A DNA stretch of 64,000 bases. Source: Eledone cirrhosa (taxonomy: Eukaryota). A program made the position numbers and the translations under genes. The stretch lies in contig OZ024755.1 of assembly GCA_964016885.1 (NCBI GenBank), positions 34,472,001-34,536,000 on the forward strand, read 5' to 3'. This document shows, piece after piece, positions 1 to 64,000 of this stretch (the stretch's first letter is position 1; every line of letters begins with the position of its first letter). Below the pieces are notes generated by a model, which was not told the DNA's origin, did no database searches, and worked only from the letters and a program-made list of their open reading frames with translations.

Positions 1-2705
1 TTAACACAGACATGTGTGTATAGATTAACACAGACGTGTATATAGATTAACACAGACGTGTGTATAGATTAACACATACATGTGTGTATATATTAACACA
101 GACATGTGTGTGTATAGATTAACACAGACGTGTGTATAGATTAACACAAACGTGTATGTATAGATTAACACAGACATGTGTGTGTATAGATTAACACAGA
201 CATGTGTGTATAGATTAACACAGACGTGTGTATAGATTAACGCAGGCACGTGTATGTATAGATTAACACAGGCATGTGTGTGTATAGATTAACACAGACA
301 TGTGTGTATATAGATTAACACAGACGTGTGTGTATAGATTAACACAGACATGTGTGTGTATAGATTAACACAGACATGTGTGTGTATAGATTAACACAGA
401 CGTGTGTATATAGATTAACACAGACTTGTGTGTATAGATTAACACAGACGTGTGTATAGATTAACACAGACATGCGTGTGTATAGATTAACACAGACGTG
501 TGTATATAGATTAACACAGACGTGTGTGTATAGATTAACACAGACATGTGTGTGTATAGATTAACACAGACGTGTGTATATAGATTAACACAGACGTGTG
601 TGTATAGATTAACACAGACATGTGTCTATATAGATTAACACAGACGTGCGTGTGTATATACATTAACACAGACATGTGTATAGATTAACGCAGGCATGTG
701 TGTGTATAGATTAACACAGACGTGTAAATAGATTAACACAGACGTGTGTGTATAGATTAACACAGACATGTGTGTGTATAGATTAACACAGACGTGTGTA
801 TATAGATTAACACAGACATGTGTCTATATAGATTAACACAGACATGCATGTGTATATACATTAACACAGACATGTGTATAGATTAACGCAGGCATGTGTG
901 TGTATAGATTAACACAGACGTGTAAATAGATTAACACAGACGTGTGTGTATAGATTAACACAGACATGTGTGTATAGATTAACACAGACATGTGTGTGTA
1001 TAGATTAACACAGACGTGTGTATATAGATTAACACAGACATGTGTGTGTATAGATTAACACAGACTTGTGTGTATATAGATTAACACAGGCATGTGTGTA
1101 TAGATTAACACAGACATGTGTGTATAGATTAACACAGACATGTGTGTGTATAGATTAACACAGACATGTGTGTATATAGATTAACACAGACATGTGTGTG
1201 TATAGATTAACACAGACATGTGTGTATATAGATTAACACAGGCATGTGTGTATAGATTAACACAGACATGTGTATATAGATTAACACAGATGTGTGTGTA
1301 TAGATTAACACAGACATGTGTGTGTATAGATTAACACAGACGTGTGTATATAGCTTAACACAGACATGTGTGTGTATAGATTAACACAGACATGTGTGTG
1401 TATAGATTAACACAGACGTGTGTATAGATTAACACAGGCATGTGTGTGTATAGATTAACGCAGGCATGTGTATATAAATTAACACAGACATGTGTGTATA
1501 GATTAACACAGACGTGTGTATAGATTAACAGACATGTGTGTATAGATTAACACAGACGTGTTTATAGATAACACAGACATGTGTGTATAGATTAACACAG
1601 ACGTGTTTATAGATAACACAGACATGTGTGTATAGATTAACACAGACGTGTGTGTATAGATTAACGCAGGCATGTGTGTGTATAGATTAACGCAGGCATG
1701 TGCATATAAATTAACACAGACATGTGTGTATAGATTAACACAGACGTGTTTATAAATAACACAGACATGTGTGTACATAGATTAACACAGACCTGTGTCT
1801 ATATAGATTAACACAGACGTGTGTGTATAGATTAACGCAGACGTGTGTGTATAGATTAACACAGACATGTGTGTGTGTATATAGATTAACGCAGGCATGT
1901 GTGTATATAGATTAACACAGGCATGTGTGTGTGTATAGATTAACACAGGCATGTGTGTGTATAGATTAACGCAGGCATGTGTATATAAATTAACACAGAC
2001 ATGTGTATAGATTAATACAGACGTGTTTATAGATAACACAGACATGTGTGTATATAGATTAATGCAGACGTGTGTGTATAGATTAACGCAGACGTGTGTG
2101 TATAGATTAACGCAGACATGTGTGTATATAGATTAACGCAGACGTGTGTATATAGATTAACACAGGCATGTGTGTGTGTATAGATTAACGCAGGCATGTG
2201 TGTATAGATTAACACAGGCATGTGTGTATATAGATTAACAGACGTGTGTGTATAGATTAACACAGACGTGTGTATAGATTAACACAGACGTGTGTGTATA
2301 GTTAACACACGTGTGTGTATAGATTAACGCAGGCATGTGTGTGTATAGATTAACACAGACGTGTGTGTATAGAGAAACGCAGACGTGTGTGTATAGATTA
2401 ACACAGACATGTGTATAGATTAACACAGACGTGTGTGTATAGTTAACACACGTGTGTGTATAGATTAACACAGACGTGTGTGTATAGATAAACGCAGACA
2501 TGTGTGTGTATAGATTAACGCAGGCATACGTGTATAGATTAACACAGGCATGTGTGTGTATAGATTAACACAGGCATGTGTGTGTATAGATTAACACAGG
2601 CATGTGTGTGTATAGATTAAGACAGATGTGTGTGTATAGATTAACGCAGGCATATGTGTGTATAGATTAACACAGACGTGTGTGTATAGATAAACGCAGG
2701 CATGT
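1..2705. repeat. Minisatellite, ~22-26 bp unit TATAGATTAACACAGAC(A/G)TGTG(TG)n; runs off the window start
   Basis: About 100 tandem copies of TAGATTAACACAGAC with variable (TG)/(TA) tails; the ORFs here are periodic artefacts. Confidence 0.97.
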
Positions 2706-2799
2706 GCGTGTGTGCAGGCATATAGTTTACATATGAGTGTATAACTGTACATATGTGAGAATATGTGTTCACATATGCCTATATATACGCATCTACATT

Positions 2800-3012
2800 T
2801 ATGAGAATGTATGCGTATATATGTAAGTGCATGTATATATGTGTATGCATGGGGGTGTAAATATACATATATGCATATTTATGCACACATACATATATAT
2901 ATACACATACGCACACACACATATATATATATGCACACACACCAATATATATACACACACACGTATATATACACACACACGTATATATACACACACTCAC
3001 ACTCACACATAT
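2800..3012. repeat. (TA)n/(CA)n compound microsatellite
   Basis: Direct reading. Confidence 0.9.
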
Positions 3013-3146
3013 GCTTGTGAGTTTGCTGCTCATTATCCAAGTAAGAAGTAAATTTATTATCAAAAGATTTTTTTGTTTCATCTATTGCTTAGAAAATATA
3101 TTTGAATTAAAATATATTAACATTTCTAGCATTATTTTAATTCTAC

Positions 3147-3331
3147 GGACGGTGGATTGGCAGTATCAGTAGAGGGTCGGACGCCATGCTTTCTAGCACA
3201 GTTACGTCCCTTTACGATCTGAGTTCAAATCCCGGCGAGGTTGACTTTGCCTTTCATCCTTACGGGGTCGATAAAATAAAGTACCAGTAATGCACTGGGT
3301 AATTGCTGGCCTTGTGCCTAAAGTAGAAACA
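3147..3331 (+). mobile_element. tRNA-derived SINE, family A (central CCTTTCATCCTTACGGGGTCGATAAAAT block), full length
   Basis: A-box-like TGGCAGTATCAG and B-box GAGTTCAAATCC; 16-bp target-site duplication (TSD) ATTATTTTAATTCTAC at 3131-3146 and 3332-3347; more than 12 copies in the window. Confidence 0.9.
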
Positions 3332-3583
3332 ATTATTTTAATTCTACTGGAATATTTTGGCCATTTTGACCGTTGAATATCAGTTCCTCTTGATAACTAC
3401 TAATCACTGATAGCTGTTTATAGATCCTCCATTGTTGATTCTTCATTTTCAAATATGGCTAAGACATCTGGTAGTCAATCTTAACCCTTTATCACAGGAA
3501 TGGGCCACCGTTTTTCAAGAACCAGAGCCGCATGAGATATGGCTCATCATCAGGCAAGCGCTAATTTACATTGGTGCTCACAT

Positions 3584-3919
3584 GGAGGCACATGGCTTAG
3601 TGGTTAGAGCATTGGCCTTGTAATCGAAAGGTTGTGAGTTCAATTCTCAGACCGGCTGATGTGTTGTTTCCTTGAGCAAGACACTTTATTTCACATTGCT
3701 CCAGTTTACTCAGCTGTAGAAATGAGATGATAGGAGTGGGATCCCTATCATTCCACTGCAAAGTGGACGTGTAGGCGCCACGGCAAAAAAGCACCCAGCA
3801 CTCACTGTAAATGAGGTTGGTGTTAGGAAGGGCATCCAGCTGTAGAAATCAAGCCAGAATCAGTTCCCGTCCCACCCTTGCAAGCAGGGAAAAGCGGACG
3901 TAAAATGAAATGATGATGA
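3584..3919 (+). mobile_element. tRNA-derived SINE, family B (head + CORE-like block + RTE-derived 3' half and (TGA)n tail)
   Basis: TGGCTTAGTGG A-box, GAGTTCAATTC B-box, CCTTGAGCAAGACACTTTATTTCACATTGCTCC block; the 3' end matches the RTE LINE end at ~20782-20843. Confidence 0.9.
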
Positions 3920-4145
3920 CATTAAATAAAAAGTGCAGTAACTCAGGTTGTTTTGATTTGTTTCTTCAGAATTCGTACACGTTGCTTTCCTCGATCGTAA
4001 AAATGATAGAAAGATAAATTATGACTGAGAAGTTGGGTAAAGAAAATCAGAAAGATTTCATTTAGGTGACTTAGGCGAGTCATTTAGAAAGCTTCGCGGG
4101 CTGCAGGTTGCCATGACTAATTTAGCATTTAAGCTGACTGTATCT

Positions 4146-4604
4146 GGTGCATGGCTTAGTGTTTAGAGCATTGGGCTTGTAGACGGAAGGTTGTGAGTTT
4201 GATTCTCAGACCGGGAGATGCGTTGTGTCCTTGAGCAAGACACTTTATTTTTCAAGTTGCTCCTGTTTACTCAGCTGTAGAAATGAGTTGGAACGTCACT
4301 GGTGCCAAGCTATATCGGCCATTGCCTTTCCCTTGGACAACATTTTATATAGTATATATGAAGTATATATAGTATGTATATACTTTACATGTGTGTCTAT
4401 ATAATGCATATATGAGTTGTGATGTTACTGGTGCCAAGAGGTATCAGCCTTTCCTTTGGATATCATCAGTGGCGTGGAGAGGGGAGACTGGTATGCATGG
4501 GCGACTGCTGGTCTTCCACAAAGAACCTTGCCCAGATTTGTGCCTTGGTGGGATACTTTCTATGAACAAATCCCATGGTCATTTGTGACCAAAGGAGGTC
4601 TTTA
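4146..4604 (+). mobile_element. tRNA-derived SINE, family C, with a duplicated internal segment separated by a TA-rich spacer
   Basis: Same head and CORE-like block as family B, then the GTCACTGGTGCCAAGCT...GGCGTGGAGAGGGGAG...GGTCTTCCAC body; other copies at 38824 and 47111. Confidence 0.85.
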
Positions 4605-4717
4605 GCTTATTGAGTTAGAATTCTGTCACCTTTTTCTGTTCAAACTGGACATAACTGGCTATTCATACTTATGTTAAGGTATTGTTGTCAAGATGAATAA
4701 TATCTGAATTTTGTAGA

Positions 4718-5018
4718 TTCAATATTATGTGAAATAATTAGGTGAGGTAAAGTCTTTACTGTGTAAATACAATAGTATATATAGAGTAATGTAAATGTTA
4801 TGTGAGATATTATGTGAGGTAAAGCCTTTACTGTGAAAATACAATAGTATATATAGAGTAATGTAAATGTTATGTGAGATATTATGTGAGGTAAAGCCTT
4901 TACTGTGAAAATACAATAGTATATATAGAGTAATGTGAATGTTATGTGAGATATTATGTGAGGTAAAGCCTTTACTGTGAAAATACAATAGTATATATAG
5001 AGTATGTAAATGTTATGT
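4718..5018 (-). repeat. 72-bp tandem repeat (~4 copies) derived from the interior of the TTAA MITE
   Basis: The reverse complement of the unit (CATTTACATTACTCTATAT...GTAAAGGCTTTACCTCACATAAT) matches the 5' part of the MITEs at 23430 and 25192. Confidence 0.85.
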
Positions 5019-5020
5019 GG

Positions 5021-5215
5021 GGCCTGTCTTGGGGCTTCTTCCAGCCTGCAGTCTCTGGAGATCTTCCTTGATGATATCCAGCCAACAGGCGCGGGGCCTG
5101 CCTTGGGGCTTTTTCCAGCCTGCAGCCACTGCATCGAACAAGAGTAAAGCCCTGGTAAGATGACATATTGAAAATCGGAGGACATGTCGATACGAGCACA
5201 TGCAGCAGATAGCTA
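5021..5215 (-). mobile_element. RTE-clade LINE C-terminal fragment
   Basis: HVLR...AGWKKPQGRPRACWLDIIKEDL resembles the RTE ORF C-terminal GHV.R...GRP...W.D motif. Confidence 0.7.
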
Positions 5216-5597
5216 CGAGGCGGGAAGCCGTAATGCAAAACTTTATTGGAAACGTGCAGATGGATACTCATCCAGATATCAACCACTTTACAGAGTGAAA
5301 AAATGGAATTTTACCATAACATCAACATCTAAGAAGTTATGTCCTTGAATAAAATAAAGAGACAACTTGAATCTACATTGTCAGATCCATTTACCAACCA
5401 CTTTATAGAATGTACTGGGTGCTCTTTATCATGACACTAGCAACAATGAGGTTGTCTTATTTGCTACAAGACTGAAAAGTCCTTACTACTCCATGTTGTC
5501 TTTATTTATTCCAGACATGATCAAGAATGTGAATAGGAAACAGAATGAGAACCAAGAAAAGAGAGTATGGTGAGGGAAAGAGAGTGATAGGGGTGAG

Positions 5598-5643
<46 letters not shown>

Positions 5644-5909
5644 AAGAAGAAGAAAGACAGTGTTAGTAACTACATGTTGTTTAGCTAAAAACACAGCATG
5701 AACAACATAGAGACGGAAAAACAAGTAAGAGGGAGACTTGGTGACAGGAACGGTTATAATAGAGATTGATATAAGTTGACAATGAGTGATAGAAGAGAGA
5801 GTAATGCATAAGAGAGAATGAGAGAGATAGGTGATAGAACAAGTAGTGGATAGTAGTAAAGGGTGGCATGAGGGAATGGAAGTGATGGCTCACATTACAC
5901 AATGGTAAT

Positions 5910-6060
5910 AATGTGTTCTAATTTAGGCACAAGGCCAGCAATTTGTGAGGAGAGAAAAGTTGATTATATTAAACCCAATACTTGACTGTTATTTTATTTT
6001 ATCGACCCTAGAAGGATGAATGGTAAAGATGACCTCTGTGGGTTTTGAACTCAGAATGTA
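5910..6060 (-). mobile_element. SINE family A, diverged copy
   Basis: GGCACAAGGCCAGCAAT...ATCGACCC...GGATGAA...TTTGAACTCAG. Confidence 0.75.
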
Positions 6061-6443
6061 ATACAGTAGAACATTGCAGTACAAGTGCCCCGTTGTATGA
6101 GTAATTTGCTGAACGAGCTGAGGCTCATGCAAATTTTTGTCTTGTAGTACAAGTGGAAATCCGCAGTACGAAAGAGTTTCATACAAGGGACTGCTAGTCG
6201 GCGCTGAGCTTGCAAACGCCCTCCCAACAAGCACAGCCTGAGAATTCTGGCCAGTAATGGCCAGTTTAAATGCCAGGTTAAACAACTTACATCCTCCATA
6301 TGCATCCCAGGGACATATCTGCTCAAAACAATTGATTCTTCTTACAACCAGCTTTTCTCTTATCTCATTGGTATTCTATTATTCATACTCACTAGTATTA
6401 CATGTCCAGCATAGCATGTTCATTTCATTTCTTTTCTGTCTTT

Positions 6444-6806
6444 GGAGGCACATGGCCTAGTGGTAAGGGTGTTAGATTTATGATCATATCATGTTTGATT
6501 CCTAGGCTGTGTTCTTGAGCAAAACACTTCATTTCACATTGCTCCAGTATACTCAGCTGAAAATGAGTACCAGCAATAGCTGGGGGTTTAACCCTGCAAT
6601 AGACTGGCGTCTTGTCCAGGGGGAGTCTTATACTCTCAGTTGCTTCACACCATGAAACCGGGATAAGCACTGACATAATGAGTCTTCTTTCACCCTGTGA
6701 TGGACTGGCATCCTGTCCAGGGGAAGTCTTGTACTCTCAGTCGTTTCACACCATGAGACTGGGACAAACACCGGCCTAACAAGCCTTCTGGCTTAAGACA
6801 AACTTT
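6444..6806 (+). mobile_element. tRNA-derived SINE, family D (head + CORE-like block + CCCTG..ATGGACTGGC.TCCTGTCCAGGGG body, 3' part duplicated)
   Basis: A-box TGGCCTAGTGG and shared TCTTGAGCAAAACACTTCATTTCAC block; second copy on the minus strand at ~49820-50048. Confidence 0.8.
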
Positions 6807-7153
6807 AGACATTTTGACTTTAGACTTCATCTGTCCTCTTTATTTAAGACCCATAGCTACTCACATATAAATTTTGCCTTTCCCTAAACAAACCCTTTGT
6901 TGACAGCAGAGGTAATAATTCCCTGAATGTTTTCCATACAATTCATCATCAGCTAGCAATGCTTTCAGAAACATTATCGCTGATAATTCTTCCACACATT
7001 TGAAAGAATCTTCGATATTTCTACTAATTTCTTTTTTGCATCGTAATCAGGACTATTTCCTAGATAGAAGTAGAATCCTGTCTTCTTGTTATTGAAACTT
7101 CAGTCTTTGTTAAGTTTACTTTACACACACACATGTATATAAACATATAGATG

Positions 7154-7212
<59 letters not shown>

Positions 7213-7269
7213 CTACCAATACTGGAATTGAATAATCAAAACTGTAGCGGTATGTCACATATCAAATCT

Positions 7270-7336
7270 TATATTTTGTCTGATGAAAACGTACTTAAAC
7301 ACCATTGAACCTTTGAAATATGTATAATAAAATATA
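7270..7336 (+). ncRNA. Degenerate type I hammerhead ribozyme motif (probable PLE pLTR remnant)
   Basis: Stem I TATATTTTGT/ATAAAATATA (10 bp, one G-U); core CTGATGA at 7280 and GAAA at 7315; near-palindromic ATATGTAT; stem II poorly paired; lies just after a (TA)n tract. Confidence 0.5.
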
Positions 7337-7766
7337 TATTTTGATTATGAGAATATTTTTCATTTATTAACACTAGCAGAAAAACCACCCTCCAGGTGGT
7401 TTTCTGCTAGCATGTGTAGTGTGTATATTGATATTATATGCAGGTATATATATATACATGTAGATAGGATATATCAAATGAAATCGTAATTGACAATATA
7501 TAATACATAGAAATTGAACGAAGACTGTGTTATGTAATCAGCAACGTAATCCATGATACATTAAAAAAGACGATATTATATATAAACTGCATTAGGAGAA
7601 AATTAGTGACAGAAAATTAGTATGTTTATTTAAGTGATGGCCAACCGGAAGTGTTGACATTTCAGAAATTTTAAAGACATGAATCTTTAAATAAACAAAA
7701 TATATTTAATGAACAGCCACAAAATTTAGTAGATAAATTATGTAATATTCATTCATTATTTATTCA

Positions 7767-7914
7767 GGACTATGATGCATAGAGTTACGGCCCTTGCCAT
7801 TCTGAGTTCAAATCCCGCCGAGGTTAACTTTGCCTTTCATCCTTACGGGGTTGATAAAATAAAGTACCAGTAATACACTGTGTAATTGCTGGCCTTGTGC
7901 CTAACGTAGAAACA
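7767..7914 (+). mobile_element. SINE family A, 5'-truncated
   Basis: Family A body; TSD ATTATTTATTCA on both sides. Confidence 0.85.
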
Positions 7915-8038
7915 ATTATTTATTCAAAGTAATCCAACTTATTTTACAAACGGGATAAAAAAAAATAAACCGTACGCAATCCCGCAGACCTTCCTTTATT
8001 ATAGTTTAGATTTTGAATAATATATATATATATATATA

Positions 8039-8600
8039 TTAGCATCAGGACCCGGCGTTGCACGGTGTAGGAAACGTGAAATAACACGCATATGCAAAAA
8101 CTGAGGAATGTAGCTTGTACTTTTTGAATTCCCTCCTTATTCTCAGGTGATTGAGGAGTGATGTAGTCAACTGTGTAAAAACCAAATAGGGATGTACGTT
8201 TAAGTAGGGATATTGAGATGATGAAATCAGCGTGGCAAAGCAGCTGCAGCAGAAGGGGGTACTGGTTGCACTGAGTGGTATTGGTTGCACTGCGTTTACA
8301 CAGCAGCAAAGGTGTGACAAAAGGGGTCACCACGGAATTAGCGAGGGGACTAACTAATGTGTGCTGCAAATTTTGAGGAAATTGGCAGGATGATATTTAA
8401 GTTACGCCCCAAAAAGCATAAAAATACCTTTTAAATGTGGTTTTTCGCCTAATGCGGGCCCTACGGTATTTTTTTTAGGCCATTGCACTTCAAGAAATAT
8501 AAATAACGCATGTGTAAAGTTTGAAAAAAATCGGTCGGGTAGTTCTCGAGTTTTAGGGATTTATACAGACAGGCAGACATCCTCTGTTTTATATATAATA
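8039..8600 (-). mobile_element. Non-autonomous Helitron-like element
   Basis: The minus strand begins TATATATAAAACAG...GTCTGCCTGTCTG...CCGACCGATTTTTTTCAAACTTT and ends with hairpin CCGTGCAACGCCGG then GCTAA (CTRR rule); no TSD. Confidence 0.75.
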
Positions 8601-8673
8601 TTCTTATATTTATAATACACACATATACATATATATATGTATATATAATATACATACATATATATATATATAT

Positions 8674-8850
8674 AATTGTTTCTACTCTAGGCACAAGGCC
8701 AGCAATTAACCAGTACATTACTGGTACTTTATTTTATCGACCCCGTAAGGATGAAAGGCAAAGTTAACCTCGGTGGGATTTGAACTCATACTGTAAAGGG
8801 ACGTAACTATGCTAGAAAGCATGGCGTCCAACCCTCTACCGATACTGCCA
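8674..8850 (-). mobile_element. SINE family A
   Basis: Reverse complement of 3147-3331. Confidence 0.9.
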
Positions 8851-8890
8851 AAATATTATTATATATATAATACACACACATACATATATA

Positions 8891-9107
8891 GGAACGATCG
8901 ACTTTCGTCAAATCGGACCGAGGGAACAATGTTTCCGTTGGTCTTTCCAATTGCTAATACTATCTATCGGTCGCAACTCCAGGTAGAAGGAGTAACGTGA
9001 AATAAAGTGTCTTGCTCAAGGACATAACGCATCGCCTGGTCCAGGAATCGAACTCACAACCTTACGATTGCGAATCCAATTCTCTAACCACTCAGCCACA
9101 CGCCTTC
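8891..9107 (-). mobile_element. tRNA-derived SINE, family E (shared head and CORE-like block, distinct GCGACCGATAGATAGTATTAGCAAT body)
   Basis: A-box TGGCTGAGTGG, B-box GAGTTCGATTC; related partial copy at 25020-25165 (+). Confidence 0.75.
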
Positions 9108-9169
9108 ACTATCATATATATATAATTATATATATATATATATATAAAATATATATATATATATATAAT

Positions 9170-9202
<33 letters not shown>

Positions 9203-9398
9203 ATTATTGCTGGCGACCTAAATGGTCATATTGGACAACATTGTGACGGCTATGATGGAATCCATGGAGGCTATGGGTTTGGTACTAGAAATTAGGAAGG
9301 CTTCAGAATCCTGGAATTCTGTGACGCTAATAACCTATCTGTAACACAAACTTCAAAAAAGGAGACAATCACTTGATCACCTATAGATCAGGTGGTGG
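9203..9398 (+). mobile_element. RTE LINE AP-endonuclease fragment
   Basis: IIAGDLNGHIG...GIHGGYGFGTRN*EGFRILEFCDANNL...NFKK...HLITYRSGG, typical of the RTE APE domain; has a stop and a frameshift. Confidence 0.85.
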
Positions 9399-9890
9399 TA
9401 TGGTGGTGGTGATGGTAGTAGTGGCAGTGGTAGTAGTGGCAGTGGTGGTAGAGGTGGGGATGGTAGTGGTGATGTTGGTGGTGGTAGTGATGGTGGTGGC
9501 GGTGGTAGTGGTGATGGTGGTGGTAGTGGTGATGTTGGTGGTGGTGGTGATGGTGGTGGTGATGGTGGTGGTGGTGATGGTGGTAGTGGCGGTGATGGTG
9601 GTGGTGGTAGTGGTGATGGCGGTGATGGTGGTGGTGGTAGTGGTGATAGCGGTGATGGTGGTGGTGGTGATGGTGGTAGTGGTGATGGTGATAGTGGTGG
9701 TAGTGGTGGTGGTGGTAGTAGTGATGGCGGTGGTAGTGGTTGTAGTGGTGGTAGTAGTGGTGATGGTGGTAGTGGTGGTGATGGTGGTGGTGGTAGTAGT
9801 AGTAGTGATGGCGGTGGTAGTGGTTGTAGTGGTGGTAGTAGTGGTGATGGTGGTAGTGTTGGTAGTGGTGGTAGTGGTGGTGTTGGTAGC
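9391..9890. repeat. (GGT/GAT/AGT)n trinucleotide array
   Basis: Direct reading. Confidence 0.95.
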
Positions 9891-10228
9891 AATGGTGCTG
9901 GAGATATTAGTTAACAAAGGAATAAAGAGTTAGAGGGAAGGTGAACGACTGCCGTAGCAATGCAGCTGGGACTTGGCTGTTTGCTGAGATGTAGGGATGC
10001 CCCCCCCCCCCCCCCCCCCCCCCACCACTTCTGTAGATTTACATTGTATCCTCCATGGATTCTAACAACTGGATCAATACTTCAGAAGTTAATTTGGCAA
10101 CAAAAGGAAAAGCATTTTTGTTTCTTTATAGACAGGAGTCTTGAAAAATGGTTTCATAGGGTAAGAATGTGATGGGAGATATTGAGGAGGGGGGGGGGGG
10201 GGTTGTGGTGGTGTTGATGGGGGGGGGG

Positions 10229-10317
10229 CAACAGCAGCAACAGTAGTAGTAGTAGTAGTAGCAGTTGTAGTAGTAGTAGCTGTAATAGTAGTCGTAGCAA
10301 TAGTAGTAGTCGTAGTT

Positions 10318-10350
<33 letters not shown>

Positions 10351-10718
10351 ATAATAATAGTAGTAATAGTTGTAGTAGTAGTAGCAGCAGCAATAGTAGT
10401 AGTAGTAGCTGTAGTAGTAGTTGTAGCAATAGTAGTAGTAATAGTAGTCGTAGCAATAGTAGTTGTAGTAGTAGTAGTAGTAGTGGTGGTGGTGGTGGTG
10501 GCAGTAGCAGCAGCAGCAGCAGCAGCAGCAGCAATAATAGTAGTGGTGGTGGTGGTGGTAGTAGTAGCAGCAGCAGCAGCAGCAGCAGCAATAATAGTAG
10601 TGGTGGTGGTGGTGGTAGTAGTAGCAGCAGCAGCAGCAGCAGCAATAATAGTAGTAGCAGCAGCAGTAATAGTAGAAGCATTAGTAGTAGCAGCAGTAGT
10701 AGTAGCATTAGTAGTATT
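10229..10718. repeat. (AGT/AGC/GGT)n trinucleotide array, preceded by poly-C (9999-10023) and poly-G runs
   Basis: Direct reading. Confidence 0.95.
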
Positions 10719-10960
10719 GTGGTATTGTGGTGATGATATTGGAGATGGTGTCTGGTTAGTAAAATATCAACTCTCAAAGGAACATTGGAGCCATTGTTGA
10801 AGGGAATTTAGGTTAAGTCTGAGTATGGCAAGGGTTGGTATTGGTGATGTTAAGAGTAGTAATGTTAGTGATATTGGTTGATGAAGACATCATAAAGGGA
10901 GGTAGCTATATACCACAAAGCATTTTATAAATACTCTGTTATTTACCAATTAGATAATAA

Positions 10961-12183
10961 TAATTGTTTCTACTTTTGGCACAAGGCCAGCAATTACTCC
11001 AGTGTATTACTGGTACTTTATTTTATTGACCCTGTAAGGACGAAAGGCAAAGTTAACCTCGGCGGGATTCGAACTCAGAATGGCAAGGGCCATTCTACAC
11101 TAATAGTTGTTCCTACTTTTGGCACAAGGCCAGCAATTACCCCAGTGTATTACTGGTGCTTTATCTTATCGACCCCGTAAGGATGAAAGGCAAAGTTAAC
11201 CTCGGCAGGATTTGAACTCAGATCATAAAGGGCCATAACTCTATGCTGCAAAGCATGGTGTCTGATGCTCTACCTGATTTCCAGTATAGGCATAAGGCCG
11301 GTAATTTTTTTTTTTTTTTTGGGGGGGGGGTCGATTAAATTGACCCCAGTGCATTACTGGTGCATTACTGGTGCTTTATTTTATCGACCCTGTAAGGATG
11401 AAAGGCAAAGTTAACCTCGGCGGGATTTGAACTCAGATCATAAAGGGCCATAACTCTATGCTGCAAAGCATGGTGTCTGACGCTCTACCTGATTTCCAGT
11501 ATAGGCATAAGGCTGGTAATTTTTTTTTGGGGGGGGGGGGAGAGTCGATTAAATTGACCCCAGTGCATTACTGGTGCTTTATTTTATCGACCCTGTAAGG
11601 ATGAGAGGCAAAGCTAACCTCGGTAGGATTTGAACTCAGAACGTAAAGGGACATAACTCTATGCTGCAAAGCATGGTGTCTGACGCTCTACCGATAGTGT
11701 CAATCCCCCACCCGTAGTAATAGTAATAATAATGGTTTCTTATATAGACACAAGGCTAGCAATTTCGGAGGAGGGGGAAAGTTTGATTAAATCTACCCCA
11801 GAGCATTACTGGTACTTCATTTTATCGACCCTGTAAAGATGAAAAGCAAAACTTACCTCGGCGGGATTTGAACGCAGAATGTAAAGGGATGTAACTCAAT
11901 GCCATGAAGCACATTGTCCAATGCTCTACCAATACTGCCAAACCACCGCTCTTAGTAATGATAAAAATATTGATTTCTTACAGAAGTCCCAGGCCTAAAT
12001 TTTTTAGCAAAAGACAGTTGATTATCTTGGCCTCAATACTTAATTATTACTTTATTTTAACAACACCAGAAGGATGAAAGGAGAAATTGATCTAAAAGGG
12101 ATTCGAAATCAGAAGATATCGAGTGAGAACCAATACTGCAAGGTACTTTGGTCAATGTGCTAATGATTTCACCAATCCACCAT
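10961..12183 (-). mobile_element. Head-to-tail cluster of about six SINE family A copies
   Basis: Repeated GGCACAAGGC...GACCCTGTAAGGATGAAAGGCAAAGTTAACCTCGG...GAACTCAGA units, all on the minus strand. Confidence 0.88.
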
Positions 12184-12189
12184 CCTTTA

Positions 12190-12385
12190 TTAACCCTTTA
12201 GCATTTACATTATTCTATATATATGGCTTTATCTCACATAATATTAATTATATGAGATTTTGATGTTATTTATTTTGAGGAGAATACCTTAACATAAGTA
12301 TGAGTGGCCAGTTACGGCTGGTTTGAACAGAAAGAGGTGAGAGAATTTTGGGCGGATACGGCAGGTTTAAATGCTAAAGGGTTAA
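12190..12385. mobile_element. TTAA-flanked MITE (piggyBac-like CCC...GGG termini)
   Basis: TTAA-CCCTTTAGCATTTA ... TAAATGCTAAAGGG-TTAA terminal inverted repeats; copies at 23430 and 25192. Confidence 0.88.
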
Positions 12386-12560
12386 TAATTGTGTCTACTT
12401 TTGGCACAAGACCAGCAATTACCCCAGTGTATTACTGGTGCTTCATTTTATCGACCCTGTAAGGATGAAAGGCTAAGTTAACCTTGGCATGATTTGAACT
12501 CAGAACGTAAAGGGACATAACTGTATGCTGCAAGGCATTGTGTCTGACGCTCTACCGATA
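12386..12560 (-). mobile_element. SINE family A
   Basis: Family A body on the minus strand. Confidence 0.85.
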
Positions 12561-12704
12561 ATGAATAATAATCATTTCTCTATTAGCCCCAATGTATACA
12601 AAACATGTCATACAAGACGTTGTCATAATATGTGGGAATGTATATTTATAATAAAAATCAGTGAAGCAAATACGTAATTTAGGATTTACATTATTCTATA
12701 TATC

Positions 12705-13155
12705 TTCTTGTGACACTAAACTCTGCCAGTTGCAGACTGTACATCAACATGTGATATCTATTTCCACAAAGTTCGATCACTATCAGCAAAGCTCAAAGAG
12801 CAAAGATCAAGTCCAGTCCATAAGTTGACATTGTCAAGACATCGTTTTGGCTGCTGACCTCTGCTTCTCTTACCAGCCAACCTTCCTTCCAGGCATAACC
12901 TACTCACACCATGAGTTGATCTTTTTATATGGCCGTATAGTTTGAGTACTCTTGACTTGACAATTGATGTAATTGGTCTAAGTTTGGTAATGTTGAGCAG
13001 CTCACTGAGCCGCTTGTCAGTCATAAGTCTCATGGTGTGGTTCTGGAATGTAGAGAGCTTCTGAAGTGGCCTTGTCATCCAATTAACAAAGTCAAGACCA
13101 TATAACACAACTGGTAGGATGTAAGTATAAAAGATCTTAGCCTTCAAATGATAGG
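12705..13155 (-). mobile_element. RTE-clade LINE 3' fragment
   Basis: ILPVVLYG...LKLYGHIKR...LEGRLAGKRSRG..PKR.LD; a near-identical copy lies at 55203-55541. Confidence 0.85.
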
Positions 13156-14322
13156 AAATTCATATATATATATATATTGTTGTATTTTCATGGTAAAGGC
13201 TGTATCTCACATAACATCGATCATTTCTTTTTGTTTTGAATTGTTTCATGTTTGAAATATTGTGAAATATCATGTTGAAATATCATTACTTTGTTCTGTT
13301 TAATTTGTCAACTTTTGCCCTTTATATATTGTTAAGTAAGACACGTAATAGAAAGCTTTAATAAACGATTTTATTAATGGTAAACTACACAACTTGTTCC
13401 ATGTACTCCCTCCGTCGGCTTACTGGTGACACCCCTTTTATTGATGGCTGTCTTTGTCGTTCTTCCTCCCCTTGTGATCTCCCATTGACTGCCCGAGACT
13501 TACCCCCCGAAAGTTCATTTAATATGAAGCACAATGGCTATGACTAGCAGACCAAGATGCTAATTAGCAACTATCACATATATTTCTACTGCATTGTATC
13601 AGCTTTTTGAAATTTATCAGTCTTTTAAAAAATAAATAAAATGAATATTAGGATACAGACCCAATAGTTACACAGATAAACAGGTTCTAACTTGATCTGG
13701 CTCAGAGCTGTACAAGTGGTAACTTACTGGTCACTGAGACTGACTCAAAATATTGACACCTATGACCCTTTATTTTATCAAGGCCTACAAGATTGGTGGG
13801 AAGAAAAGTGGGAGTTTTCCTCAAATCAGAAGTCTGAACCCAAATACTTGCAACAGACTGGAGTCTGCTAAAAGTACCCAAGGATAAGCTGGAGCTATTA
13901 AACTGGGTGATGGATTAAACCTACTAGCCACAAATATTGCTAACCACAGCAATATCTTAATTATTTTTATTTTTATGAAAATATTTATTCTCAATACATG
14001 TGTTTCACTGACAAATTTGGCTTAAAACCATTGATAATTACATAATTACATAAAAAAGAAAGATAAAAACAAAATTAAGTAATGAGAAAAAGGAGAAGGG
14101 GTAAAGAAGGGCAGATCTGGCTGTATGGGAAAGTAGAGGAAAGGACTATAAATGCCATAAATGAGAGGAAAAGGAGAGAAAAAGCAACGACTCTTGGGCC
14201 ACAGAAGAAAGGGAGAGGGAAGGGGAGGGCCTAGGGCGGGGTGGTGTTTGAACTGCTGAACTCAGAACTCAAAGATTAAAAATACAACAATTTTATCAAT
14301 CTGCATTGGTCCTTTATCTTAC

Positions 14323-14509
14323 TGAGCCTGGAAGTATGAAAGGGGAAGTTGTATTTGCACTTGGAGTGTATACATGATAAGTATGAAGAAGTGGAGAAGG
14401 ATAGTTTCTGTGGAAATTTCCAGGGTGCATGTACTGTGAAGTCTGAAGCAGAGCGGATAGCAGATCTATAATGAAAGCTTTGTCCATAAGAATGCAGCTT
14501 ACAGAGCAT
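14323..14509 (-). CDS. Candidate internal exon of an unidentified host gene (187 bp)
   Basis: Pyrimidine tract and AG acceptor (TTTGTTTTACCCTCTACTCTTCGTTTAAG), GTAAGA donor, non-repetitive; two frames open (e.g. CSVSCILMDKAFIIDLLSALLQTSQYMHPG...); no homology recognised. Confidence 0.3.
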
Positions 14510-14554
14510 CTTAAACGAAGAGTAGAGGGTAAAACAAAGTGGATACTGCTGCTG

Positions 14555-14638
14555 CTACTGATGATGATGATGATGATGACGATGATAGTGTTGACAATTA
14601 TAATACTGACAACAATGGTGATGATTATAATGGAGATT

Positions 14639-14676
<38 letters not shown>

Positions 14677-14822
14677 AATGATGATGATGAAGAAAATGAT
14701 AAGAAAAATAACGATAAAGATAATAACGATAAAGATAACAATAATAATAATAATAATAATCATCATAATAATAATAATAATGATGATGATGAAGATAATA
14801 AAGATGATGATGATAACAATGA
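14555..14822. repeat. (GAT/AAT)n trinucleotide array
   Basis: Direct reading. Confidence 0.95.
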
Positions 14823-15190
14823 AGAAATATCGTTGCGTAGATTGTCAATAGTTATTCAAACCCAATATCTGTGGCGGAAACGAGATTTGTGAAGCAACAT
14901 CAGATAAAGAAAGACTTTGTAAGAAGTAAATAAAATCTTTTCAGTGGGGGATAATCCAGCTTGATGGCTTCTTCCAGTTTCACCAATGATGGGATGTAAT
15001 TTTAATGAGATTATGCTTAAGACATAGTTCTTTGATTTTCCTGGTCAGGGTAAACCTTCATTACTGGCCAATGTGGATTAATATGTGATTTTATATAAAT
15101 GCATGGATTGTGGTTTTCATGTACTTGATTTGGTAGGCAACTGATTCTTATGTTAGAGCAGGATGTTAGAAATGATAAAGTATTTGGAGG

Positions 15191-15881
15191 TATATATATA
15201 TATAAAACTGTAGTTGTCTGTGTGTCCTCATTTTTGCGAAGTCTAAACAAATCCACATTTCTACTCCGATTGACTTCAAACTTGCATTTATATATTCCTT
15301 GCGGTCTAAAGATATTAACTGCAGCTTTTAGTTTTCAATTTTCTGTTGTTAAAGGGATGTTAGGCACCGGTTAGTGATCTCCGTCGAGCCCTTATAATAT
15401 CTGTCTGTATGTCTGTCTGCATTACGACATTCTGATGAACATGTCATTTCTGATGTATTATCTTCACTACATTCACACACACACACACATGTATATATAT
15501 ATATATATATATACATACATATATACTTATATATACATATATATATATACACATATATACATATACACATACACATATATACATATACACACACATATAT
15601 ACACATATACATATCTGCTATGACACTGGAACTGTCTGCAACTTAACCTGTGACTTTCTCTTTCACATTTACTCCAAAAGACCAAAACAGAGGAGTATGA
15701 AAAGAATATTTCTATGAACAATACACGTAGACAGCTAAACTGTACTTTCAACTTCTTAATTTTTTTCCAAATAAAACAAGTTTCCTGTCAGTATATTTTC
15801 TTGAGTTTTTAACAGGCACTTACAAATAAACGTTTCTCATTGGAGGTGCTATTACCCATGCAACGCCGGGATACACTGCTA

Positions 15882-15882
<1 letters not shown>
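15191..15882 (+). mobile_element. Non-autonomous Helitron-like element (interior may contain other sequence)
   Basis: 5' TATATATAAAACTG...GTCTGTGTGTCC...CCGATTGACTTCAAACTT; 3' hairpin CCCATGCAACGCCGGG then CTAG-T at 15879-15883. Confidence 0.6.
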
Positions 15883-15932
<50 letters not shown>

Positions 15933-15937
<5 letters not shown>

Positions 15938-16198
15938 TCCTTGAGCAAGACACTTTATTTCACATTGCTCGAGTTTACTCAGCTGTAGAAATGAGATGAT
16001 AGGGACTGGGGTCCCTATCATTCCACTGCAAAGTGGTCGTGGAGGTGCCACGCCAAAAAAAGCACCCAGCATTCACTGTAAATGAGGTTGGTGTTAGGAA
16101 GGGCATCCAGCTGTAGAAATCAAGCCAGAATCAGTTCCCGTCCCACCCTTGCAAGCAGGGAAAAGCGGACGTAAAATGAAATGATGATGAAATGATGA
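15933..16198 (+). mobile_element. SINE family B lacking its tRNA head
   Basis: Matches ~3665-3919. Confidence 0.9.
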
Positions 16199-16380
16199 TA
16201 AGTTTAGGAATAACCAAAGAGTGCTTAGAAATACATTATTTTATTAGCTAATAGTGTTTCATCCGGCTCTGTAGTATACTAGTTATCCTACATTGAGCTA
16301 AAACCACACTGTCATACCAAGGACAATATATCTGTGTGTCTGTGTACATTAGTATAATTGTCAACGGAACTATATATTAA

Positions 16381-16707
16381 TTCATTTCATTTTACGTCCA
16401 CTTTTCCTTGCTTGCAAGGGTGGGACGGCTACTGATTCTGGCTTGATTTCTACAGCTGGATGCCCTTCCTAACACCAACCTTATTTACAGTGAGTGCTGG
16501 GTGCTTTTTTGCCATGGCACCCCCACAGCCACTTTGCAGTGGAATGATAGGGACCCCAGTCCTATCATCTCATTTCTACAGCTGAGTAAACAGGAGCAAT
16601 GTGAAAATAAAGTGTGTTGCTCAAAGAAACAACATATCACCTGGTCTGAGAATTGAACTCACAACCTTTGCAAGGCCAATGCTCTAACCACTAAGCCATG
16701 TGCCTCC
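16381..16707 (-). mobile_element. SINE family B
   Basis: Reverse complement of 3584-3919. Confidence 0.9.
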
Positions 16708-16709
16708 AT

Positions 16710-16741
<32 letters not shown>

Positions 16742-16748
<7 letters not shown>

Positions 16749-17158
16749 CAAGAAAACGAAAAATCAGTGATGCATCTAGACTTAGTTTATTTCGTGTTAC
16801 AAATGTTTCGCCGGCATGTAGCTCGAGTCATGGTCCTTGTATGGATCTGGCCGATTCTACTTCTGCAGGTTCTTTCAGACACGTCTGTTATGTCCGGAAC
16901 AAATTTTATCACTGTGATAAAATTTGCTCCGGACATAACAGACGTGTCTGAAAGAACCCGCACAAGTAGAATCAGCCAGATCCATACAAGGACCATGACT
17001 CGAACTACATGCCGGCGAAACATTTGTAACACGAAATAAACTAAGTCCAGATGCATCACTGATTTTTCGTTTTCTTGATAATATCTACACTCTACTCTGA
17101 TGAATATCGAGTGCTAATTTTGGCATACTGCCTACGGAAGCACCATAGCTACCACTAT

Positions 17159-17159
<1 letters not shown>
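16742..17159. mobile_element. Fold-back insertion in (TA)n: 171-bp inverted arms (16742-17084, centre 16913) plus right-hand extension; probable PLE inverted pLTR
   Basis: Arms are reverse complements with few mismatches; (TA)n on both flanks; hammerhead-like motif in each arm. Confidence 0.8.
16943..17033 (+). ncRNA. Hammerhead-like motif with extended stem II (mirror copy on the minus strand, 16793-16883)
   Basis: Stem I CGTGT/ACACG; core variant CTGAAAGA; ~60-nt stem II region (GCA..GTAG / CTAC.TGC pairing); GAAA-CATTTG-TA. Confidence 0.5.
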
Positions 17160-17188
<29 letters not shown>

Positions 17189-17193
<5 letters not shown>

Positions 17194-17409
17194 AACGAGT
17201 AGGACCCCGACAGCTGAGCTCAAGCCGTTTTGACGGCTAATTCTGGACTAAAAATTCTGGACTAAAATATTTTAGTCCAGAATTAGCCGTCGAAACGGCT
17301 TGAGCTCAGCCGTCGGGGTCCTACTCGTTCCTATTACCCACTCTACTACCCTAAGTATTGAGTACTTTGGTGCGTTATGGTCCACCTGGTTCCTTACCAC
17401 ATTTCATCC

Positions 17410-17414
<5 letters not shown>
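17189..17414. mobile_element. Second fold-back insertion in (TA)n (palindrome 17189-17334 plus right extension)
   Basis: ATAGGAACGAGTAGGACCCCGAC...GTCGGGGTCCTACTCGTTCCTAT; centre ACTAAAAT|ATTTTAGT; short duplication in the left arm. Confidence 0.75.
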
Positions 17415-17440
<26 letters not shown>

Positions 17441-17445
<5 letters not shown>

Positions 17446-18202
17446 ACATAGAAATTAGAATAATATCTAAACATAGAAATGACCCAGCAGATAGGCAAAT
17501 CAGAGAAGCCAGTGAAATAGAACTTAGAAGGCAAAGGCTAAACCGAAAAAATGAATGGAATAACAACAACACTGACCTAAGAGAAGTATAAATAAATAAA
17601 TAAATAGATAAATAAATAAATAAATAAATAGATAAATAAATAAATAAATAAATACATACACGAGCACAATAACAACAAACACATATAAACACACACTAGG
17701 AAACATAGAATACATTAACCAATACACAGTTACCCAATCACGAACACACATCAAACAAAACACTATACACACACGCAAACGCATGCGCAAAGAAGACAAA
17801 ATAAAATAAACAAACAAATAAATAAATAAATAAATATATAAACAGACTAAATAAAGATGGCGTAGAAATACAATGCAACGGGAGGAATCTATAGCACCAC
17901 TGACGATGTTGCAGATGTGCAACGAAAGAACTTTGTTAAACTATATATATATGTGTTTGTGTCTATATTGTATCTGTACTATTTTTGACCATTGGTCAGT
18001 CAATGGCAACATTGGGGACCAAATAAATTAGATTGCCGATATAAAAGACACAGAAGCAAAAAGCGAAAACCAACCAAACAGTGAGTGTGTCCTGTTATTA
18101 ATTCTGGCAATATTACACAAATATGACCCTCCCCAAGTATAACAATATTTGTTTCGACACACAATTTCATATAAAAAACCTCGCAAAACTAATTCATCGC
18201 TG

Positions 18203-18203
<1 letters not shown>
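17441..18203 (+). mobile_element. Penelope-like element 3' end (GIY-YIG C-terminus plus pLTR)
   Basis: ...DRQIREASEIELRRQRLNRKNEW... fits the R.I.E...I......LN end of PLE GIY-YIG domains; hammerhead downstream; (TA)n on both flanks. Confidence 0.7.
17896..17937 (+). ncRNA. Minimal type I hammerhead ribozyme (slightly decayed)
   Basis: CTGACGA at 17900; stem II GTTGCA-GATG-TGCAAC; GAAA-GAAC-TT; stem I ACCA/TGTT with one mismatch. Confidence 0.7.
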
Positions 18204-18250
<47 letters not shown>

Positions 18251-19179
18251 CTTCTACAGGACTATATATAAAACAAAAATAAAATATTGAAGAGCAATGG
18301 AAAGCAGATTAAGCACAAGAAAACTAAAAAGGGTTGTGTTGGTTTTTTTGCTTTTAAGTAATCTTATGTGTTTTGTATGCAGTGGTGTTTACTTTTGTGA
18401 ATCCATCATTAGTTTATGGTAGCCAAGTATTTTCATTGTAATGGGTATGAATTTTATTTATAATGATGTAGTTGTAGTTAGATGTAATTTTATTGACTTC
18501 CTGCAAATAAAATTGTAATTGTGATAGCTTGTGAAACATAGTAGGTGGTTGAGTAGTGCATTTTATGTTATTTTGACTAAGAATTTTATAATATTCATGT
18601 TGTTTCCTTTTAAATTTTACACTATATATTGCTCCTAAACATACATATGAAATTCTTTACCAAAATAACATAAACCTTTCCTAATCAACCACCTACAACT
18701 TTTCACAAACTGCAACAATGTTCAACAGATTCACCAAACTACACCTAAGTGCAACTGTATTAACAGAAATTTATCTCCATTAGAAAAAAAATGCAAAGTA
18801 AAGTAACTGATATATTGTGAAGCAGTTAATACCTCCACAACCTCCATAATCCCCTTTCTCTTGTGTATATAGGATTTACAGGTAATTTTTTTAATGTAAT
18901 TTTACTCATCATAATAAAAAACAGCTATAAGTTTATACATATAAATATGTTTTTTTTAAATAAGAATCTTTGTCAATTTTGTACTTCTGAATCTTATGAA
19001 ATCCTATTATACAGACAAACTGTCCAAATAAAAATCCTGAACTGATATCTTTCTATAAGCACTGGGTATAGAGACCACTGAAACATTATAAAGCAAGTAA
19101 TTTTATTAATAGATATATCTTCTCTCACACATCATTATAACCATTATCTGTATTATCATCAAACCAAATTGGGTTTTAC

Positions 19180-20843
19180 GAGGAAATGAAACGTGGTAAG
19201 GCTGCTGGACCGTCTGGATAGTTGCTGAGATGCTGAAGGCATCAGGAAAAGTAGGAACAAAACTGGTTGCATGCATAGTCAATCAAGCTATATATAGCGG
19301 TGTCATGCCCAAAGACTGGTGCAGCAGTATTCTCATAAATTGCTACAAAGGTAAAAGGGATACTCTGGAGAGGAGCAATTATAGGGGCATAAAACTGATA
19401 GATCAAGTTATGAAAGTGACATTAAGAATGCTAGCACAACTAATTAGGGAAAGGGTCAAATTAGATGAGATGCAGTTTGGTTTTGTGCCTGGAAAAAGTA
19501 CAACAGATGCCCTCTACTTAGTGAGACAACTACAAGAGATGTTCTTAGAGAAGAATAAGCCACTATACTTAGCTTTTGTTGACATAGAGAAGGCCTTTGA
19601 TAGGGTACCCCGATCTGTCATCTGGTGGTCCCTAATGAAATTAGGTGTAGAGGAATGGCTTGTGAGGACAGTGCAACCAATGTATAGAGGTGCTGTCAGT
19701 AAAGTGAGAGTAGGAATGGAGTTTAGTGAGGAATTCCAGATAGGAGTGCATCAGGGTTCAGTCCTCAGCCCACTCTAGTTCATTATAATTCTCGAAGCCA
19801 TAACAGAGGAGTTTATGACTGGCTGTACATGGGAACTTCTCTATGCCGACGATCTGGTATTTATAGCAGAATCAGTAGAGGAGCTAGAGAATAAACTCTG
19901 GCTATGGAAACAGCAGTTGGAATCAAGAGGACTGAGAGTGAACCTAGCTAAGACAAAAGTGTTGATAAGTAGAAAAGAGGACAAAACTCTGATTCCACCA
20001 GGGAAATGGCTATGTGTATGTAGAAAAGGAGTTGGCATAAATTCTATAGAATGTACACAATGCAGATCTTGGGTACACAAGAGATGTAGTGGGATAGCAG
20101 GCAAACTAACAGGTAGGGAGAAATATGTATGCAGTAGATGTACAGGGAAATTTGATAGTAGAAGTGGCAGTGATAGACACATTTTTCAAATGCAGGTAGG
20201 ATCTATAGAGGTGGTTGATAGCTTCCAATACCTAGGTGATCAGATTAACAAGGGAGGAGGGAGCTCCGAGGCCATAGTATCTAGAATAAGGACGGGTTGG
20301 AAGGAGTTTAGGGAGCTGCTTCCTCTGTTGACAAAGAAGAGTTTCTCCCTATGAACAAAAGGCTGGTGATATGATGCCTGTGTGAGATGCACGATACTGC
20401 ATGGTAGTGAGACATGGGCAGCAACTGCGGAGGATATGCGACAGCTGGAGAGAAATGAAGCAAGCATGCTCCGATGGATATGCAATGTCAATGTGCGTAA
20501 ACAACTAAGCATAGTCAAGTTGAGAGAGAAACTGTGTATAAGAGGGATAAACTGTAGTGAGCAGGAGAGCAGACTGCGTTGGTATGGGCATGTGAATCAC
20601 ATGGAGGATGCCCGCTGGGCAAAGAAGTGCCAAGAAATCCCAGAAGAAGGAAGACGCAATAGAGGAAGACCATGAAAATTGTGGGCGGAGGTGTTGAGAA
20701 CAGACCTCAGATCGCTGAAGTTCACAGAGGAAATGACGAAGGAACATGACGAATGCAGAGATGCTGTGCTGAAAAGGCCCATCCCACCCTTGCAAGCAGG
20801 GAAAAGCAGACGTAAGATGATGATGATGATGATGATGATGATG
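19180..20843 (+). mobile_element. 5'-truncated RTE-clade LINE: reverse transcriptase pseudogene with internal PHD-like finger and (TGA)n tail
   Basis: GKAAGPSG, NYRGIKL, QFGFVPGKSTTDA, LAFVDIEKAFDRV, GVHQGSVLSPL, LLYADD, FQYLGD, HGSETW, RLRWYGHV, GRP; in-frame stops. Confidence 0.96.
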
Positions 20844-21089
20844 AGTATTTAATTGTAATTAAATGTATTTTTACATACTATGGAACAAATCTGTATCTAT
20901 ATTCAATGGTGGATGGCTTATATATGTGTATATATGTATTTTATATATAATTTTGTTTGTTTGTATCTGTACATCCATTTTTAATATGTGGGCTTATGTT
21001 CACAAAGGAATTGTTTTGAAATATTTCATCCAATTCTGAGAGTATGCATGTGTTTAATTATAATATACATGTAAGCTTATGCAATTGTA

Positions 21090-21390
21090 TATCATCATCA
21101 TTGTTTAACATCCACTTTCCATGCTAGCATGGGTTACACGGATTGTCCCATTTGAGGCAAGTTGGATCAGGTGATGGTGTCTTACTCATACAGAACTGTT
21201 TCTGACTAGATTTCTACAGCTGGATGCCATTCCTAACATCAACCATGTTTACACTGTGTGCTGGGTGCTTTTTGTTGTGACGCCTACATGACCGAGAGTG
21301 GGCTGAGTGCTTTTGTCAAGACACCTACACAACCACATTACAATGTGGGCTGAGTGCTTTTTGTAGTGACTGCTACACGACCACTTTATA
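21090..21390 (-). mobile_element. RTE 3'-UTR/tail fragment
   Basis: CATCATCAT...CCATGCTAGCATGGGTT...TTTCTACAGCTGGATGCC.TTCCTAAC, as in the UTR at ~32410-33013. Confidence 0.75.
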
Positions 21391-21654
21391 AAGGGTTTAT
21401 GTATGCACATATATAATGGATAATGGCAAAAGGTTGCTGGGAAATATTTTATTGAAATATGTATAATGATTTGTTTTGTCCACTTCATGCCTATTGGAAA
21501 ATGCAATTCCTAGAAGATATCTCTACTTAATTCTGTCCTCATTTATTCTGAAGCCTAAAATGTCAGTTCTCTACATTTCAGCTCTTTATCTATGGTTCAA
21601 ACCATATTGTTTTTCATCTAGACAATGTTCTCTTTCCTTGTGTCACTCAGTGAA

Positions 21655-23415
21655 AAGCTGTTTCAGTAGCAATATGGAGATCAAAGGACACACATCATGG
21701 CCAGAAGAGCTGTTTCAATAGCGATATGGAGATCAAATCACACACATCATGCCCAGAAGAGCTGTTTCAGTAGCAATATGGAGATAAAATCACACACATC
21801 ATGGCCAGAAGAGCTGTTTCAATAGCGATATGGAGATCAAATCACACACATCATGCCCAGAAGAGCTGTTTCAGTAACAATATGGAGATCAAATCACACA
21901 CATCATGCCCAGAAGAGCTGTTTCAGTAGTGATATGGAGATCAAATCACACACATCATGCCCAGAAGAGCTGTTTCAATAGCGATATGGAGATCAAATCA
22001 CACACATCATGCCCAGAAGAGCTGTTTCAGTAGCAATATGGAGATCAAATCACACACATCATGCCCAGAAGAGCTGTTTCAGTAGTGATATGGAGATCAA
22101 ATCACACACATCATGCCCAGAAGAGCTGTTTCAGTAGCAATATGGAGATCAAATCACACACATCATAGCCAGAAGAGCTGTTTCAGTAGTGATATGGAGA
22201 TCAAATCACACACATCATGCCCAGAAGAGCTGTTTCAGTAGTGATATGGAGATCAAATCACACACATCATGCCCAGAAGAGCTGTTTCAGTAGCAATATG
22301 GAGATAAAATCACACACGTCATGGCCAGAAGAGCTGTTTCAGTAGCAATATGGAGATCAAATCACACACATCATGGCCAGAAGAGCTGTTTCAATAGCGA
22401 TATGGAGATCAAATCACACACATCATGCCCAGAAGAGCTGTTTCAGTAGCAATATGGAGATCAAATCACACACATCATGCCCAGAAGAGCTGTTTCAGTA
22501 GTGATATGGAGATCAAATCACACACATCATGCCCAGAAGAGCTGTTTCAGTAGCAATATGGAGATCAAATCACACACATCATGCCCAGAAGAGCTGTTTC
22601 AATAGCGATATGGAGATCAAATCACACACATCATGCCCAGAAGACCTTTTCAGTAGCAATATGGAGATCAAATCACACACATCATGCCCAGAAGACCTTT
22701 TCAGTAGCGATATGGAGATCAAATCACACACATCATGCCCAGAAGAGCTGTTTCAGTAGCGATATGGAGATCAAATCACACACATCATGCCCAGAAGACC
22801 TTTTCAGTAGCGATATGGAGATCAAAGGACACACATCATGCCCAGCAGAGCTGTTTCAATAGCGATATGGAGATCAAATCACACACATCATGCCCAGAAG
22901 AGCTGTTTCAGTAGCAATATGGAGATCAAATCACACACATCATGCCCAGAAGAGCTGTTTCAGTAGCGATATGGAGATCAAATCACACACATCATGCCCA
23001 GAAGAGCTGTTTCAGTAGCAATATGGAGATCAAATCACACACATCATGCCCAGAAGAGCTGTTTCAGTAGCAATATGGAGATCAAATCACACACATCATG
23101 GCCAGAAGAGCTGTTTCAGTAGCGATATGGAGATCAAATCACACACATCATGCCCAGAAGAGCTGTTTCAATAGCGATATGGAGATCAAATCACACACAT
23201 CATACCCAGAAGAGCTGTTTCAGTAGCAATATGGAGATCAAATCACACACATCATGCCCAGAAGAGCTGTTTCAATAGCGATATGGAGATCAAATCACAC
23301 ACATCATGCCCAGAAGAGCTGTTTCAGTAGCGATATGGAGATCAAATCACACCCATCATGTCCAGAAGAGCTGTTTCAGTAGCGATATGGAGATCAAATC
23401 ACACACATCATGCCC
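21655..23415. repeat. 52-bp minisatellite (~34 copies)
   Basis: Unit GAAGAGCTGTTTCAGTAGCGATATGGAGATCAAATCACACACATCATGCCCA. Confidence 0.97.
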
Positions 23416-23429
23416 AAGTGGTGCCTATA

Positions 23430-23638
23430 TTAACCCTTTGGTATTTACATTACTCTATATTGTATTTTTGTGGTAAAGGGTTTACCTCACATAATATTGA
23501 ATCTACGAGATTTTCATGCTATTTATTTTAGGAACTATACCTTAACATCAGTATGAGTGGCCAGTTACAGCCGGTTTGAACAGAAGGAGGTAAGAGAATT
23601 CTGGGCGAATATGGCCAGTTTAAATGTTAAAGGGTTAA
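23430..23638. mobile_element. TTAA-flanked MITE
   Basis: TTAACCCTTT...AAAGGGTTAA; interior matches 12190-12385. Confidence 0.88.
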
Positions 23639-24095
23639 GTCATGCACAGTCACCATTCTTGTTCTGTAGTACAAGTCTCATTTGTGATTTTGTTTGACCC
23701 AAACATTTACAAAATTTGCTGTAGAAATTTGGTTTGAAATCTGTCCAGCTTCCATTTGGTAGATACATTTTTTTTTTCATCATTCCAAGATGTTTTGGAG
23801 CATCCTCATCATCCAGCTTTTGATTATGCAGGACACAATTAATCCCTAAGTAGGGAGTGGGTCTTGCCTCACAACGCTCCTTAGTGTCCCACTCCATGTG
23901 TTTCTGCCCACTAGTCTCACTTGAAAATCCTTAGTTTGTTTGAACACTGAAACCAGAAAATTTCCAACATGTCTGAGCATATAAAAGGCTTAATTTGGCT
24001 TAACTGATTCTGGCATTGGTTTCCAAGTTAGAGTTGAGATTTGTTGTTATTTTCTGCATAGATAGATGTTCTTCTACAGTATCTATTGTATGTGC

Positions 24096-24278
24096 GGTGG
24101 ATTGGCAGTATCGGTAGAGGGTCGGACACCATGCTTTCCAGCATAGTTACGTCCCTTTACGATCTGAGTTCAAATCCCGCCGAGGTTAACTTTGCCTTTC
24201 ATCCTTACGGGGTCGATAAAATAAAGTACCAGTAATGCACTGGGTAATTGCTGGCCTTGTGCCAAAAGTAGAAACAAT
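24096..24278 (+). mobile_element. SINE family A, young copy
   Basis: 16-bp TSD TATCTATTGTATGTGC at 24080-24095 and 24279-24294. Confidence 0.92.
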
Positions 24279-25019
24279 TATCTATTGTATGTGCATGAAT
24301 TATTAGTGCAATGGTTATTAAAATATGTTTAAACTACATACACATTTGCAATGTTTATGAAAGATTATTAAATTAAATACGCATTTGATTATTTGTGCGC
24401 CAATTTTGATGCAAAATTGTCTGGATTTATTTTCCTGATTACAAGTATGTGTTGAAATATAATTTATATATACAATGTTTGAAGAGACATTTCGCTATAA
24501 GAATATATGTGAGGTTTAACCTCATACTTATTCAATCATTTGTGAATGTATTTTGATGCTTAAACTTCCATTAGCCATTAAATATTTCATTTAACTCTAA
24601 GTCTATGTAAATCTTTTGTTACACATAGATAACTACCTAATTATATGTAGACAAGGGTGTATGTTAGCGTAATTTAACTACATACTCATTTAAATAATCT
24701 ATTAATCTATTTTGATATGAAGCTATCTTGAAATACTTTATTTAATTCTGGAGATAAGTTAAGGTTTATTTATAATATATGTCAATATATTTATAATTAT
24801 AGTTAGAGAAGTGATAATTGACTCACATATTAGATATTAACGTATCACCTTTTAATCATTTGAGCGGTGATATTCACATTAAAGCAGTCATGAAATATCT
24901 CATATCAAGGTTTTGCAGAGGATTAACTGTAATATCCATTGATACATATATGAAATTTTAGTAGATATCTGCATGTAAGTGCTGATGACCACCACAGCTT
25001 GTGGGGTATATCCATTAGT

Positions 25020-25165
25020 GAAGGTGCATGGTTTAGTGGTTAGAGAGTTGGATTTGCAATTGTGAGGTTGCAAGTTCAATTCTCAGACCGAGTGATGTGT
25101 TGTGTCCTTGAGCAAGACACTTTATTTCACATTGCGACTGGTAGATAGTATCAGCAATGGAAAAA
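25020..25165 (+). mobile_element. SINE family E, partial
   Basis: Head, CORE-like block, then GCGACTGGTAGATAGTATCAGCAAT. Confidence 0.7.
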
Positions 25166-25191
25166 CTTAACTTTGAGACATAATTCTAGAT

Positions 25192-25414
25192 TTAACCCTT
25201 TAGCATTTACATTACTGTAGATTTACTATTATATTTTCACAGTAAAGGCTTTTCCTCACATAATTAACTCGCATAGTATCAAATGTATGAGATTTTGATA
25301 TTATTTATTTCAATAACAATACCATAACATCAGTATGAGCGACCAGTTACAGTCAGTTTGAACAGAAAGGGGTGAGAGAATTCTGGCTGGATACAGCCAG
25401 TTTAAAAGGGTTAA
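25192..25414. mobile_element. TTAA-flanked MITE
   Basis: TTAACCCTTTAGCATTTAC...AAAAGGGTTAA. Confidence 0.85.
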
Positions 25415-25594
25415 GCATAATTAAACTCTACTCTAACAGAAAGCCAAATGAAAATAACTTATGAACGCACCAAATTTTCAACCACTCATCAGCCATAATG
25501 AAGAACATTGCCGCTGTTATAAGTACAAGTTCTCAGTTTGTCAGACAATGATGTTTTCAACAACACAACTATTAATATTACAAAACACTAGTGA

Positions 25595-25812
25595 GGGCGA
25601 TGGATTGGCAGAATCTTTAGAGTGTCAGACAACATGCTTTATAGCATAGGGTTATGTCCCTTTACGTTCTGAGTTCAAAATCTGCTGAAATTAGCTTTGC
25701 CTTTCATTCTTACGGGGTTGATAAAATAAAGCACCAGTAATGCACTGGGTCAATTTAATCGACTTTTCCCTCCCTCAAAATTGCTGGCATTGTGCCTTAA
25801 GTAGAAACAATT
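25595..25812 (+). mobile_element. SINE family A (longer subfamily)
   Basis: Family A head, body and GTAGAAACAATT end. Confidence 0.85.
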
Positions 25813-26791
25813 ACTATGAAACTAGTAAGAAGTGTTTTTTTTTTTTTTGTAAGAAACTAATGTACAAAGAACATCCCCACACAACTTCAAAACTGAAAGG
25901 AGGTAAGAAATTTGGTTTAACCCAGCTTTGATAAGATATAACCACCAATATGGCCCAGAACTTCCTATCCATAGTAAGATGACATTTTCTATCTAAACAA
26001 AAATGCAACAAACAAATCAATACTAATAACATTAAGATGAGTTATTCTTGTCTGGAAAACACTCCTAAAACATATCTAGATAGCCTCCTTGCCACAAACC
26101 AAATTGTAACAGTAGACTCTCCCTAAATTGTCTGTTTACAGGAGAATATCTTTCCAATGGGAATTAGCTCAACTGGTGTCCTGCCCAAATACATCTTTAC
26201 CACATGATTCAGTTTACCCAGAACTGTCAGAATGAGCACACAGCACACATGAAACGAAACTTTGAGCATCATTAACTGATTCCTAATGACTAGACCCGTC
26301 CTCTCACAAATACATATTGAAAGTAGGCAGCTGTTATATTGTTGTAAGATCTTCATTATATATGGTGGCTGTTGGGTTTTATTTATACTGAAGTAGCTGC
26401 CATATCAATTTGAATATGTTGCTACATGTTGAAGGGAACAGCTGGTCTCTCTAAGCAACTTAAACTTCTCTTCCTTCATGTTGAAAAATTAAGAAAAGAA
26501 ACATAATACTACTAATAAAGATGATATTTATAATAATAATAATAATATTAATAATAATAATAGTAATAACGATAATGAATGGCAATGAAATGGGGAAAGA
26601 AAAATCCTGTTTTCAAAAATAAAATATAATGAAATATATTTATTTTGAAGTTAATTCATAAAGAAGGTGACATTAGAAGAAATCCCAGAAAAATCCTTGA
26701 AAAATTTTAAATTATCGTGAAAAATTTTCATTTTATTATTTATGTTGTTTTTGTTATTGTCATTTCTTTTTCGTTTCCTTGTGCAAGTCTT

Positions 26792-26855
26792 TTATTGAAA
26801 TTTATCGCCAACATTGCGGTGTTTGTCAAACATCTGCTGTGATTCCTTCCAGTTC
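26792..26855 (-). CDS. Candidate terminal coding exon (NWKESQQMFDKHRNVGDKFQ*), gene unidentified
   Basis: Branch-like CCCTAAT, pyrimidine tract and TTTCCAG acceptor; short open frame then AT-rich sequence with AATAAA; no homology recognised. Confidence 0.2.
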
Positions 26856-27203
26856 CTGGAAATAAGGTGATATTAGGGAAGAAGGAGCTGGGGCTGGGAC
26901 ATAGTTTTAAGAATAGCAAACAAACTGGAGAGAGAGGGAGAGAGAGGAAGAGAGTTAGAAAAGAGGAGAAAAGAGGTGTACAGAAAGAGAGGACATAATA
27001 AAGGAGAAAGCATGGATGAGGATGGAGAAAGAAAGATAGGGAGGGAGAGTAAAGGAGGTAAATTAAGAGATTTAAATAATAAAGGAGGAAAAATTACTAA
27101 AGAGTGCGTGTGAGAGTGAAATATAAAGAGGTACAGAGAGAGAGAGAGGGGGAGAGAAGAAGAGTGAGAATGGTAAAGAAGCAAGAGACAAAGAAATGGG
27201 TGA

Positions 27204-27351
27204 AATATATATATGTATACATATATATATATGTATATATATGTATATATGTATATATATGTATATATATATATATATATGTATATATATGTATATATGT
27301 ATATATATGTATATATATATATGTATATATATGTATATATGTATATATATG

Positions 27352-27384
<33 letters not shown>

Positions 27385-27439
27385 GTATATATATGTATAT
27401 ATATATATATGTATATATATATATGTATATATATGTATA

Positions 27440-27506
<67 letters not shown>

Positions 27507-27590
27507 GTATATATGTATATATATATGTATATATATATATATGTATATATGTATATATATATGTATATACATATATGTATATATGTATCT
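27204..27590. repeat. (TA)n/(TATG) microsatellite
   Basis: Direct reading. Confidence 0.97.
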
Positions 27591-27592
27591 AT

Positions 27593-27880
27593 GTCAGGTC
27601 ACCAGTTGGTGCTACTGGTAACATGTATCCCAGTACAACCTGTCCCATGGTCGGGTCGTTGGCGACTAAACTGGCAACCCCACCAAGGTTTCTTGGTGAG
27701 GAGGGTGACTTTGGACATCCTGCAGGACTAAAAACAAAACCTGTCAAAGGGCAAAGGAGCTCTTAAGAGTCAATGGCCATCCAAAATCACCGGGAGAGAT
27801 GACCCCTTAGCCTTTGTCAAGGCAGAATTCTAGGAGAAGGAAAACTCTGATATAACACCTGCAACCCTGATGGTATCCAA
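27593..27880 (+). mobile_element. Probable LINE 5'-UTR fragment (RTE-like)
   Basis: CTAGGAGAAGGAAAACTCTGA motif recalled from RTE 5' regions; GC-richer island next to (TA)n. Confidence 0.35.
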
Positions 27881-28039
27881 TGATGTTGACTTGTTCTTCT
27901 TTTTGGTAAATATCATCTTGGTTAAGAGAGTGGGACTGGCTTTGTGCAGTGCCTTTGCTCACTATAAAAGCTTCACGGCACAGGCATTGCTTTATATCTG
28001 GAGATCTCTCTGCACTTGTTGTCACATGGTACCATGGGC

Positions 28040-28200
28040 CCAGCACTATGTGTCAGTAATTGTCACAAGTGTAGTGTTTGTACCAGAGTTTTCAAGTCGC
28101 TGGCTGGACTAAAAAGTCACACTCGTTCAGCGCATCGGTAGGGGTTCTCCTACATGGATATAAAGTAGTGGCCGTACTCGAAAACGAGTTGGCAGCCACC
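28040..28200 (+). mobile_element. LINE 3' end encoding a C-terminal C2H2 finger, followed by (TA)n
   Basis: [25 protein letters not shown] (28064-28141), then a short UTR and a TA tract; C-terminal C2H2 fingers occur in some RTE families. Confidence 0.7.
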
Positions 28201-28673
<473 letters not shown>

Positions 28674-28772
28674 TCATCATCATCGTTTAACGTCCATGTT
28701 CCACGCTTGCATGGGTTTGGACGGGAGTTTTCCCACTTGAGGCAAGAGTGGTTGTCTTGCTCACATAGGACT
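28674..28772 (-). mobile_element. RTE tail fragment (family of 31930-33013)
   Basis: Reverse complement of ~32920-33013. Confidence 0.8.
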
Positions 28773-28869
28773 TCTATATATGTATATATATATATGTATT
28801 TATATACTGTTGGCTTCACGCTCACAATAATTTCTATACTTTTCATTTATATGTATTTATATATATATA

Positions 28870-29207
28870 TCATCATTCATCATTTCATTTTATGTCCACT
28901 TTTCCCTGCTTGCAAGGGTGGGACAGGAACTGATTCTGGCTTGATTTCTACAGCTGGATGCCCTTCCTAACATCAACCTCATTTACAGTGAGTGCTGGGT
29001 GCTTTTTTTCCGTGGCACCTCCACGACCACTTTGCAGTGGAATGATAGGGACCCCAGTCCCTATCATCTCATTGCTACAGCTGAGTAAACTGGAGCAATG
29101 TGAAATAAAGTGTCTTGCTCAAGGAAACAACACATCACCCGGTCTGAGAATTGAACTCACAACCTTTCGATTGCAACATGGCTTAGTGGTTAGAGCCATG
29201 TGCTTCC
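28870..29207 (-). mobile_element. SINE family B with a micro-inverted head
   Basis: Family B body; the A-box segment is flipped at ~29177-29195. Confidence 0.88.
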
Positions 29208-29305
29208 ATAGATAAATATATAAATGTAAATATATATTTATATATATATATAAACATGCATAAATATATATACATATGGACACAAATATACATTTGTATG
29301 TACAC

Positions 29306-29319
<14 letters not shown>

Positions 29320-29337
<18 letters not shown>

Positions 29338-30356
29338 GAGAGATGGAGAGAGAGAGGAGAGAGATGGAGAGAGTGGAGAGATAGGAGAGAGAGGGGTAGA
29401 GATAGGAGTGAGAGGGGGAGAGATAGGAGTGAGAGGGGGGAGATAGGAGTGAGAGGGGGGAGATAGGAGTGAGAGGGGGAGATAGGAGTGAGAGGGGGAG
29501 AGATAGGAGAGAGAGGGCGCGAGATAGGAGAGAGAGGGTGAGAGAGGGGGCGAGATAGGAGAGAGAGGGTGAGAGAGAGAGGAGATAGGAGAGAGAGGGT
29601 GAGAGAGAGGAGAGAGATTGAGAGAGAGGAAAGAGGGTGAAAAGAGGGTGAGAGAGAGGAAAGAGAGGGTGAGAGAGAGGAAAGAGAGGGTGAGAGAGAG
29701 GAAAGAGAGCGTGAGAGAGGAGAGAGAGGAGAGAGGGTGAGAGAGAGGGTGAGAGAGAGGGTGAGAGAGAGGGTGAGAGAGGGGAGAGAGATTGAGAGAG
29801 AGGAAACAGAGCGTGAGAGAGAGGAGAGAGCATGAGAGAGAGGAGAGAGGAGAGAGAGGGGAGAGAGAGGAGAGAGAGGGGAGAGAGAGAGAGGGGAAAG
29901 AGAGGGGAGAGAGAGGGGAAAGAGAGGGTGGAGAGAGAGGGTAGAGAGAGAGAGAGAGAAGAGAGAGAGGAGAGAGAGAGAGGAGAGAGAGAGAGAGGGG
30001 AGAGAGAGGGGAGAGAGAGGGGAGAGAGAGGGGAGAGAGAGGGGAGAGAGAGGGGAGAGAGAGAGGAAAGAGAGGGGAGAGAGAGGGGAGAGAGAGAGGA
30101 GAGAGAGAGGAAAGAGAGGGTGAGAGGAGAGAGAGGGTGAGAGGAGAGAGAGGGTGAGAGGAGAGAGAGGGTGAGAGGAGAGAGAGGAGAGAGAGGGTGA
30201 GAGGAGAGAGAGGGTGAGAGGAGAGAGAGGAGAGAGAGGGTGAGAGAGAGAGAAGAGAGGGGTGAGAGAGAGAGAAGAGAGAGAGGAGAGAGATGGAGAG
30301 AGAGAGAGAGGAGAGAGATGGAGAGAGAGAGAGAGGAGAGAGATGGAGAGAGAGAG
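29320..30356. repeat. ~1-kb (GA)n polypurine tract
   Basis: Direct reading. Confidence 0.97.
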
Positions 30357-30824
30357 ACTAAGGTAGAAATGTAATCAATGAAATAAAAGTGTAAATTAGC
30401 CAATATGAAGTCAGTCACAGCATGTTTGTTATAAAACCAGGCTATAATGATTTAATTCAGCTTTAAATGTTCTATAAATTTCACTTTGCTTTTAGACACT
30501 TGGTGTGTTTTTTTTTTCTCCTACTGAGAGACAAAAATATGTAAACAAGCACGATAAAATGTCACGTAAAGAAATTAAGATGAAAAAATAACAACAAATA
30601 ATAATAATAAAAAAACGTGAGTAAATAAATAAATTTACGATAAAAACACAAACAATAAATACAGAATAATATTTAGAACTTTCCATAATAATAATAATAA
30701 TAATATGCAGACAAACAAACAAAATTTGTGGAATATATTTTTTAAAATGTCTTTTCCCTCTTTAATAGAAAATTGTTTGGTGCATTGCTGTTCTAATTTT
30801 AACTCGCACAACTAAGAGCTCTTT

Positions 30825-31490
30825 CACCTTTCAAACTTGCCAAAGGCTAACCTAAATTTAGTTGTGGTAAAGAGCTATCCCTTGCTTTCAAGTCTGTCAA
30901 AGAGTAACCTAAATTTTTATTGTGGTAATGGGCTATCCCTTGCTTGCACACCTGCCAAAGGCTGTCCTGAATTTTTATTGTGGTAAAGGGCTATCCCATT
31001 GCTCTCAAACCTGCCAAAGTGTGTCCTAAATTTAGTTGTGGTAAAAGGATATCCCTTGCTCTCAAACCTGCCAAAGTGTGTCCTAAATTTAGTTGTGGTA
31101 AAAGGTTATCCCTTGCTCTCAAACCTGCCAAAGTGTGTCCTAAATTTAGTTGTGGTAAAAGGTTATCCCTTGCTCTCAAACCTGCCAAAGTGTGTCCTAA
31201 ATTTAGTTGTGGTAAAAGGATATCCCTTGCTCTCAAACCTGCCAAAGTGTGTCCTAAATTTAGTTGTGGTAAAAGGTTATCCCTTGCTCTCAAACCTGCC
31301 AAAGTGTGTCCTAAATTTAGTTGTGGTAAAAGGTTATCCCTTGCTCTCAAACCTGCCAAAGTGTGTCCTAAATTTAGTTGTGGTAAAAGGTTATCCCTTG
31401 CTCTCAAACCTGCCAAAGTGTGTCCTAAATTTAGTTGTGGTAAAAGGTTATCCCTTGCTCTCAAACCTGCCAAAGGTTAACCTAAATTTT
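30825..31490. repeat. 57-bp minisatellite (~11 copies, degenerate at the left edge)
   Basis: Unit CTCTCAAACCTGCCAAAGTGTGTCCTAAATTTAGTTGTGGTAAAAGGTTATCCCTTG. Confidence 0.95.
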
Positions 31491-31929
31491 CAAATGTGAT
31501 GAAGAGAAAACTCATTTCTTTGAAACCTACTTAAAGATGCCCTTTAGTTTTGAAAAAGAGCAAACTTATTCTATTCAGATATCAGCCATCACCCAGCTGT
31601 GCTTATTGCATGGATCGCATGACTCGTTCTCTCCAGTCTGTCTCAGGGTAATGAATATTAAGTTAATTGTGGGGAAGGGCAAAGTAATTCCTTTCAAACT
31701 TATCTCTGAATAACTTTATGTCATTTGTGACAAATGGTGAAATCATTCCTTTTAGATACTGGATACTCTGTTAATTTCAATGATGAGTGTTAACTTGCTC
31801 AATCAACAGAATGTCCAACTTATGAATTAATATCTATGTGTTTGAGTATTCCAGACATGTATAACCTTAACATAATTCTTGGACAGACTTAGCATGACAA
31901 AAAATGTGGTAACATTGGACTTTTGAATT

Positions 31930-33013
31930 GCAGCCTACCACTATTAGCCGCTAAAGGGTTCTCCCTAAAAATGAAAGGCAGGTTGTATGATGCCTGCATA
32001 CGAACAGCAATGTTGCATGGCAGTGAGACCTGGGCATTGTGTGCAGAGGATATACGCAGACAAGAGAGGAACGAAGCTTGCATGCTCAGCTGGATGTGTA
32101 ATAGTAATATACGTGAACGGCAAAGCATAAACGAACTAAGGGAGAAATTAGGAATAAGAGGGATCAGATGTTGTTTACTCGAAAGAAGGCTACGTTGGTA
32201 CGGTCATGTGATGCGCATGAAAGACGATAGCTGTATAACAAAGTGCAGGGCAATAAAGATAGACGGTAGCCACGGAATAGGCAGACCCAGAAAAACCTGG
32301 GACGAGCTGATAAATTCCGACCTCACACACTTACACCTCTCCAAGACAATGTCACTGGACCGAGACCTTTGGCGGTACTCAGTAATAGAGAAGACCCGCC
32401 TTACCTAAATACAAAGTAAAACCTACTACAGTCAGTAGGCATCTCTAACAAAATACACCCCCGTCCCACCACCCCCACCCCATCCACACCGCCCCTTTCA
32501 ATGTAAAGTTATGTTGGTGCCACAACATCCAGGCCGAAACAAATGAGATCGTGTAGGTGTCACGACAAAAAAACACACAGTTCACGCTGTAATGTGGCCG
32601 TGTAGGCAACACGGTAAAAACCTCCCAGTCCCACACTGTAAATGTGGTTGGTGTTAGGAAGGGCATCTAGCTGTAGAAAACCCGCCAGACAGTCCACGCT
32701 GTAATGTGGCCGTGTAGGCAACACGGTAAAAACCTCCCAGCCCCACACTGTAAATGTGGTTGGTGTTAGGAAGGGCATCCAGCTGTAAAAAACCCGCCAG
32801 ACAGTCCACGCTGTAATGTGGCCGTGTAGGCAACACGGTAAAAACCTCCCAGCCCCACACTGTAAATGTGGTTGGTGTTAGGAAGGGCATCCAGCTTTAG
32901 AAAACCCGCCAGATAGTCCTATGCGAGCAAGATAATCACTCTTGCCTCAAGTGGGAAAACCCCCGTCCAAACGCATGCAAGCATGGAACACGGACGTTAA
33001 ACGTTGATGATGA
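31930..33013 (+). mobile_element. RTE LINE 3' end: ORF C-terminus, long 3' UTR with a 112-bp triplication, TGATGA tail
   Basis: LYDACIRTAMLHGSETW...RRLRWYGHVMRM...GRPRKTWDE; the UTR contains GGTTGGTGTTAGGAAGGGCATCCAGCTGTAGAAA. Confidence 0.92.
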
Positions 33014-33713
33014 AGTTGTCATGTAGGTATCACGACAAAAAGCACCCAGTCCACACTGTAAATGGTGGGCTTGCAAAAATAGGTCTTAGTTTCAAGTCTT
33101 GTCACGAAAATAATTCAATGTATTTTTATTTAGATGCTTTACCTATTTGTTTATTTTTATGGATCTTTGGAGAGCCATAAAAGTAGCTAGTTATATATTT
33201 GAAGTTTGTAATCCACCTCTTAGCTGTCAAACATCATCTATACAGATTTAATTATGTACTGGAGTTTTTATATTGGTTTGTCTTTTCATAACAGTTATTA
33301 TGTCATAGCAAGTTTTTTTTATGAGTTATGTATTGTAAAGGGTATCCATATTGATAACTACATTTCTTTTGTCGGCTTCCTTAATTATAAAGCCAGTACT
33401 GTATAGTTCTTTGAGATTTGTTCATTCTAGTCTTTAGAAATTTGATCTTATATTCCTCATTTCAACAGTATTGATTGGAAAAATAGATAAGTAATCACAA
33501 AAATTATCCAGTGCTTCATTTCTTCCTTTTGGGGGGAAAAAGTTACTTTTATTTTGGACTATTGATTCGTCATCAACTTTATCTTTTTCAGTTAATCTTA
33601 GTTTATCACAAAATTCTGTGATATGGGTCTTAAGTTCTGGTATATTAGATTTTTGTTAGGTAGGTGTAAACTTCAACTTTATATATATATATGTGTATAT
33701 ATATATACATATA

Positions 33714-34036
33714 TCATCATCATCATTTTACGTCCGCTTTTCCCTGCTTGCAATGGTGGGACGGGAACTGATTCTGGCTTGATTTCTACAGCTGGATGCC
33801 CTTCCTAACACCAACCTCATTTACAGTGAGTGCTGGGTGCTTTTTTGCCGTGGCACCTCCACAACCACTTTGCAGTGGAATGATAGGGACCCCAGTCCCT
33901 ATCATCTCATTTCTACAGCTGAGTAAACTGAAAGCAATGTGAAATAAAGTGTCTTGCTCAAGGAAACAACACATCACCCGGTCTGAGAATTGAACTCACA
34001 ACCTTTTGATTGCAAAGCCAATGCTCTAACCACAAA
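33714..34036 (-). mobile_element. SINE family B (head cut at the (TA)n/fold-back junction)
   Basis: Reverse complement of 3584-3919. Confidence 0.9.
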
Positions 34037-34274
34037 GTTATATATATATATATAATTAAGTTAAAAATGTACATCCACATATGTATACTGAAATACTAGT
34101 ATGCATATGAATACACACACGTGTACATATGTAGATGTACCGAGTTTTTCACTGGTCACTTTACTGTGAGTGTCCAGCTATTCTGTATGTAAACACACAG
34201 ACAAACCGGTTTTTAGAGTCATACTGGTTTTTGAGGAAACACCTTTCCTCTATTCTCCAGAAAGCCAGACAAGG

Positions 34275-34319
34275 AATATTGGACTAGTTTCGATGTTGTT
34301 ACATCTCATCAGCAATATT
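34275..34319 (-). ncRNA. Minimal type I hammerhead ribozyme (left-arm copy)
   Basis: Exact reverse complement of 34659-34703. Confidence 0.9.
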
Positions 34320-34658
34320 TACCTATCTTCCGGCCTTTCTAGAGAATCGTAAAAGCACATATCGTTATATGCTTTTTCTTTGAAAATTAGTAGTGGGCAG
34401 ACTAATTTGCATAGAGCGTGAGTACGTACCGGTTCAACGGAGACGATAAAAACAAATAACGAAACGAAATTAAATACAAAAGTGAGTTACAAACGAAACA
34501 AAATTTAATTTTGTTTCGTTATTTGTTTTTATCGTCTCCGTTGAACCGGTACGTACTCACGCTCTATGCAAATTAGTCTGCCCACTACTAATTTTCATAG
34601 AAAAAGCATATAACGATATGTGCTTTTACGATTCTCTAGAAAGGCCGGAAGATAGGTA

Positions 34659-34703
34659 AATATTGCTGATGAGATGTAACAACATCGAAACTAGTCCAAT
34701 ATT
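34659..34703 (+). ncRNA. Minimal type I hammerhead ribozyme, intact
   Basis: AATATTG-CTGATGA-GATGT(AACA)ACATC-GAA-ACTAGT-C-CAATATT: 7-bp stem I, perfect core, 5-bp stem II, palindromic ACTAGT stem III, GUC cleavage triplet. Confidence 0.92.
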
Positions 34704-34992
34704 CCTTGTCTGGCTTTCTGGAGAATAGAGGAAAGGTGTTTCCTCAAAAACCAATATGACTCTAAAAACCGGTTTGTCTGTGTGTTTACATACAGAATAG
34801 CTGGACACTCACAGTAAAGTGACCAGTGAAAAACTCGGTACATCTACATATGTACACGTGTGTGTATTCATATGCATACTAGTATTTCAGTATACATATG
34901 TGGATGTACATTTTTAACTTAATTGTTTAAGCGTCAGTCATACAAAAGTGAGTTACAAACGAAACGAAATTTAATTTCGTTTCGTTATTTGT

Positions 34993-35035
<43 letters not shown>

Positions 35036-35179
35036 CAAGACATGGTCAACTGTCCTGGCATTGCCCATAACAGGACAACCCGTCTAATCCATGCTAGTGC
35101 GGAAGAATGGATGTAAAATGGTGATGATGATGATGATTTCCTTCAAATGAAACAGTTCTAGTCCTGTAGAAGCCATCAA

Positions 35180-35655
35180 CATCATCATTTTACGTCCACT
35201 TTTCCCTGCTTGCAAGGGTTGGACGGGTCCTATTCAGCACAGCATCTCTCCACTTGTCACGGCCCTTAGTCATCTTCTCCATGAGCTTCAGCAATCTGAG
35301 GTCTGCTCTCACCAGCTCCGCCCATGATTTTCATGGTCTTCCACTACTGCATTTTCCTTCTACTGGGATTTCTTGGCATTTCTTTACCCAGCGGTCATCC
35401 TCCATGCGCATCACATGTCCATACCATCTCAGTCTTCTCTCCTGCACACCTTATCCCTCTTATACCCAGTTTCTTTCTCAACTCGTCTATGCTTGGTCGT
35501 TCACGCACATTGGCATTGCACATCCAACGGAGCATGCTTGCCTCATTTCTCTCCAGCCACTGCCCATGTCCCACTACCATGCAGCATCGTGCATCCCACA
35601 CAGGCATCATATAACTGTCCGTTCATACGCAGGGAGAAACCCTTCTTTGTCAACA
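35180..35655 (-). mobile_element. RTE LINE 3' end, same family as 19180-20843
   Basis: LERNEASMLRWMCNANVRER...LGIRGIRC; same CCCTTGCAAGCAGGGAAAAG tail. Confidence 0.9.
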
Positions 35656-36036
35656 TATTAATGCTTTACAATGTATTGAGTAATTTACTTACTGCGATTA
35701 CCCCCGATTGAACCTGGGATACACACACGTGTGTGTGTGTGTGTGTGTATGTGTGTGAGTTAGGTTATATTGGAGTTTACCAATATATATTCTGGTAAAG
35801 ATAACAGAAGCTCAATGCTAATCAATATCCTCGGTCAATCAGTAACCCTGCTTCTAAATCTGCTTTTGATTACACCTTCTGTTACTTTTAAATGTAATAA
35901 CACTTGACTGTCTTTTCCCATAAGAGTCTAATCTGTATTATAATGAGACTTTTGCTTGCTTGTATCTGGATGTAACAACATTTATACTCCTGAAGATATA
36001 TAGAGCCAGCTGTCCGACATTGAAACTTTTATAGAG

Positions 36037-36940
36037 TAAAATCATGTCAATCCATACACGCCGGTCAATATATGAAAACAAAAACTGGAAAAATATTCCC
36101 AAATGTAAATATGAACTGCAAAAGCAGAAATCTAATTTACTGCATTAAATGCCCGAATTGTGAAGAACTATGTGTCGGTCAAACTGGAAATGCACTATCA
36201 GAACGTACACGGGTACACCGACAGCAAATCAGAGACCCAAATGTCCGTCAGATACCCCTAAGTAACCATCTAGCAACATGTGATCAGGGAATATTTATAA
36301 TATTCCCATTCTACAAATTACACAGCCCAAGTGAAATCAAGAGAAAAATCAAAGAAAAGAATTTTATTGATAAATTCAAACCCAAGCTAAATGAACAATA
36401 ATAATGCTTAGGGGTATTACTTCTACTATGACTATGACCACTAACAACAACAACAACAATAATAATAATAAAAGTGATGTTGATGGTGATGATTACTAGA
36501 AAATGCTATTTTCATCATTTCTAAAAATAGCAAAACAATTGATGCTTTGGATAGGATCAATTACTGGTCATTAAACATGCTCAACCAACCGGGACGCCTA
36601 AACCAATCAGCTTTAGTAATTCAGTGAAACTACACACTGATTGGTCGAAATACAGTTTGCAAGATTTAGCATTCTGGAGCCACTTTTCACTGTAAATAAG
36701 GTACAAAATTTACCCATCTCATTACAGTTGAAAATTGCAAACTTGACTGTCACCACACATTATGAACCTGAAGATTGCGAAAGCATGAAAGTACTTGTTC
36801 AATTAACACTTAACATTTAATACTCTATCATACTATTTCATTATAATACCATTATAAATTTTAAAGGATTGTAAATAAAATGAGTAAATCAGACAAAGTT
36901 GGAATTCCTCTTATTAATATAATCTTCTATACACAATCAT
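36037..36940 (+). mobile_element. Penelope-like element 3' end: GIY-YIG endonuclease (36072-36401) plus pLTR with hammerhead
   Basis: NCKSRNLIYCIKCPNCEELCVGQTGNALSERTRVHRQQI...LSNHL...KRKIKEKNFIDKFKPKLN: GIY-YIG with CCHH residues typical of PLEs; no RT portion present. Confidence 0.88.
36763..36801 (+). ncRNA. Minimal type I hammerhead ribozyme
   Basis: TGAAC-CTGAAGA-T-TGC(GAAA)GCA-T-GAA-AGTACT-T-GTTCA: 5-bp stem I, GNRA-capped stem II, palindromic AGTACT. Confidence 0.82.
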
Positions 36941-37708
36941 ACACACCCATGTATATTTATCTATATATATATATATATATATATACAAGTGTATATATAT
37001 ATATATACAAGTGTATATATATATATATACAAGTGTATATATATATATATATATATATAAGTGTGTATATATATATATATATATACAAGTGTATATATAT
37101 ATATATATATATACAAGTGTATATATATATATATATATACAACATTTACATACAATATTGATTTGAATATCATTCAATGTTTTTTTTCAATAAGTTTATT
37201 GTCTGTGGGTTGTCAGGTTTTATTTGATGTCTTGGTAGCTCTGTGTTTCACCTGGAAAATGATTGTCTTGGTAATTCTGTCTTTAGTTAAAAGATGACAA
37301 TCTTAGGTTTGTGGTTTGTTCCTCATAATCATTAGTAGTTCTGTCTGGTATATATATGATGTACAACTATCACTTGTTGTATTGTAATTCTTTTAAATAT
37401 AGTTGTTTCTATTAGATGTTTTATTTTTCACTTGATAGTTTCTAGCTGTATATACTCTGTAAGCTGGTAGATTTCGGATATGGTTTCTTGACCAGTTCTT
37501 GTATTGTTCTGGGGACTTCCATGTGGAAAAAATCATTTCTCTTTCTGAATGTTCTCTGTGACATTACCTTCACAATTGTGTCAAGTTTACTGCACCCTTC
37601 CCCTTACTTTTGCTATCTAGAATATTTTCTCTAGCTTCTTTTTGGGGTTTGTTTCTTGTCTTTTTCTTTTTTTTAATATCTAAACACGGATGAATTGTAA
37701 ATTTCTTT

Positions 37709-38135
37709 CTCTTCTTCTTCGCCCACTTAATCCTGAGAGAGTCATGAGGTCAGAGTCCTCACACACTCCTTCCAGTGGGTCCTGTCAGAAGCAACCATCT
37801 CCAACTGATCCAGCTGGATCCCCAAGTGAGACCAGCCAAGCTCATGGATGTTATCCAACCATCTTGCTCGGGGTCTACCTCTGGGTCTTCTGTCGGTTGG
37901 GTTTGCCTATAAAATCCATCCAGTGATTCTTTCCTGAGACATTCTTACCACATGTCCATAGTATCGGAGTTGGTATCTCTCTATTCAGAGAAGTAGTGGC
38001 TCGACCTGGAGAGACTCTCTGATCTCTGAGCTACGTACTCTATTGAGTAACGCCATCCCAAACACACTTTGGAGGAAACCCACCTCAGCCGCCCATATTC
38101 ACAATCACATTTCCTCAGTCATTACCCAAGATCCA
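37709..38135 (-). mobile_element. RTE LINE 3' end (another family; (GAA)n tail)
   Basis: The minus strand reads AAEVGFLQSV...RVRSSEIRESLQVEPLLL...QLRYYGHVVRM...RRPRGRPRARWLD. Confidence 0.85.
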
Positions 38136-38823
38136 TCACAGGCAAGGGTTTGCCTGAACATCAAGCTGAAGACAGCCTCCACACCCACCCTCTCCTCTGA
38201 TTACTGCAGCTGGTGCATTACTGCAATCAAATTCTTTCTCATACTTTAAAATAAAATATGCTACTGAAACACTATGACATGGAGCAGAGCATCAAATGGT
38301 TTTACCATTTGATTCCACACTGCATGAAACTGCCCCTAATTCTGTGATACAAAGCTGTTTGGTTTAAAGTATTTATATTTATCTAAAACTCTTTTGTCCT
38401 AGCTCTATATAAAAACCTTTCTTTAGTTATGTTCCAAATGCCAGCTTGATAATAAGAAATTTAGTTATATTATACATCTCCTTCAAATACTTAATTATTT
38501 TCAAACTGATTTCAAAATGATAGGTAGCATTATTTATTAGAAATATAGTAATGAAAGAGTTAAGGTGTATATATATGTTTGTATATCTGTGTGTGTATGT
38601 ATTTATAAGTGTATAACATTTACTGGTGTATATCAGCAAAGGATAATGACACCAACACGAATCCAGAAAACCAGTGATACTTCCTTCTAACCTCCACCTT
38701 CAGAAATGCAATAATCCAGTGATTTGCTTATTGAAAATCCATAATGGTTCTGTTCACAAATTACAATGTTCATATATTCTATAAGTTACACAAACTCACA
38801 TTATTACTCGATATAGTAGATAT

Positions 38824-39708
38824 GGAGAAGGTACATGGCTTAGTGGTTAGGGCATCAGGCTTACAATCATAAGGTTGTGAGTTTGATTCTCGGACCAGGC
38901 TTTGCATTGTGTCCTTGAGCAAGACACTTTATTTCACATTGCTACAGTTCACTCTGTAGAAACAAGTTGTGATGTCACTGGTGCCTAGCTGTATCAGTCA
39001 TTGCCTTTCTCTTGGACAACATTATGTATAATATATATATAGTGTATATATTATATATATAGTTGTGATGTCACTGGTGCCAAGCTGTATCAGCCATTAC
39101 ATTTCCCTTGGACAACATTATATATAATATATATACAGTGTGTATATATATATATATATATATATAACGTATATATTATATATATAGTTGTGATGTTACT
39201 GGTGCCAAGCTGTATCAGTCATTACAACATTATATATAATATATATACAGTGTATATATATATATATATAGTTGTGATGTCACTGGTGCCAAGCTGTATC
39301 AGCCATTACATTTCCCTTGGACAACATTATATATAATATATATACAGTGTATATATATATATAAAACGTATATATTATATATATAGTTGTGATGTCACTG
39401 GTGCCAAGCTGTATCAGCCATTACATTTCCCTTGGACAACATTATATATAATATATATACAGTGTGTATATATATATATATATATATATAGTGTATATAT
39501 TATATATATACTTGTGATGTCACTGGTGCCAGGCTGTATTAGTCATTGCCTTTCTCTTGGACAAGATTGGTGGGGTGCAGAGGGGAGGCTGGTATTCATG
39601 GGCAACTGTTGGTCTTCCACAAACAACCTTGCCCAGACTTGTGCCTTGGAAGGGAACTTTCTAGGTTCAAATCCCATGGTCATTTATGACCAAAGGGAGG
39701 CTTTACCC
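38824..39708 (+). mobile_element. SINE family C with an internal ~60-bp segment amplified about seven times between TA spacers
   Basis: Head at 38824; repeated GTTGTGATGTCACTGGTGCCAAGCTGTATCAG...GGACAACATTA; normal 3' body resumes ~39565. Confidence 0.88.
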
Positions 39709-39813
39709 TAGTAGATAAGGTATTATTATATAAATACAATTAGTGAATAACCACATGTACTTCTTTGGTTTCAATACTGGACATAGTGTTATCTGATGTT
39801 CCTTTGAAAATTG

Positions 39814-40826
39814 AATGAAGTGATTTGAGTCCCTGGCTTGGCTGACTACATGTAATGAAGTGATTTGAGTCCCTGGCTTGGCTGACTACATGTAATGAAG
39901 TGATTTGAGTCCCTGGCTTGGCTGACTACATGTAATGAAGTGATTTGAGTCCCTGGCTTGGCTGACTACATGTAATGAAGTGATTTGAGTCCCTGGCTTG
40001 GCTGACTACATGTAATGAAGTGATTTGAGTCCCTGGCTTGGCTGACTACATGTAATGAAGTGATTTGAGTCCCTAGCTTGGCTGACTACATGTAATGAAG
40101 TGATTTGAGTCCTTAGCTTGGCTGACTACATGTAATGAAGTGATTAGAGTCCCTGGCTTGGCTGACTACATGTAATGAAGTGATTAGAGTCCCTGGCTTG
40201 GCTGACTACATGTAATGAAGTGATTTGAGTCCCTAGCTTGGCTGACTACATGTAATGAAGTGATTTGAGTCCTTAGCTTGGCTGACTACATGTAATGAAG
40301 TGATTAGAGTCCCTGGCTTGGCTGACTACATGTAATGAAGTGATTTGAGTCCCTGGCTTGGCTGACTACATGTAATGAAGTGATTTGAGTCCCTAGCTTG
40401 GCTGACTACATGTAATGAAGTGATTTGAGTCCTTAGCTTGGCTGACTACATGTAATGAAGTGATTAGAGTCCCTGGCTTGGCTGACTACATGTAATGAAG
40501 TGATTTGAGTCCCTGGCTTGGCTGACTACATGTAATGAAGTGATTTGAGTCCCTGGCTTGGCTGACAGTACATGTAATGAAGTGATTTGAGTCCCTAGCT
40601 TGGCTGACTACATGTAATGAAGTGATTTGAGTCCCTGGCTTGGCTGACTACATGTAATGAAGTGATTTGAGTCCCTGGCTTGGCTGACAGTACATGTAAT
40701 GAAGTGATTTGAGTCCCTGGCTTGGCTGACAGTACATGTAATGAAGTGATTTGAGTCCCTAGCTTGGCTGACTACATGTAATGAAGTGATTTAAGTCCCT
40801 AGCTTGGCTGACAATACATGTAATGA
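39814..40826. repeat. 40-bp minisatellite (~25 copies)
   Basis: Unit AATGAAGTGATTTGAGTCCCTGGCTTGGCTGACTACATGT. Confidence 0.97.
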
Positions 40827-41029
40827 GCCCCTATACAGGTTTAAGGATCCCGTTTACTTGACTTTAAAACACTGGGTTAGTTTTCAGCCTGTGTTAGGGA
40901 AGAGGGAGAGAGTGGGAGGTTAGTGCCATTATCTCCATTAATCAGAATTGCTACCTGGCTTGTGAGCAGGTCCTTGATAAGGATTGCAACTGTGAGGAAT
41001 TGAGATCTCTCATTGCCCAATACTCCATG

Positions 41030-41392
41030 GAGAAAAAGAAGGAGGAGGAGGAGAAAAAGAAAAGGAAAAAAAAAGATGAAAAGAAAAAAGAAAATGTAGA
41101 AAAAGAAGAAAAAAGAAAAGAAAAAGATGAAAAAGATGAAAAAGAAAAGAAAAAGAAGAAAAAGAAGGCAAAGAAGAAGAAAAGAAAAAAAGAAAAGAAG
41201 AAAAGAAGAAAAAAAAGAAAAGAAAAAGAAAGAAAAGAAGAAAAAGAAGAAAAAGAAGGCAAAGAAGAAGAAAAAGAAAAAGCAGAAGAAGAAAAAGAAG
41301 GAGAAGAAGAAAAAGAAGAAAAAAAAAGAAAAAGAAGAAAAAGAAGAAAAAGAAGAAAAAGAAGAAAAAGAAAAGAAGAAGAAAGAAAAAGA
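41030..41392. repeat. (GAA/GAAAA)n purine tract
   Basis: Direct reading. Confidence 0.95.
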
Positions 41393-41877
41393 ATAATTTT
41401 ATTTCAACTATACACATATTTCCAACAAATTATTAAATTGTAGCAAAGTAAAAATAATAAAAAATGTTTTTACAATTAATTGATTAGCAGACGATATTAC
41501 AATGACCTATTATATATATTTGACCTATGTATAATCATATATGTATTATGATTATATCTTATAATTATAGGAGGATTTATTTCATATCCAGTTATAGGAT
41601 AATCCTTTCTGCTTTGCAATTATTTGGCTGTCTAGTGATAAGAGATTAAAGATTGAATCTGAAATTAAAATATTGTTAAATTGTAGCTAATCACATAATT
41701 TGTTAGAGTCAGGCTGCAGGGTTTGCTTTTTATCATTTTGTTAAGACAGCCAGGGCAGTTTCTGTAATTCTCTCTTTTTCAGAGCCTATGAGATTGATCA
41801 GAGGGAGAAAGTTATCTTCTAACTAAAGACTTGGTAGAAATGCTTGCAACAGAGGGAATTCTACCCACATAACGTAA

Positions 41878-43430
41878 TGGTGTTAAGTCAAGTGGTAGAT
41901 TAAGTGTACCACATACTAGGTAGTGGTGTTAAGTCAAGTGGTAGATTAAGTCTACCTCATACTAGGTAGTGGTGTTAAGTCAAGTGGTAGATTAAGTCTA
42001 CTTCATACTAAGTAGTGGTGTTAAGTCAAGTGGCAGATTAAGTCTACCACACACTAGGTAGTGGTGTTAAGTCAAGTGGTAGATTAAGTCTACCACATAC
42101 TAGGTAGTGGTGTTAAGTCAAGTGGTAGATTAAGTCTACCTCATACTAGGTAGTGGTGTTAAGTCAAGTGGTAGATTAAGTCTACTTCATACTAAGTAGT
42201 GGTGTTAAGTCAAGTGGCAGATTAAGTCTACCACACACTAGGTAGTGGTGTTAAGTCAAGTGGTAGATTAAGTCTACCACATACTAGGTAGTGGTGTTAA
42301 GTCAAGTGGTAGATTAAGTCTACCACATACTAGGTAGTGGTGTTAAGTCAAGTGGTAGATTAAGTCTACTACTTACTAGGTAGTGGTAAGTTAAGTGGTA
42401 GATTAAGTCTACCTCATACTAGGTAGTGGTGTTAAGTCAAGTGGTAGATTAAGTGTACCACATACTAGGTAGTGGTGTTAAGTCTACCACACACTAGATA
42501 GTGGTGTTAAGTCAAGTGGTAGATTAAGTCTACCACATACTAGGTAGTGGTGTTAAGTCAAGTGGTAGATTAAGTCTACCTCATACTAGGTAGTGGTGTT
42601 AAGTCAAGTGGTAGATTAAGTCTACCACATACTAGGTAGTGGTGTTAAGTGACAAATTAAGTCTACCACATACTAGGCAGTGGTGTTAAGTGACAGATTA
42701 AGTCTACCACATACTAGGTAGTGGTGTTAAGTCATGTGGTAGATTAAGTCTACCTCATACTATGTAGTGGTGTTAAGTCAAGTGTTAGATTAAGTCTACC
42801 ACATACTAGGTAGTGGTGTTAAATCAAGTGGTAGATTAAGTCTACCACTTACTAGGTAGTGGTGTTAAGTCAAGTGGTAGATTAAGTCTACCTCATACTA
42901 GGTAGTGGTGTTAAGTCAAGTGGTAGATTAAGTCTACCACTTACTAGGTAGTGGTGTTAAGTCAAGTGGTAGATTAAGTCTACCACATACTAGGTAGTGG
43001 TGTTAAGTCAAGTGGTAGATTAAGCCTACCACATACTAGGTAGTGGTGTTAAGTCAAGTGGTAGATTAAGTCTACCACTTACTAGGTAGTGGTGTTAAAT
43101 CAAGTGGTAGATTAATTCTACCACTTACTAGGTAGTGGTGTTAAGTCAAGTGGTAGATTAAGTCTACCACATACTAGGTAGTGGTGTTAAGTCAAGTGGT
43201 AGATTAAGTCTACCACATACTAGGTAGTGGTCAAGTGGTAGATTAAGTCTACCACATACTAGCCAGTGGTGTTAAGTCAAGTGGTAGATTAAATCTACCA
43301 CATACTAGGTAGAGGTGTTAAGACAAGTGGTAGATTAAGTTACCTCATACTAGGTAGTGGTGTTAAGTCAAGTGGTAGATTAACTCTACCAGATACTAGG
43401 TAGATGTGGTAAGTGACAGATTAAGTCTAC
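41878..43430. repeat. 46-bp minisatellite (~33 copies) with an internal hairpin
   Basis: Unit GGTGTTAAGTCAAGTGGTAGATTAAGTCTACCACATACTAGGTAGT; GTGGTAGA/TCTACCAC inverted repeat. Confidence 0.97.
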
Positions 43431-43561
43431 TCAGCAAAGCCTGAAACTCAAACAACCACAGTGAATACTTCTTGCCATTTTGCCTCTTATACTGGTTTGT
43501 ATCAGCAATGGATATATATAATTAGGTTTGGGTCTTTTATTTTGTGTTTGCATGAGTTGGA

Positions 43562-43732
43562 TGGTGGGTCTTTATCACCACAGTTGGGAGGGTGGGGATC
43601 TTTATCACCACAGTCGGAAGGTGGGGGTCTTTATCACCACAGCTGGGAGGGTGGGGGTCTTTATCACCACAGTTGAGTGGGTGGGGATCTTTATCACCAC
43701 AGTCAGAGGGTGGGGGTATTTATTACCACAGT
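43562..43732. repeat. ~29-30 bp minisatellite (~6 copies)
   Basis: GGTGGGG.TCTTTATCACCACAG unit. Confidence 0.88.
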
Positions 43733-45250
43733 TTCTTGTGATCCTTCATTATCTCCTTTGTGGGGTTCAGTGTTTTGAGGTCCACTCTCACCCCCTCTAT
43801 TTGGCGCTTTCTTGGTCTTTCTCTACTGCAAATGTTTCCTACTGTAAGTAACTATAAAAAAAATAATGCAACATCTTCACTCTACCCAGAAGCTTTTGGT
43901 CTTGCAAAAGCTTTATTTTTTATGAAGGTTGAATTGTTGACCATCTGGTTTTTTAGAGAACTTTGTCAGTTTGTAGTAATTGGTGAGAGCAGGGATGTCA
44001 AGTCTGAATGCTAGTGAAAAAATTACTCATTTCTGGCCTAAAGTCTCCTTCTTTTTTGACGGAAAAGAAAAAAAATCCTCATCTCTCTCATAGACTCTCC
44101 TTTTCTGATGGAAAAGAAAATTTTTTTTTTTTTTCTCTTTATCTTACACAGCCTAACTGCAGATAAAATAAAATGAAGAGACGTTTTCAGGAAATGTAGG
44201 CCTTAAGTGAACCCAATTGCCCAGTATTCAGTAATATGATAGTTCTATCAAAGGTGTTGGAGAGGTGTGTTCTCAATGAAACAGGGTGAGGCAAGACAAA
44301 AAAAAAAACTTAACATTTACTGCTATGAAAGTTGATCGTTAGGTGAGTGATTAGCCATGCATTTATTCCATGTTAACTAAAGCTTTTAGCTGTTTTTCTG
44401 TCTACAACATAACCCACCGCACAACACATCGCACCCTTCCTACTTCATCATACCACACCACACCACACTCTTTCTACATCATACCATATTATACTACCAC
44501 ACCTGTAGAGTAGGAAAGCAAGTGAAGTTGAGTGTCTTTCTAAGCTTTTATCTTCTTCCACTAATGGCTTTGCTTATATCAAAGTTTATTTTATGATTTC
44601 AGTTACATTAGCAAATGTTATGCTGCTCAGTTTAGTTCAAAATCTCTGACAAAGAGATGACCAATAAGTGGTAGGTATGTGGATACACAAGTAAATAAAT
44701 ATGGGTAAGTGTAAGTAGGAGTTGTGATAGTTAGGTGTGAGGGTAACAGAGATTGTAGCAGAACTGGCAGACAGTATGAGAAGGACAAAACAAAACAAAA
44801 CAAAACAAAACAAAAAAGGTAAAAAAAAAAATAAAGTTTAAAAAAAAGAAAAAAAAGAACAATAAATAACAAAAGTAAGATATCTGTTGTGATATAATTG
44901 CACTTATTCACCTTTAGTAGGGTTACTAGTTATTCTACTATCTACCATCAGAGGTGGCTGATAAACCAATTTATTGCTGTTTCGATGTAATATTAATAGA
45001 AGAAATAGAAGAGACAATAGACTTGTGAGAAAGAAAAGAAGATGGAAAATGAAAATGACTTGCATCTTACTCTTCTAGTTGAGGCTACCACAGTGAATTA
45101 ACATAGTGTTTACACAAACACATACATACATGCACATATAAGCAAGTTTACAGTCATACACAACACACTTTCTTCTGTACACACAATACACATATATACA
45201 CAACCAAATCGGTTGGACTAAAAACCTTCTCATAGACATCATCATCATCA

Positions 45251-45456
45251 TTGGTAGTATAGGTAGAGTGCCGGACAATATGCTTTGCAGTATCGAGTTA
45301 CGGCCCTTTATGTTCTGAGTTCAAATCCCGCCGAGGTTAGCTTTGCCTCTCAACCTTATAGAGTTGATAAAATAAAGTACCAGTAACAAACTGGATTCGA
45401 TTTAATCCACTTGCTCCTTCCCAAAAATTGTTGGCCTTGTACCTAAAGTTGAAACC
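45251..45456 (+). mobile_element. SINE family A, diverged
   Basis: GAGTTCAAATCCCGCCGAGGTT...GATAAAATAAAGTACCAGT. Confidence 0.82.
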
Positions 45457-45835
45457 CTTATCATTTGAATGTCCATTTTTCTATGCTAGCTAGTATAAAT
45501 CGGAAGAGTGTGCCATACATTGTATCATTTTGTTAGAGAAGCCCAGCAGCCTGAGATTTTACTTCACTATTTATTCCCATGCTTCTCTTAGGCTATCCCT
45601 CCAATTTCTGCACATATCACTTTAGTATCTACCACTTAGTGCCGAAGTTAGGACAAATGAAGCCCTGTGCTAGTTAAGTTATGAGGCCCCTTTGAACATT
45701 AGACATTTGAAAATTTGAAAATCTCACCGTAAAAATTTTGGGGGGAGCCCTGTGCTAACACACAGCTAATGACAATCGTAGATACAGCATTGCTATCACT
45801 CATTACCAATTTACTTTACATAGTTCTATTAGTGT

Positions 45836-46500
45836 CATCATCATCATTCGGCAGCCTCAGCCGAAATCAACTCAACAATTGATCTCCACATGGGTCTGTC
45901 ATTCATTGCCATTGCCAAATCCTCGATTTCAATACCAGAATCTCTGGAGATGACGTCGGGATAGGAAAGCTTGCGGCCCCTGTTATTAGTGACTGCTTGT
46001 GGTTTCCAAAGCACTAATGGGGACACAGCCTCATAGGTGGCCAGAAAATCAGGATAGGAGAGCATGCGGCCCCTGTTATTAGTGGCTGCTTGTGGTTTCC
46101 AAAGCACTAATGGGGACACAGCCTCATAGGTGGCCAGCAAATCAGGATAGGAGAGCAGCGGCCCATGTTATTAGTGACTGCTTGTGGTTTCCAAAGCACT
46201 AATGGGGACACAACCTCATAGGTGGCCAGCAAATCAGGATAGGAGAGCTTGTGTCTCCTGTTATTAATGACTGCTTCTGGTTTCCAAAGCACTAATGGGA
46301 CACAACCTCATAGGTGGCCAGCAAATCAGGATAGGAGAGCTTGTGTCTCCTGTTATTAATGACTGCTTCTGGTTTCCAAAGCACTAATGGGGACACAACC
46401 TCATAGGTGGCACGATGGCAGTGGCCAGCAAATCTTACTCTCCTTTTACATACAATGACAGATATGTGTGGGAGGCCAGCATGTATTTCAGCTAAGGCAG
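45836..46500 (-). mobile_element. RTE-like LINE 3' end with a ~93-bp coding segment repeated five times; (TGA)n tail
   Basis: RRVRFAGHCHRA...VLWKP...GRKLSYPDVISRDSG...AMNDRPMWRSIV; repeat starts at about 46011, 46104, 46196, 46289 and 46381. Confidence 0.85.
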
Positions 46501-47110
46501 AGGCTTGAACCATGGTGCAAATCAATGAATAGTCCATGTTTTCTATAGCTGGATACAAGTGCGTGTCGCCATGACTCCACAGCATTAGAGTAATTGGCTG
46601 TCCTGTAGATGCTAGTGGATGTCTATGCTGTTCAGCAACTTTGTTCGGCTTCTTTGTGCACGATTATTTTACTGATTATAACTTCAATGGATCATGCTTG
46701 CCTCTTGTCACTCAATACTCCAAAAATCTTCCACCTACACAATTCTCAGAAAATCATACAAGATGGCTACTAACACATTAAAGTTGTTGTTTGAATCGAT
46801 GTAATAACAATTATTTTGAAGTTCATAGGAGGAGACTGACATTTTAAAGTACTAGAATTGTTTTCAACATGCTGACATATATGTGTATATGTGTGTGTAT
46901 ATGCATACATTTATATGAATGAGTATATAAATATAAACATGCAAACATAGACACACAAAAATACACACACACAGTTATACATTCACACAAATACACACAC
47001 ACATACATTTACACAGACACACATACACACACACACACTGTGTGATAGACGGAAGTCATTCAAATTTATATATAGATGTTCTTTGCTATAAATCAAAGAC
47101 TTTCACACAA

Positions 47111-47425
47111 GAAAAGGCATGTAGCTTAGTGGTTAGAGTGCTGGATTCACAATCATGGGGATGTCAGTTTGATTCTCAGACTGGGTAGAACATTGTGTTC
47201 TTGGGCAAGACACTTTATTTCACATTGCTTCAGGTCATTCAACTGGAGAAATGAGTTCCAGCATCACTAATACCAAGCTGTATTGGCCTTTACCATTGGT
47301 GGCATGGAGAGAGGAGACTGGTATACATGGTAAACTACTGGTCTTCCACAAAAACACCTACAACAGGTTTGTGCCTCAGGAGGGAGCTTGCTAGGAACAT
47401 TCATGAAAGTGGGTCTTTACCCTTT
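47111..47425 (+). mobile_element. SINE family C, diverged
   Basis: Head, CORE-like block and GGCATGGAGAGAGGAGACTGGTAT body. Confidence 0.8.
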
Positions 47426-47732
47426 TACAACACATGAACAATAACTATGAAATAGTTGTAAATAAATCAGGAGTTGAATCCCCTGAGATGGAAAAAGGGC
47501 AGGTTATCTACTTTTTTTCTTCCCCAGGGGGTTATATATGATTTATTCTTAAATATTTTAAAGTTTCAATTCATGTGATGTAGTTCTTTGCTTTATAGAA
47601 AAAACATATTTTGAAACATAGAACACTTGATGAAAGGCTGGCTAATAGCCATTGTGATCAGACAATCTAGTCTGAACATGAAACCTAAGGCTGCACAATA
47701 ATTTTCATGTGTATGAATCATTTCTCATTCTT

Positions 47733-47768
47733 TCTTCTGATAAAGGACCAGCATCCGAAACGTTAAGA
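47733..47768 (+). ncRNA. Minimal hammerhead-like motif with G8-to-A change (probable PLE pLTR remnant running to (TA)n at ~47855)
   Basis: TCTT-CTGATAA-A-GGA(CCAGCA)TCC-GAA-ACGT-T-AAGA. Confidence 0.55.
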
Positions 47769-47883
47769 CCCTCTTCCTACTATTTCAAGCATTAACCTAA
47801 TACTTTCCTTCCATATACTGTACTGATCGTGTTGTTATTTCTGTTTACCTTTTATATACATACACATATACATATATATATAT

Positions 47884-48234
47884 CACCATCAGCATCACCG
47901 TTTTACGTCTGTTCTTCCACGCTAGCATGGGTTAGACGGGTTGTCCTGTTGCAGGCAGTGTCCAGTCAGCTGACCTTGTCTTACTCATACAGGAACTGAT
48001 TCTGGCTTGATTTCTACAGCTGGATGCCCTTCCTAACACCAACCTCATTTACAGTGAGTGCTGGGTGCTTTTTTTGCCGTGGCACCTCCACAACCACTTT
48101 GCAGTAGAATGATATGGAGCAATGTGAAATAAAGTGTCTTGCTCAAGGAAACAACACATCACCCGGTCTGAGAATTGAACTCACAACCTTTCGATTGCAA
48201 GGCCAATGCTCTAACCACTAAGCCATGTGCCTCC
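47884..48234 (-). mobile_element. SINE family B variant with a longer RTE-derived tail
   Basis: Family B head and body, but the tail is of the GCTAGCATGGGTTAGACGGGTTGTCC type. Confidence 0.85.
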
Positions 48235-48979
48235 ATGTATATATATATATATAATTATAGAGACATATTATATAGATATATTATATAGATATATTATATA
48301 TATATATATAATTAGATAGACAGATACATAGATAGACACATAAGCTGTTTAGCCTCAGGTCAGCCTTATTCCAGCAGATTTATGATTAAAAGTATTTTAT
48401 CTGTGATCACTCCTCCATCATATTTTCAAATATAGTGCATCTAGCATCTAGGCCCAGAATATTCGATTTAATTCCTTTTAAAACAGTGAAGAATATTTGG
48501 TCACTATTTATAGCATGTCATCTGCATAGAGGCTCTCTTGTTGGTCTGTAAATATATGTGTGTGATGTATGCATGTAATTCAGATGTATATCTTATACAA
48601 GCAAATTTATATGTAAAATCTACATGTATTTAAATCATTACTGTCTTGCTGTCTGATTGTATTGGCAAGATATAACATGATGTTTCTGGGATGTTTAATC
48701 ATATGTGGGCAGACCATTTTTTTTTTATCTAGATTAACAGTGGGATAGGAAGTGCTATGGATTTCTCTGTGAGACAGAAATCTCAGTACTTCAATCTATT
48801 CGCAAATGCTGTTGTTTCATGTACACGATTACATCGTATATATCAGTCTCAGACTGATGTCATAGTAATTAAGAATACATCTAAACATATGACAAGTACT
48901 TGTGGGTAGAAAGTTTCACACTTGGAATCATAACACTATACATGATGCAGTCATCATTATTCACATAATTTATATATAA

Positions 48980-49169
48980 TAATTGTTTCTACTTTTTTCA
49001 CAAGGCCAGCAATAACCAGTGCATTACTGGTACTTTATTTTATCGACCCCGTAAGAATGAAAGGCAATGTTAACCTCGGCGGGATTTGAACTCAGACCAT
49101 AATGGGCCGTAACTCTATGCTGAAAAGCATGGTGTCCGACCCTCTACCGATACTGCCAATCCACCGCCC
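48980..49169 (-). mobile_element. SINE family A
   Basis: Reverse complement of 3147-3331. Confidence 0.9.
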
Positions 49170-49624
49170 TAATAATAATAATACTGAAACAAAGTCATTA
49201 GATATTAAATGATTCCTCTATTAGCCACACAGGGCTCACATTAAGGAAACATTAAAGATGGTACAGGATGATACAGTGTGGGTTTTCTTTGTGTAAAATA
49301 AAATTTAAAAAAGAGACTAAGAAAATAAACATTTAAAACAAACATAACTTCCCCAAAGGTGACTCTAAGGGTCACTCGTGTATAAATCCCACAAGAGACA
49401 CGATCACCCCATCTACTATGGCAAAGTAGCCCTCTCCCAGTCTTTCTACTCCAATCTACAGGTATATGCTCAAGGCAGACCCATTCATATGGACCATACT
49501 GGCCACTCTCCCCGACCTTTCAACAAACTGGTTGGAAGGCAGCACTCCCCTCTCCACCCTTATTATGGACAGTGTTCAGATGCACTACAACAAATAATAA
49601 TTAAACAAAATTAATTCTATAACC

Positions 49625-49717
49625 TCAGCTAGAGATTGAACCTCTAACTACACTATGTAAGTCACAAGAGGCAACACTCTTACCAACTGAGCCACTGTAA
49701 TCTAATTATAATTATGC
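49625..49717 (-). other. Degenerate tRNA-like head (Pol III A/B boxes)
   Basis: Minus strand TGGCTCAGTTGGTAAGAG...GGTTCAATCTC; no cloverleaf. Confidence 0.4.
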
Positions 49718-49819
49718 AATGTTTTTCAAGTTAAATATATGTTCTATTAGATTTGATGTATCTAAAGTTACATGCTATAGTGATAAATTATCATATTATT
49801 TAAAACAAAAAAAAATTAT

Positions 49820-50048
49820 GTTCCGCGTGAAGTGACTAAGAGTACAAGATGTCCCCGTGGACAGGACACCAGTCCATCGCAGCGTTAAACATCCAGCTAT
49901 AGCTGGTTCTTATTTTCAGCTGTGTATACTGGAGCAACGTGAAATGAAGTGTTTTGCTCAAGAACACAACACACAGCCCAGCCCAGGAATTGAACCCATG
50001 ACATAATGATCATAATTCTAACACCCTTAACACAAGGCCACTTGCCTC
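49820..50048 (-). mobile_element. SINE family D
   Basis: Reverse complement similar to 6444-6660. Confidence 0.8.
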
Positions 50049-51049
50049 TACACCCCTTCACGTAGACCTTTTTATTGTGCAGGTACTTACATGTTAAATT
50101 AAGAACTCTAGCTTGTTAAACAAGACAAAGATGAGTGTGATTGAGCAGAAGTTTCTCTGTACACCCATCATCTTGCTGTTTCTTTTCTGGTCAGATTTTA
50201 AACTGACTACTTTAGCTTGTAAGCTTTCATTTTCATATACAGTGTACCCCTGGCATTCACAGTCCCGGTTATTCACATAATTTCCCTTAGAATCTAACTA
50301 ATAATTGTTTGTGGAAACTACCGCATATTCACAGAATTGTAAATATCTTCTGCAATATCTTTGACTTTTTTCATGACAATATATATTTTTTCACACTTTT
50401 TAACACTAAGTTATTAATAACAATATACAATATTTGCTGGTCTATATTTTACATTATGTTTTAACATTTATAGGCATTTTATGGACCAGGTTCAATATTC
50501 ACAGTTTTCCACTCTTCATGGGTGCTATAGGAACGTAACCCCATAAATACTAGGGGACAGCTGTAGTTTGATTATCTTTACAATGTGCCTCTTAAATTCC
50601 TTGTTTATTTTTCTACCTGTAGTGGTTGATTGAAGTGAAGAGATGCTAAAGATTGGCTTACTTTAAGCAACAAATCCTCTTTTCAATGATATGAGGCAGT
50701 GCATGTATAACTCATAGACCTATCTTTGAAAATATTCTTCTACAACTAAGCTACCAGCATTGGAACTGAGTTTCTTTTGACCAAACTCTCTCAGAGGCTG
50801 AATCTTCAATTTTACTGCCAGCTGTACATCTTTTGAAACAATTTTATTTAATTGTTCTGTGTTTTGCTTGTAGCCAAGCTCTTGGACACATAATTATATA
50901 CTTTAATTGCATCAAATTGAATTAAATAGCTTGAAGACCTTGTGTTAGAGAATTGGCCAAAATGTGATGATGAGGCCAAAATAATAATGAGATAGACAAA
51001 GTTGCTGTACTTGGAGTAACAGATGAGCTAACCATTAGGATCACAATAC

Positions 51050-51766
51050 TTAGCTGGGTTAATGGAGTCACTATAAACAGCTGGGTTAATGGGGTCACTC
51101 TACTTACCTGGGTTAATGGAGTCACTATACAAAACTGGGTTAATGGAGTCACTGCACAAAACTGGGTTAATGGAGTCACTATAAACAGCTGGGTTAATGG
51201 AGTCACTATATATAGCTGGGTTAATGGAGTCACTGTACAAAACTGGGTTAGTGGAGTCTATATATAGCTGGGTTAATGGAGTCACTATATATAACTGGGT
51301 TAATGGGGTCACTATACTTAGCTGAGTTAATGGAGTCACTATATATAACTGGGTTAATGGAGTCACTATATATAGCTGGGTTAATGGGTCACTATAAACA
51401 GCTGGGTTAATGGAGTCACTCTATTTACCTGGGTTAATGGGGTCACTATAAACAGCTGAGTTAATGGAGTCACTATACAAAACTGGGTTAATGGACTCAC
51501 TATATATAACTGGGTTAATGGAGTCACTGTACAAAACTGGGTTAATGGGGTCACTATATATAGCTGGGTTAATGGAGTCACTGTACAAAACTGGGTTAAT
51601 GGAGTCACTATATATATAGCTGGGTTAATGGGGTGACTGTACAAAACTGGGTTAATGGGGTTACTATATATAGCTGGGTTAATGGAGTCACTGTACAAAA
51701 CTGGGTTAATGGTGTCACTATATATAACTGGGTTAATGGAGTCACTATACTTAGCTGGGTTAATGG
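51050..51766. repeat. 27-bp minisatellite (~26 copies)
   Basis: Constant CTGGGTTAATGGAGTCACT plus about 8 variable nt. Confidence 0.95.
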
Positions 51767-51899
51767 AAATAAAATTGTAATACTTTTATATTTTACAGTT
51801 CAATATGTTTCACATAAGTCGTGGCACATTTCAGACTTGCTCAAAGATAGCTTTAAATGTGTCAATAGAATATCTTGTTTCAAGAGTTAAGCTCATCTT

Positions 51900-52125
51900 C
51901 TGATGATGATGGTGAGGATGATGATAATGGTGGTGAGGATGATGATAATGGTGGTGGTGATGATGGTGATGATGGTGATAATGAGAATGGTGGTGGTGAT
52001 GATGATGATGATAATGAAAATGGTGGTGGTGATGATGATGGTGATAATGAGAATGATGATGGCGATGATGATAAGGATGGTGATGATGATAAGGATGGTG
52101 ATGATGATAAGGATGGCGATGATGT
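51900..52125. repeat. (GAT/GGT)n array
   Basis: Direct reading. Confidence 0.93.
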
Positions 52126-52724
52126 GAGGAAGAGGAGGAGGTTGTGGGGAGCAGAATCCTTGGCATGCCGTTCAGGGGGTTAATTAGAGTCACTCATGAA
52201 ATTTAATTTATGTGCAACACAATTAACAAATGCAGCTTAAGGATATTTGTTTTCTCTTCTATATTTTGTTTCCTTTGTATAACAACCATTATATTTTGGA
52301 TCAAGTAGCTCTTCTAGATTTAACCAAAATTTTGTAAACGAATCTTTAAAAAACTACCAAGACTGGAAGTTCAATATATAATTACAGGTCCACCAAATAT
52401 AAACAAAATCTTTGTGTACATGGAAGCTAGGAAAAGATTCAACATGTCTAGCTGTTTTACAGCTTCCCTTCTTTCCTCTTTTCCTTTCTTTTTCATGTTC
52501 TTAGACCTATTCTGCCTCCCATTGGCCTCCTTCAATATTTGAAATTTTATTTTTATTATTTTCTTTTCCTTTTTTTTTTATTTAATTAGTTTTTTTTTCA
52601 TTACTTCTCTCACTAGCATTTTTTTTAATTACCAACTGTAAGAAGTGCTCAATACTTCCCCTAGTGTGTTATGGCTTACTAGCTCTATACGGACGTTTAA
52701 ATTGAATAAATAGATAAAAAGATA

Positions 52725-53011
52725 CTGTATTTCCCGGTGCCAAAGATGCTTCGTCCTCGAAGATGCACCCTAATTTTGACAACCAAAAATTTGAAAAAAA
52801 ATAATTGTTTCTACTTTAGGCACAAGGCCAGCAATTACCCAGTACATTACTGGTACTTTATTTTATCGACCCCGTAAGGATGAAAGGCAAAGTTGACCTC
52901 GGCGGGATTTGAACTCAAAATAATAAACAACCATCAGCCTCCTGGATACATGGTAGATTTTAGAGACTTATTTTAGGAAGAAAGTAGCGTCTTCGATGCC
53001 AGGAAATACAG
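52725..53011. mobile_element. TA-flanked MITE (Tc1/mariner-pogo type) interrupted by a truncated SINE A (52801-52917, minus)
   Basis: TA-CTGTATTTCCCGGTGCCAAAGATGC ... GCGTCTTCGATGCCAGGAAATACAG-TA inverted termini. Confidence 0.8.
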
Positions 53012-53174
53012 TAATTGAACTGGTAGTCGAGACAGCATTCAATCTAGTTAGTGTTGCAAAGCCAAAGAATTTCTCTTGAATAATTTAGTTGCATCAACAA
53101 ACTATATCTCTCTCGTTTCCCTTTTTGAAAATTTGGATCACCACTCCCAATTGCCATTGCTTTGGTGCCTTTCC

Positions 53175-53498
53175 AGAGATCCAGGCCACCTGGCATGCAA
53201 GAGTCAGTCAGAGAATAACTTCTCTATTTAAAGTTTCTCAGAGATCCAGGCCACCTGGCATGCAAGAGTCAGTCAGAGAATAACTTCTCTATTTAAAGTT
53301 TCTCAGAGATCCAGGCCACCTGGCATGCAAGAGTCAGTCAGAGAATAACTTCTCTATTTAAAGTTTCTCAGAGATCCAGGCTACCTGGCATGCAAGAGTC
53401 AGTCAGAGAATAACTTCTCTATTTAAAGTTTCTCAGAGATCCAGGCTACTTGGCATGCAACAGTCAGTCAGAGAATAACTGCTCTATTTAAAGTTTCT
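53175..53498. repeat. 65-bp tandem repeat (5 copies)
   Basis: AGAGATCCAGGCCACCTGGCATGCAAGAGTCAGTCAGAGAATAACTTCTCTATTTAAAGTTTCTC. Confidence 0.95.
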
Positions 53499-53721
53499 AA
53501 CACCTCAGGATAAATGTTATCCTCTTTCAAGTAATATAACACAGTAGGGTGTGTAGCTCAGAGAAACCACAGTAAATGACCAAAGCACACGAAGCCAGGG
53601 GTGGGGAAAGCTGATTTCAAATTACAGAAGCAGATGACAAAAGATTCCATGCAACAAGTGGAGGGACACTGTACTGGGAAAAGACCCATCATCATCCAAC
53701 CCATGCAAGCGTGGAAAATCC

Positions 53722-54190
53722 TCATCATCATCGTTTAATGTTCATTTTACATGCTAGCATGGGTTAGACAGGTTGTTCCGTTAGAGGCAAGTTGGGTCAG
53801 GTGACCGTGTCAGGTGACCTTGCCATATAGGACTGTTTATGGCTATATTTCTACAGCTGGATGCCCTTACTTATGCCAATCACATTTACAGTGTCTGCTG
53901 GGTGCTTTTTGTCATGACTCCTAAACAACCACTTTACAGTGTGTACTGGGTGCTTTTTATTGTGACTCCTACACAACCACTTTACAGTGTGTACTGGGTG
54001 CTTTTTATTGTGACTCCTACATGACCCCTTTACAGTGTGGACTGGGTGCTTTTTGTTGTGACTCCTACATGACCTCTTTACAGTGTGGAGTGGGTGCTTT
54101 TTGTTGTGACTCCTACATGATCCCTTTACAGTGTGGACTGGGTGCTTTTTGTTGTGACTCCTACGTGATCCATTTACAGTGTAGACTGGG
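53722..54190 (-). mobile_element. RTE 3'-UTR fragment with a 48-bp segment expanded about six times
   Basis: Tail plus CTACAGCTGGATGCCC module, then repeated TTTACAGTGTG.ACTGGGTGCTTTTT.TTGTGACTCCTAC. Confidence 0.82.
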
Positions 54191-54690
54191 AAAAGTGGAT
54201 GTAAAATGATGATGAAAAGGAGGCTGAGGATGGTAGTTATGTTAATGTAAAAATCGTAAATATTGGTGAAACATTGTTGTTTTATAAATATCTAACAAAG
54301 CTTAGTTGGTAAAGAAAGAAAAAAATTGCAATTTTGGCTCAAAATAGTTAACAACCACTAACTGTTTTATTCAACAGAAATATGGCGAGGGATTTATAAT
54401 TGAAAACCTTTGTTGTACTGTCTATCAGAAAAACCCTGCACTCAATGTCTAGACTCAATCATCAATTTTACGAGTATTTATTATAATTTCTAATGTGGTT
54501 TTGAATACTGTGATGCTTTTGTGACAAATAAGCATTTCATTCAGTAACCAACATACACACACATATATATATAAACACACATGCATGCACACATCTATAT
54601 ACATACATATATACATACACACCCACATACATACATACACAAACACACATACACACATACATAAACACACACACATACATACACACACAT

Positions 54691-54749
<59 letters not shown>

Positions 54750-55202
54750 AAAAGTAAATATTTAAGGTAAATATAGAATTATGCTGATAATATTCTCTAT
54801 ATATATTCAATGTATAAGCACAATCAGAAAAATCTGACTAATCGTCTTATGAGATGTACATATAATCTATAAAATCAGTCTTTGTGTAAGTAAATTTTTG
54901 AAAAACTGTGTGAATGTTGTGGTTCCAAGCATGAATACAATAATGGAATAAATAGCAAATAGAAAATTAAATCATTTCATTCCTGACATTGTAAAATAAA
55001 ATATAAATAAAATAAAAAGAAATAAAAATTAAATTAAATTAAACTAAAATAGACTAAAATAAAACAAACAAAATTTTTCTCAAGATCCATTAAAAATATA
55101 TATAATTAATTATTATATTTATGTATTATAATCTGATATTCAACTCAACATCTAATGAGTATTTATTCAAATTTGCCAGAATATTAAGCAAATTTAGGCC
55201 TC

Positions 55203-55541
55203 TCTTGTGACACTAAACTCCACCAGTTGCAAACTGCTCATTAACATGTGATATCGCTCTCCACAAAGTTCGATCACCAACAGCAGAGTTCAAAGAGCAA
55301 AGATCAAGTCCAGGTCATAAGTTGACATTGTCAAGCCATCGTTTTGGCTGCCGGCCTCTGCTTCTCTTACCAGCCAACCTTCCTTCCAGGCATAACCTAC
55401 TCACACCACAAGTTGATCTTTTTATATGACTGTATAGTTTGAGTACTCTTGACTTGACAATTGATGTAATTGGTCTAAGTTTGGTAATGTTGAACAGCTC
55501 ATGGATACAGATACGGTCGCTGAGCCGCTTGCCTGTCATAA
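55203..55541 (-). mobile_element. RTE LINE 3' fragment, same family as 12705-13155
   Basis: KLRPITSIVKSRVLKLYSHIKR...GKRSRGRQPKRWLDNV. Confidence 0.85.
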
Positions 55542-56326
55542 GCCATCTACTGCCAATGTTAGCATTTTAAATATTTGAAACATCAGTTAGCAGCTAAAAA
55601 TTAAGTCTTATATATGAAACTCTTGTATTTATTTTGATACACCCACCTCCCATCTACTGACCCACACATATTAGGCTGATATTCAGTGAATCCATAAAAA
55701 ATAAATGGAATTTGATAATTTGAAAATCAAATTGAATTAAATCAAAATTTGATCTCAAAGAAAAGAAACTGGAACATTATACTCCAAAAGTTCCTTAAAC
55801 TCTGAAGAAGGGAATTTTAGTCCCAAAATATTAGGATTTATAAATAAGAATAAAATGCTGTAGTTTGGTTGACACATTGTATACAATATATAATGTGGAA
55901 AGTGATATATGGTTAAACAATGCAAAATGGAGGGTAAGATGAATGTAACAAAAGAGTTTAACTGGTAATCTTTAATTTGTTAGGGGGATTTTTTTGTTAT
56001 TGCTGTTGTTTCTTGACAGCAGCAAAAAAACCCCAAAAAACTAAAGATTACCAGGTAACTTACTATTCGCTACCTCATCTTACAATCCATTTTGCATTGT
56101 TTAGCCTTCTATCTCTTTCCACATTATATATTATATTCAATGTGTCAACCAAACTACAGCATTTTATTAATTTGAAAATCTTTAGCTTGACATATGAAAA
56201 TATTGGTTAAAAATATTATTTGGTTTTGATATCTTTTTAACCCAGTAGCATCTTTATATTATTGTACCGAATTTTTGAGCATTATATATTAAATAATTTG
56301 ATCAATTATCTAGGCTTTTAGTTTAG

Positions 56327-56372
<46 letters not shown>

Positions 56373-56418
56373 AATGGAAGTTTAGTAAAATCAAAGTTTC
56401 GGCTGTAGCCAAGATAAC

Positions 56419-56599
56419 TGTTTCTACTTTAGGCACAAGGCCAGCAATTACCCAGTGCATTACTGGTACTTTATTTTATCGACCCCGTAAGGATGAAAGG
56501 CAAAGTCAACCTCGGCGGGATTTGAACTCAGATCGTAAAGGGACGTAACTATGCTGGAAAGCATGGCGCCCGACTCTCTACCGATACTGCCAATCCACT
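56419..56599 (-). mobile_element. SINE family A, young copy
   Basis: 18-bp TSD GGCTGTAGCCAAGATAAC at 56401-56418 and 56600-56617. Confidence 0.92.
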
Positions 56600-56758
56600 G
56601 GCTGTAGCCAAGATAACGATATACAATTAGGAATGTGCAGCAAAGCACTCAATAAGGCTGGATCTCAGAGTAATAACGTCAGATAGCAAGACAAATTGAA
56701 AACTGCAGCAGGCAAGCCTGGCCACAACACCAAAGCAATGAAAAAAACGTTTGTTTGT

Positions 56759-56817
<59 letters not shown>

Positions 56818-56965
56818 TGTGTGATTCAAAAGAAATTATCAGGAAAGCCTGATGATGTTTGTTGAATGAAACAGCCCTAGTCCTGTAGAAGCCATTTCTA
56901 AACATGGTATGTATATGTAAAAACATATTTAATGACGATTATGTATATATATATATATATAAATA

Positions 56966-57889
56966 TATATATATTACTAAAAGTCTGTGATTGCTTGCTT
57001 GCTTGCTTGTCTGTAATGTAATATAATTCAGCAAAAAGGGTGCATATTACGAAAATACTTTGAAAGGAAGTTGCCCCTGAAATGGGAATACAAATGGAAT
57101 AAAACAAGTTTTGCGTAAATCGAAGCACCGTTCTCGACATATGGGGGTTTTCTGGGTACCTTCATAAATAGCCAAAATGGTGCATAATGGAAAAATACTC
57201 CAAAAGTAACATAACCTTGCAAACATTCGTAAATAATCAAAACAGTGCATAATGGGAAAATACTCCGAAAGTAAAATAACTCTGAAATGGGAATACAAAT
57301 GGAATAAAACAAGTTTGGTGTAAATCAGACATAGACAATATTTTCATTATTCAAAAAATATTTTTAAGTGAATAGGATTTAAAATATACTTTAAAAAATT
57401 TCTTTCAGTGATTTGTCAGTGAATATTTTTTTTTAAATACAAGTTGTTTGTACTTTAAGTATCTATATTTTAGCTTTGATTAAACAGGCGATATTTTAAT
57501 TATTAAAAAAAAAAAAACATTTCTAAGTGAATATGACTGAAAAATAAGAGTTGTTTTTACAGTTGATGTTTATATTTTTGCTTTTGTTAAACAGAATATT
57601 TTAATTATTTAGCAATATTTTTAAGTGAATGTGATTTCGAAAATACAATTTTTTTCTTACAGTAAGTATTTATATTTTAGCTTTCTTTACATAGACAATA
57701 TTTTAATCTTTTTTAAAATTATTTTCAAGTGAATACGATTAAAAAAATATATTTTGGCATATTTAAAAAATATTCTTAGTGAAAATTACCTTCCAAATTC
57801 ATTTTACATTATATACATGTCTGTGTATATTTTAATTATTTAAAAATCATTTTTAAGTGAACATGATCCAATGGGTCACGGGTGGTATA

Positions 57890-57891
<2 letters not shown>
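56966..57891 (+). mobile_element. Non-autonomous Helitron-like element with internal duplications
   Basis: 5' TATATTACTAAAAG...(GCTT)n; duplicated CTGAAATGGGAATACAAATGGAATAAAACAAG; decayed 3' hairpin CATGATCC-AAT-GGGTCACG then ATAG-T. Confidence 0.55.
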
Positions 57892-57938
<47 letters not shown>

Positions 57939-58307
57939 GATATATACATAGATATATACATATACACATATATATACATAGATATATACATATACAAATA
58001 TATATACATAGATATATACATAGATATATACATATACATACACATATATATACATAGATATATACATATATATATACATATATATATATATACATACACA
58101 TATATACATATATATATATATACATACTTATATAAACATATATATATATATACATACACATATATATCTATATACATACACATATATATCTATACACATA
58201 TACATACACATATATATATCTATATACATATACATATATACATATACATATACATATATACCTATATACATATACAGATATATACACATATATATATATA
58301 TATACAC

Positions 58308-58338
<31 letters not shown>

Positions 58339-58355
58339 TATATATATATATACAC

Positions 58356-58412
<57 letters not shown>

Positions 58413-58455
58413 TATATATATATACACATGTATATATATATATATACACATATAC

Positions 58456-58488
<33 letters not shown>

Positions 58489-58531
58489 TATATATATATA
58501 CACTTATACATATATATATATACACTTATAC

Positions 58532-58566
<35 letters not shown>

Positions 58567-58611
58567 TATATATATACACACATATACATATATATATATA
58601 TATATATACAC

Positions 58612-58642
<31 letters not shown>

Positions 58643-58806
58643 TATATATATATATACACATATACATATATATATAAACACATATACATATATATATATA
58701 TAAACACATATACATATATATATATATACACATATATATATATATATATACACATATACATATATATATAAACACATATACATATATATATATATACATA
58801 TACATA
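57892..58806. repeat. ~0.9-kb (TA)n/(CATA) microsatellite
   Basis: Direct reading. Confidence 0.97.
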
Positions 58807-58808
58807 CA

Positions 58809-59138
58809 GTATTTACGTATCGAGAGAGAGAAAAAAAAGGGGGAGGATAGGTGATACATATAGTTATTTGCCAAGTAGCGTATGCCAAAGGTGCTCGATG
58901 CTAGTGCCGGCAGTATTAAATATTCGAAGTGTTAATATTTAGTGGGCTAGAGAGTTAGCAGAGCGTAAGCACGTGGGAAAGTAAGAAATCGGAGAATAGC
59001 CGTTAAAACATGTTTATTTAAAACAGCACCTACGTACGTTTCACCCTTGAGAAGCCCAACTGGGCGAAACGTACGTAGGTGCTGTTTTAAATAAATATGT
59101 TTTAACGGTCTATTCTCCGATTTCTTACTTTCCCACGT
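58809..59138. mobile_element. Fold-back insertion in (TA)n (palindrome 58971-59138 plus left extension) centred on a hammerhead
   Basis: ACGTGGGAAAGTAAGAAATCGGAGAATAG...CTATTCTCCGATTTCTTACTTTCCCACGT; TA tracts on both sides. Confidence 0.8.
59042..59081 (+). ncRNA. Minimal hammerhead with U3-A8 core variant
   Basis: CACC(C)-TTGAGAA-GCCC(AACT)GGGC-GAA-ACGTACGT-A-GGTG; 8-nt palindromic stem III. Confidence 0.7.
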
Positions 59139-60449
59139 ACATATACATATACATATATATACATATATACACATATATATACATATACATATATATATAC
59201 ATATATATACATATATATACATATATATATATATAATATTAAAGATACTATTTATAGTTATGTATATACTATAAACAACTATAAACAGGAAAGGTCAGTA
59301 AGTTCCTACTACCTTATTACCAGTTGTTTTACAGAGCAGGAAAATAAATAAATTATACAATTATCAAAGTTGTGTTCAAATCATTTAATAGCTGACAATC
59401 GTTTCTTCCAAACTCTCATTTAGTATCATCAGAACATTATCAATGTTTGTACATATAATTAACCTCCTATTCAACTCAGCAATAATATAAATAAATATAA
59501 ATTGATGTTGTGAACAACAGTTTAGTATATATACGGTGTAATGGATGCGACATATATTATACGAGAATTGTACAAAAATTCAAATTCAAATTAAAAGCAC
59601 AGAGTGGAATACATGCAACAGATAATATAAGAGAATAGTCTAATAATTAAAGAGGCATTGAGAAAGAAAGAGTACATTAGCAATACATATGCAAGCGTGT
59701 AGAAAGTGAACATGCATTATTCATATATATGAGAAGGAAATAAGCAAAGTTATTATGCATATATAGATAAATAAATACTGTATTTTAAGCAAATATGTTA
59801 ATGTATTAAAATCTATGGTGGATGTAGTATGTTGATAGTGTTTGAATTTGTGTGTGTTGAGAAAAACAAAGTTATTGCATATGTTGAATTATATCTATAT
59901 ATTAATTTCAATAATGTCAGTATTCCGTGTGTCATAATTCTCGATTATCATTGGTTCATAGGTTTCAAACGACTCCGCCCACTTCAACAACGCCAAACTG
60001 AAATTAATATGCATAATGCCAATGAGGGAGTGAGAGGGGAGAGTGTGAACGCTGTGTTTGATACACTATGTATATGAGTCAGTGTAGAGACGTGTGTGTG
60101 TGTGATGTGCGTGGAAATAAGAGGGGAAGTAAAGCAATAACTATTAACATGTGTGCGTGTGTATGTACGTGCGCGTATGTTTATGTGCGTGTGTGTGCAG
60201 CGTTCCACAGAAAGTAAAAACTATCAACATGTGCGAGTGTGTGCGCGTGTAAGTTTGCATGCATGTGCACGTTTCCATGCGTGTATGTGTGTGGCGTTCC
60301 ACAATCGCCACGCAGTTTATCTGTCTGTGTGCCTGTCTGTCAGTCTAACATACACAGAGTTGTGAAGGGAGTAAATAGGGACCTTTTTTTTTACATTGAC
60401 GGACATCTTTTATATTTATTATTGTGTCATTTTTTTATAATTGCTCGAA

Positions 60450-63400
60450 ATGAATACTGATAATAAAAGCAGTGAACTACAGCGGCGACGGCGTGCAGCC
60501 AACAATGAAGAAAAACAGGCCGAATAGTGCCATCGGAACGCTGAACTTCAGAGGCGAAGACGTGCCGCCATGAATGAAGAGGAACTGGCTGAACAACGCC
60601 AACGAAATACTGGAGCCAAGCAGCGACGGCGTGCTGCAATGGTTGAAGACGAAGTGGCTGAGCATCATTAGCAGATGGCCGGAATTCAGCAGCAACGGCA
60701 TGCTGCGATGGATGAAGAGGAGCTGGCTGAACAGCGCCAGCGCAATACAGATGTTCAGAGATTGTGTCGCCAAAGTGCTCCTCATTCCAGTAAAGAGGCT
60801 AGAAGACGAACGGATCATATTAAAAATGGATCATGGCAACCGTGTCATTTTCAGATTGGAGGACGAGCAGAGTGTCCACATTGTGGAACATTGCTTTGGA
60901 GGCACGAAAAGACGTGGACCACAATGTGCGGTCATAAAGGAGCAGTTCAACTAGAACCCTTGCGAATGCCAGAGAGTTAGTGAGATGTTTGAGAATGGAG
61001 CATGGCAACCGAATGTAGTCATTCAAGGCCATTTGTATCATTGTATCGGTAATTTAGAAGTTACCCCAGGAGAGAGGCCTCGATTCGCTTAAATTTACGT
61101 TAACGATCCAGATTATAGTGAATCGGAGGAGGATATCAGGATCGGTTGGATGAAGTTGCCGGGAAATATAACTGAACTTGAACGGCTTAGACAGTGTAAT
61201 CCTTATGTTATGGATTTCATGTTGGTGGCTGAACTGCAAAATGTTCAGCAGCAAACATTGGTGATTAAGGCTGACGCAGTGCCAAGGAATCAACACGAAT
61301 GGCGATATAATGCCCCTGAGGGATTTCGTGAAGTTGCTGTGTTGATGGACGATAAACCTGGATCGAGAGATATCATCCTCAATCGCAGAGATGGTGGTCT
61401 CAAGACTATCAATGAGTCAAATAGGGCATACGATCCATTGCATTATGTTCTTTTATTACCAAAAGGTGAAAATGGATGGAACATGTCTGTTAATTTAGAT
61501 GATCATGAGAATCAGCATCAACAGGGAAGCGGCAATAGACACAATAATTTGATTCACGATTTTTAGGCGTTCCATTTGAACGAGAGGAATCAACAGAGAA
61601 ATGCGCTATTTAAAGCCAGCAGATTGTTCCAGGAATACTGTTGTATGGCATTCGCAAAGATCGAAAATCAAAGGCTAAATTATATAGCTACACATCAGCA
61701 ACATATCAGAGCTGAATTGTATAATAACAAGCAAATTGGTCGACGCATCATTTTGCTATCGTCGTTCATCGGCGGCCCGAGATATATGAACATTCGCTGT
61801 CAGGATGCAATGGCTATTGTCAGAAAGTTTGGAAAGCCAGATTTGTTTATAACGGTTACATGCAATCCTGAATGGTCTGATATTAAGGATGCACTTTTGC
61901 CAGGACAACAGCCAAAAGACCATCCTGATATTGTAGCAAGAGTATTCAAAGGATATCTGAAAAATATAATGGATGATGTGGAAAAAGAGGGAATCTTTGG
62001 AGGTATAGTTGCGTTTACATACGTAATTGAATTCCAAAAAAGAGGATTGCCACATGCACATTTGCTGATCATTTTATATAGAGATTGCAAATTGTGATGT
62101 GCTGAGGATGTCGACAGCGTTGTGTGTGCTGAACTGCCGGAGAATGAGGCACTATGCAACTTGGTGGCAAAGTCAATGGTGCACAACCAATGCGGAGTGG
62201 CAAATCGGAAAGCGCCTTGCATGAAAAATGGCCAATGCAGTAAGCACTTTCCGAAATCTTTTGTCACGAACACTTCCTGGAACGATGGGGATGCTCATCC
62301 CTCATACAGAAGACGGTCACCTGCAGATGGCGGTTTGGTCGAAAATGTAAACGGTTGACAAGTTACAAATCAATGGGTTGTGCCATACAATCCATATTTG
62401 ATTATGAAATATCGTTGTCATATTAATGTGGAAATTTGTAGCTCAGTGAAAGCTTGCAAAAATCTATTCAAATATGTTTATAAAGGTCATGATCGGGCAA
62501 TGATCAATGTTAGGAATGCGGAAGCGAACCAAGGAGATGAAGTTGGCAGGTTCCAGGATGTTCGCTCGATTGGATCTAGCGAAGCTTGCTGGAGATTGTT
62601 CGATTTTGATCTCAATGAATGCAAACCCAGCGTTCAGAAACTGACGGTTCACTTAGAGAATAGGCAAATGGTCTGTTTTCAGGACACTAGAAGAGGTATC
62701 GAAAGAATTGCTAACGCTCCACCTCCTAAGACGGAATTGACTGAGTGGTTCAAGCATAATAGGGAACATGCTTTGAACCCGGATCAAAGGCAACTCTACT
62801 GCGATTTCCCTTCGCACTATACGTGGGATAAGAAGGGAAAGAAATGGAATGATAGAAAACAAAAGTTGAGATTCATGACTATTGGACGGGTTTGTAATGT
62901 CCATCCAGCATCTGGTGATGTGTTTTATCTCCAAATTCAGTTGCATACTGATTTTTCGAGAGATAAACAGAGCTTCGCTGATTTGAAAACAATCAATGGC
63001 GTGGAATATGAAACATACCAGGCTGTGTGTCAGCATCTGGGACTCCTTCAGGATGACGCTGAATGGAATAACGCCATGGAAGTTGCAGGAACAACACAGA
63101 TGCCAGATCAAATAAGGTAGTTGTTTGTCACGATTCTAGGATTCTGCAATCCTGCCGATCCAAGAGAGTTATTTGAACGCCATTGGGGAATTATGGCTGA
63201 TGATTTTAGGCATCATCTTCAGGTCGATGATGAAAATTTGATGAAAGCTATTGTTTTGCTCAATATTGAGCAACTGCTTGAAGTTCATTTCAAATGTTTA
63301 ACAGATTTCAATTTGCCAATTCCTGATGAAGAAATGCAGCAATGTGTCTTAGCATTGAACATGAGATTGCAGCTTAGACGGTTGCCACTCGATCGGAGGG

Positions 63401-64000
63401 AACTATTCCAGTTTGATCCACTGGAACAGCATCGTATTGTGGATGAACATATGCCAATGTTGACCCAATCTCAGAGAGAATTGGTTGATGGTGTTCTCCA
63501 CTCGATTTCCACTAATGAGCAACTTTGTGCTTTCATAGATGCTCCAGGAGGCACCGGATAGACATTCTGTTTCAACACTATGTTATCGGCAGTCAGAGCT
63601 CAGAGGAAGATTGCTCTCCCTGTGGCCACCAGTGGGATCGCTGCCACATTGCTGAGTGGTGGAAGGACCTTCCACTCATGCTTTAAGGCTCCATTGGCTC
63701 CGGATAAGTTGAATGTATTAACATTACAGGACAAAGTGAACTCGCGGGCCTTATACGCAATACGCCTCTGATTATTTGGGACGAGGCGCCAATGGCACAC
63801 AGATATTTGCTGGAGGCATTGGATAGAACTTTGAGAGATATCTGCGGTAGTGACCTGCCATTCGGTGGTAAGACTATCGTTCTTGGTGGCGATTTCAGAC
63901 AGGTGCTACCAATTGGTAGGAATGCTCAAAGAGCGCAAATTGTCGATGCATGTCTGAAAAAGACCCCGTTGTGGCGCCATTTCAGAGTTTTGCGATTACA
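60450..64000 (+). pseudogene. Helitron Rep/helicase (RepHel) transposase, pseudogenised; continues past the window end
   Basis: N-terminal CPHCG..LW..E Zn motif; YDPLHYVLL; Rep motifs PDLFITVTCNPEW, VIEFQKRGLPHAHLLI, HINVEIC...LFKYVYKG; PIF1-like [49 protein letters not shown]; several nonsense codons in one frame. Confidence 0.96.

Follow-up and report, generated by a model that had tools for sequence, protein, structure and literature searches.

The window, the 64-kb stretch of DNA analysed here, is repeat-rich and of animal type, with about 36% GC; judged by the look of the flanking repeats, the host may be a cephalopod. A Pfam scan of 106 of its 121 open reading frames (ORFs) returned only transposon domains and one weak zf-LYAR match. 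Among the repeats are a Helitron remnant with Helitron_like_N and PIF1 helicase domains (61567–63998, plus strand), the remnant of a LINE-type reverse transcriptase (RT) followed by a PHD finger (19200–20351, plus strand), and a SINE-like segment repeated in tandem as three copies of 112 bp (32574–32919), with an inverted occurrence at 33773–33875. Positions 34054–34995 form a palindrome with two inverted arms of 422 bp each, 34054–34475 and 34503–34924, around a 27-nt spacer. A first-pass annotation had counted about three differences between the arms, and we find exactly three substitutions, at 34466/34512, 34380/34598, and 34224/34754; a repeat finder reports arms of 427 nt at 99%, counting 5 nt of the TA-side extension.

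The left arm (34054–34475, minus strand) is an inverted, 5′-truncated copy of 422 nt corresponding to positions 34503–34924 of a longer unit. Its outer end coincides with one of two recurrent family ends described below (family end A), and its inner end is the apex of a 13-bp hairpin (34492–34520, plus strand). The plus-strand copy is 522 nt long, or 1.12 units of 466 nt, and had already been recognized as longer than one unit: the segment 34474–34529 recurs at 34940–34995 (56 bp, period 466) with two differences, 34500 A versus 34966 G and 34512 T versus 34978 C. The full unit occupies 34474–34939 (plus strand), and the two copies are joined through a 2-nt AT microhomology (34474–34475). The 13-bp hairpin lies within the redundant segment beside the inversion point, as originally described, and carries two CpG-type changes in this copy (34500 and 34512), with the pair preserved. 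Its second copy, at 34958–34986, is contained together with the 56-nt redundancy 34940–34995 in a 71-nt "tail" (34925–34995, plus strand), which is delimited by the sequence and by contig ends in sequencing run X1 and spans the interval between the two family ends. The (TA)n reported on both flanks is likewise present, at 34039–34053 on the left and, as (AT)n, at 34997–35032 on the right; we read both tracts as remnants of the target.

The unit is non-coding and strongly self-paired. Read as a concatemer, its longest ATG-started ORFs are 19 aa on the plus strand and 50 aa on the minus strand, in keeping with the earlier statement that there is no convincing protein ORF, and tblastn with 10 Penelope-like element (PLE) proteins gave zero matches within 34054–34995, where an ORF combining RT and GIY-YIG domains is absent. 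The 466-nt unit has 35% GC and a minimum free energy (MFE) of −150.7 (z of −9.5 against shuffles); its circular fold is also predicted to be stable, at −149 to −151 kcal/mol, and a long hairpin (z of −5.3) is predicted just inside family end A, at 34838–34909 on the plus strand. Rfam matches to miRNA families were rejected as a reflection of the long hairpin. The elements TCAGTC (34934) and GTGAGT (34482 and 34948), which we take to be initiator-like and donor-like, respectively, were given no weight, as about one such initiator is expected by chance.

Each arm holds a type I hammerhead motif, and the two read outward. In the right arm (34648–34719, plus strand; predicted cut after C34696), which is identified by a descriptor scan and by alignment to Rfam Hammerhead_HH9, the motif consists of the core CUGAUGA at 34666–72, helix II at 34673–86, GAAA, ACUAGU at 34690–95, C34696, and a helix I formed by AAUAUUG and CAAUAUU. 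The mirror motif in the left arm (34259–34330, minus strand; predicted cut after C34282) has its core from 34312 and is found by the descriptor and by HH9 at 38.9 bits. The elements that define a type I core, CUGANGA, GAAA, and NUH with helices I and II, are thus all present. Helix I has 6–7 bp, helix II has 4–5 bp, and helix III, the only weak one, has 1 bp closed by a palindromic CUAG loop. The descriptor gave 0 matches in 60 shuffled 64-kb windows and 0 in 3000 shuffled units.

Across 34659–34703, where the motif had first been placed, the HH9 model (RF02275) aligns over its whole length with 38.9 bits (E of 4e-9), matching in both arms and staying below the gathering score of 52; no Rfam family reaches its gathering score anywhere in the 64-kb window, and RF00163, the family originally named, is absent from an output in which overlapping clan matches are collapsed. 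The alignment shares with HH9 the core, the G10.1–C11.1 pair, the GUC triplet, a 4 × 3 internal loop in helix I, and a 6-nt loop II. HH9 is an ultraconserved intronic motif, whereas the present one is borne by a repeat and its helix III lacks the 5-nt loop of HH9. The description of a "textbook minimal type I hammerhead" in each arm therefore stands as to type and is revised as to size: the motif contains ACUAGU, and A9 directly adjoins G10.1, so this is not the PLE minimal form (Cervera 2014), which has no helix III and an extra base at 9/10.1. Judged on sequence features, the canonical loop sizes fit retrozymes better than the PLE minimal form, as these are set apart in PMC4209133. Another hammerhead-like motif, at about 7270–7336 (plus strand), combines a helix I of 10 bp with a weak helix II and is probably a decayed copy of a different family.

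The catalytic fold of the monomer is predicted at −15.6 kcal/mol versus −23.0 kcal/mol for the free fold, a gap of about 7, which suggests a weak self-cleaver as a monomer, and the ribozyme is predicted to need a tandem partner on the same strand. Hammerheads with a comparably weak helix III are reported to work as dimers in the sections of PMC4209133 and PMC7229834 on such motifs. The palindrome had been called a head-to-head dimer; however, as a ribozyme dimer this does not hold, as the two hammerheads lie on opposite strands and therefore form no dimer in cis. Read-through RNA has an MFE of about −775 kcal/mol, and every base of the motif is predicted to be paired in the 422-bp duplex, whichever strand is transcribed. 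A read-through RNA carries one sense ribozyme, and the antisense copy is predicted to pair with the whole of it; the locus alone therefore cannot make a circle by double cleavage. The predicted requirement for a tandem partner on the same strand makes the locus a likely dead end that would give a 422-bp hairpin as read-through RNA. It is itself most likely an inert repeat and at most a source of long double-stranded RNA.

We considered whether the palindrome could be an assembly or library fold-back artefact, with the family itself being real. Inverted PLE insertions are known to trouble assemblers, according to the portion of PMC8557442 that deals with them, and the centre junction of this locus is not among the joints listed when contigs are aligned on 34474–34960. 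Against this, the three arm substitutions are each confined to a single arm, and the centre lacks symmetry. The palindrome also ends exactly at a family end, without extending into the flanks, whose two sequences are unrelated. We therefore regard an artefact as very improbable. Of 21 family-variable sites, 19 are identical in the two arms; at the other two the right arm has changes of its own, and the remaining arm difference (34380/34598) is absent from the listed family variants. At the level of sequence, this agreement speaks for a single recent event with a few later point mutations; of the two options first offered, young or homogenised, it favours a young insertion.

The unit is not confined to this locus. 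Twenty of the 24 public sequencing runs listed (17 studies), none of which is on record as RNA, contain part of it, and four of the 24 were aligned to 34474–34960, a comparison outside which the flanks and left arm of the locus lie. In run X1, 1,183 contigs were placed on the unit, with a summed depth (not a copy number) of 1.8–6.7 × 10^5 in all 29 bins, which implies a very abundant, diversified family. The head-to-tail joint from 34939 back 466 nt to 34474 occurs in X4 and X7, two of the four runs aligned. The X4 joint belongs to a single 495-nt contig that starts at 34533, ends at 34562, and is closed by a 30-nt overlap; it bridges both junctions, crossing the one at 34529/30 with 56 and 33 letters on its two sides. 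Because the closed 466-nt unit is found in independent contigs, the 466-nt period belongs to the family and not to this locus. These data uphold the original proposal of a non-coding hammerhead retro-element: the unit closes head-to-tail in independent contigs, is very abundant, and has no ORF. Closure in an assembly graph does not prove a circular molecule, since partial-tandem DNA looks alike.

The X4 closed contig has a depth of 9.7 and its own changes (four A>G, one T>C, and one deletion), and the second run of the same sample contains none of the unit. It could stem from a related contaminating source or represent an RNA circle that was edited; RNA editing, to which four A>G of five own changes might speak, is not claimed, as the kind of run is not on record. 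Nor do we claim a wide host range or horizontal spread from the many organism labels, for which cross-contamination from a high-copy source is the simpler and most likely explanation: in the raw Hi-C run X22, labelled as organism C, 0 of 12.8 million reads (∼1% of the run) match, though organism C contigs hold half of the words, and X7 mirrors the variants of X1 at about 1/1000 of its depth or less. An exact 29-mer of the unit gave 0 matches in metagenome contigs, and phage records contain no match to the unit. Five matches to an 18-mer in viral contigs extend over 34 nt at most and were taken as chance or unrelated.

The ribozymes had been described as intact, which is true of this copy and less so of the family. 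The GUC cut triplet is kept here and in the X4 closed contig; the commoner allele at the cut site is U (GUU), with 223,362 of 295,067 in summed depth in X1 and 137 of 207 in X7. The helix II mismatch allele T34685A is common as well (75,731 of 233,758 in X1), and in X7 both alleles occur together on one contig, so that a large subfamily may possibly carry a ribozyme with a weakened sequence. The density of variants in the motif, two listed sites in 45 nt versus 19 in 442 nt elsewhere, is no lower than in the rest of the unit and gives no sign of selection on cleavage.

Loose ends of contigs in X1 locate the boundaries of the family. Among the best six of 38 loose-end rows, three contigs leave the unit for (AT)n behind 34532 (equivalent to 34998), which is the tail end, and five leave it for (TA)n at about 34924 (row behind 34929), where the X1 consensus has a longer (TA)n run than this locus. 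These two recurrent family ends beside (TA)n coincide with the outer ends of the present insertion, at about 34924 and about 34995. The same best six of 38 include two further fold-back junctions, at 34698 and 34904, with one contig each; both lie at short palindromes, and beyond them the contigs continue as the reverse complement of adjacent unit sequence. The remaining two of the best six of 38 resemble internal indel variants. As the fold-back centres differ in position, the palindrome appears to be made anew with each insertion.

This last point bears on the notion of a DNA-level fold-back element or satellite, either MITE-like or an inverted duplication driven by a cruciform, in which the hammerhead would be a passenger. 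The flanking TA and the long inverted repeats recall TA-targeting DNA transposons, and the many hairpins would suit such an element. Its termini, however, are unlike, one of them having the 71-nt extension, the unit is a direct and closable repeat, and the other fold-back centres lie at different positions. We hold an origin of this kind to be improbable.

PLEs have left traces close by, as evidenced by broken ORF pieces 1 kb away on either side of the palindrome, at 33066–33676 (minus strand) and 36006–36398 (plus strand; GIY-YIG). Both match proteins with RT and GIY-YIG domains that carry a CX2–5CxxC linker and a CCHH motif, features that, as far as sequence goes, are Neptune-like. The minus-strand piece (33066–33679) is a broken N-terminal part of an ORF of similar type, which reads away from the palindrome and starts beside a TA tract; the plus-strand piece (36006–36401) is the C-terminal GIY-YIG remnant of a Neptune-like PLE, ∼60% identical to P0001/P0004. 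These remnants show past activity of endonuclease-bearing PLEs in this genome. Directly upstream of the GIY-YIG remnant lies a second decayed hammerhead-like motif (35980–36042, plus strand); a word of 13 nt in front of it is the same as in helix II of the palindrome ribozyme. The 3′ region after the remnant, about 36400–36830, contains a by-eye hammerhead-like motif near 36768–36806 that both Rfam and the descriptor missed. Comparison of the neighbouring PLE 3′ region with the unit gave only shared words of chance length, up to 14 nt, and thus no autonomous partner sharing the unit sequence in that region; none of 66 candidates for related PLE loci in metagenome contigs was confirmed.

The proximity of these remnants raises the question of whether the palindrome is simply what an autonomous PLE ordinarily leaves behind as a truncated pLTR palindrome, with no independent non-coding family behind it. 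The structure would then combine a 5′-truncated pLTR and its tail with the inverted copy that usually accompanies them and with a short second copy, re-initiated, which supplies the first 56 nt. PMC3846280 does describe tailed pLTRs, both solo and inverted, as common, and the loose-end evidence draws on the best six of 38 rows, beside which a minority branch into an ORF might exist. The 34529/30 junction, on the other hand, is not private to this locus: the X4 closed contig bridges it, and the depth in X1 shows no drop there. No ORF-like end occurs among the best-supported six of 38 loose ends, and the ribozyme has the canonical loop sizes of retrozymes and not the PLE minimal form (PMC4209133). 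On balance, we find this explanation unlikely.

We conclude that the locus is probably a young copy of an abundant non-coding 466-nt hammerhead repeat, a non-LTR retrozyme, inserted into (TA)n in trans by PLE machinery. The fixed ends, the other fold-backs, and the agreement of the arms at 19 of 21 sites all count in support of this reading. The insertion has the features of the PLE type, namely an adjacent inverted 5′-truncated copy in head-to-head orientation, a tail at one end that spans recurrent ends, and a microsatellite target, and mobilisation in trans by a PLE RT/GIY-YIG protein, as first suggested, is therefore likely, the insertion matching the published PLE footprint. The tail, at 71 nt, is longer than the 30–40 nt usually reported. 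The fold-back and tail are that published footprint (PMC8557442; PMC3846280) and nothing peculiar to this element. The unit also has the features of a non-LTR retrozyme: it is non-coding, a few hundred nucleotides long, below 50% GC, and self-paired, with one type I hammerhead and a head-to-tail joint. The rule of two consecutive hammerhead units (Li 2026) fails at this locus, which has 1.12 units and one sense hammerhead.

In the mechanism that we propose, a PLE reverse transcriptase and GIY-YIG endonuclease would act in trans on the unit. The endonuclease would nick both strands of (TA)n, and each nick would prime cDNA synthesis from one of two fixed positions within the unit (34995 and 34924); with two such start sites, only one end would carry the 71-nt tail. 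One cDNA would have stopped at the hairpin apex (34503) and the other at 34474, after which joining through the 2-nt AT microhomology would yield the palindrome, although a single cDNA that primed itself would account for it equally well. The template would have crossed the ribozyme site and thus been an uncleaved multimer or a ligated circle instead of a cut linear monomer, because the plus copy spans the predicted cut site and reaches 223 nt upstream of it. The proposal that the element was copied from a circular or tandem RNA is accordingly sustained in that the template was longer than one unit, and left undivided in that a circle and an uncleaved linear multimer fit equally; in our judgment there is a slight preference for the multimer.

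A stricter form of the retrozyme reading holds that the family spreads via a closed 466-nt RNA generated by dimer-dependent cleavage, on which the PLE RT ran 1.12 laps from a fixed start. The enzyme would have two starts 71 nt apart, be primed from both (TA)n strands, continue past a full lap of the circle, and sometimes come off at the cut site. The copy spans the cut site and exceeds one unit, the unit closes in contigs and its circular fold is predicted to be stable, and the X1 contig that folds back at 34698 does so a single nucleotide away from where the cleavage product is predicted to have its 5′ end, a hint of cleavage in vivo from a single case (n = 1). Animal retrozymes, moreover, produce circRNAs, as PMC7229834 reports. 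Several points weigh against a circle: partial-tandem DNA, too, yields closed de Bruijn contigs, the family often carries variants at the cut site and in helix II, the 34698 junction, which lies on a self-complementary hexamer, may have arisen as a library chimera, and in the experiments described in PMC11167929 the Anolis PLE RT mainly used uncleaved RNA. We therefore put the circle forward only tentatively, both as the form in which the family spreads and as the template of the two-start scheme, and the limited probability that we give it is a share of that given to the retrozyme reading. If true, the lap around a circle would be sequence-level proof that Penelope enzymes integrate animal circRNA retrozymes, for which the arguments so far have been co-occurrence and phylogeny, and would define a 71-nt cis element.

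The individual elements of this scheme have precedents. Endonuclease-bearing (EN+) PLE insertions have an inverted 5′-truncated copy beside the upstream repeat, a tail at one end, and a (TA)n bias (PMC8557442); PLEs form palindromes at head-to-head junctions and work in trans on sequence flanked by pLTRs (PMC3846280). In vitro, the Anolis PLE protein cleaves the two target strands and extends each of them, starts at two internal RNA positions whose interval is the tail, and prefers unprocessed RNA, with no need for ribozyme cleavage (PMC11167929). That retrozymes are non-autonomous PLE derivatives or passengers has already been proposed (PMC7229834; bioRxiv 10.64898/2026.07.22.740005; review PMC7761336). 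In literature searches covering Penelope, retrozymes, and hammerheads in octopus and cephalopods, we found no prior description of this family.

With the metazoan non-LTR retrozymes, as these sources portray them (PMC7229834; bioRxiv 10.64898/2026.07.22.740005), the family shares a non-coding, low-GC, self-paired unit of a few hundred nucleotides with one type I hammerhead, head-to-tail closure, and coexistence with PLEs; the weak helix III and palindromic tetraloop are those of axolotl HHR_Amex1. It differs from them in having 1.12 units and an inverted copy where theirs are usually long tandem arrays, and in its fixed family ends at (TA)n. Its 466 nt exceed the 150–450 bp first described for metazoan retrozymes and fall within the 51–972 bp of Li et al. 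With EN+ PLEs, in the descriptions given by PMC3846280, PMC8557442, and PMC11167929, it has in common the head-to-head inverted 5′-truncated copy, the palindrome at the inverted junction, the tail at one end only, the microsatellite target, and the hammerhead in a terminal repeat, whereas it has no RT/GIY-YIG ORF, and its 71-nt tail recurs upstream in the unit, as in a closed monomer. Non-autonomous PLEs of Chlamys such as MRC1 are, like it, non-coding passengers that form pLTRs and head-to-tail copies; in contrast, those algal elements are similar to the 3′ end of autonomous ones and, in the part of PMC8557442 that treats them, most are without canonical hammerheads. As a best reading from sequence, then, the family behaves as a non-LTR retrozyme that PLE machinery would mobilise. 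That PLEs mobilise animal retrozymes, and do so from RNA in circular or multimeric form, is treated as a hypothesis to date in the sources cited above (PMC7229834; bioRxiv 10.64898/2026.07.22.740005), and by joining a closed ribozyme unit, the full PLE footprint, and fixed ends, this family makes the PLE–retrozyme hypothesis testable.
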